38,058 nucleotides of DNA, taken from positions 1 to 38,058 of the forward strand of contig CAYVTP010000006.1 of the NCBI GenBank assembly GCA_964454615.1, read 5' to 3'. Below are positions 1-38,058 of this stretch, in pieces. A program made the translations under genes and the position numbers. The notes below the pieces were generated by a model that was not told the origin of the DNA, did not search any database, and saw nothing but the letters and a program-made list of their open reading frames with translations. Position 1 is the stretch's first letter; each line of letters begins with the position of its first letter. Source of the DNA: an uncultured Acidimicrobiaceae bacterium. Its GTDB lineage: Bacteria > Actinomycetota > Acidimicrobiia > Spongiisociales > ZC4RG35.

Positions 1-1
1 A

Positions 2-814
2 GGGGCCGGGGCGTTCCCCCCGCGTCCCGGCCCGGCCAGGGCGAGCGACCGCCTGTCCGGCCCGACAGGCCTGTCCTGGAGGCTCCATCGAGGGGGATTG
101 GCCGGATGGTCGGTCGGTGTGGTGACAGTCGGGCTGGTCTACGGCGGGGTCGCCGACGGGATCGGTGACTTCCTCACCGACAGCCCCCAATTAGCCGAGA
201 TCTTTGAGCTTCTCGGCGGGGAGCGGGGGATCACAGATGCCTTCTTCATTGCCGCGGTGGGGATCATTGCCTTCATTGCCGCTGCTTATTCGATCCGGGC
301 GGTACTGCGCATAAGGGTCGAGGAGGAGCTGCTCCGCGCCGAGATGGTGCTGGCCACTGCCACCCCGCGCTCGCGGTTGGCAGCCTCACATCTCCTGTTC
401 GCCATGGTCGGGCCGGCGTTGATGTTGGTGGCCGCAGGGGCGGTGGCGGGAGCTGCATACGGGGCGATCGTGGGGGACATTGCCGGTGAGGCAGCCCGGG
501 TGATGGCGGCCGCGGCGGTGCAACTCCCGGCGGTGTGGGTCCTGACCGGAATTGCCATGACTCTCTACGGGGTCCTACCTCGAAGGACCGGGTTGGCGTG
601 GGCGGCCCTGATAGCCTTCCTGCTCCTGGGTCAGCTGGGGGCCATCCTCCAGTTTCCCCAGTGGACCATGAACCTGTCCCCGTTCACCCACGTGCCGGCG
701 TATCCGGCAGTTGACATCGAGTGGCTGCCCATCGGAGTTCTCCTCGTAGTCGGTGTCGGACTGATCGGGTTGGGTGTTGCCGCCTTCAGTCGGCGCGACA
801 TCCCCGCAGTCTGA
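2..814 (+). CDS. ABC-2 type transporter permease (5' truncated by window edge)
   Basis: Frame open from position 2 (GAGAFPPRPGPARA...GLSWRLHRGGLAGW); several TM helices; C-terminal LSPFTHVP...FSRRDI typical of actinobacterial ABC-2 permeases. Confidence 0.85.
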   Translation, partial: GAGAFPPRPGPARASDRLSGPTGLSWRLHRGGLAGWSVGVVTVGLVYGGVADGIGDFLTDSPQLAEIFELLGGERGITDAFFIAAVGIIAFIAAAYSIRAVLRIRVEEELLRAEMVLATATPRSRLAASHLLFAMVGPALMLVAAGAVAGAAYGAIVGDIAGEAARVMAAAAVQLPAVWVLTGIAMTLYGVLPRRTGLAWAALIAFLLLGQLGAILQFPQWTMNLSPFTHVPAYPAVDIEWLPIGVLLVVGVGLIGLGVAAFSRRDIPAV

Positions 815-978
815 CGCAAGTCGGGAGCTCTCTCGGACTGTCAGCCTGGTGAGGCCACACTCCACGGCCGTCGTCTCCGTCCTCACCATGGGGTGGAACG
901 CATCTTGTGCCGTCGGCCCGGATGCTTCGGGCCGTTCGGCACTGGCAGGTGGGCGGAGACGACTCCGAGAATGGGGGC

Positions 979-1863
979 GTGAGCAAGACGCTCGAGAGAG
1001 TCCTCGTGGGTGCGATTATTCTCGGGGTTCTAGGGGCTGCGTGCGGTACCGGGTATCCCCCGGTGTCCACCACCACGACCTTGTCCCGGGGAACCTCGAC
1101 CAACCCCCCTACGTCGGTGGCTCCGTCGACCTGTACCACCGCAACGCCAACCACCAGCTTGCCTCCCACCACCAGCCTGCCGCCTACCTCATCGACCGAG
1201 GTGACGCCGACGCCGACCACGACCAGCACGGCCACATCGACCACGGCTCCGAGTGCTGGCCCGGCCCTGATAATCCGGCAGGGAGTCACCGATCAGATGG
1301 AGCTGGCACTCACCTTCGATGCCGGTTCGGATCGTGGCTACGCCGAGGGCATTCTGGACCTGCTCGCCTCACGAGGCGTCAGAGCTTCGTTCTCACCGAC
1401 CGGCTCGTGGACGGACCGCAACCAGGATCTCGTCATACGGATGGCCGTCGAGGGCCACACCCTGATCAACCACACCTATGACCACCCGGACATGCAGACT
1501 CTGGACACCACGGAACGTCTTGCCCAGCTGGCGAGGGCGGAGGAGATGATCCTGGGGCTCACCGCCACCAGCACCAAGCCCTACTTCCGTCCACCGTATG
1601 GCTCCTGCAATGCAGATGTCCTCCTGGACGTCGGATCCGCCGGGTACAAGTACTCGGTGATGTGGACAGTCGACTCTTTGGGGTGGAAGGGTTTGGAGCC
1701 CTCGGCCGTGGCGGCGCGTGTTGTCGATGCGGCCAAACCAGGCGCCATCGTCCTCATGCACGTGGGGTCAGCCTCCACTGACTACCAGGCCTTGCCGGCG
1801 ATCCTCGACGCTCTCGATGACGCCGGGTATCGATACGTAACCATCGCCGAGCTCGTTCCTTGA
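979..1863 (+). CDS. Lipoprotein polysaccharide deacetylase (NodB/CE4 family)
   Basis: GTG 979 gives a signal peptide with lipobox (GAAC), a Thr/Ser/Pro-rich linker, then CE4 motifs TFDAG, HTYDH, RPPYG, DSLGW, LMH. Start moved from 907. Confidence 0.85.
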   Translation: MSKTLERVLVGAIILGVLGAACGTGYPPVSTTTTLSRGTSTNPPTSVAPSTCTTATPTTSLPPTTSLPPTSSTEVTPTPTTTSTATSTTAPSAGPALIIRQGVTDQMELALTFDAGSDRGYAEGILDLLASRGVRASFSPTGSWTDRNQDLVIRMAVEGHTLINHTYDHPDMQTLDTTERLAQLARAEEMILGLTATSTKPYFRPPYGSCNADVLLDVGSAGYKYSVMWTVDSLGWKGLEPSAVAARVVDAAKPGAIVLMHVGSASTDYQALPAILDALDDAGYRYVTIAELVP

Positions 1864-1966
1864 TGACGGCAGGCGAGAGAGTAGGCGGAGGCCGCGCTGT
1901 GCCCGATGGCCCTGATGGCTCCGGGCTCCGAAGGGACGATGGCGTGAACCGTCCGGCTCGTTGGGA

Positions 1967-2401
1967 CTAGGTGGGGATGGCTGCTATTGGATCGAGGAAG
2001 ACGATGGGGATCTCCCTCTCGGTTCGCGACTGGTAGTCGGCGTAGCCAGGGTTCGCCTCGACCACCCTCGGCCACCAGAGTGAGCGGTCATCGGGTCCCG
2101 CCGTCGAGGCACGGGCCTCCAGGCTCTCCTTGCCCGTCCGTACCACGACCGTCGGCTCGGACAGCAGGTTCAGGTACCACTCCGGGTGGTGGGGGCGGCC
2201 CCCATAGGAGGCGATCACCACAAAGCGCGGCCCGTCTCGCAGGTATAGAAGGGGAACCGAGTGTGGCCTGCCCGTCCTGCGACCGGTCGTGGTCAGCAGC
2301 AACATGTCGTTGTCGACCAGTCGGCGCCCGACCAGCCCTCCCGTCGCCTGGTACAGCAACCTGTGGAGCTTCGACAGACGGCGGACGGTTCGATCCTTCA
2401 C
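1967..2401 (-). CDS. Deazaflavin (F420)-dependent nitroreductase family protein (Ddn-like)
   Basis: LLLTTTGRRTG, VIASYGG..HPEWYLNL, YADYQSRTEREIPIV motifs. Confidence 0.9.
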   Translation of the reverse strand: MKDRTVRRLSKLHRLLYQATGGLVGRRLVDNDMLLLTTTGRRTGRPHSVPLLYLRDGPRFVVIASYGGRPHHPEWYLNLLSEPTVVVRTGKESLEARASTAGPDDRSLWWPRVVEANPGYADYQSRTEREIPIVFLDPIAAIPT

Positions 2402-2524
2402 TCCACCGGTGTAGCACGACCGCCCCGATGATGGGGGCTTGGGGATGTAGGGGCTGGCCGCATCACCCTGAACCCATCCGGATCGATCCGATAGCCGGAG
2501 ACACCCTGACTAGCGTCGGGTCCC

Positions 2525-3532
2525 GTGCTGCGACTGTCTCGTGATCAGATCCTCGCCCACCGGAGGGCTGTCTCGGCCCTGGACAGGAGGCTTCCCGACT
2601 CGGCGCAGTCGCTCGAGGCGGCGGCGGCCGCCGGGCTCCAGGACAGCATGCCCAGGGCGGCGCTGCTCTCGATTCACGCTCGCGTCGCCGGGACGACGTC
2701 AGAGACCTGGGAGTCGCCTCCCCTGGTCCAGGTGTGGGGACCTCGATACAGCGCCTATGTGGTCGCCCGGCAGGATGTTGCCGTGTTCACTCTCGGCCGT
2801 CTCCCCGAGGAGCCCAAGGCACGGCGCCGTGCCGAGGATGTCGCCGTTCGCCTCGGTGAGGCGTTGGGAGAGGAGCGCATGGATTGTCGGGACGCAGCGC
2901 GCGTCGTTGGGCTCCACCCCAACGCTCTTCGGTATGCCGCCCCAACCGGTCGGCTCCTCATCTACTGGGATGGGGCCAGGCAACCTCTGATCTGGGCGGT
3001 GGATCCGCCCGCTGTCGAGCCGGTCGACGCCCGTCTGGCGCTCGCCCGGCGCCACCTGCGTTGGTTCGGGCCCTCCACACCCGGGTCCTTCGCTTCCTGG
3101 GCGGGAGTCCGCCCAAAGGTGGCCTCCGACACCTTCGAGCGTTTGGGAGGCGAACTCGTACCGGTTGTGTCTCCCGTCGGTGAAGGGTGGATCCTCGCTT
3201 CCGACGAGGGGTCGTTTAGATCCTCCGAAGGAGGCGGTGAGACCCGTCTCCTGCCCAGCGGCGACACCTACTACCTACTCCAAGGAGAGGACCGAGAGCT
3301 CCTGGTTCCTGAGGAGGCCCATCGCGCCCAGCTCTGGACTTCTCGCGTATGGCCGGGCGCGATCCTGCTCGACGGCGAGATTGCCGGGACCTGGCGGCGA
3401 TCGGAACACAAGGTGACGGTTCAGCCCTGGCGCCCGTTATCCCTGTCTGAGAGGGACGCGGTCGAAGGTGAGGCGGCCGGCTTGCCATTGCCCGGGCTGT
3501 CCCGCGAGGTTGCGGTCACCTGGGAGAGGTGA
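2525..3532 (+). CDS. AlkZ/YcaQ-like (HTH_42) winged-helix DNA glycosylase family protein
   Basis: LARRHLRWFGPST..FASWAG, RLLPSGDTY, GAILLDGEIAGTW motifs; N-terminal GLQDS..ALLSIHAR. Confidence 0.8.
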   Translation: MLRLSRDQILAHRRAVSALDRRLPDSAQSLEAAAAAGLQDSMPRAALLSIHARVAGTTSETWESPPLVQVWGPRYSAYVVARQDVAVFTLGRLPEEPKARRRAEDVAVRLGEALGEERMDCRDAARVVGLHPNALRYAAPTGRLLIYWDGARQPLIWAVDPPAVEPVDARLALARRHLRWFGPSTPGSFASWAGVRPKVASDTFERLGGELVPVVSPVGEGWILASDEGSFRSSEGGGETRLLPSGDTYYLLQGEDRELLVPEEAHRAQLWTSRVWPGAILLDGEIAGTWRRSEHKVTVQPWRPLSLSERDAVEGEAAGLPLPGLSREVAVTWER

Positions 3533-3566
3533 GCCGCAGGTCCAGGGGGGTGGCCCCGGTGTTACC

Positions 3567-3955
3567 GAACCCAGGGTTCCTGACCAGGATTGTGCTGGTT
3601 TGTGGCCCTGAGAAGGCCAAGGGTCAACCGCCGATTGAACCCAGGGTTCCTGACCAGGATTGTGATGGTTTGTGGCCCTGAGAAGGCCAAGGGTCAACCG
3701 CCGATTGAACCCAGGGTTCCTGACCAGGATTGTGATGGTCTGCGGCCCTGAGAAGTTGCGAGGCTCAACCGCCGATTGAACCCAGGGTTCCTGACCAGGA
3801 TTGTGATGGTCTGTGGCCCTGAGAAGGCCCCAAGACCTCTGTGGCCCTGAGAAGTTGAAGGCTCAACCGCCCCATTGAACCCAGGGTTCCTGACCAGGAT
3901 TGTGATGGTCTGCGGCCCTGAGAAGCCCTCGGAGACGGTCTGCGGCCCTGAGAAG
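3567..3955. repeat. Intergenic tandem repeat: five copies of a 49-bp core at ~70-bp period plus two partial copies
   Basis: Core GAACCCAGGGTTCCTGACCAGGATTGTGMTGGTYTGYGGCCCTGAGAAG starts at 3567, 3637, 3707, 3778, 3877; extra TCTGYGGCCCTGAGAAG copies end at 3854 and 3955. Lies between convergent genes. Confidence 0.95.
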
Positions 3956-4002
3956 GCCTCCCAGCCCCCAGCCCCCAGACCCCGGTGGCCTCGAACCCCC
4001 CG

Positions 4003-5184
4003 TCAGTAGCGGAGGATGGCCGCCATCTGCTCCCCGTTGTTCAATGAGCTGCCGACGGTGAGAACTTCGCCACTGTGTCCGATGGTGTCGTTTACCGAGA
4101 GGTCGACCTTGTCGTATCCGGGCTGTTCCAGACTTTCGTCGGAGCTGTTCGCAGCCTGCTCCTGGCCATCGGAGACCCAGTGCCCCGGGGCATCGGGGGT
4201 CAACAGCAGGGTTTCCACTCTCCCGAGCGCTGCGGCCTCGACGATCTCGTCGATGTCGGAAGCGGTCCGGCCGGTGCCGGCCAGTTCGTGGTATCTGCTG
4301 ACCAACCCATCCAAACGGGCATCATCGACCGACCGGAGAATGGGCAGCGCCTTGGCATGCAACTCAACGCCTTTGAGTCTCTCCGGGCTGCCTTCGACGA
4401 TCTCCTCTGCGATGTTCGGGTAGCCGGACACGGAGCGGTAGATCGGCTCGTAGTAGGCAACGCAGGCGAGGATCAGTGGTCGGCGTGTGTGCTCGACCCG
4501 TTCCAGAAGGCCCCGGTCGACGGCCCTCATGAACCGCTCCAACTCTTCCTTTCTGACTTCCTTTCCATCGCCATGTCCGTGGAAGCCGGTGGCGTTGGTA
4601 TCACCGTGCCGGTGGGTTTGGAGTTGGCTCTCCGGATCCTCGTGCGCAAGTGCCTCCGCGAGGGATCCGGGTATCGGGCCGAGGTCGAGCTCGGTGATGA
4701 TGTGGCGGTTTGCTTCGAACAGCCGAACCGTGTTCGTGGTGATGGCCAGAAGCAGGCAGGACCCTTCGCCACCCACCGCCGGCAGTATCGGACGGAGCCG
4801 GAAGTGTCGGCTCACAGACACCTCCTCGGGGAGGTCGAGTGCAAGGCGGAAGGTCGAAAAGGAATCCGGGGCGGCGTATATGGCCAAGCCGTCGGCCTGG
4901 TCCTGCCAGAACGGATCGTCGTCGACCAGGTCTCGCAACGGCGCAAGCAGCTCGCCCCGCTGTCGCTTGTCCATGCCGGCGGCTTCGAGCTTCGTGTCGG
5001 CCTCGGTCATCAGGTTGCCGAGCCTGATGCTTCCCTGGAGGGTCTCGGGGCCCGATCTGTGTGTCGGCATGAAGACCGACACGCACTGGCCCGAGACTGC
5101 CGCCAGCGCTCTGAGATCGTCGCGTGTGATGATGTCGGCTTCACCCGCCTTGCGGGATGGCTGGTCTGTGGTCGCTGGTGTCAT
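4003..5184 (-). CDS. Bacterial archaeo-eukaryotic release factor family protein (baeRF3-like; Balon/Rv2629-type candidate hibernation factor)
   Basis: CVSVFMPTHRSG, FWQDQADGLAIY, HFRLRPILP, FHGHG, FMRAVDRGL, PLILAC, GRVETLL, AAILRY. No GGQ. ATG 5184 lies 6 nt after GACAAT (leaderless); alternative start 5208. Confidence 0.85.
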   Translation of the reverse strand: MTPATTDQPSRKAGEADIITRDDLRALAAVSGQCVSVFMPTHRSGPETLQGSIRLGNLMTEADTKLEAAGMDKRQRGELLAPLRDLVDDDPFWQDQADGLAIYAAPDSFSTFRLALDLPEEVSVSRHFRLRPILPAVGGEGSCLLLAITTNTVRLFEANRHIITELDLGPIPGSLAEALAHEDPESQLQTHRHGDTNATGFHGHGDGKEVRKEELERFMRAVDRGLLERVEHTRRPLILACVAYYEPIYRSVSGYPNIAEEIVEGSPERLKGVELHAKALPILRSVDDARLDGLVSRYHELAGTGRTASDIDEIVEAAALGRVETLLLTPDAPGHWVSDGQEQAANSSDESLEQPGYDKVDLSVNDTIGHSGEVLTVGSSLNNGEQMAAILRY

Positions 5185-5190
5185 CGCACC

Positions 5191-5234
5191 ATTGTCGTCC
5201 GGAACCACCGATACTGACCATGGCCCAAAGTCCT
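5191..5234 (-). promoter_or_regulatory. Putative baeRF promoter: DosR/DevR-like box (5221-5234) and -10 GACAAT (5191-5196)
   Basis: Minus strand AGGACTTTGGGCCA resembles GGGACnnnnGnCCC; same layout recurs at 7385-7428, 17558-17601 and 18091-18133. Confidence 0.55.
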
Positions 5235-5314
5235 CTGGTCGACGACGAGTGAGATCCTGGCCGACTCCGACGCCAACGGGACTCGGTCGGTGGCCGGAAC
5301 GGTTTCCCGATCGA

Positions 5315-6748
5315 TCAGCCCTTGACCACGCCCAGGGGTCGAAGTCTGGCTACCCGAGCGGCAAGCCTGGCCTTCTCGCAGACCCTGGCCACTTCGTCGA
5401 CGTCCTTGTATGCATAGGGAGCCTCTTCTGAGAGGAGACGCACCGAACCCGGTCTCACCGCGATTCCCTCGGTCTCCAGGGCTTGGAGGACGTTCCGGCC
5501 CGTTTCATGTTCCTTGGCCTTCTTACGGCTCATGACCCGTCCGGCGCCATGGGCCGCCGAGTAGAAAGCCGGGTTGTCCTCCACGCCTCGCAGCACCCAC
5601 GACGCGGTGCCCATCGAACCGGGGACCAGCACTGGTTGCCCGACCGGGCGGAGATCCTCGGGGAGGTCGGGGTGCCCGGGGCCGAACGCCCGCGTCGCAC
5701 CCTTGCGATGAACGCACAGTTCGACTTTCCTCCCGTCGACCTCATGGCTCTCGATCTTTGCCAGATTGTGGGCCACGTCGTAGACCAGGCTCATACCCGT
5801 CTCCTCTGCCGTTATGCCCAAAGCGTCGGCGAATGCATGGCGGGCGCCGTCGGCAAGGACGTGCCGGTTGGCCCAGGCGTAGTTGGCCGATGCCGCCATG
5901 GCTCCCAGATAGTCCTGCCCCTCGGCTGAGTCGACGGGGACGCAGGCAAGCTGTCGGTCGGGGACCACGATCCCGTGGCGGGCCATGGCCTGCCCCATCA
6001 GACGGAGATGGTCGGTGCAGGTCTGATGGCCCAGACCGCGTGATCCGCAGTGAATCATCACCGTGACCATGCCCGGCGCCAACCCGAAGGCCTCCGCAGC
6101 CTTCGCGTCGACGACCTCCTCGACGACCTGGATCTCGAGGAAGTGGTTGCCCGATCCGAGTGATCCGAGCTGTCCGCTGCCACGGGTCAGGGCTTTCTCG
6201 GTGATCAGGTCGGGTCTTGCCCCTCTCGAAGTGCCCCCTTCTTCGCAACGGTCCAGGTCGGCCCGCCATCCGTACCCGGCGTCCAGTGCGGCGGCCGCCC
6301 CCCGATCGAGGACTTCGGGGACCAGGCTGGAGGGTGCGATCGCTCCTTTTCCCATCCCCCTCGGTATGCGCTCGGCGAGGTTGCCCATGATCCTCCCGCG
6401 GTGCCTCTCGAAGTCATCCGTTGTCAGGCCGGATGAGAGCAAGCGAACCCCGCAGCAGATGTCGAATCCGACCCCACCGGGGGAGACCACACCACCGGAG
6501 GCCACATCGGTTGCGGCCACACCGCCGATGGGGAAGCCGTAGCCCCAGTGGATGTCGGGCATGGCGAACGAGGCCACCACCACTCCGGGGAGATGGGCGA
6601 CGTTCGCCACCTGGTCGGTGGCGCGCTCCTGCTGGACGAGTTCCATGAGGGCGTCGGATGCGAAAACCCTTCCCGGCACCCTCATGCCGCCCGTTGCTGG
6701 TATCTCCCAGATCACCTCCGATACCCTGACCAGGTCAGCCGAAGTCAT
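5315..6748 (-). CDS. rtcB: RtcB family RNA ligase (archease-associated type)
   Basis: MPDIHWGYGFPIGGV, GFDICCGVR, GSGNHFLEIQ, HCGSRGLG, HRKGA, PGSMG, HGAGR, EEAPYAYKD, terminal KG; RBS GAGGAGG. Confidence 0.97.
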   Translation of the reverse strand: MTSADLVRVSEVIWEIPATGGMRVPGRVFASDALMELVQQERATDQVANVAHLPGVVVASFAMPDIHWGYGFPIGGVAATDVASGGVVSPGGVGFDICCGVRLLSSGLTTDDFERHRGRIMGNLAERIPRGMGKGAIAPSSLVPEVLDRGAAAALDAGYGWRADLDRCEEGGTSRGARPDLITEKALTRGSGQLGSLGSGNHFLEIQVVEEVVDAKAAEAFGLAPGMVTVMIHCGSRGLGHQTCTDHLRLMGQAMARHGIVVPDRQLACVPVDSAEGQDYLGAMAASANYAWANRHVLADGARHAFADALGITAEETGMSLVYDVAHNLAKIESHEVDGRKVELCVHRKGATRAFGPGHPDLPEDLRPVGQPVLVPGSMGTASWVLRGVEDNPAFYSAAHGAGRVMSRKKAKEHETGRNVLQALETEGIAVRPGSVRLLSEEAPYAYKDVDEVARVCEKARLAARVARLRPLGVVKG

Positions 6749-6778
6749 GGTTGCCTCCTCACCGAAAGTCCTCCCTGC

Positions 6779-7300
6779 TCAAACATCGAAGTACACCCTT
6801 CCCCGCCACTCCCCGTCGCGATGTTCGACCAACAGGTCGTGATAGGTGACCGCCTTGATGGGTGGGCCCACGGGTTCGACCTCCGAGAGCTCGACCCCGG
6901 CCGCCCGCACCGTCGCATGCAGGGTGTCCGGGTCGGCCTCCACACCGAAACTGTGGAAGGCAAGGTCGTCACGCTCGAACCGGTAGAGGAGCTCCGACAG
7001 GGTGTCGACCACCAGGTCCTGGATGCTCGACGCATCGACGTCGATGGCCAGCTCCTCGGAAGCACCGGAGGTCTCGCACCGCACCATGAGCTCGAACATC
7101 CCCTGGGAGAGAGCCGCGATCAAAGACGCCAGAGAGTCGGCGGTGGCCGAGATCCCGGTGTCGGCGGTGTGGGAGAGCACCTGGTAGGGGAGGCCTGTCG
7201 GCTCGGTGACGGGATCCCGCCCTCGCCCATTGGCCTGGTTGGCCCCATTCGACCCGCCTTTCCGGAAGTTGGTGTCTCCCTGCTCTCGGTGACTGATCAT
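6779..7300 (-). CDS. Archease
   Basis: HTAD, IKAVTYHDL, C-terminal VYFDV; directly upstream of rtcB. Start uncertain (about 30-aa low-complexity N-terminus). Confidence 0.92.
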   Translation of the reverse strand: MISHREQGDTNFRKGGSNGANQANGRGRDPVTEPTGLPYQVLSHTADTGISATADSLASLIAALSQGMFELMVRCETSGASEELAIDVDASSIQDLVVDTLSELLYRFERDDLAFHSFGVEADPDTLHATVRAAGVELSEVEPVGPPIKAVTYHDLLVEHRDGEWRGRVYFDV

Positions 7301-7384
7301 GGCCTGCCCGATCCAGAAGGTGTGATCATGTCAGGCTCCCGGCCACCGCAGCCGTGGTGAGGTGTTCGCCGGTGTCATCGAACC

Positions 7385-7428
7385 ATTGTCGTGTGCGATG
7401 TCTGCTACCGGCCATGGCCCAAAGCCTC
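7385..7428 (-). promoter_or_regulatory. Putative archease-rtcB promoter (near-duplicate of the baeRF promoter)
   Basis: Minus strand GAGGCTTTGGGCCA (7415-7428), GACAAT (7385-7390), ATG at 7378; constant 2194-bp offset from the 5184-5234 elements. Confidence 0.55.
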
Positions 7429-7475
7429 TATGTGGACGCCGACGGAGGGGAACTGGGCCGATGCCCAGCCCGAGC

Positions 7476-8192
7476 TCAGCCGGCGGCGATCTCGTCCAGT
7501 GCTGCCGCCAGGGCCTTGGGATCGATGACATGGATGTCGTGTCCCTTCGGAAGGTGGCGATAGTCCCATCCCCGTGATCTGGCCAGATCGGCGAACGGCC
7601 GAAACACCCATCCGTTGGCATCCGGAGGCTCACAATCGATGTAGGTCTTCGGAACCGACTCGAGGTCGCCTGTGAGGCGGACAGGCTGCTCCAGTGACGC
7701 CAGCGGGTGGGGCCCGACGTGTGACATGTACCACTCAGTGATGCCGGCGGGAAGATCGAGGTCCTCTGCTGCGAACCATACGGGCACCTGCCATCCTCCG
7801 CCGTCGGAAGCGGCGAGATCGCGGAAGTAGGCGGCAAACTTCTCGCCCGACAGGTCATTTGCCGATTGACCGTCTTCGGGCACGAAGGCGTCGACGTATA
7901 CGAGACGTCTGATCCGGTCGGCCGCCCTGTCGGCGGCGCCGGCGACCACCATCCCTCCGTAGCTCTGACCGACGAGAAGCACCTCGGTCAGGTCCTCGGC
8001 TTCGAGTACCCCGAGGACGTCGTCGATGTGAGTGTCGAGGTCTACTCCAGGGCCGGCCAGATGACGCCTTTCGCCCAGACCCGTGAGGGTCGGCCGATAC
8101 GAGGTGTGGCCGGCCTGCTGGAGGAGGTCCGCCACCGAACCCCACTCCCAGCCGCCTCCCCAGCCCCCATGCACCAAGACGAAATTGGCCAC
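7476..8192 (-). CDS. Alpha/beta hydrolase (esterase-like)
   Basis: FVLVHGGWGGGWEW, nucleophile elbow GQSYGG, LVYVDA, GHD catalytic His; GTG 8192 is 6 nt after TATGGT. Confidence 0.9.
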   Translation of the reverse strand: MANFVLVHGGWGGGWEWGSVADLLQQAGHTSYRPTLTGLGERRHLAGPGVDLDTHIDDVLGVLEAEDLTEVLLVGQSYGGMVVAGAADRAADRIRRLVYVDAFVPEDGQSANDLSGEKFAAYFRDLAASDGGGWQVPVWFAAEDLDLPAGITEWYMSHVGPHPLASLEQPVRLTGDLESVPKTYIDCEPPDANGWVFRPFADLARSRGWDYRHLPKGHDIHVIDPKALAAALDEIAAG

Positions 8193-8245
8193 CGGGTCAC
8201 CATACATGGCGGGTGGCGGCAAGCCTTGTGTTGCATGATGAGAGG

Positions 8246-8773
8246 GTGCTCATCGACCGGATTGCACCAACCAGCAACTTTCGGGAGCGACACGCCATGC
8301 CTGTGCATGCCGGAGCTGGCAGGGTGTACCAGGCGATCCAGTCCGTTGACTTCACAAGGTCGCGGCTGATCCTCCTGCTTCTCGCCGCTCGCGGCATGAC
8401 AGGTAACGGTCCGCTGACCCTCAGGGGGTTCACCCGTTTCGGTTTCGTCATCCTGGATGAGAGTCCCGGGACCGAGGTGGTACTGGGAGTGACCGGGCGG
8501 TTCTGGCGGCCAGGAGGTGGGATTCGCCGGGTCGACCGGGCCGAGTTCGCCGACTTCTCGGGCCCAGGGCTCATGAAGGCGGTCTGGAACTTCCATGTCG
8601 AGCCTGTGGGGCCCGACAGCTCGGTCGTTTCCACCGAGACGAGGATCATCGCCACCGACATCCGGGCTCTCCGATCGTTCCGGCCCTATTGGCTCTTGGT
8701 CCGTCCGTTCAGCGGTCTGATCCGACGACGGATGCTCGCTCTCATCCGTGCCGACGCCGAGGGTGGATGGTGA
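8246..8773 (+). CDS. Conserved hypothetical protein
   Basis: Protein-like composition with GRFW, KAVWNF, STETR, FRPYW..VRPFSGLIRRRML; GTG 6 nt after CATGAT. Confidence 0.75.
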   Translation: MLIDRIAPTSNFRERHAMPVHAGAGRVYQAIQSVDFTRSRLILLLLAARGMTGNGPLTLRGFTRFGFVILDESPGTEVVLGVTGRFWRPGGGIRRVDRAEFADFSGPGLMKAVWNFHVEPVGPDSSVVSTETRIIATDIRALRSFRPYWLLVRPFSGLIRRRMLALIRADAEGGW

Positions 8774-8923
8774 GTGCCACGATGGGATCCTGGCCATAAT
8801 CAGCCTCATGGGTGCACCTGTGACTCGATGCCGGGGATGGGAGCATGGCCCCCCGCCGACAGGGGGGAAACATCCCCACCAAGCCTGCCGGTGGTCGTCG
8901 CTGTCTCTCGACACAGAATCGGC

Positions 8924-10585
8924 ATGACGTTGCTGCGGCGGTCGCTGGTGATCGGAGCCGGTGTGTTCCTGGCGCTCTTGCCGTCAGTCCCGGCGTTGGG
9001 GCATGCCGCCCTCGTCGACAGCCACCCGGCGGACGGTTCACACCTCGACTCCTCTCCTGACGTGGTTCGACTGGTATTCAACGAGCCGGTCGAGCTTCCT
9101 CCTGCCGCGGTTCGGGTGTTCGACTCCACGGGACGGCGAGTCGACCGGGGTGATGTCCGGCGCGGGCCCGGGCCAAACGAGGTGACGGTGTCCGTCCCTG
9201 AGCTTCCGGACGGAGCCTATGTGGTCACATGGCAGGTGACATCGGCGGACAGCCATCCTGTGCGTGGCGCTCTGGTGTTCCAGGTGGGCCACGGGGCCGA
9301 GCAGGTGGACGACTCGCTGATTGCCTCGCTGCTGGGGGATAGCAGATCGGTGGGCTTCTCGACGGCTGCCTGGGCTCTTCGTTGGGTCACCTATCTGTCG
9401 GTCCTCGTCGTTGTCGGAGCGGTGGTCTTTCTCCTGGCAGTCAGGCCACGACGGCAGGGGCGCCTCCGTGGAACAGTCCGGTGGGCGGCCGTGCTGGGTG
9501 TCTTGGCCTCGCTGGGACAGATCCCGGTCCTGGCCGCTGAGACCTCCGGACTGGGGTGGGCCGCATTGGTTTCGCCACCAGCCCTGTCTGCTGCCATGGG
9601 CTCGTCCCTTGCCCTGGCCTCGGCAGTCCGCTCGGTGTCCCTTGTCGGCATCTCTGTGGCCCTCGGGAGCTCCCGGCGGTCCTGGGCCGTGATGGGGATG
9701 GCCGGGGTGGCCGGGGTGGTGGCGGCGGAACTGTTGACCGGGCACACCCGGACCACCACGCCGGCCGTGCCCATGAATGCGGCCGCGGCCGTCCATGTCC
9801 TGGCCGCGGCTGTCTGGGTTGGGGGGCTGGTCGCACTGTGGGTCTGCCTACGTGAGGCTCGGGTCGACGACCACCCGGACGAGGGGGCGAGGCTGCTCGG
9901 GAGGTTCAGTGTCCTGGCTCTTTGGTCTGTGGCCGCCTTGTCACTGGCCGGTCTCGTACTCGCCCGGATCCAGGTCGGCACCTGGCCCGCTCTGATCTCC
10001 ACCCGATACGGGGTGACCCTGGTTGCCAAGTCTGTTCTGGCCGCCGCTGTCATCGGTGTTGCCGCCTACAACAACCGCGTCCTCGTCCCGGCGATCGTTC
10101 GAGAGTCGGGCGCCGGTGACGTACGATGGGATGACGGGGCGTGGAACCGTCTGACTCGGACGGTTCGCCTGGAGATGGCCGGGCTACTGATCGTGGTGGG
10201 CGCCACCGCCCTCCTGGTCAACCTCCCTCCCGCTGCCCGGGCCGTCGATTCGCAGGTGCCGTACTCGGTTTCGGCACCATTCGGGGACCTGCTCCTCGAG
10301 ACGGTCGTGGACCCGGGGAGGGCCGGAGACAACGAGATCCACATCTACATCACCACCCCGGGTGGCCTCTCCCCGGTGCTCGCAGGGAGCTTCACCATGG
10401 AGCTGAGCCTCCCGGCCGAGGGAGTTGGTCCGATCGTGAGGGTTCTGGTGCCTGTCGGCCCTGCCCACTTCCTGCACGTCGGTCCCGAGCTCGCCATCCC
10501 GGGGAACTGGGTCGTCACGATCCGAAACCGGGTCTCACAGTTCGAAGAAGTCGTGGCGGAGCTGCCTGTTGTGGTCAGGCCCTAG
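8924..10585 (+). CDS. CopC-CopD fusion copper transport/resistance protein (YcnJ-like)
   Basis: Signal peptide then HAALVDSHP (His1), FNEPV, SADSHPVRG; TM region with GH, HVLAAAVWVGGL; C-terminal soluble domain. Start moved from 8774. Confidence 0.9.
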   Translation: MTLLRRSLVIGAGVFLALLPSVPALGHAALVDSHPADGSHLDSSPDVVRLVFNEPVELPPAAVRVFDSTGRRVDRGDVRRGPGPNEVTVSVPELPDGAYVVTWQVTSADSHPVRGALVFQVGHGAEQVDDSLIASLLGDSRSVGFSTAAWALRWVTYLSVLVVVGAVVFLLAVRPRRQGRLRGTVRWAAVLGVLASLGQIPVLAAETSGLGWAALVSPPALSAAMGSSLALASAVRSVSLVGISVALGSSRRSWAVMGMAGVAGVVAAELLTGHTRTTTPAVPMNAAAAVHVLAAAVWVGGLVALWVCLREARVDDHPDEGARLLGRFSVLALWSVAALSLAGLVLARIQVGTWPALISTRYGVTLVAKSVLAAAVIGVAAYNNRVLVPAIVRESGAGDVRWDDGAWNRLTRTVRLEMAGLLIVVGATALLVNLPPAARAVDSQVPYSVSAPFGDLLLETVVDPGRAGDNEIHIYITTPGGLSPVLAGSFTMELSLPAEGVGPIVRVLVPVGPAHFLHVGPELAIPGNWVVTIRNRVSQFEEVVAELPVVVRP

Positions 10586-10597
10586 TAGGACGAAGGG

Positions 10598-10726
10598 ATG
10601 GGCCAGTGGACGACTTCGGGGTCGAGGGTTCTGGCGTTGAATTGGCGCCTCGGGATCGCTTTGGGCGCGCTGGCCCTCGGTGTCGGACTTTGGTTCAAGC
10701 GGGCTCTCAGGAGTCGCTCTCTCTGA
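10598..10726 (+). CDS. Possible 42-aa small membrane peptide
   Basis: MGQWTTSGSRVLALNWRLGIALGALALGVGLWFKRALRSRSL; one hydrophobic segment with basic tail; purine-rich upstream sequence. Not in ORF track. Confidence 0.25.
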   Translation: MGQWTTSGSRVLALNWRLGIALGALALGVGLWFKRALRSRSL

Positions 10727-10859
10727 CAGCTCACCCGGGAGGTCTGGGTTGCTGGCGGCGCCTGTACTCGGACCCATTGTGTAGGGTTGGAGCGCTGGGA
10801 CCCGGAGACGGGACAAGATCTGCATCCGTCGCGGTTCGGTCCCGTGAGAGGAGAAACTC

Positions 10860-11009
10860 ATGCGTGTTGCAATCATCCTGTTGGTATTGGCGCTTCTCAT
10901 CGGAGGGGTCGGGTTGTTCGTCGAGGCGTTGCGCTGGGTGCTGATAATCGCCCTCGTGCTGTTTCTCCTCGGCGCATTCTCCGGCTACCGGGGACGCTCG
11001 CGCGTCTAG
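10860..11009 (+). CDS. Small two-helix hydrophobic membrane protein (49 aa)
   Basis: RBS GAGGAG then MRVAIILLVLALLIGGVGLFVEALRWVLIIALVLFLLGAFSGYRGRSRV; below the ORF-track cutoff. Confidence 0.75.
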   Translation: MRVAIILLVLALLIGGVGLFVEALRWVLIIALVLFLLGAFSGYRGRSRV

Positions 11010-11104
11010 CTCGAGTTGATCCCCATTGCCCTGGAGGGCGCGACCCGGTTGACCCCGCTCGACCGGCAGAGAAGCACACCTGACCCATGGAAGGGAGAAT
11101 CTGA

Positions 11105-11572
11105 ATGACCGTTGAGAGCGGCATCGCAGGCGATGCCCGGAAGGATGTAGCCGCGGGGCTGTCCCGCCTACTAGCCGACACCTACATCCTGTATTTGAAG
11201 ACGCAGGGTTATCACTGGAACGTGGAGGGGCCGATGTTCCTGTCGCTCCACGAGATGTTCGAGGCTCAGTACGTCGAACTGCGCCCGGCGATCGACGAGA
11301 TAGCGGAGCGCATCCGAACACTGGGGCCACCCGCACCCGCCAGTTTCGCCCAGTTCGGCGAGATGGCTGTGGTGAAGGAGGACCAGGGCACCAGTGACGC
11401 CATGGAGATGGTCCGCGAGCTGGCCGAGGGTCACGAGATCGTCGTGGCCACCGCCCGCGAGGTCCTGGCCAGGGCCGAGGCTGCCGGGGACGTGGCAACC
11501 GAGGACCTGGTGACCGTCCGGATCCAGGCGCACGAGAAGACGGCCTGGATGCTGCGAGCAACTCTCGCCTGA
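11105..11572 (+). CDS. dps: Dps / DNA starvation-stationary phase ferritin-like protein
   Basis: HWNVEGPMFLSLHEMFE, DEIAERIR, HEKTAWML; RBS GGGAGA. Confidence 0.96.
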   Translation: MTVESGIAGDARKDVAAGLSRLLADTYILYLKTQGYHWNVEGPMFLSLHEMFEAQYVELRPAIDEIAERIRTLGPPAPASFAQFGEMAVVKEDQGTSDAMEMVRELAEGHEIVVATAREVLARAEAAGDVATEDLVTVRIQAHEKTAWMLRATLA

Positions 11573-11611
11573 GGGCGGCGATCCGATAGGCGAGTGGTCT
11601 ACCGGATTGGT

Positions 11612-11800
11612 TCACAGCCAACCGAGCGCCATCGCTCCGGCGAGTGTGATCAGCAGGAGGCCAGACCCCATAGAGGCTGTCCGGTGCCAGCGCCGCCGTG
11701 CCACTGACCCCACCCGGAGGCCGACCCAGGCGAAGGAAGCCGAGAACAGGGCGATGACCGCGGCTATCAGGAGGGGACTCCTCTCGGCGAGCCCGAGGCT
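11612..11800 (-). pseudogene. 3' remnant of an MntP/YtaF-like manganese efflux protein
   Basis: SLGL...PLLIAAVIALFSASFAWVGLRVG...MGSGLLLITLA resembles the MntP C-terminal helices; no plausible 5' portion or start. Confidence 0.55.
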
Positions 11801-12977
11801 GTGGGCCTTGCCGTGATCGGCCTTTTCCTCGTGTTGGGGGCCTGGATACGGGGCAGGGCCCGCTGGATCAGGCGGCTCTTTCTGCCGGCCTCGGTTGTGT
11901 CCGGAGTGTTGGCGTTGATGCTCGGGCCCGGTGTGCTCGGGTCGTTGGCCGAGTCCGCCGGTGGGCCGGGGTGGCTTGCCTCGGGGCTCATCCCGCCGGG
12001 GGTGTTGGAAGTGTGGTCGCAGCTGCCGGTGTTGCTGATCAGCGTTGTGTTCGCCGGGCTCTTCATCGGCAAGCGGATCCCGGGCATCCGCAAGATATGG
12101 GGGATCGCCGGCCCGCAGGTGGCGCTGGGGCAGTCGATCGCATGGGGCCAGTACGTGGTGGGGATCACACTCGGCCTCCTCATTCTCGGGCCGTTCTTCG
12201 GTGTCGATCCAATAGCCGGGGCACTCATCGAGATCGGGTTCGAGGGTGGCCACGGCACCGCCGCCGGCCTCTCCCAGGTCTTCGACGACTTCGGGTTCTC
12301 GAGGGCACCGACCTTGCCCTGGGACTGGCCACGGTGGGGCTGATATCCGGTGGTTGGCTCCTTCTCGAAGGGCTGGTGCGGGTCGAGAGCGTCTTGTGGG
12401 GTGGTGACGATGGCCTGGAGCTGTTCGCCTATGTCCCGCTCTTTCCGATGGCAATGCTCGGCGGCGTGTTGTTCCAACTGGTGATCGACCGCACCAGGAG
12501 GGAGCGTGCCATCGACCGACGCCTGATCAATCGCATCTCCGGCACGGCTCTCGACTTCATCATCGTTGCCGCCTTGGGACCCTGTCATTGGAGGCGATCG
12601 GCGGAAACCTGGGCCCCTTCGTGATCCTGGCAGTGGCCGGTGTGGCCTGGAACGTTGTTGCCTTCCTGGTCCTGGCTCCCCGGATCGTCCCCGACTTCCC
12701 CTACCAGCGGGGTCTCGGCGACTTCGGCCAGTCGACCGGGATGACCGTCAGCGGCCTGCTCCTCCTGCGGGTCGCCGACCCGGGCAACCGGTCCGAGGGT
12801 CTGGAGGCCTTCGGTTACAAACAGTTGCTGTTCGAACCGGTCGTCGGTGGTGGGTTGTTCACCGCCATGTCGATCCCACTGATCGCCCAGGTGGGGCCGG
12901 TGCCGGTCTTGATGGTCACTTCGGCACTCCTGGTCTTCTGGGTCGTGTTCGGCGTGACCCGATTCGGGAAGGGCTGA
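11801..12977 (+). pseudogene. gltS: Sodium/glutamate symporter (GltS/ESS family) pseudogene
   Basis: Three frames: LFLPAS..GFEGGHGTAAGL / EGTDLALGLATVGL..PLFPMAM..DFIIVAAL / FGQSTG..FGYKQLLFEP. Apparent 1-nt deletions near 12300 and 12577, and a probable internal deletion near 12350. Confidence 0.85.
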
Positions 12978-13985
12978 TCACCAGGTCGGGACGTGCGAGG
13001 CCAGGCTCTTCATGTAGTTGGCCCTCTCGAATGCGGCGGGGTCATCGACCGCCTGCTGACTGAGTGAGCCCCGCGCCTGGTCGACAGAGGCGTACTCGTT
13101 GGCCGCCAACCAATCGGCCAGCCCGTCGCGCACCACCGACAGGTGGGCCGGCCCGTGGCGCAGTAGGGCCGAGGCCATCATGATCGCAGTTGCTCCGGCC
13201 AGGAGTGCCTTGACTGCGTCTTCGGGCTGGTGGATTCCAGTGGTGGCCGCCAGGTCGATGTCGACCCTGCCGTGGATGATCGCGGTCCACCGCAGGATCA
13301 GCCGCAGCTCGGCGCTTGTCGAAAGGACCAGGTTGGGAACGACACTCAAGGACTCGAGGTCGATGTCCGGCTGGTAGAACCGGTTGAAGAGGACAAGGCC
13401 GTCGGCCCCTGCGTCGGCGAACCGCCGGGCCATCGAGGCCATGGCCGTGAAGTAGGGCCCGACTTTCACCGCCAGGGGGATGTCGATCGAGCTGCGGACC
13501 GCCTCGACGAGTCTCAGGTAGTCCGACTCCACCTGCTCGGGGGTCTCGTCGATGCCGGCCGCCACCCTGTAGATGTTCAGCTCGAGGGCGTCGACGCCCG
13601 CAGCAGCCATGTCGCGGGCATAGTGGGTCCAGCCGCCGAGGGTGATTCCGTTGAGGCTGCCGATGACGGGGATGCCGGCTTCGTCCTTAGCCCGTCTGAT
13701 CAGCTCCAGGTAGGCCTCGGTGCCGGTGTTGTAGGCGTCGAGGCGCGGCAGGTAACCAGCTGGCGCTTCCCCAAAGGCTCCCGCACCGATCTCGGGCCCG
13801 CCGCTCAGGGTCGTCAGGTCGTGCTCGATCTGCTCCTCGAATATGGAGAGCAGCACCACCGCCGGGGCCCCGGCGTCTGCCAGGGCCAGAATTCGGTCTA
13901 TGTCCCCGGTCAGTGGGGAGGCGGAGGGCACAATGGGATGCGCCAGGTTCAAACCCAGGTAGTTCGTCGACATGTCGACACTCAC
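12978..13985 (-). CDS. Dihydroorotate dehydrogenase-like flavoprotein (PFOR-associated)
   Basis: YLGLNLAHPIVPSASPL, SIFEEQI, ALELNIY, LFNRFYQPDIDLE, FERANY; GTGA overlap with the nifJ stop. Confidence 0.9.
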   Translation of the reverse strand: MSVDMSTNYLGLNLAHPIVPSASPLTGDIDRILALADAGAPAVVLLSIFEEQIEHDLTTLSGGPEIGAGAFGEAPAGYLPRLDAYNTGTEAYLELIRRAKDEAGIPVIGSLNGITLGGWTHYARDMAAAGVDALELNIYRVAAGIDETPEQVESDYLRLVEAVRSSIDIPLAVKVGPYFTAMASMARRFADAGADGLVLFNRFYQPDIDLESLSVVPNLVLSTSAELRLILRWTAIIHGRVDIDLAATTGIHQPEDAVKALLAGATAIMMASALLRHGPAHLSVVRDGLADWLAANEYASVDQARGSLSQQAVDDPAAFERANYMKSLASHVPTW

Positions 13986-16900
13986 TCTTCGACCTCCCCG
14001 TATTCGGCTGTCCTGTGGATCTTGACCATCTGCTCGTAGAGATTCCAGCGATCGTCTATGTCCCGTTGGGCGCGCTCGCTGAGCTCCGCTGCCCTTGAGG
14101 GGTTCACCCTGGCCAGCATGGAGAAACGGGCCTCGGACTCGGCGAGTTTCCTGAAGGGGACAGTTGGCTTCTTGATGTCGAGCCGAAGACCCGGCTCACC
14201 CTGGGCCTCACGCGCCGGGTCGTAGCGGTAGAGCGGCCAATATCCGGTGTCCCCGGCCAGCTTCTGATGTTCGATCTGGTTGGAGAGGTCGTAGCCGTGG
14301 GCGATGCAGGGGCTGTAGGCGATGATCAGCGAGACCCCCGGATGCTGTTCGGCCTCGGCGAACGCCCGAACGGTCTGGGTGGGGTTGGCGCCCATCGCCA
14401 CCTGCGCCACGTACACATCTCCGTAGGCCATGGCGATCTGCCCCAGGTCCTTCTTGCCCGTGGTCTTTCCCCCTGAGGCGAACTTTGCGATGGCCGACCT
14501 CGACGTCGCCTTGGAGGCCTGGCCGCCGGTGTTCGAGTAGACCTCGGTGTCGAGGACCAGGATGTTGACGTCCCTCCCCGAGCCGAGGATGTGGTCCAGG
14601 CCGCCGAACCCGATGTCATAGGCCCACCCGTCACCTCCCACGATCCAGATGCTGGTGGTGATCAAGGCGTCGGCGACCCCCTCCAAACGCCTCGGGAGAG
14701 GGCCTTCCATGCCGGCCAGCCGCTCCCGGAGCTCGGCCACCTGCTCTCGCTGTATGGCCACCAGCTTGTCGAGGTCGGTCCGGTCGGTCTCCTCGGCGGT
14801 CTCGAGGATTCGCGCCGTCAGATCCCCCAATTCGATGCCAAGGGCCGTGACCAGCAGGAGGGCGTCGTCCCGCTGTGATTCGAGGGCGAGCCGCATTCCC
14901 AGGCCGAACTCGGCATTGTCCTCGAAGAGGCTGTTGGCCCAGGCCGGTCCCCGACCCTGCCTGTTGGTGGTCCACGGTGTTGTCGGCAGGTTGCCCCCAT
15001 ATATGGATGAGCAGCCGGTGGCGTTGGCCACGATCACCCGGTCGCCGATTAGTTGGGTCATCAACTTGAGGTAGGGGGTCTCACCGCAGCCGACGCAAGC
15101 ACTGGAGAACTCGAACAAGGGCTCGAGGAACTGCGATCCCTTGACCGTCGGAGCGTTGACCTGATCCCGCTCGACCTCGGCAAGGTCGAGGAAGAAACTG
15201 AAGTTGGCCCGTTCCCGTTCCAGGTGGGGCCCCTTCGGCTCCATGTTGATCGCCTTGTGCTTGACCACCTCCTTCGACTTGGCCGGGCAGATGTCCACAC
15301 AGATCCCGCACCCGGTGCAGTCGTCGGGTGCAACTTGAACTACGACACGCATCCCTTCGAAGTCCTTCCCGGTCGGTTCCTTCGAGGCGAAGCCGGAGGG
15401 GGTCTCGATTCCGGCATCGAATGCCTTCAACCTGATCGCGGCGTGGGGGCAGGCCAGCGCGCACCTGCCGCAGTCGATGCACAGGCTCGGGTCCCATATC
15501 GGGATCTCGGAGGCGAGGGACCGCTTCTCCCACTTGGTGGTCCCTGTCGGGAAGGTGCCGTCGACGGGTAGGGCGGAGACAGGGAGTTGGTCGCCCTTGT
15601 CGGCCATGATCATTGCGATCACCCGCCTGACGAAGTCGGGGGCGATGTCAGGAACGAGAGATCGAGGTTCTGCCTCCGGCCGAACGCCTGCGGGCTCCAC
15701 CCGATAGAGGCCGGAGGCAGCTCCTTCTATGGCAGCCACGTTACGCCGGACGATTGCTTCTCCTCCTTTGCCGTAGTTCTTGGCGATCTGCCCTTTCATC
15801 TCCTCGATGGCGTCTGCTGCGGGGAGGAAGTCGCTCAGATGGAAGAAGCATGCCTGGAGCACGGTGTTGATCCGATTCCCGAGGCCGGCCTCATGTGCGA
15901 TGGTGAGAGCATCCACCGCCCACACTTCGATGCCCTTGTCGAGGATCGCACGCTGGGCTGCCGGCGGGATCCGATCCCAGGTCTCGTCCTTGGGGTATGG
16001 GCTGTTGAGCAGGAGGGTGGCCCCTTCCCGCGCCCGGTCTAGGGCGTCGGGTTCCTCGAGGAATCCGAAGTGGTGCAGTGCAACGAAGTCCGCCTTGGTT
16101 ATCAGATAGGTGGACTGGACCGGCCGCGGGGAGACCCGCAAATGCGACACGGTCCGTGCCCCGGCCTTCTTCGAGTCGTAGACGAAGTAGCCCTGGGCGT
16201 GGAGGGGTGTGGTCTCGCCGATGATCTTGACGGAGGCCTTGTTGGCGCTGACGGTGCCGTCCGAGCCGAGCCCGTAGAACAGGGCCCTGACCACGTCTTC
16301 GGGCTCCGAGAACCACTCTCTGTCGTACTCGATGGAGAGGCCGGTGACATCGTCGACGATTCCTATCGTGGTGTGTCTTCTCGGCTGGTCTCGCCCCAAC
16401 TCGGCGAACGCTCCGGCCACCATCCCTGGGGTGAACTCCTTCGACGAGAGCCCATAGCGACATCCGTAGACTGCGATCTCCGATCGCCCCTGCTCGGCCA
16501 GGGATGCGACCACATCCAGGTACAGGGGCTCGCCCGGAGCCCCGGGCTCCTTGGTCCTGTCCATCACCATCACCCTCTCGACGCTCCCCGGCACCGAGCT
16601 AGCGAACGCACCACCGTCGAGCGGTCGGTAGAGCTTGACCACGACCAGACCCACCTTCTCGCCGTCGGCGACCATCCGGTCGACGGCCTCCTTGGCCGCC
16701 CCGGCCGCCGATCCCATCACCACCATCAGCCGCGTGGGCTGGGGCGAACCGTGGTACTCGAAGAGCTGGTGCCGTCGCCCGGTGTGCCCGGCGACCCGGT
16801 CCATTGCGTCCGTCACTATGGAGGGCACGGCGTCGTAGAACGGGTTGGCGGCCTCCCGTGCCTGGAAAAACACGTCCGGGTTCTGGGCGGAACCGCGGAG

Positions 16901-17551
16901 GACAGGACGATTCGGGTTCAGGGCCCTCTCCCTATGGGCGGCGATCAGGTCTTCGTCGATCAGATCGCGGAGGGCCTCGTCGCCGATCAGTCCGATCTTT
17001 GCCACTTCGTGGGAGGTGCGGAACCCATCGAAGAAGTGGAGGAAAGGGACCCGGGCCTCCAAGGTGGCGAGGTGGGCGACCAGGGCCAGATCGTGGGCTT
17101 CCTGGACCGACGAGGAGGAGAGCATGGCGAACCCGGTCTGTCGGGCGGCCATCACATCGGAGTGGTCGCCGAATATGGAGAGGGCATGGGTGGCCACAGT
17201 CCTTGCCGCCACATGGATGACCGTGGGCGTCAGTTCTCCGGCGATCTTGAACATGTTGGGAAGCATCAGGAGAAGGCCCTGCGACGAGGTGAAGGTGGTC
17301 GAGAGGGCCCCTGTCTGGAGGGCCCCGTGCATCGTGCCTGCCGCTCCGGCCTCAGACTGGAGCTGGACGACCCGGGGGACCACACCCCAGAGATTGGGCC
17401 GCTCGTGATGGGACCACGCATCGGCGAGCTCGCCCATCGGGGAAGCCGGAGTGATCGGGTATATGGCGATCACCTCGCTCAGCCGATGCGCGATCAGCGC
17501 AGCAGCTTCGTTGCCGTCGATGGTGGCTTGAACACCGGTCGGGGTGGTCAT
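13982..17551 (-). CDS. nifJ: Pyruvate:ferredoxin/flavodoxin oxidoreductase (single chain)
   Basis: DGNEA, YPITP, SEAGA, FFDGFRTSHE, GLGSDGTV, two CxxCxxCxxxCP ferredoxin motifs, ACVGCGETPY, GGDGWAYDIG (TPP), DTEVYSNTGGQ. Confidence 0.97.
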   Translation of the reverse strand: MTTPTGVQATIDGNEAAALIAHRLSEVIAIYPITPASPMGELADAWSHHERPNLWGVVPRVVQLQSEAGAAGTMHGALQTGALSTTFTSSQGLLLMLPNMFKIAGELTPTVIHVAARTVATHALSIFGDHSDVMAARQTGFAMLSSSSVQEAHDLALVAHLATLEARVPFLHFFDGFRTSHEVAKIGLIGDEALRDLIDEDLIAAHRERALNPNRPVLRGSAQNPDVFFQAREAANPFYDAVPSIVTDAMDRVAGHTGRRHQLFEYHGSPQPTRLMVVMGSAAGAAKEAVDRMVADGEKVGLVVVKLYRPLDGGAFASSVPGSVERVMVMDRTKEPGAPGEPLYLDVVASLAEQGRSEIAVYGCRYGLSSKEFTPGMVAGAFAELGRDQPRRHTTIGIVDDVTGLSIEYDREWFSEPEDVVRALFYGLGSDGTVSANKASVKIIGETTPLHAQGYFVYDSKKAGARTVSHLRVSPRPVQSTYLITKADFVALHHFGFLEEPDALDRAREGATLLLNSPYPKDETWDRIPPAAQRAILDKGIEVWAVDALTIAHEAGLGNRINTVLQACFFHLSDFLPAADAIEEMKGQIAKNYGKGGEAIVRRNVAAIEGAASGLYRVEPAGVRPEAEPRSLVPDIAPDFVRRVIAMIMADKGDQLPVSALPVDGTFPTGTTKWEKRSLASEIPIWDPSLCIDCGRCALACPHAAIRLKAFDAGIETPSGFASKEPTGKDFEGMRVVVQVAPDDCTGCGICVDICPAKSKEVVKHKAINMEPKGPHLERERANFSFFLDLAEVERDQVNAPTVKGSQFLEPLFEFSSACVGCGETPYLKLMTQLIGDRVIVANATGCSSIYGGNLPTTPWTTNRQGRGPAWANSLFEDNAEFGLGMRLALESQRDDALLLVTALGIELGDLTARILETAEETDRTDLDKLVAIQREQVAELRERLAGMEGPLPRRLEGVADALITTSIWIVGGDGWAYDIGFGGLDHILGSGRDVNILVLDTEVYSNTGGQASKATSRSAIAKFASGGKTTGKKDLGQIAMAYGDVYVAQVAMGANPTQTVRAFAEAEQHPGVSLIIAYSPCIAHGYDLSNQIEHQKLAGDTGYWPLYRYDPAREAQGEPGLRLDIKKPTVPFRKLAESEARFSMLARVNPSRAAELSERAQRDIDDRWNLYEQMVKIHRTAEYGEVEE

Positions 17552-17557
17552 CCGGCG

Positions 17558-17601
17558 AGGCTAGTTTCGTTGGCCACAGCCGGTACAGGGCCAACCTTTG
17601 G
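17558..17601 (-). promoter_or_regulatory. Putative leaderless nifJ promoter with DosR-like half site
   Basis: -10 TAGCCT (17558-17563) 6 nt before ATG; plus-strand GGGCC at 17588, the same 30-bp offset as in the baeRF and archease promoters. Confidence 0.4.
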
Positions 17602-17619
17602 CGGGTCCCTTCGGCGAGC

Positions 17620-18084
17620 TCATCCACGCCCGCCTATGTCGACGCTGTAAGCCTCATACACCAGGTCGGCACCTCCCTGGCGATGCAGGGCGAGGCGGCC
17701 CAGCAGGGCGACGATCCGACGTCTGATTCGCGTGCGGTCGGTGAAAGGGTCGTCGACCGCCTCTTTGGTGCGTTGCCATGCCGTGACCAGCTCGGGGTGC
17801 TCGTCTCTCAGCCGGGCTACCGCGGCCGCCAGCCGGGGCTCCTCCCTGATGATGTCCTCCACCATCCCGTCCGGAGATTCCGCCTCTTCGATGTGCCGGC
17901 GCAGCGCCTCGCCCAGGACGTCGATCGCTTCTCTCACCGATGCGAGCCAGCCCGAGGAGTCGGCCGCCGGCCCGGCCGCCGCCTCCTCCAGGCTCCGCAT
18001 GGCATCGAGGAGGTCGTTCCTCTTCGAGCGGGCACGGTCGAAGCCCTCATCTGGTGGACTCTTCATCGGCTTCTCGGTGCTCAT
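17620..18084 (-). CDS. Hemerythrin-like four-helix domain protein
   Basis: HIEEAE...G, LRDEH, LALHRQGGADLVYEAY.VDIGG pattern. Confidence 0.75.
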   Translation of the reverse strand: MSTEKPMKSPPDEGFDRARSKRNDLLDAMRSLEEAAAGPAADSSGWLASVREAIDVLGEALRRHIEEAESPDGMVEDIIREEPRLAAAVARLRDEHPELVTAWQRTKEAVDDPFTDRTRIRRRIVALLGRLALHRQGGADLVYEAYSVDIGGRG

Positions 18085-18090
18085 GGCCCA

Positions 18091-18145
18091 ACCTTGGCTG
18101 CGGCGGCGGTATTTGGCAAGGGACCAAAGTCAGCAATTCGGTCCC
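18091..18145. promoter_or_regulatory. DosR/DevR-like box(es) between the divergent hemerythrin-like and M50-CBS genes
   Basis: GGGACCAAAGTCAG at 18120-18133 plus half site GTCCC at 18141-18145; minus-strand -10-like CAAGGT (18091-18096) 6 nt before ATG 18084. Confidence 0.55.
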
Positions 18146-18243
18146 CACTGCTGGTGATTGGCATGAGCCGAGACGCTTCACCTTCCCGCGAAGTGCTGAG
18201 ACCGGATAGATTCCTGGCAGATGAGTTGTTGGAACCGTACCTG

Positions 18244-19380
18244 ATGGTCAAGGGGCTGCGCATCGGCAAGGTGCTCGGGATCGACATCAGCATCGACCCG
18301 TCCTGGCTGATAATCGCCTTCCTGTTCAGCTGGTCGTTCTACATCCAATTCGGGCTCAGGTTCGAGGGCCTGGACGGGACCGTCCTCATCGTGATGGCCA
18401 TTGCCACGGCGCTGGTGTTCTTCGGGTCGGTGCTCCTCCATGAGTTGAGCCACTCGGTGATGGCCATGAGGCTGGGGGTGCCGGTGGAAGGCATCACCCT
18501 GTTTCTCTTCGGTGGGGTGAGCAAGATGAAGATGGAGGCCAACCGCCCACGGGACGAATTCCTGATCGCTGTCGTCGGCCCGTTGACCAGCATCGTGCTC
18601 GCCGGTGTCTTCTGGCTGGTGGTGAACCTGGCCTCGGGGCTGTTCAGCCCGATCGTGCTGTTCGCACTGGGCTATCTCGGATGGCTGAACTTGTTGCTGG
18701 GCGTTTTCAACATGCTCCCCGGGTTCCCATTGGACGGGGGCCGGGTGCTGCGCTCCATCCTGTGGAAGTCCAAGGGGAGCCTCGTCGAGGCGACGCGTGG
18801 TGCGGCTCGCGGCGGCCGGATGATCGCCTCTCTGCTGATTGCGGTCGGACTGGTGTCGGTTCTGTGGGGAAACCTGGGAGGGCTGTGGATGGCTGCCATC
18901 GGGTGGTTTCTCCTCCAGGCGGCCAGCGCCGCCGATCAGGACGTGGTCGTTCGGTCGTTCCTCGAGGATGTCACCGCGAGTGATCTCATGTCCCCGAAGC
19001 TGGTGAGCATCCCCTTCGACACAACGGTGGAGGACGCCGTCGATGACTACTTCCTCCGATATGACCACTCGGCGTTCCCCGTCGTCTCGGAAGACCGATC
19101 CGGGTTGATCACCTTGAGGGCGGTGCGCCAGATACCAAAGGATCAATGGGGGATCCGGCAGGTGTGGTCTGCCATGACCGACCTTCGGGACGCCTGCACC
19201 GTCGGGCCGACGACTCCGATGAACCAGGTGATGGAGCAGCTCCGGGAGATGGAGCAGGATCGGGTCTTGGTGGTCGACGACGGTCAGATCCTGGGGATCA
19301 TCACCCCCCGCGACGTCACCCGTTGGGTGCAGCGGTCACAGGAGCTCGGGTTGAGCCCGGCTGAGGGCCCGCTGAGCTGA
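18244..19380 (+). CDS. Site-2 protease (M50) with tandem CBS domains (Rip3/Rv2625c-like)
   Basis: HELSH zinc motif, LFLFGGV, FNMLPGFPLDGGRVLR, C-terminal CBS pair. Start 18244 (alternative 18163); the 17683 start overlaps another gene. Confidence 0.93.
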   Translation: MVKGLRIGKVLGIDISIDPSWLIIAFLFSWSFYIQFGLRFEGLDGTVLIVMAIATALVFFGSVLLHELSHSVMAMRLGVPVEGITLFLFGGVSKMKMEANRPRDEFLIAVVGPLTSIVLAGVFWLVVNLASGLFSPIVLFALGYLGWLNLLLGVFNMLPGFPLDGGRVLRSILWKSKGSLVEATRGAARGGRMIASLLIAVGLVSVLWGNLGGLWMAAIGWFLLQAASAADQDVVVRSFLEDVTASDLMSPKLVSIPFDTTVEDAVDDYFLRYDHSAFPVVSEDRSGLITLRAVRQIPKDQWGIRQVWSAMTDLRDACTVGPTTPMNQVMEQLREMEQDRVLVVDDGQILGIITPRDVTRWVQRSQELGLSPAEGPLS

Positions 19381-19450
19381 CCAGGCCTGCGGTAGGTGTC
19401 CCACGGTGCGGCTAACTTCGAAGTCCTGAGTTTCTTCCTGGAGGTCTGAT

Positions 19451-20581
19451 GTGAACGTGATCGACTGGCTGCTCGACTCCGACCCTTCGATTCGGTGGCA
19501 GGTGATGCGTGATCTGACCGCCGCTCCCGACGAAGCGGTTGCCGCCGAGCGCTCCCGGGTGGCCAGGGAGGGCTGGGGCGCCCGCCTCCTCGCCGAGCAG
19601 AGCCCGTCGGGCAGGTGGGGAGTGGGCGATCTGTCCCCCGAGGACCTGCGCACGGGAGATTCGCTGCCGGACCCCGAGACCCGTCGCCTCCTCCGTGAGC
19701 TCCAAGCCGCCACACCCCAACAGATGGCAGACTTCATGGAGGTCGACCTCGACACGGTGTCGCGGTGGGAGAGTGGTGAAGCCGACGACGACCCGTCGAC
19801 CGACCGGTATCGCTCGGTGGTCGACTGGATGAGGGTCACCGTGGGCACTTACAACCCCAAGTGGATCTCGACCACCTACACCCTGCTGTTGCTCAGGGAC
19901 ATGGGGATAGACCCGGACGACACCATTGTGAGGGAGGCGATCAGCCTGGTTCACGACGGGTCGAAGCACGACGTCGGCGAGGGGGGTTTCTTCGACGGGG
20001 AGACCGAGCCCTGCATCAACGGGATGGTGGTTGCCATCGGCTCGTACTTCGGTCGGCCGGTGGATGCCGTGGTCGAGCGAATCCTGGGCGAACAACTCGC
20101 CGATGGGGGTTGGAACTGTGAGGCGGTCAACGGCTCGACCCGGTCGTCTTTCCACACCACCATCTGCATTCTCGAAGGCCTCCTCGGGTACGAGAAGGCC
20201 CTGGGCGGAGAGCCCGTGGTGGCAACGGCTCGGAATCGGGCGGAGGAGTATCTACTGGAGAGGCGACTGTTCCGCCGGATGTCGAACGGGGAGATCATCG
20301 ACCCGGTCTGGACGCGCTTCTCATTCCCACCACGCTTCCACTACGACGTCCTGCGAGGGCTCGACTACTTCCGAAGCACAGGGGCCGCCCCCGATGGCCG
20401 CCTGTCCGATGGCGTCGAACTGCTCGAGAGCAAGAGGCAGGCCGACGGGCGGTGGGCCTTGGAGAACACCCATCCGGCCCGGGTCTACTTCGAGATGGAC
20501 GACGGGGACGGCCAACCCAGCCGCTGGAACACACTGCGGGCGATGCGCGTCCTCGATTGGTACAACCGCTCGGACGGCTGA
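19451..20581 (+). CDS. Prenyltransferase/squalene-cyclase-like repeat protein with an internal XRE-like HTH
   Basis: WLLDSDPSIRWQV, QxxxGxW repeats (QSPSGRW, QLADGGW, QADGRW), EPCING, SSFHTT, YDVLRGLDY, SRWNTLRA; RBS GGAGG. Confidence 0.85.
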   Translation: MNVIDWLLDSDPSIRWQVMRDLTAAPDEAVAAERSRVAREGWGARLLAEQSPSGRWGVGDLSPEDLRTGDSLPDPETRRLLRELQAATPQQMADFMEVDLDTVSRWESGEADDDPSTDRYRSVVDWMRVTVGTYNPKWISTTYTLLLLRDMGIDPDDTIVREAISLVHDGSKHDVGEGGFFDGETEPCINGMVVAIGSYFGRPVDAVVERILGEQLADGGWNCEAVNGSTRSSFHTTICILEGLLGYEKALGGEPVVATARNRAEEYLLERRLFRRMSNGEIIDPVWTRFSFPPRFHYDVLRGLDYFRSTGAAPDGRLSDGVELLESKRQADGRWALENTHPARVYFEMDDGDGQPSRWNTLRAMRVLDWYNRSDG

Positions 20582-20730
20582 TCGCTTCTAGTAGGCGGGC
20601 CGACTTGGTCGGCGATCCCCGACCCCTCGCTTGGGATGCCAGGGTACGACCACCAATCCGACCATTCAGGCTGGGGGATCGGGGCCGACCGGTGCTCAAT
20701 TGTTGGTTCGAATCTGCCGAAAGGGTGGGT

Positions 20731-22485
20731 GTGGGAACCCAGCTGACACACCTGCTTGGCGCGCGCCGTTGGGCGTTGCCGGGGCCCATAGTCGGCCTGC
20801 TGGTCATCGGGGCCGTGGTCGCCTATTTGGAGCCGGGATTGGGCGATGCCATCGGGGCTCCCGGCTTGGTGCTCGCCTACTTCATCGGCGCCTTCCTGTT
20901 GCTGTCGCGCTCTCGCCGGCTGGTCCCCAGGGAGGCGGTGGCCTGGAGGTTTCTCGGCTCGGGGATGGCCCTTGTTGCCACCGGAGTCCTCGTCATCGTC
21001 GTCCTCCACGTGGCAGGTGTGGATGTCCCCGCTTTCGGCCCGATCGACCTGTTCTTCCTGGCCGGCTACGGGATGTTCCTGGTCGCCCTCTACCTGCTGG
21101 CCCGCGCCGACAGTGGCGGCCGGGCCTGGGTGTTGACGCTGCTCGATGCGCTGGTGGGAGCCGTTGCGTTGGGCACCCTTGCATGGGCATACCTTTACAG
21201 CGAGCTGATCGCCACCCTGGCGGGGGCGCCCAGGTGGGAGGCCGTGGTGGCTTCGGTCTACCCCGTACTGGACATCGCCGCGGTGATCCTGCTCATGATC
21301 CTCCTCCTGCGCCGAAGCAACTTCCACTGGGACCCGAGGCTGGTCCTCATCACCCTGGGCATCGGTATCCAGGTTGCCGCCGATGTCCTTTACCTTCGTG
21401 ACGGCCTCGGTCAGAGTTTCGCCGAGGCCGAACCGGTCTACTGGTTGTTCCTGCTCTCGGCGGCGTTTCTGATCGCGGCGGCCGCGATCGTCGACATCGA
21501 GCCCCGCAGGAGGGAGTTCCCGGACCGGGCAGCCCCCGTCGTGGCGCTCCTCTGGCCCTATCTTCTGGTCCTCGTCCTGATCGGCACCCACGCCTATCAG
21601 TACCACACGCTGGGAGCCGACCCGGACAGCGTGTTGCTCCTGGACTCGCTGCTCTTCATCGGTGGGCTTGCCCTGATCCGACAGGTGGTGGTCATTCGCC
21701 GGCACCGAGCACGGCTCGAGGTTCAACGCTCGGAGCTGGTGGCTTCGGTCAGCCACGAGCTGAGAACCCCGTTGACAGCAATGGTGGGATACCTGGCCCT
21801 CATCGAGGAGAGCGGTGACGACTTCGCGCGCGAGGCCCGGTCGGAGATGATTTCCGAGGCTGCCGGTCAGGCTCGACACATGGCCCGTCTGGTATCCGAT
21901 CTGGTGATGCTGGCCAGGGGCGGCAACCAGTCGGTGCCCCTGGCGATCTCGGAGACCGCCGTGTCGTCGATCATCAGCGGGGCCTTGCGGGGCATCGACC
22001 CTGAGTCCACCCTGATCGACGAGTCTTTCGAGGGAGACGCCCTGGTCAGGGTGGATGCTGACCGGATCCGACAGGCGTTGAGCAACCTGATCCTCAATGG
22101 CGTGAAGTACGGCGGGGACAGGGTCACTATCACCGGTCGGGTCAAGGCAGGGGACCTGGTGTTCGACGTGCATGACAACGGGCCGGGTCTACCGGTCCGT
22201 CACCAGACTTCGGTCTGGGAGCGTTTCGAGCGAGGCGCCCAGCGCCTCAACTCGTCGATTCCGGGGATGGGTATCGGGCTCTCCATAGTCAAGGCTGTGG
22301 CCGGGGCCCACGGTGGAGAGGCGGAGTACCGGCGTTCAGACCTGTTGGGTGGCGCATGCTTCTCGCTGACCATCCCCGGCTGTGTTGCCCAGTCCTACGA
22401 CGATCGGGCGTCGTCCGACTCGGCCGCCTCCCGACATGAAGGGATGGTCGGGGCGCAGCCGCCTTTCGTGCGGGGTGGCAGCTGA
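20731..22485 (+). CDS. Membrane sensor histidine kinase (multi-TM input domain, HisKA, HATPase)
   Basis: About 9 TM segments; SHELRTPLT, NLILNGVKY, DNGPG, GMGIGLSIV. Start chosen after GAAAGG. No adjacent response regulator. Confidence 0.9.
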   Translation: MGTQLTHLLGARRWALPGPIVGLLVIGAVVAYLEPGLGDAIGAPGLVLAYFIGAFLLLSRSRRLVPREAVAWRFLGSGMALVATGVLVIVVLHVAGVDVPAFGPIDLFFLAGYGMFLVALYLLARADSGGRAWVLTLLDALVGAVALGTLAWAYLYSELIATLAGAPRWEAVVASVYPVLDIAAVILLMILLLRRSNFHWDPRLVLITLGIGIQVAADVLYLRDGLGQSFAEAEPVYWLFLLSAAFLIAAAAIVDIEPRRREFPDRAAPVVALLWPYLLVLVLIGTHAYQYHTLGADPDSVLLLDSLLFIGGLALIRQVVVIRRHRARLEVQRSELVASVSHELRTPLTAMVGYLALIEESGDDFAREARSEMISEAAGQARHMARLVSDLVMLARGGNQSVPLAISETAVSSIISGALRGIDPESTLIDESFEGDALVRVDADRIRQALSNLILNGVKYGGDRVTITGRVKAGDLVFDVHDNGPGLPVRHQTSVWERFERGAQRLNSSIPGMGIGLSIVKAVAGAHGGEAEYRRSDLLGGACFSLTIPGCVAQSYDDRASSDSAASRHEGMVGAQPPFVRGGS

Positions 22486-22489
22486 CCGG

Positions 22490-25168
22490 TCAAACGGGGG
22501 ATTGATTGCCGCTCGCTCGCCGTCGAATCCACTTGTCGATCTCGACCGCTACCAGCACGCTCAGGGCGACCAGGACGATCGGGCCCCACATCGAGGGGTC
22601 GAAAGGCTCGACCCGGAGGATGAACTGCGTGAACGGCAGGTGGAGCGCTGCCACGTGGATCGATAGGGCCGCGACCACAGCACCGAACAGCAGACGGTTC
22701 GAGAAGGGGGAGATCCTGAAGGCGGAGATGGTCTCCGACCTGGCGTTGCCGACGTGGACCGCCTGGAAGATCACCATCGTGGTTACTGCCACCGTCTGAG
22801 CCTGTGTGAGGGATCCTGTGGTGTCGAGTGTCCACCGGAACATGGCCAGGGTCCCGGTCGCCATGACAATCCCGGTCAGCAGGGTTCGCTGCCAGAGAAG
22901 ACGGGAGATGATTCCCTCCCGCCTCGGTCTGGGTTGCCTGCTGGTGACCCCGGGCTCCTCCGGCTCGAAGGCCAGGGCAACGTCCTGGACTCCGTTGGTG
23001 ACCAGGTTCAACCACAGGATCTGGGCAGGCAGCATGGGGAGGGGCCATCCGGCCGCCACCGCGGCGAGGATGGCGAGGATCTCCGCGGCGCCGCTGGAGA
23101 TCAGGAAGAAGGTCACCTTGCGCAGATTGTCGAAGGTGATCCGTCCCTGGCGTACTGCCTCGAAGATGCTGACGAAGTTGTCGTCGGCGAGCACCATGTC
23201 GGATGCCTCTCGTGCCACATCGGTTCCTGAGATCCCCATCGCCACTCCGACGTCGGCCACCTTGAGTGCAGGGGCGTCATTCACCCCATCGCCGGTGACA
23301 GCTACCACGTGGTCGAGGGACTGGAGCGCCCGAACCACTCGGAGCTTGTGCTCCGGTGAGACGCGGGCGAAGACAGACACTTCCCCGAGCGCCTCGACCA
23401 GCTGGGAGTCGTCCAGCTCCTCCATCTCACGGCCGGTGATCACCCGGTCGTCAGCCGTGGCGATGCCCAGCTGGTCCGAGATGGAGAGGGCGGTCTCGGC
23501 GTGGTCGCCGGTGATCATGACCACCCGTATGCCGCTCCGCTGACAGTCGGCGATGGCCTCGAGGACGCCCTCACGAGGCGGATCCATCATCCCCTGCAGC
23601 CCGAGGAAGGTGAGTCCCTCGGGTTCTTCTAGGTCATCGTCTGATGCCGGTCCCGGCCTGTGCGCCATGGCGAGCACCCGTAGTCCCCGGGCCGCCATCT
23701 CTGCAGCTGCAGCTTCGATCCGATCCTTGTCCAGTCCGACGGCGCCGTCGTCCGAGGCCATGTCCTGGCACATTTCCAGGATCCGCTCGGGGGCACCCTT
23801 CACGAACAGCGCCTCATCCTCGCCGTCGTTCCGGTGGCTCCCCGAGAATCTGCGCTCCGGTTCGAACGGGATCTCCTGTAGCGACTGCCATCGGTCCCGC
23901 TCCTCCTCAGGGCTCACGCCGATGTGGTCGGCGGCCACCAGCAAGGCGATCTCGGTGGGGTCCCCGACCGCCTCTCGGTCGTCGGCGACTCCTGCGTCGT
24001 AAGGCGCCTCGCTGGCGAGTACTCCGGCGAGCAGTGTCCTTCGAAGCGTGGGCGAGTCGGGAGCCTGATCGTCGAGATCGTGAGTCGTCCCGGCATACCA
24101 GATCTCCTGGACGGTCATCCGGTTGGCGGTGAGGGTCCCGGTCTTGTCCGAACCGATGGCGCTGATGCTGCCCAGAGTTTCCACAGCCGGGAGGCGTCGG
24201 ATGATCGCCTTCCTCCTGGCCATTCGCTGGACCCCGATGGCCAGGGTGATGGTGAGGACCGCAGGCAGGCCTTCGGGTATTGCCGAGACCGCCAGGGCCA
24301 CCCCGACCAGGAACATGTCCCCGATCTCCCCTCCGCGCAACACTCCGAGCGGGACCGAGAGGGCCGCTGCCAGAGCCACCACGACTCCCACAACCTTGGC
24401 GAACCGGGCCATCCGCTGCTGAAGGGGAGTGGGTGGCTCCTCTTCTTCACGGATCTGGGTGGCGATCTTGCCGAGCTCTGTATCAGTGCCGGTGGCCATC
24501 ACATAGCCGCTGCCGCGGCCGGAGGTGACCACGGTGCCGGTGAAGGCGATGTTGGAGCGGTCCCCTACCGGAACAGTCTCGCCCAGGGCGTCAGAGTCTT
24601 TCGAGGCGGGAACCGACTCGCCGGTGAGGAGCGACTCGTCGATGGCCAGGGTGGTGGTCGTGGCGAGGCGGAGGTCGGCCGGCACCCTCTGGCCAGACTC
24701 GAGCAATACCAGGTCGCCGACTACCACTTCCTGACTGTCGACCACGAGCTCCCGTCCATCGCGGAGGATGTGGGCCTTCGGGGCGACCAGTCCGGTGAGG
24801 GCCCTCACCGCGTTCTCAGCCTTCCGCTCCTGGAAGAACCCGATCCCGGCGTTGAGGGCGAGAACGAAGAAGATCACTCCGGCGTCGATGTACTCCCCAA
24901 TGGCCAGGGTGACCAGCATGGCCACCAGGAGTATGTAGACCAGGGGGCTCTGGAACTGGTGGAGGAGCTGCTCCCAGACACTGGGAGGCTCATCCTCGGC
25001 TATGACATTCGGTCCCCATGCTTCGAGGCGGCTGAGGGCTTCGTCTTGGCTGAGGCCCCGGCGTCCGGTCTCCAGCACCTCTGTGACCTCCTCGACGGAC
25101 ATCACCACCCAGTCACCCGAGGGCAAGTCCTGAGTTGGGCTGGTCTCGTTGGTCACCGATCGCCTCAC
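22490..25168 (-). CDS. P-type cation-transporting ATPase, type IIA (Ca2+-like; CtpF-like)
   Basis: TGES, IPEGL, DKTGT, KGAPE, DPPR, TGD, GDGVND, QILWLNLVTN. Start uncertain. Confidence 0.95.
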   Translation of the reverse strand: MRRSVTNETSPTQDLPSGDWVVMSVEEVTEVLETGRRGLSQDEALSRLEAWGPNVIAEDEPPSVWEQLLHQFQSPLVYILLVAMLVTLAIGEYIDAGVIFFVLALNAGIGFFQERKAENAVRALTGLVAPKAHILRDGRELVVDSQEVVVGDLVLLESGQRVPADLRLATTTTLAIDESLLTGESVPASKDSDALGETVPVGDRSNIAFTGTVVTSGRGSGYVMATGTDTELGKIATQIREEEEPPTPLQQRMARFAKVVGVVVALAAALSVPLGVLRGGEIGDMFLVGVALAVSAIPEGLPAVLTITLAIGVQRMARRKAIIRRLPAVETLGSISAIGSDKTGTLTANRMTVQEIWYAGTTHDLDDQAPDSPTLRRTLLAGVLASEAPYDAGVADDREAVGDPTEIALLVAADHIGVSPEEERDRWQSLQEIPFEPERRFSGSHRNDGEDEALFVKGAPERILEMCQDMASDDGAVGLDKDRIEAAAAEMAARGLRVLAMAHRPGPASDDDLEEPEGLTFLGLQGMMDPPREGVLEAIADCQRSGIRVVMITGDHAETALSISDQLGIATADDRVITGREMEELDDSQLVEALGEVSVFARVSPEHKLRVVRALQSLDHVVAVTGDGVNDAPALKVADVGVAMGISGTDVAREASDMVLADDNFVSIFEAVRQGRITFDNLRKVTFFLISSGAAEILAILAAVAAGWPLPMLPAQILWLNLVTNGVQDVALAFEPEEPGVTSRQPRPRREGIISRLLWQRTLLTGIVMATGTLAMFRWTLDTTGSLTQAQTVAVTTMVIFQAVHVGNARSETISAFRISPFSNRLLFGAVVAALSIHVAALHLPFTQFILRVEPFDPSMWGPIVLVALSVLVAVEIDKWIRRRASGNQSPV

Positions 25169-25351
25169 GCACCTGGTCGTCCGGGCCTCTACCCGGAACG
25201 AGCCAAGGTACTAGAGGGCGCCGGTCAGTTGGGACGAAGGCATGCAGGCGGACCGCCTCGGGTCTCCCTGGTCGGTTGTGGCTGCTCGGCTGGTAGCGTC
25301 AGGTGGTCGGAAGATCCGGCACTGCCCACACGACCAAGGAGGTTGCGGTCC

Positions 25352-25423
25352 ATGACCGCTGACAGTTCCCAGACAAAGGCTGTTGCCCCCTCCCCGGGTC
25401 AAGTCGAGGTCGACGCGGCCTGA
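25352..25423 (+). CDS. Putative mgtE leader peptide (23 aa, MTADSSQTKAVAPSPGQVEVDAA)
   Basis: Perfect SD AAGGAGG at 25336-25342, ATG 25352, TGA 25421-25423, downstream of extended -10 TGgTAGCGT (25291-25299). Confidence 0.6.
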   Translation: MTADSSQTKAVAPSPGQVEVDAA

Positions 25424-25459
25424 CTCGACTTCTGGGGGACGCAGCTCTTCCCAGGAGTC
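25401..25459 (+). promoter_or_regulatory. Alternative hairpins controlling the mgtE RBS (candidate translational attenuator)
   Basis: AAGTCGAG(25401-08)/CTCGACTT(25424-31) competes with GACTTCTGGG(25427-36)/CCCAGGAGTC(25450-59); the latter buries AGGAG. Confidence 0.6.
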
Positions 25460-25464
25460 ATCAC

Positions 25465-26787
25465 ATGCCACAGTCGATTCACCGGTACCTGCACTCGTTC
25501 GACGACATCGAAGAGCGGCTGATGGCCGCGCCCGTGGGGGAAGTGGCCGAGGAGCTGGAGCGGCTCGAACCGGACGACAGGGTGGTCGCCTTCCGGCTTC
25601 TGCCCCGCGACCGCGCCCTGGCCGTCTTCGAGTCGATGGACACCGCAATCCAACAGGAGATCCTCGAAGGCCTGCGGGATGATAGGTTTCGCCAGCTCCT
25701 GGAGGACCTCGACCCGGACGACAGGGCCCGGCTGCTCGACGAGTTGCCGGCCAAGGTCGCCAAGCGGGCCCTGCTTGGCCTGAGCCCAGCCGAGCGCCGG
25801 TACACCGCTGCTCTCCTCGGCTATTCCGAGGACTCGGCCGGAAGGGTCATGACCCCGGAGTTCGTCAGCCTGCGGGCATCGATGACGGTGGAAGGAGCTC
25901 TCGCCAAGATCAAGAGGAGCACGACCGAGCCCGAGACGTTGTTCGCCTTGCCGGTGACCGACGAGGAGCGTCAGCTCGTCGGACGGATCGACCTGCCTGC
26001 GCTGGTGAGGGCCAGCCCCGAGGTGAAGGTCGGAGAGCTCATGACCTCACAGGTGGAGACGGTGCAGGCCGACGATGATCAGGAGGTCGCCGCCCGATTG
26101 ATCGCCGATCGCCGGCTGGCGGTGCTGCCGGTACTGGACTCGGAGGCCCGGTTGGTCGGTGTCATCACCGCCGACGACGCCATGAGGATCCTCGAAGAGG
26201 AGGGGACAGAGGACCTGGTCCGTGCCGGTGGTTCGGAACCGCTGGGTCGCCCCTACTTCGATGCTTCCGCCCTCCAGCTCGCCGCCCGCAGGGCGACGTG
26301 GTTGTTGGTGCTGGCCGTCGGTGCCACCTTGACGGTCAATGTCATGGGCTACTTCGAGGAGACTCTTGCCGCCTATGTGGTGCTGGCGCTGTTCATCCCG
26401 CTGCTGATCGACACCGGAGGCAATACCGGGGCGCAGGCGGCGACAGTGGTCATTCGTGCCATGTCGCTCGGTGAGGTCCGTCTCGGTGATCTGCCGAAGG
26501 TGGTGTTCCGTGAGGCCCGAGTGGGGATCCTTCTCGGGGCGATGCTGGCAGTGGTGGCCTTCGTTCCGGTTGCCTTCTTCTTCGGGACGGGCATGGCATG
26601 GACCATCAGCCTCACCCTGGTAGCCGTGTGCACCTGGGCGACCTTCGCCGGCGCGATGCTTCCGATGGTGGCGGAGCGGATCGGAATCGATCCGGCCGTG
26701 GTCTCGGCGCCGTTCATCACGACGCTCGTCGACGCCACCGGCCTGATCGTCTACTTCGTCATCGCCAGGGCGATCCTGGGGATCTAG
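25465..26787 (+). CDS. mgtE: Magnesium transporter MgtE
   Basis: MgtE_N (LDPDDRARLLDELP), SAGRVMTPEF and CBS pair, R..WL, PLLIDTGGNTGAQ, DPAVVSAPFITTLVD. Confidence 0.97.
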   Translation: MPQSIHRYLHSFDDIEERLMAAPVGEVAEELERLEPDDRVVAFRLLPRDRALAVFESMDTAIQQEILEGLRDDRFRQLLEDLDPDDRARLLDELPAKVAKRALLGLSPAERRYTAALLGYSEDSAGRVMTPEFVSLRASMTVEGALAKIKRSTTEPETLFALPVTDEERQLVGRIDLPALVRASPEVKVGELMTSQVETVQADDDQEVAARLIADRRLAVLPVLDSEARLVGVITADDAMRILEEEGTEDLVRAGGSEPLGRPYFDASALQLAARRATWLLVLAVGATLTVNVMGYFEETLAAYVVLALFIPLLIDTGGNTGAQAATVVIRAMSLGEVRLGDLPKVVFREARVGILLGAMLAVVAFVPVAFFFGTGMAWTISLTLVAVCTWATFAGAMLPMVAERIGIDPAVVSAPFITTLVDATGLIVYFVIARAILGI

Positions 26788-26863
26788 CAGCTCATCGGCT
26801 GGTCGAGGGGATCGTTGGCCGTCCTTGCTCCCGTCGAGTAGTGGGTTCCCACCGCGATGGTGA

Positions 26864-28111
26864 TCACGGCCGGGAGGCGGCGACCCTTGTCCTGGGCCGG
26901 TTGCGCAGGATCACGATGGCGGGTGCTACCAGGAGGATGAGCCCGATCCAGGCGAGGGCCCGGTAGTCGGTCGCCTGGTAGAGCAGCCCCGAGCTTATGG
27001 CGGCTATCGCCGCCGATGACCATGTGAGGGAGTCCACCGAGCCTTGCAATCGGGCCCGGAGACCGAGCTCGACCCCGGCCGACAGCATCGAGCTCCCCGC
27101 GACGAACGTCATGTTCCAGCCGACACCGAGCACCCACAGGATGATGACCAGGGCCACGGTCGAGTGGTTGGGCCCGGTGGCGGCGCCGAGCGCGGCGGCG
27201 GCGAGAAAGACCATGCCGGAGAGCGCCACCCGGAGACCCCCGAAGCGGTCAGCCATCCTCCCCACCACCGGGGACAAGGCGAACATCCCCAGGGTGTGGG
27301 CACTCATCACCAGTCCGACAATGCCCAGATCCGATCCGTGGTGGCGGATGTGGAGAGGAGTTGCGGTCATGACCATCACCATCACCACCTGCCCGGCGAT
27401 CATCGCCGAGAGTGCGGTACGCACCTGGGGGAGACGGAAGGCCGCTCCGAGGGCGGCCCAGGACACCCTGGTCTTGCTGGGGGGCTCCGAAGCCAGCGTG
27501 GTCGGGTCAGGCCGTAGTGCAATCTGATAGAGCGCTGCTGCCAGCAGGAGGAAAACCACGGCCACCATGTATCCGCCGGTCAGTTCTGATCTTCCCAGTG
27601 AGGTGGCCAAGCGTCCCGACGGTTGGAGCAGTGCGGGCCCGGCCACCGAACCTATGGTCCCCGCCCAGACGACGAGGCCGAGGGCTGCCCCCCTCCTGTT
27701 CGCCGGGTACATGTCTGCTGCGGTGTATCGCGCCAGATGGCCGGAGGCGTTGCCCAGCCCGAGCATCGCCATACCAGCGATCAGCCCGATCACGGACGAT
27801 GCCGCCAGGGCCACTATGGCGGTCAGGGCGCCGAGGGCGCCGATCACCAGTCCGGTCACCAGGCCTGGGCGGCGACCCCTACGCGAGACGCCGATGGTCA
27901 AGACGGTGGTGCCCAGCGCGGTTCCTGTGACTGCAGCCGCGCCGGGCACCCCGGCCAAATTTGCCGAGCCCGTCAGCTCATCGATGGCAAGGGCGGAGAT
28001 GGTCACCGCGGCGATGAAGGAGATCGAGCCGAGTGCTACCCCGCTGAACAGGACCCATGTCAGTCGGCGTTGCGCCGTGAAGCCGGATGACTCCTGGGTT
28101 GTCTCATCCAT
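26864..28111 (-). CDS. MFS transporter
   Basis: About 12 TM helices, [28 protein letters not shown]. Confidence 0.9.
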
Positions 28112-28219
28112 GGTGTTCCATCGTTCCTGCGGGAGCATTCAAATCGATTGGTCGTCCCGTGCCGGGGTTTGGCTGCGAGGCGGTCGCAGGCGAGTCTACG
28201 GATCGGCAACAATGGGAAC

Positions 28220-28831
28220 ATGACGGACAACCTCTGGCGTCCCCACCCGTGGCACGGGCTCGAGACCGGCCCCGAGCCTCCGGTCATGATCACCGCCTAC
28301 ATCGAACTGACACCGTTCGACGTCATCAAGTACGAGGTCGACAAGACGACCGGCTACCTGAAGGTCGACCGGCCGCAGCGGACCTCATCCTCCCCGCCCA
28401 CGCTGTACGGGTTCATACCCCGCACCTATGCCGGCGACCGGGTCGGCGACCTGTGCCCTGGTGCTTCTTCCGGGGACGGCGACCCGATGGATGTGTGCGT
28501 CATCTCGGAGCGGGCCATCGACCGGGCCGACATCCTCCTCACCGCGAGGGTCGTGGGAGGGCTCCAGATGCTCGACGGGGGAGAGGCGGACGACAAGATC
28601 GTGGCGGTGATCGACCGGGATCCGGTGTGGGCGGGGGTCCAGGACCTGGTGGAGCTACCCGAAGCACTGATAGACCGTCTGACCCATTATTTCGAGACCT
28701 ACAAGCTCACTCCCGGCGTGGCGGCCGATGTTGCCGTCCAGCGACGCTACGGCAGGGAACACGCCTATCGGGTCATCGAGGCCTCGATGCAGGACTACGA
28801 CGAGACCTTCGGATCCTCAGGAAGGGACTGA
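28220..28831 (+). CDS. ppa: Soluble inorganic pyrophosphatase (family I)
   Basis: [41 protein letters not shown]; ATG 6 nt after AACAAT. Confidence 0.95.
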
Positions 28832-28887
28832 GCCCAGGCGGAGGGCTGGCTGACGTCGTCCTCCACTCCGGTGGTCGTCGGACCCGG

Positions 28888-30588
28888 TCACCTCTTCCCG
28901 TTCAGGTACAGGTCCCTGAACTTCCTCTCGGCATGGCGGTCGCCCATGATCATCAGCCGGAGCCCCGGGTCGTCGCTGATCACGTGGGTGTCCTTGAGGA
29001 TCGCCCCGCTGTCATCGGTCAAGGCGACGATGTCACAACCGGTCATCCCGATCACGTCGGGGTCGTGGACCGATCGGCCCATCAACGGCGGCGGGGCAGG
29101 GACCAGGACCAGCTCCAACCCTTCGATCAGGACCACCCTCTGGTCGCTTCCCAGAGTGTTCCATATGGCGGTGGCTCCTATCGCCGCATAGGACAGAACC
29201 CCGTCGGCACCGGCCCGATAGAGGGTGGTGACATTGCGCTCGTGGGTTGCACGGGCCATCACCTGTATTCCCGGCTTGAGACGTCGGCAGTAGAGGGTGA
29301 GATAGATGTTGACGTCATCGTCATGCGTGGTCACCAGGACCGCCGAGGCAGTTGCGAGCCCGGCGGCTTTGAGGTTCTCCAACTCGGCGGCGTCACCCCT
29401 GATGACCGTGAATTTCGATGGGAGCGGAACTTGGGACTTCTCGATGATTGTGCACGGGACGCCACTGCTGGCCAGCACCTCTGCCGCCGATCGGCCCACC
29501 CTTCCCCCACCCAGTATGAGCACCGGGCTCTCCTCGGTCCCGTGCTGCGCGCTCAGCTGCCGGTCGTAGGTGGCGAGCTCGGCGTCGGAGCCGGCGAAGA
29601 TCAGCATCGTGTCCTCGGTCATCACCGACTTCGGGTCAGGCACCTCGGGTACACCGTGATCGGAGATGGCAAGAAGGATGGGGCCCGCCTCACCACCGAT
29701 CGCGAGGTCCTCGACGCGGGATCCCACCAGCGGAGTGCCCCGGACCCCGGCCTCGGCGATCCGGGTGGGGCCAAAATGGCCCACGGTGTGGGTCCTTCCG
29801 GTGGTGCCCAGCACCCGGCGGGCCATCGCCGTTCCCAAACCGGAAGCAAGCTGGATCACGTTGTCGGCTCCAGCAAGCTCCAGAACGTCGATGGAGGCCG
29901 GGCTGTCGGCGGTGACCACGATCTTGACATCGGGGTCCGCTTCGCGGACGGTGAAGGCGATGTTGGTGTTGATGGTGTCCGACTGGGTTGAGGCCACCAG
30001 GCTGGCCCGTTCGACTCCCGCTCGCAGATAGGTTCGGGGCTCGTCTAGAGCCCCGATCATCACCTGGTAGCCGGCGTCGCGCACCGCAGCCGCGGCGGTT
30101 GCATCGTCGACCAGGACCACATGAGGGATGTTGGAGCGCTTGGCCCGGGCGATCAAGGCCTGAGAGACGGGGTCCAACCTGGTGACGACGATGTGACCCG
30201 CGAGATCGTCGGGCACGGAGCGAGGTGTCCGGCTCGCCTCCCTCTGATCCATCCACGGAGAGAAGATGAACTGGATCAATGAGAAAGGCAGCAGGACGAG
30301 AAGGAACATGATCCCGCTGAGCAGAACCACAACAGAGAAGACCCGACCTATGTCCGACTCGAAGGTGATGTCGCCGAAACCCAGTGTCGACATGGTCACC
30401 AGGGTCCAGTAGAACGAGGTGGTCCAGGTGTAGTCGCGTCCTTCCAACGCCATGAGGAGGTGGAAGGTGGCGCTGTACAGGACGACCAACATGGCGAGGG
30501 CGACGAACATCCACGCCACGACGCGGACGTTCCTCCGCTGTTGGTGGGTGCCACCCACCAGGCCGAGCAGTGTGCCGAGGGTCTTCAT
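28888..30588 (-). CDS. Potassium channel with two RCK (TrkA-N/C) modules
   Basis: 2 TM helices with pore filter TMSTLGFGD; RCK1 and RCK2 (ILGGGRVG; GDAA; AGADGV). Start moved from 30780. Confidence 0.92.
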   Translation of the reverse strand: MKTLGTLLGLVGGTHQQRRNVRVVAWMFVALAMLVVLYSATFHLLMALEGRDYTWTTSFYWTLVTMSTLGFGDITFESDIGRVFSVVVLLSGIMFLLVLLPFSLIQFIFSPWMDQREASRTPRSVPDDLAGHIVVTRLDPVSQALIARAKRSNIPHVVLVDDATAAAAVRDAGYQVMIGALDEPRTYLRAGVERASLVASTQSDTINTNIAFTVREADPDVKIVVTADSPASIDVLELAGADNVIQLASGLGTAMARRVLGTTGRTHTVGHFGPTRIAEAGVRGTPLVGSRVEDLAIGGEAGPILLAISDHGVPEVPDPKSVMTEDTMLIFAGSDAELATYDRQLSAQHGTEESPVLILGGGRVGRSAAEVLASSGVPCTIIEKSQVPLPSKFTVIRGDAAELENLKAAGLATASAVLVTTHDDDVNIYLTLYCRRLKPGIQVMARATHERNVTTLYRAGADGVLSYAAIGATAIWNTLGSDQRVVLIEGLELVLVPAPPPLMGRSVHDPDVIGMTGCDIVALTDDSGAILKDTHVISDDPGLRLMIMGDRHAERKFRDLYLNGKR

Positions 30589-30802
30589 GGTGTCATTTCC
30601 GTATCTTGCTGTCTCCTGGCCCGGACTGGCGCTATCGGCGGTGGGGGTCCAGGCAAACCAAGATGCCAGCCTAGAGGCCCCAGCCATTCCAGACTCTGCG
30701 TATGCGTGGCGGCTTGGGATCTCCGTGCCAACCCTCTGGTGGCACGATTTCGCTCGTCCAATCCGCCTGGTCCCGGCCACGTGTGGGGCCGGCCAGCGCC
30801 GG

Positions 30803-30852
30803 TGTTATCGTGAGACAGGTCTCACGGAGCGCCGGGAAGTCTGGTCGGCGGC
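30803..30852 (+). promoter_or_regulatory. Putative mrp promoter, operator-like palindrome and structured 5' leader
   Basis: TGtTATCGT (30803-30811), perfect IR CGTGAGAC-AG-GTCTCACG (30809-30826), hairpin CGCCG-GGAAGTCTGGT-CGGCG (30830-30850). Confidence 0.45.
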
Positions 30853-30945
30853 ATCTCATGGAGTCCCGATGGTTTCCTGGCATCAGTTCGATCCGATACG
30901 CCCGGTGAGGGCTGGCCTCGAGCGCCGCCCCGGCGTGTGCCGGAC

Positions 30946-33693
30946 GTGACGGCGGCATTCGCCATCCAGGTCCTGGTCGGTCTGGCCTGTCTGGTCGCCG
31001 GCCGGCGCATCGGGCGCCACGTGTTCCTCCTGGGGGCACTCGGCCCCTTGATTGCGCTCGTACCGGTCTTGTCCTGGATGGCCGGCGGCCAGCCGGTCGT
31101 CGTCGAAACCTTCGAGTGGCTCCCGGCGTTGGGCCTGACCCTCGACTACCGGTTGGACGGCTTCTCCGCCCTGATGGTGGGGCTGATCGGTGGCATCGGA
31201 ATCCTCGTCTTCCTCTATTCGTGGTCCTACTTCTCCCCGCGACAGGGCCTGGAACGGTTCGCCTTCTACCTGGTGGTGTTCGCCGCTTCGATGTTCGGCC
31301 TGGTCGTCGCCGACAACCTGATCCTGCTGTTCGTCTTCTGGGAGCTCACCTCGGTGATGTCCTACCTCCTGATCGGCTTCCAGGACGACAAGGCCGATGC
31401 GCGATCGAGCGCCCTTCAGGCCCTGCTGGTCACCGGGTTGGGAGGCTTGGTAATGCTCGCCGGCCTGATCCTTCTGGCCCAGGTCGGGGGCACCTACTCG
31501 ATGTCGGGCCTGCTGGCTGATCCCCCGATGGACGCAACCGCCGGTGTGGCCCTTGGCATGATCCTGGTGGGCGCCTTCACCAAGTCGGCCCAGTTCCCGT
31601 TCCACTTCTGGCTTCCCGGAGCGATGGCCGCACCCACACCGGTCAGTGCCTATCTCCACTCGGCGACCATGGTCAAGGGGGGTATCTACCTGGTGGCCCG
31701 TTTGGCGCCGGTCTACGCCCCGCTCATACCGTGGTGGCGTCCGGTGCTGGCGGCGGTGGGGCTCACCACCATGGTCGTTGGGGGCTGGAGGGCCCTGTCC
31801 CAAACCGACCTGAAGCTGTTGCTGGCACAGGGCACTGTTTCCCAACTGGGCTTCATCATGGTCCTGGTCGGATGGGGAAGCCCGGGCCTGATGTTCGCCG
31901 GGGTGGCGATGATCTTCGGCCACGCGGTGTTCAAGGGGGCTCTGTTCATGGTGGCCGGGATCATCGACCACCAGGCCCACACCCGGGACATCCGCAAGCT
32001 GAGCGGGCTACGACGGAAGCTGCCGGGGACCTTCCGTCTGGCGGTGGTGGCCACCGCATCCATGATGGGGCTTCCCCCTCTGCTCGGCTTCCTGACCAAG
32101 GAGTCGGCACTCGAGGCCCTGGTCGGGTCGGCCCCATGGATGGTGACCGGCCTGGTGACCGTCGGCTCGATGCTCACGGTGGCCTACGGTCTCCGGTTCC
32201 TCCACGGAACATTCGCCCGCAAGGCCGGCGTCGAACCGACCGTCCTGGATGTTCCCTCGGGGGCTTTCCAGGCTCCGGCGGCAGTCCTTGCATCGCTGAC
32301 AATCGTCGGTGGTCTCCTGGCCTGGCTCCCCGACCGGATCGTGGGAGTGGCCGCCGAAGCCCTGGATCCCGCGGCCGCCGGCAACTACCTGGCCCTGTGG
32401 CATGGGTTTGGCCTGCCCCTCCTGCTTTCGGGTGCCGCCGTCGTCGGAGGCTGGGCCATCTGGAGGGCGCCGCTCCGGCGGGTGATGGCGGTGACACGGA
32501 GGGCCCCGGACGGTGCCAGGGTGTACGCCCGGACGCTGTCCGGTCTGACCCGCATCGCCGACAGGGTGACCGCCATAGTCCAGAACGGTTCGCTGCCGGT
32601 GTACCTGGCGGTGATCCTGTCCACGGCTGTGATGGTGCCCGGGGTGCTGATGGCGATGAACTGGAGGGTCCTCCCGGAGATCACCCTCGCCGAGTCCCCG
32701 GTGCAGGCGGTGACCGCGGTCCTGGTGGTTGTGGCGGCGATCGCCATGACCCTGGCACGTAGACGTATCGGGGCGGTGCTCCTGCTCGGGGCGGTCGGCT
32801 ACGGGGTGGCGGTCCTGTTCGTCATCCAGGGTGCACCCGACCTGGCGTTGACTCAATTGCTCATCGAAACCCTGTTCCTTGCCTTGTTCGTGGTGGTGCT
32901 GAGCCGCTTCCCGGACCGCTTCGAGGTGGCGCAGTCCCAGATCCGAAAGGTCAGCCGGATCACTGTCTCCATCCTGGTGGGTGCCGCCGCCATGGGCCTG
33001 TCGGCCTGGGCGTTGGCCGGCAGGGTGGGCACATCCCTGGCCCCCGAGTTCATGGCCCGGGCCGAGCCGGAGGGCGGGGGACGCAATGTCGTGAACGTGA
33101 TACTGACCGACTTCCGGGCCCTGGACACCCTGGGGGAGATCACCGTGCTCGTCCTGGCGGCGATGGGTGCCATCTCCCTGGTCCGGGCGCGACTCCCGAA
33201 GGGCTCTGCTGCACTCGCCACCCCGCCGGACCCGATGCCCGCGAGCCGGCGACGCTTCCTCTCGGAGCCCCCCATGATCCTCGACGTGGTGGTCGACGTG
33301 GTGCTTCGCACCGCCGTCGTCTTCTCCCTGTTCCTCCTCTTCTCAGGCCACAACGCCCCCGGCGGCGGCTTCATCGGTGGACTCGTCGCAGGGATCTGTC
33401 TGGTGTTGGCGTACATCGTCGGAGGCGAGGATCGGATGATTGGGCTGGTCCGGGCTAGGGCCGACCAGATCTTCGGCGTCGGCCTGTTCATCGCGGTCAT
33501 GGTCGGGGGCGCCGGATACATCTGGGGCACCGGCTTCTTCGACGCCAGCATCGTCGAGCTGACCGTCCCTGTGCTCGGTCAGATCAAGGCCACCTCGGCC
33601 CTGGTCTTCGACATCGGGGTGTTCGGCGTCGTTCTCGGGCTGTCCGCAGCGCTGTTCGGCGCCCTGGGCGACGACAAGGAGACGGCGACATGA
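30946..33693 (+). CDS. mrpA: Mrp Na+/H+ antiporter subunit A fused to B
   Basis: FWELTS, KSAQFPFHFWLPGAMAAPTPVSAYLHSATMVKGG, APDLALTQL, NVVNVILTDFRALDTLGE, GHNAPGGGFIGG. Start 30946 or 30937. Confidence 0.95.
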   Translation: MTAAFAIQVLVGLACLVAGRRIGRHVFLLGALGPLIALVPVLSWMAGGQPVVVETFEWLPALGLTLDYRLDGFSALMVGLIGGIGILVFLYSWSYFSPRQGLERFAFYLVVFAASMFGLVVADNLILLFVFWELTSVMSYLLIGFQDDKADARSSALQALLVTGLGGLVMLAGLILLAQVGGTYSMSGLLADPPMDATAGVALGMILVGAFTKSAQFPFHFWLPGAMAAPTPVSAYLHSATMVKGGIYLVARLAPVYAPLIPWWRPVLAAVGLTTMVVGGWRALSQTDLKLLLAQGTVSQLGFIMVLVGWGSPGLMFAGVAMIFGHAVFKGALFMVAGIIDHQAHTRDIRKLSGLRRKLPGTFRLAVVATASMMGLPPLLGFLTKESALEALVGSAPWMVTGLVTVGSMLTVAYGLRFLHGTFARKAGVEPTVLDVPSGAFQAPAAVLASLTIVGGLLAWLPDRIVGVAAEALDPAAAGNYLALWHGFGLPLLLSGAAVVGGWAIWRAPLRRVMAVTRRAPDGARVYARTLSGLTRIADRVTAIVQNGSLPVYLAVILSTAVMVPGVLMAMNWRVLPEITLAESPVQAVTAVLVVVAAIAMTLARRRIGAVLLLGAVGYGVAVLFVIQGAPDLALTQLLIETLFLALFVVVLSRFPDRFEVAQSQIRKVSRITVSILVGAAAMGLSAWALAGRVGTSLAPEFMARAEPEGGGRNVVNVILTDFRALDTLGEITVLVLAAMGAISLVRARLPKGSAALATPPDPMPASRRRFLSEPPMILDVVVDVVLRTAVVFSLFLLFSGHNAPGGGFIGGLVAGICLVLAYIVGGEDRMIGLVRARADQIFGVGLFIAVMVGGAGYIWGTGFFDASIVELTVPVLGQIKATSALVFDIGVFGVVLGLSAALFGALGDDKETAT

Positions 33694-34088
33694 TCCTCGT
33701 CCTCATCCTGACGATCGGCGTCCTGTACGGGGCGGGGGCCTACCTGATGCTGCAGAGGAACCTCACCAGGATCGTCCTCGGCCTTGCCTCTATCGGCCAC
33801 GGGGCCAACCTCCTCCTCCTGGTGGCAGGGGGGCGCGCCGGCGAGGCGCCGCTGGTGGGCGAGTCGGGTGGACCGTTTGCCGATCCGCTGCCCCAGGCCC
33901 TCGCCCTAACCGCCATCGTCATCACATTCGGGGTGAGCGCCTATCTCCTCGCCCTCTCATACCGGAGCTGGCTGATAACCAGGTCGGACACCGTCGAGGA
34001 CGACGTCGAGGATCGCCGGATAGCCGACATGGCGGCACGACGACGAACCGAGGACCGGCGACCCGGCTCCGAGGGGGACCAGCCATGA
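33690..34088 (+). CDS. mrpC: Mrp antiporter subunit C
   Basis: GHGANLLL, DPLPQALALTAIVI; ATGA overlap. Confidence 0.95.
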   Translation: MILVLILTIGVLYGAGAYLMLQRNLTRIVLGLASIGHGANLLLLVAGGRAGEAPLVGESGGPFADPLPQALALTAIVITFGVSAYLLALSYRSWLITRSDTVEDDVEDRRIADMAARRRTEDRRPGSEGDQP

Positions 34089-35563
34089 ACGCCGCCGTCT
34101 TCCTGATAGCCGGCCCGCTGGGGGCCGCAGCCCTCTCCGCCACGCTCCGTCGCTTCCCGACCAGCCGGCGTCTGCTGAGCGTCGCGGTTCTCGGCCTGTG
34201 CATCGTGGCCTCCGCATCCCTGGTCGCAGAAGTCGCCGACGGAACCGTCCAGGTCCTCCACGTCGGGGGATGGCAATGGCCGTTGGGCATCACGCTCGTG
34301 GCGGACCCTCTGGCGGCGATCATGCTGCTGGTCTCCTCGATCGCCCTGTTCGCCGTCCTGGTCTACACCATCGGGAGCCCGCGCACAGACGACACGAGGA
34401 CCTTCTTCCATCCCGTCTACCTGATCCTGGCGGCAGGAGTGGCTCTCTCCTTCCTCACCGGCGACCTCTTCAACCTGTTCGTCGCCTTCGAGGTCAGCCT
34501 GATGGCCAGCTATGTGCTGATCACATTCGGCGGGACCCGTCTCCAGGTGAAGCACGGCATCACCTACATCGTCATCAGCCTCATGGCGTCGGCTCTCTTC
34601 ATCACCGCGGTCGGTCTGGTCTACGCGGCGACCGGGACGGTCAACCTGGCAGACCTGTCGGTCCGGCTCGGGGTGATCGACCCCGGGCTGAAGGCCGGTC
34701 TCGGCGCTCTGATCCTGGTGGTGTTCGGGATCAAGGCGGCCATCTTCCCCCTGTTCTTCTGGCTGCCCGACTCGTACCCTGCCGCTCCCTCGCCGGTGAC
34801 CGCGATCTTTGCCGGTCTCCTGACCAAAGTCGGCGTATACGCCATCATCAGGAGTCACACTCTCCTCTTCGGGGAGGCGGAGCCATCGACCTTCCTGCTG
34901 GCAGTCGCCGGGTTGACCATGGTCGTCGGGATCCTCGGGGCGGTCGCCCAGGACGACGTCAAGAGGATCCTGAGCTTCCACATCGTAAGTCAGATCGGGT
35001 ACATGATCTTCGGCCTGGCGCTGTTCACCGTGGCCGGGCTCGCCGCAGCGGTGATCTTCCTGGTCCATCAGATCATCGTGAAGACGTCGCTCTTCCTGGT
35101 TGCCGGGTTGATCGAACAGCGGTCGGGCACATCGGCCTTGCGCCGTGTGGGAGGGCTCCTTCGTTCCAGCCCGGTGCTGGCAGCTCTCTTCATCATCGCC
35201 GCCATGAGCCTCGCCGGGATGCCACCGTCTTCCGGCTTCATAGGGAAGCTGGCTCTCGCCCAGGCCGGCCTGGCGGTCGGTGCCTACCTCACCGTGGCAG
35301 TCTCCCTGGGTGTGAGCATCCTCACCCTGTATTCCATGACGAAGATATGGGCGGGTGTGTTCTGGGGCCGATTCGAGATCCAACCCGAGGCCGAGCTCGT
35401 CGCCTCCCAGGCGGCGCCGCGGCTGATGGTGGCCTCGACTGCATTCCTGGTGGCCGCCAGTGTGGCCTTCGTGGTATTCGCCGGCCCCCTCTACTCCTTC
35501 AGCGAGGTCGCCGCCTCCGGGCTGATCGACCCTTCCGTCTACGTGTCGGCGGTGACCCGATGA
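34085..35563 (+). CDS. mrpD: Mrp antiporter subunit D
   Basis: GDLFNLFVAFEV, KAAIFPLFFWLPDSY, LTKVGVYA, SQIGY, GMPPSSGFIGK. Confidence 0.95.
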   Translation: MNAAVFLIAGPLGAAALSATLRRFPTSRRLLSVAVLGLCIVASASLVAEVADGTVQVLHVGGWQWPLGITLVADPLAAIMLLVSSIALFAVLVYTIGSPRTDDTRTFFHPVYLILAAGVALSFLTGDLFNLFVAFEVSLMASYVLITFGGTRLQVKHGITYIVISLMASALFITAVGLVYAATGTVNLADLSVRLGVIDPGLKAGLGALILVVFGIKAAIFPLFFWLPDSYPAAPSPVTAIFAGLLTKVGVYAIIRSHTLLFGEAEPSTFLLAVAGLTMVVGILGAVAQDDVKRILSFHIVSQIGYMIFGLALFTVAGLAAAVIFLVHQIIVKTSLFLVAGLIEQRSGTSALRRVGGLLRSSPVLAALFIIAAMSLAGMPPSSGFIGKLALAQAGLAVGAYLTVAVSLGVSILTLYSMTKIWAGVFWGRFEIQPEAELVASQAAPRLMVASTAFLVAASVAFVVFAGPLYSFSEVAASGLIDPSVYVSAVTR

Positions 35564-36060
35564 TGAGCCCCTTGATCGTGATTCTGTGGTTGAGCCTGGT
35601 GTGGATGGCCCTGTGGGAGTCGTTCACCTGGGCGAACCTGCTCGGTGGCCTGGTCATTGCGGTGATCGTTGTGTTGCTGGTGCCGCTCCGATCGAAGGCG
35701 CCTCGGGTCGGGTTCCGGCCATGGCGGGCGATCAAGCTGCTCTTCTACTTCATCTGGAAGCTGATGGTGGCATCGCTGATCGTCTCCTGGGAGGTGGTCA
35801 CTCCCACGGACCGCACCAGTCCGGCGGTGGTGTCGGTGCGGCTGGACACGCCCTACCCGGGCATTGTCACCGCGGTGGCCAACATGGTGTCGCTCACCCC
35901 GGGAACCCTGACGGTGGACGTCGATCGCGACCACGCAACCCTGTTCATACATGTTCTCCACTTCAAGTCGGCGGGGGCCACCTCAGGGGATGTGAGGACC
36001 TTGGAGCGGCTCACGGTCGAGGCCTTCCCGTCGCGGCAAGTTGGCCAGGTGGGAACATGA
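35560..36060 (+). CDS. mrpE: Mrp antiporter subunit E
   Basis: ANMVSLTPGTLTVDV...LFIHVL; true start at the ATGA overlap 35560, inside the 34198 ORF. Confidence 0.93.
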   Translation: MMSPLIVILWLSLVWMALWESFTWANLLGGLVIAVIVVLLVPLRSKAPRVGFRPWRAIKLLFYFIWKLMVASLIVSWEVVTPTDRTSPAVVSVRLDTPYPGIVTAVANMVSLTPGTLTVDVDRDHATLFIHVLHFKSAGATSGDVRTLERLTVEAFPSRQVGQVGT

Positions 36061-36320
36061 TCGGGACCGCCGCCACGATTGCTCTGGGCCTGGTCGGCCT
36101 TGCCGGTGTCCTCTTCCTGTTCCAGCTGATCCGGAGCCGGACGGTGGCCAACCGTATGGTGGCGCTCGACGCCCTGCTGCTGGCGGTGGTGGCGGGCATA
36201 GCCGTGGACGCAGCCAGGACCGGGCACGACACCTACCTCAACGTGATGGTGGTGACTGCACTATTGGCCTTTGCCGGGACGGCCCTGGTGGCACGTTTCA
36301 TAGCCAGGAGGGGAAGGTGA
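36057..36320 (+). CDS. mrpF: Mrp antiporter subunit F
   Basis: NRMVALD, ALLAFAGTALVARFI; ATGA overlap at 36057. Confidence 0.92.
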   Translation: MIGTAATIALGLVGLAGVLFLFQLIRSRTVANRMVALDALLLAVVAGIAVDAARTGHDTYLNVMVVTALLAFAGTALVARFIARRGR

Positions 36321-36321
36321 C

Positions 36322-36657
36322 ATGGATCTGATCGCATCCATCCTTCTCATTGCAGGCGGTGGGCTCACCATGCTGGCAGCGGTGGGCCTCATCAGGTTCC
36401 AGGACGTGTTCACCAGGATGCACGCCGCCACCAAGCCGGCGACACTCGGCCTGATCCTCATCCTCACCGGGACGGCCCTGGTCCTTCCGCGGGCCGACCC
36501 GATCGCCAAGCTGGTGCTGGTGATACTGCTGCAGTTCATAACCGCCCCCGTGGGGGCGCACCTGATCGGCCGGGCCGCATTCCGTTCGGCCGAGCCGGTT
36601 CGGGCCGACACCGAGATGGACGATCTCTCGAAGGCCTTGAGGGAGAGTCTCGAGTAG
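36322..36657 (+). CDS. mrpG: Mrp antiporter subunit G
   Basis: [29 protein letters not shown]. Confidence 0.95.
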
Positions 36658-36678
36658 GGATCGCCGTTCAAGCCGCCT

Positions 36679-38058
36679 TCAGCTGGTCAGCAGCGGGGCT
36701 ATGACCAGGCTGACGATTGCCATCACGTTGATCAGGATGTTCATAGAGGGCCCGGATGTGTCCTTCAGGGGGTCGCCGACGGTGTCTCCCACCACGTTGG
36801 CCTTGTGGGTGTCGGACCCCTTGCCGCCGAAGTTGCCCTTCTCGACGTACTTCTTGGCGTTGTCCCAGGCTCCTCCGGCGTTGGCCATGGTGAGGGCGAG
36901 CAGAACGCACCCGAGCAGGGCGCCGCCCAGCATGCCGCCGAGGGCCTCCGCCCCGAGCCCGAAACCGACGACCACCGGTGCCAGGATGGCGATCGATGCC
37001 GGGAGCATCATCCGCTTGATGGCGCCCGTAGTGGCGATGTCAACGCACGCCACCGCGTCCGGCTCGGCGGTTCCTTCGAGCAGCCCGGGGATCTCCCGGA
37101 ACTGACGTCTGATCTCCTGGATCATCTCGAAGGCTGCCTTGCCGACCGCGTTCATGGTGATCGAGGCCACCAGGAACGGGAAGATCCCGCCGATCAGCAT
37201 CCCGATGAGGACATCGGGGTCGGAAATGGCGAGAGCGAACCCGGGTATGCGGTGGCTCACCTCGGCGATGTAGGCGTTGATCAGGGTGAGGGCTGCCAGG
37301 GCCGCGGCCCCTATGGCGAAACCCTTTCCGATTGCCGCGGTGGTGTTGCCCAGCTCATCCAGCGAATCGGTGATCTCACGTGTTTCCTTGCCCAGTGCCG
37401 CCATCTCGGCGATTCCGCCGGCGTTGTCGGCGATGGGGCCGTAGGCGTCGATGGCCATGGTGGCGCCCACGGTCGCCAGCATGCTGACGGCCGCAATGCC
37501 GACTCCGTAGAGGCCCGCCTGCCAGTTGGCCACGAAGATCATCGCGGCGATGGTCAAGACCGGGATGGCAACCGACTGCATGCCGGTGGAAAGCCCCGAG
37601 ATGATCACCGTCGCCGGCCCGGTCTCTCCGGACTTGGCGATGTCCCTCACCGGTTTCCCGGCGGTGTAGTACTCGGTGGACAATCCCACGATCACGCCTC
37701 CGACCGCACCGACGATGGTGGCCACCCAGACGTTGGCCCCGACCTCGACTGCCCTCATCACGAAGAAGGAGGTCACCGCGAACAGGATCGCGGCAGACAT
37801 GGTCCCTGCACGCAGCGCCACCTGTGGCGACCGCCCGGATGTGGCCCTGACGACTCCGATGGCGAGGATCGAGCAGATCAACCCCAGGGAGCTGAGCAGG
37901 AGAGGCAGGGCCATCAGGCTCGCTCCTGGGACCAGGGTGCCGCCCACATCAACCAGCGCCCCTTCACCTCCTGCCTGGAGGACCATGACCGTGGCCAGCG
38001 CCACCGTGGCGATCATGGCACCGCAGTAGGACTCGAAGATGTCCGAGCCCATGCCGGC
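36679..38058 (-). CDS. hppA: Membrane-bound K+-dependent pyrophosphatase, probably Na+-translocating (5' truncated by window edge)
   Basis: [58 protein letters not shown]; frame open to the window end. Confidence 0.95.

Follow-up and report, generated by a model that had tools for sequence, protein, structure and literature searches.

Organization of the mgtE leader in the window

The window, i.e. the whole stretch of 38,058 nucleotides analysed here (contig CAYVTP010000006.1 of assembly GCA_964454615.1, from an uncultured Acidimicrobiaceae bacterium), carries on its + strand, as are all features described below, an mgtE gene at 25465..26787 whose 440-aa product displays the Pfam MgtE_N, CBS and MgtE domains and passes the NCBIfam model TIGR00400 (416.9 bits against a cutoff of 232.75). 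This protein shares 28% identity with the other MgtE encoded by its genome, and its gene is a second, sporadically distributed paralogue. The region upstream had been read in an earlier note on this DNA as a leader in which the position of the ribosome on a short ORF chooses between two mutually exclusive hairpins, A and B, and a direct sequence check of the window found all strings of the short ORF and the hairpins in place at their coordinates.

At its upstream end, the leader displays a putative -10-like element, recognised by sequence and consisting of TG at 25291-92 and the hexamer TAGCGT at 25294-25299 (TGG-TAGCGT, 25291-25299), followed by a predicted GC-rich hairpin near the putative mRNA 5′ end (25306..25320, -7.9 kcal/mol). 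The leader ORF, uORF1, comprises 23 codons and a TGA stop (MTADSSQTKAVAPSPGQVEVDAA; ATG at 25352, TGA at 25421-25423) and is preceded by a strong Shine-Dalgarno sequence, SD1 (AGGAGGT, 25337..25343), which overlaps the string AAGGAGG at 25336-25342. Its start codon sits in a hairpin, P1 (25345..25359, -9.5 kcal/mol), formed by GCGGTC (25345-50) and GACCGC (25354-59) around a CAT loop that contains the AU of the uORF1 AUG, and folding extends P1 to an imperfect hairpin around the uORF1 start, termed TIR1 (25337..25369).

Downstream, hairpin A (25401..25431, -12.1 kcal/mol alone) pairs AAGTCGAG at 25401-25408 with CTCGACTT at 25424-25431 and holds the uORF1 stop in its loop. Helix B (25417..25469, -17.3 kcal/mol alone) has a core of GACTTCTGGG at 25427-36 paired with CCCAGGAGTC at 25450-59, which covers the mgtE Shine-Dalgarno sequence SD2 (AGGAG, 25453..25457), and outer pairs that join the last codons and stop of uORF1 (25417-22) to AUG2 (25464-69), the start codon of mgtE in the window. 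In the minimum-energy fold of the stop-to-AUG2 module SD2 is fully paired.

Recurrence of the leader among Acidimicrobiia

The same leader element was found before mgtE in 11 loci, namely the window, nine related Acidimicrobiia genomes and one metagenome contig, and these loci share the core of SD1 and start hairpin, an ORF of 19-23 codons and a helix predicted to sequester SD2. All 11 loci with the core sit 5′ of mgtE, a recurrence which indicates that the element is more than chance. The leader with its uORF and SD2-sequestering helix is consequently confirmed as a genuine conserved element upstream of mgtE, with the restriction that the 11 loci are not independent, three of them coming from one genus and several cores being identical.

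The core pattern occurs once in the genome of the window, and the exact core once each in four of the five other genomes checked, one of which (G014) has an additional match with three mismatches inside an ORF; the fifth (G177) carries one extra base after SD1 and was hence missed by the fixed-spacing pattern. When 401 genomes of the order were scanned with up to three mismatches, 48 places in 45 genomes were obtained. Eight of these are true members with 0-2 mismatches, and 13 of the other 40 were inspected, three lying inside long ORFs and ten having no mgtE within 1.5 kb. Since a reversed-pattern control matched about 25 genomes, such places are mostly noise. An exact-pattern scan of metagenome contigs gave a single match, which is the metagenome locus of the set (L070).

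The carriers of the leader are a few soil Acidimicrobiia, and the core is missing in half of the window-type mgtE orthologues (6 of 12 distinct loci). By a simple heuristic, no similar uORF with a strong Shine-Dalgarno sequence was found upstream of 25 housekeeping-type mgtE loci of relatives (one of them, L006 from the unpublished genome G027, being counted in this negative only), nor upstream of the second mgtE of the window genome. A protein-seeded contig scan returned mostly proteobacterial and Chloroflexi mgtE genes of 23-52% identity and missed the 70% orthologues; six of the proteobacterial upstream regions were inspected and displayed no comparable uORF. DNA contigs of four soil-metagenome runs were identical to the window wherever they covered it and thus yielded no natural variants.

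The leader is found with two MgtE clades sharing only 28% identity. In six loci, the window included, AUG2 is the mgtE start. In the other five, termed relay-type, a second small ORF begins at AUG2 and ends in a stop that overlaps the start of mgtE (the overlap reading GTGA, ATGA or ATG..TGA), and the MgtE clade of these loci shares 51% identity with the other MgtE encoded in the window genome. The neighbouring genes vary between loci, with no conserved regulator gene nearby.

Promoter region and folding of the whole leader

In 11/11 loci a TANNNT hexamer is located 31-66 nt 5′ of SD1, and it reads TATGAT in all five relay-type loci; its chance occurrence per locus is 0.07-0.26, for an interval that was chosen after seeing the data. 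The extended -10 proposed in the earlier note is present as a string and recurs as a hexamer, but a sigma-70 consensus scan found no promoter. A hairpin is predicted in the putative 5′UTR of every locus, weak in L063 (-3.4 kcal/mol) and of unconserved sequence. The whole 181-nt window leader folds only slightly better than its shuffles (z = -1.13), and the 72-nt 5′ domains gave z values of -0.8 to +0.8.

The absence of an M-box held in the window and 23 related loci, where no other Rfam family accounted for the leader either: at the gathering score there were no matches in the window, in 19 related loci (tRNAs only) or in four further loci, and relaxing the threshold to E = 10 for 25100-25600 yielded five unrelated weak matches and no M-box. 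About half of the minimum-energy folds would allow a riboswitch-like three-helix junction (SD1:CUCCC, P1 and GACAGU:GCUGUC), which was rejected for want of covariation and energetic support. In this P0-P1-P2 model 79.5% of cells are paired in P0 and 69-79% in P2, pairing as high as that observed arises in 84 of 500 shuffles, and the sole compensatory change outside P1 falls in one poorly paired P2 column. The conserved multi-helix fold with covariation that marks a ligand-binding riboswitch was accordingly not found.

The leader ORF and its start

A leader ORF with a strong Shine-Dalgarno sequence, as the earlier note had described for the window, is present in 11/11 loci, with 19-23 codons (23 in 8/11) and a UGA stop in ten. 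In seven loci for which this was computed, the first in-frame stop comes 57-69 nt from the start, and it is the sole stop before AUG2 except in L070, which has a second one. The frame relation between AUG1, the uORF1 start, and AUG2 takes all three values across loci, and uORF1 is therefore not an N-terminal extension of mgtE.

The conserved part of the peptide is its N-terminus, MTADS[PS]..KGAV, which is weakly conserved, residue 2 being T or A and residue 5 S, and the peptide is strongly divergent in L002 and L064. For codons 2-14 the uORF frame gives a pN/pS of 0.56-0.59 and the two alternative frames give 0.90-1.50, a modest signal confounded by RNA-level constraints, and synonymous variation keeps Pro6, Gly10 and Ala11. 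The peptide ends in A, V, S or C, with no C-terminal Pro. The Pro-Ser-Pro run and acidic tail to which the earlier note had drawn attention are not conserved among the 11 loci. Under a threshold of at least 4 D/E/P per 6-residue window (10.1101/2021.02.02.429294), 1/11 peptides qualifies (L070), the maximum in the window being 2; an mgtL-like leader with a DE/P motif or a Pro run was ruled out on this count of 1/11 and on the lack of a conserved Pro run.

SD1 is AGGAGGT in 10/11 loci and AGGAGGC in L087, and its spacing to the start codon is constant in ten, L064 having one extra base. The start hairpin proposed earlier proved to be conserved and covarying: in P1, 65/66 cells are paired with compensatory changes in 2/6 pairs, values that 0/500 shuffles reach, its loop is 3 or 5 nt long, and its predicted stability is -9.1 to -9.8 kcal/mol in seven loci computed. 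The 33-nt TIR1 element folds at -11.7 to -14.6 kcal/mol in 11/11 loci (z = -1.7 to -2.75), with SD1 paired in the minimum-energy fold in 9/11; 92.4% of its cells are paired against at most 50% in slid controls, and no compensatory change was found outside P1. The pairing of SD1 with the GAC..UUCC that flanks P1 accounts for the conserved GACAGT at 25361-66.

Predicted sequestration of SD2 by helix B

The proposal that helix B sequesters the mgtE Shine-Dalgarno sequence was borne out by folding, SD2 being paired in the module minimum-energy fold in 10/11 loci. In the window, the stop-to-AUG2 module has a z value of -3.06, with one of 200 shuffles as stable, and the modules of 10/11 loci reach z = -1.46 to -4.21; L002 (z = -0.39) displays no clear helix B. 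The 5′ arm begins at or after the uORF1 stop in 10/11 loci, at least two of the three stop-codon bases are paired in 8/11, and in 10/11 the partners of SD2, i.e. the anti-SD arm, are found 4-11 nt past the first nucleotide of that codon. The distance from stop to start is 37-51 nt across loci. The base of the helix varies compensatorily between loci (UGAGC/GCUCA, UGAAC/GUUCA, GAU/AUC), although covariation outside P1 is anecdotal only. The MAFFT alignment misaligned the arms of helix B, which rendered the RNAalifold consensus meaningless (-0.92 kcal/mol), so that the assessment of helix B relies on the folds of single sequences.

Freeing the stretch from SD2 to AUG2 of pairing is predicted to cost 3.4-8.8 kcal/mol in seven loci. 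In equilibrium ensembles of the free leaders, the unpaired probability of SD2 is 0.00 in the window and at most 0.03 in only 4/11 loci, an inconsistent picture. With a modelled ribosome on the uORF1 stop, the accessibility of SD2 rose in eight loci, stayed flat in two and fell in one, and a separate run on seven loci with a masked ribosome was similarly mixed. By these folds, the RBS of a transporter gene is sequestered in a stem-loop beside a small ORF, an arrangement of the mgtQ type. Given the established size of the ribosome footprint, the inhibitory structure, as modelled, overlaps the footprint of a ribosome finishing uORF1, as coupling by RNA unfolding would have it.

Proposed mechanism and alternative explanations

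Taken together, the conserved mgtE leader is proposed to act as a translational relay in which coupling occurs by RNA unfolding, a reading that could equally well be right or wrong. We infer that uORF1 is translated, that mgtE translation depends on it, and that its translation probably switches mgtE on. Transcription would probably start about 7 nt after the TANNNT hexamer, and the transcript would present two gates: the imperfect hairpin (-12 to -15 kcal/mol) that encloses SD1 and the uORF1 start, and helix B, predicted to be far more stable, which is based at the uORF1 stop and would pair SD2 and part of AUG2. A ribosome arriving at the stop would cover the anti-SD arm, 4-11 nt past the first base of the stop, and would therefore melt helix B and expose SD2 and AUG2, where a second ribosome could initiate; in the five relay-type loci the second small ORF would add a second coupling step to mgtE. 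The regulated step would most likely be initiation at uORF1, that is the opening of the first gate, or else lie with the conserved N-terminal nascent peptide. Cytoplasmic Mg2+ is plausibly the signal, a conjecture drawn from the association with mgtE. A more specific version, judged unlikely, makes the leader an Mg2+ meter that needs no riboswitch and has two gates. The first gate, whose predicted stability stays at -11.7 to -14.6 kcal/mol across the two MgtE clades, would melt more readily when free Mg2+ falls, and the ribosomes on uORF1 would open helix B, which would otherwise be too stable to open, amplifying a weak signal to an on/off response, with the MTADS..KGAV peptide of fixed length possibly pausing them at the stop.

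The switch described in the earlier note, in which stalling or poor initiation keeps hairpin A (on) and full translation favours B (off), draws on the GACTT that A and B share in the window, on a long duplex (-25 kcal/mol) in which the 5′ arm of B pairs with the uORF body and which exceeds shuffles in the window (p 0.003) and similarly in L063 (p 0.017), and on the order of transcription, both arms of A being made before the 3′ arm of B, so that A could form first. These two loci are, however, the only ones with A-type pairing beyond shuffles, the pairing being within chance in five of the seven tested, which were those found first, and hairpin A was ruled out as a feature of the family. In the window helix B, present in the minimum-energy fold, is favoured by 6.1 kcal/mol over the best alternative that exposes SD2, a ribosome melting A while finishing uORF1 would also melt the 5′ arm of B, and conserved Pro codons or acidic tails are lacking, all of which makes exclusive A/B switching improbable. 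As to polarity, a terminating ribosome would have the anti-SD within its footprint, and this geometry suggests that mgtE is turned on by full translation of uORF1, the opposite of the example given earlier. The comparison with relatives, which the earlier note had proposed as its check, thus upheld the uORF, P1 and helix B but not hairpin A, and that interpretation is partly supported as a whole. In GC-rich genomes UGA is the commonest stop codon, and here it is further constrained by pairing with UCA; both facts weaken what a sensor of the TnaC or erm type could draw from UGA in 10/11 loci. Such a sensor, in which the conserved N-terminal peptide, kept at a constant distance from the stop by the 23-codon length, would arrest the ribosome at or near the UGA during late elongation or termination and so hold helix B open for long, would be a special case of the relay, the nascent chain itself sensing a signal, for example low Mg2+ or a metabolite. 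The 23 codons kept in 8/11 loci, peptide-level selection on codons 2-14 with Pro6, Gly10 and Ala11 retained, and the fact that a stop-bound ribosome would cover the anti-SD and leave SD2, at least 25 nt downstream, free all speak for it. The residues nearest the peptidyl-transferase centre are nevertheless not conserved, a C-terminal Pro is absent and the peptide diverges strongly in L002 and L064, and the sensor is judged unlikely.

Two further explanations were considered. Leader ORFs coupled to Rho govern the other classes of Mg2+ transporter genes (PMC12810186), and translation of uORF1, together with uORF2, the second small ORF, where it exists, might shield the leader from Rho, helix B being secondary. 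Enterobacterial mgtA and corA and the Mbox-uORF of M. tuberculosis would be the models for such control. The C/G ratio from AUG1 to AUG2 is 0.90-1.22 across loci, which does not display the C excess and G depletion of a rut site, a search for intrinsic terminators gave none, and the precise placement of the stop at the anti-SD would be left unexplained; polarity of this kind is very improbable. The 30-nt core might otherwise be the site of a factor acting in trans, whether an RNA-binding protein, an sRNA or a protein bound to a DNA operator GCGGTC-N3-GACCGC, this factor being the sensor. The core is indeed nearly identical before mgtE genes whose proteins are 28% identical, and it contains a 15-bp palindrome. 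Yet the compensatory P1 stem with its loop of 3 or 5 nt is more in keeping with an RNA helix than with an operator recognised base by base, a core present once per genome defines no regulon, and neighbouring genes differ with no conserved regulator gene among them, which leaves a trans-acting factor highly improbable.

Relation to known systems

The closest precedent for the proposed relay is the Salmonella mgtQ-mgtB pair, where translation of mgtQ releases the sequestered mgtB RBS (PMC8092293). Here as there, a small ORF adjoins an Mg2+ transporter gene whose RBS lies in an inhibitory stem-loop and is, or would be, freed by translation of the ORF. According to the same source, mgtQ is an intergenic ORF of 8 codons inside an operon, its action requires ribosome destabilisation by Asp2 and Glu5, and alternative stem-loops overlap it (PMC8092293), whereas the present ORF has 19-23 codons in an mgtE 5′ leader, its own hairpin-enclosed start and the anti-SD just past its stop. 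Moreover, mgtB encodes a P-type ATPase while MgtE is a channel, no sequence similarity exists between mgtQ and uORF1, and the marks of an mgtQ homologue (8 codons, Asp2, Glu5) are absent from uORF1.

Coupling by RNA unfolding is described for E. coli rpmI-rplT (+52 nt) and for the MS2 coat-lysis pair (PMC12548453), in both of which, as proposed here, a structure around the downstream RBS is unfolded by the upstream ribosome without that ribosome occluding the RBS. At 37-51 nt, the spacing in the present loci is similar to that of rpmI-rplT, +52 nt (PMC12548453). The same text states that the efficiency of coupling usually drops with a larger distance between stop and start (PMC12548453), a dependence that counts against a relay at 37-51 nt. 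In contrast to rpmI-rplT and MS2, the upstream cistron here is a dedicated leader ORF of non-functional appearance, and five loci would have two serial steps.

In the enterobacterial mgtL/mgtA, mgtM/mgtP of mgtCBR and corL/corA systems, a leader ORF likewise precedes an Mg2+ transporter gene, as a short ORF does in 11/11 loci here. Translation of mgtL, mgtM, mgtP and corL is thought to report cytoplasmic Mg2+ and acts on transcription elongation via Rho or attenuators, through Pro codons or an EPDP ribosome-destabilising motif; in the present leader neither an intrinsic terminator nor a conserved Pro run was found, a DE/P motif occurs in 1/11 peptides, and the predicted output is RBS accessibility. 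In erm and cat leaders the 5′ arm lies within the leader ORF at the drug-dependent stall site, whereas here it begins at or after the stop in 10/11 loci, and the layout is not that of erm/cat attenuation. What these leaders and TnaC (PMC8092293) have in common with the present one is that the position of the ribosome on a leader ORF controls, or here would control, an RBS-sequestering helix.

The M-box (ykoK) is also a cis-acting mgtE 5′ leader, and mycobacterial M-boxes with uORFs are described (PMC12810186, PMC4974804), but the present leader, of about 170 nt, consists of simple hairpins with no three-helix aptamer. The 'mgtE motif' of Thioalkalivibrio, a riboswitch candidate, is likewise a structured mgtE leader in which a stem has the SD and AUG at its base, but it is described as restricted to one gammaproteobacterial genus, with a multi-stem fold and no leader ORF reported (PMC11109978). 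In the literature searched no prior description of the leader was found, in agreement with the earlier note, which had known of none for actinobacterial mgtE; the mgtE leader with its uORF appears to be a previously undescribed variant, while coupling by RNA unfolding and RBS-releasing ORFs are already known.

Significance

Practical interest is limited by the small size of the family (11 loci found) and its confinement to uncultured soil Acidimicrobiia. Nonetheless, the leader would make an easily mutated module of about 170 nt, in which a start enclosed by a hairpin is followed by a leader ORF and by an anti-SD helix anchored at the stop, and it could serve studies of RNA-unfolding coupling in Gram-positive bacteria of high GC content.

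Among bacterial Mg2+ channels, MgtE is the most widespread. The cis-regulators known for it in the sources at hand consist of RNA only, namely the M-box and a riboswitch candidate (PMC12810186, PMC4974804, PMC11109978). MgtA, MgtB and CorA, on the other hand, use leader ORFs, and a conserved uORF relay before two distant MgtE clades would extend translation-based control to MgtE. If the Mg2+ meter with two gates were true, MgtE would join MgtA, MgtB and CorA, but through a purely translational relay.

The mgtE gene of the window and its surroundings

The gene at 25465-26787 on the plus strand encodes a bona fide MgtE with Pfam MgtE_N, CBS and MgtE domains, and its product passes NCBIfam TIGR00400 with 416.9 bits (cutoff 232.75). 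It is the second paralogue of a genome of 2.16 Mb (234 contigs, 89.6% complete) that carries another mgtE, 28% identical, on contig 14, and its nearest named relative belongs to an Acidimicrobiia MAG. Orthologues at E 1e-80 or better are rare, being detected in 5/201 genomes at the family level, 7/401 sampled genomes at the order level, 5/401 sampled genomes at the class level and 2/133 genomes of a second family. The divergent gene at 22490-25168 (minus strand) encodes an 892-aa P-type ATPase with Ca2+-type IIA models nearest; only the generic P-type ATPase model was passed, with scores under the cutoff of every ion-specific model. The ATPase is not an MgtA equivalent. Beside it lies the gene of a 677-aa sensor histidine kinase (20452-22485, plus strand), and neither neighbour is kept at the other leader-bearing loci.

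A conserved leader precedes mgtE

The leader upstream of this gene is real, conserved and mgtE-specific: the family has 11 members, every one upstream of an MgtE gene. Each string quoted in the earlier note was recovered at its place in the window, and the leader ORF that it proposed (uORF1) recurs in all 11 loci. In the window, uORF1 occupies 25352-25423 on the plus strand and comprises 23 codons (MTADSSQTKAVAPSPGQVEVDAA) followed by a TGA stop. Its length varies from 19 to 23 codons, being exactly 23 in 8 of the 11 loci, and the stop is UGA in ten. In seven loci compared for phasing, 57-69 nt separate the start from the first in-frame stop, the sole one before the next start codon (AUG2) except at the metagenome locus L070, which has a second stop; all three AUG1-AUG2 phases were seen. 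The window frame is also open for 499 codons further upstream (23924-25423, plus strand), antisense to the ATPase gene, an artefact of GC-rich sequence, the true uORF being set by the conserved Shine-Dalgarno sequence and start.

The promoter-like element TGG-TAGCGT (25291-99) has counterparts elsewhere, a TANNNT hexamer being present 31-66 nt upstream of the uORF1 Shine-Dalgarno (SD1) in 11/11 loci, with a chance per locus of 0.07-0.26 for an interval chosen post hoc. It reads TATGAT in all five loci where a second uORF intervenes before mgtE (relay-type loci), and a 5'-proximal hairpin is predicted downstream of the hexamer. SD1 (AAGGAGG in the window, 25336-42) is shared as AGGAGGU, or AGGAGGC at L087.

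The start-codon hairpin P1 (GCGGTC/CAT/GACCGC, 25345-59), also proposed in the earlier note, was upheld, and it covaries. It has 6 bp and holds the start codon, AUG at six loci and GUG at five, in its loop; 65/66 cells are paired and compensatory changes affect 2/6 pairs (two changes from U-A to C-G and one from G-C to U-A), values matched by 0/500 shuffles. These changes alter peptide residues 2 and 3, so there the helix constrains the sequence more strongly than the peptide does. A conserved GAC-AG-U(C/U)C element 3' of P1 is complementary to SD1, with pairing in 92.4% of cells against at most 50% for slid-partner controls; no covariation is possible in this pairing because SD1 itself cannot vary. 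Together they span 33 nt, which in 11/11 loci fold as a single imperfect hairpin, the TIR hairpin, with energies between -11.7 and -14.6 kcal/mol and z between -1.7 and -2.75, SD1 being paired in 9/11 folds of the element. A downstream GCUGU(C/U) within uORF1 offers GACAGU another partner in 5/11 loci (window 25361-25384; L003, L070, L085 and L087); this hairpin would compete with the SD1 pairing and has no covariation support.

The peptide is weakly conserved at its N-terminus. Over codons 2-14 the pN/pS in the uORF1 frame is 0.56-0.59, compared with 0.90-1.50 in the other two frames, and codons 1-14 conform weakly to MTADS[PS]x x[KL]GAV[SA][LP], a consensus in which Pro6, Gly10 and Ala11 are retained despite synonymous changes. 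Ser5 is encoded by AGU in 11/11 loci because of the pairing with SD1.

Helix B and the step to mgtE

Hairpin B (25427-36/25450-59), which covers the mgtE Shine-Dalgarno (SD2) AGGAG at 25453-57, was likewise borne out. Folded alone, the stretch from the uORF1 stop to AUG2 gave z = -3.06, -2.17, -4.21, -3.50, -3.54, -2.57, -3.22, -1.46, -3.67 and -2.51 in ten loci; the eleventh, L002, gave -0.39 and has no convincing helix B. The per-locus folds show compensatory differences at the helix base (UGAGC/GCUCA, UGAAC/GUUCA, GAU/AUC), and the G-run/C-run hairpin at the apex varies. Two or all three bases of the stop codon are paired at 8/11 loci, SD2 has its partners 4-11 nt downstream of the first stop base in 10/11, and in several loci AUG2 pairs through its A or G with the stop or last sense codon (window U25421-A25465 and C25419-G25467).

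AUG2 follows the stop by 37-51 nt and is the mgtE start in six loci. In the five relay-type loci it starts an unconserved uORF2 of 15-25 codons (L070 525-590; L085 459-521; L086 444-521; L087 438-485; L088, minus strand), the stop of which overlaps with the start codon of mgtE (GTGA, ATGA or ATG..TGA) in a uORF cascade of two steps, and the MgtE downstream has 473-482 aa. The N-termini of window MgtE (MPQSI) and L070 uORF2 (MPKPI) are alike, so a frame change may link the two arrangements.

Proposed mechanism of the leader

The earlier note had proposed that ribosome position on the leader switches between hairpin B and a competing hairpin A (25401-08/25424-31). Of seven loci, only two exceeded chance in pairing that competes with the 5' arm of B, the window at p 0.003 and L063 at p 0.017, and in the window B is favoured by 6.1 kcal/mol; the switch is thus not general. 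An mgtL-like mechanism is equally unsupported, since the peptides contain 0 to 4 Pro each with no conserved run, only 1/11 being DE/P-rich as defined in 10.1101/2021.02.02.429294. The window's Pro-Ser-Pro run, the acidic tail and the C-terminal half of uORF1 are unconserved across the 11 loci. No terminator was found in the window leader and no C-rich, G-poor bias in the leaders. The reported absence of an M-box was confirmed with Rfam, which gave no match at gathering thresholds over the whole window and only unrelated sub-threshold noise at 25100-25600.

The anatomy, conservation and geometry of the leader, which are observed, lead to another reading. Going by known footprint sizes, a ribosome whose A site holds the uORF1 stop covers about 12 nt past the first stop base. 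This span takes in the whole anti-SD arm and leaves SD2, at least 25 nt downstream, uncovered, the arrangement expected for coupling by RNA unfolding. Opening of a first gate, the TIR hairpin around SD1 and the uORF1 start, would admit ribosomes to uORF1; a ribosome ending uORF1 would open a second gate, helix B, and the last step would lead to mgtE directly, or to uORF2 and then mgtE. We infer in this way that uORF1 is translated and that mgtE depends on it, and with what polarity. Regulation would most plausibly act at the first gate or through the conserved nascent N-terminus. Mg2+ may be the signal, a conjecture drawn from the exclusive association of the leader with two distant MgtE clades.

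Several results weaken this coupling reading, to which we give an even chance. The whole window leader (z = -1.13) is scarcely more stable than its shuffles, and z is close to 0 for the 72-nt 5' domains. The poor helix B of L002 and the phylogenetic clustering of the 11 sequences also count against it. In whole-leader ensembles, the unpaired probability of SD2 is 0.03 or less in just 4/11 loci, and masking a terminating ribosome raised SD2 accessibility in eight loci, left it flat in two and lowered it in one. Soil-metagenome DNA contigs covering the window carried no variants.

Relation to known systems

Uncovering of a ribosome-binding site by a uORF and translational coupling are already known, and the mgtE leader is not a new principle. 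Its closest functional precedent is Salmonella mgtQ, the translation of which is reported to free the RBS of mgtB, a Mg2+ transporter gene, from sequestration (PMC8092293). The review PMC12548453 describes for rpmI-rplT, at +52 nt, an upstream ribosome that opens structure without occluding the RBS. Control of mgtE is described for the M-box, the mycobacterial mgtE-type Mbox coming with uORFs (PMC12810186, PMC4974804), and a Thioalkalivibrio 'mgtE motif' is given as a riboswitch candidate (PMC11109978); mgtL, mgtM, mgtP, mgtQ and corL are described as cis-controls of P-type ATPases and CorA. Neither a uORF relay on mgtE nor the leader motif was found described in the full-text literature searched, which covers only a minority of subscription journals.

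Distribution of the leader

Besides the window, the leader was found at five orthologous loci (L002, L003, L063, L064 and L066; protein identity 65-71%), at L070 on one metagenome contig, the sole match of an exact-pattern scan, and at L085-L088, from a mismatch-tolerant scan that covered 401 genomes at the order level. The 40 non-member matches of the latter are mostly noise, none of the 13 checked being real and a reversed-pattern control matching in about 25 genomes. The core occurs once per genome, and the 11 sequences are phylogenetically clustered. It is absent from 6/12 distinct loci with orthologues of window mgtE (L031 and L065, which are one locus, plus L067, L068, L069, L071 and L072), from the 25 housekeeping-type mgtE loci scanned, and from the contig 14 locus of the window genome (L073), where about 100 bases upstream of the gene (about 2645-2745) are masked as N. 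This sporadic distribution is consistent with horizontal movement of a leader-mgtE module. In genome G177 the paralogue is present twice, with the leader at one copy and without it at the other; at the former (L064), an ORF that looks HNH-type nuclease-like by eye (500-680) ends just upstream of the unit, and a tRNA gene (2298-2381) lies downstream.

At L070 and L085-L088 the leader precedes a different MgtE clade, the L085 protein being 28% identical to the window MgtE and 51% to the product of the other mgtE of the window genome. The 30-nt core nevertheless differs between the two clades by as few as one base, and the leader therefore tracks MgtE function, not one gene lineage. Small ORFs with strong SDs and unrelated to the core family precede mgtE at L071 (1291-1374, 27 codons, Pro-rich) and L067 (1210-1287, 25 codons), with stops adjoining structure that contains or pairs SD2 (z = -1.3 and -1.8, respectively). 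These loci hint that the logic of the leader is wider than its sequence family and may have arisen with different sequences.
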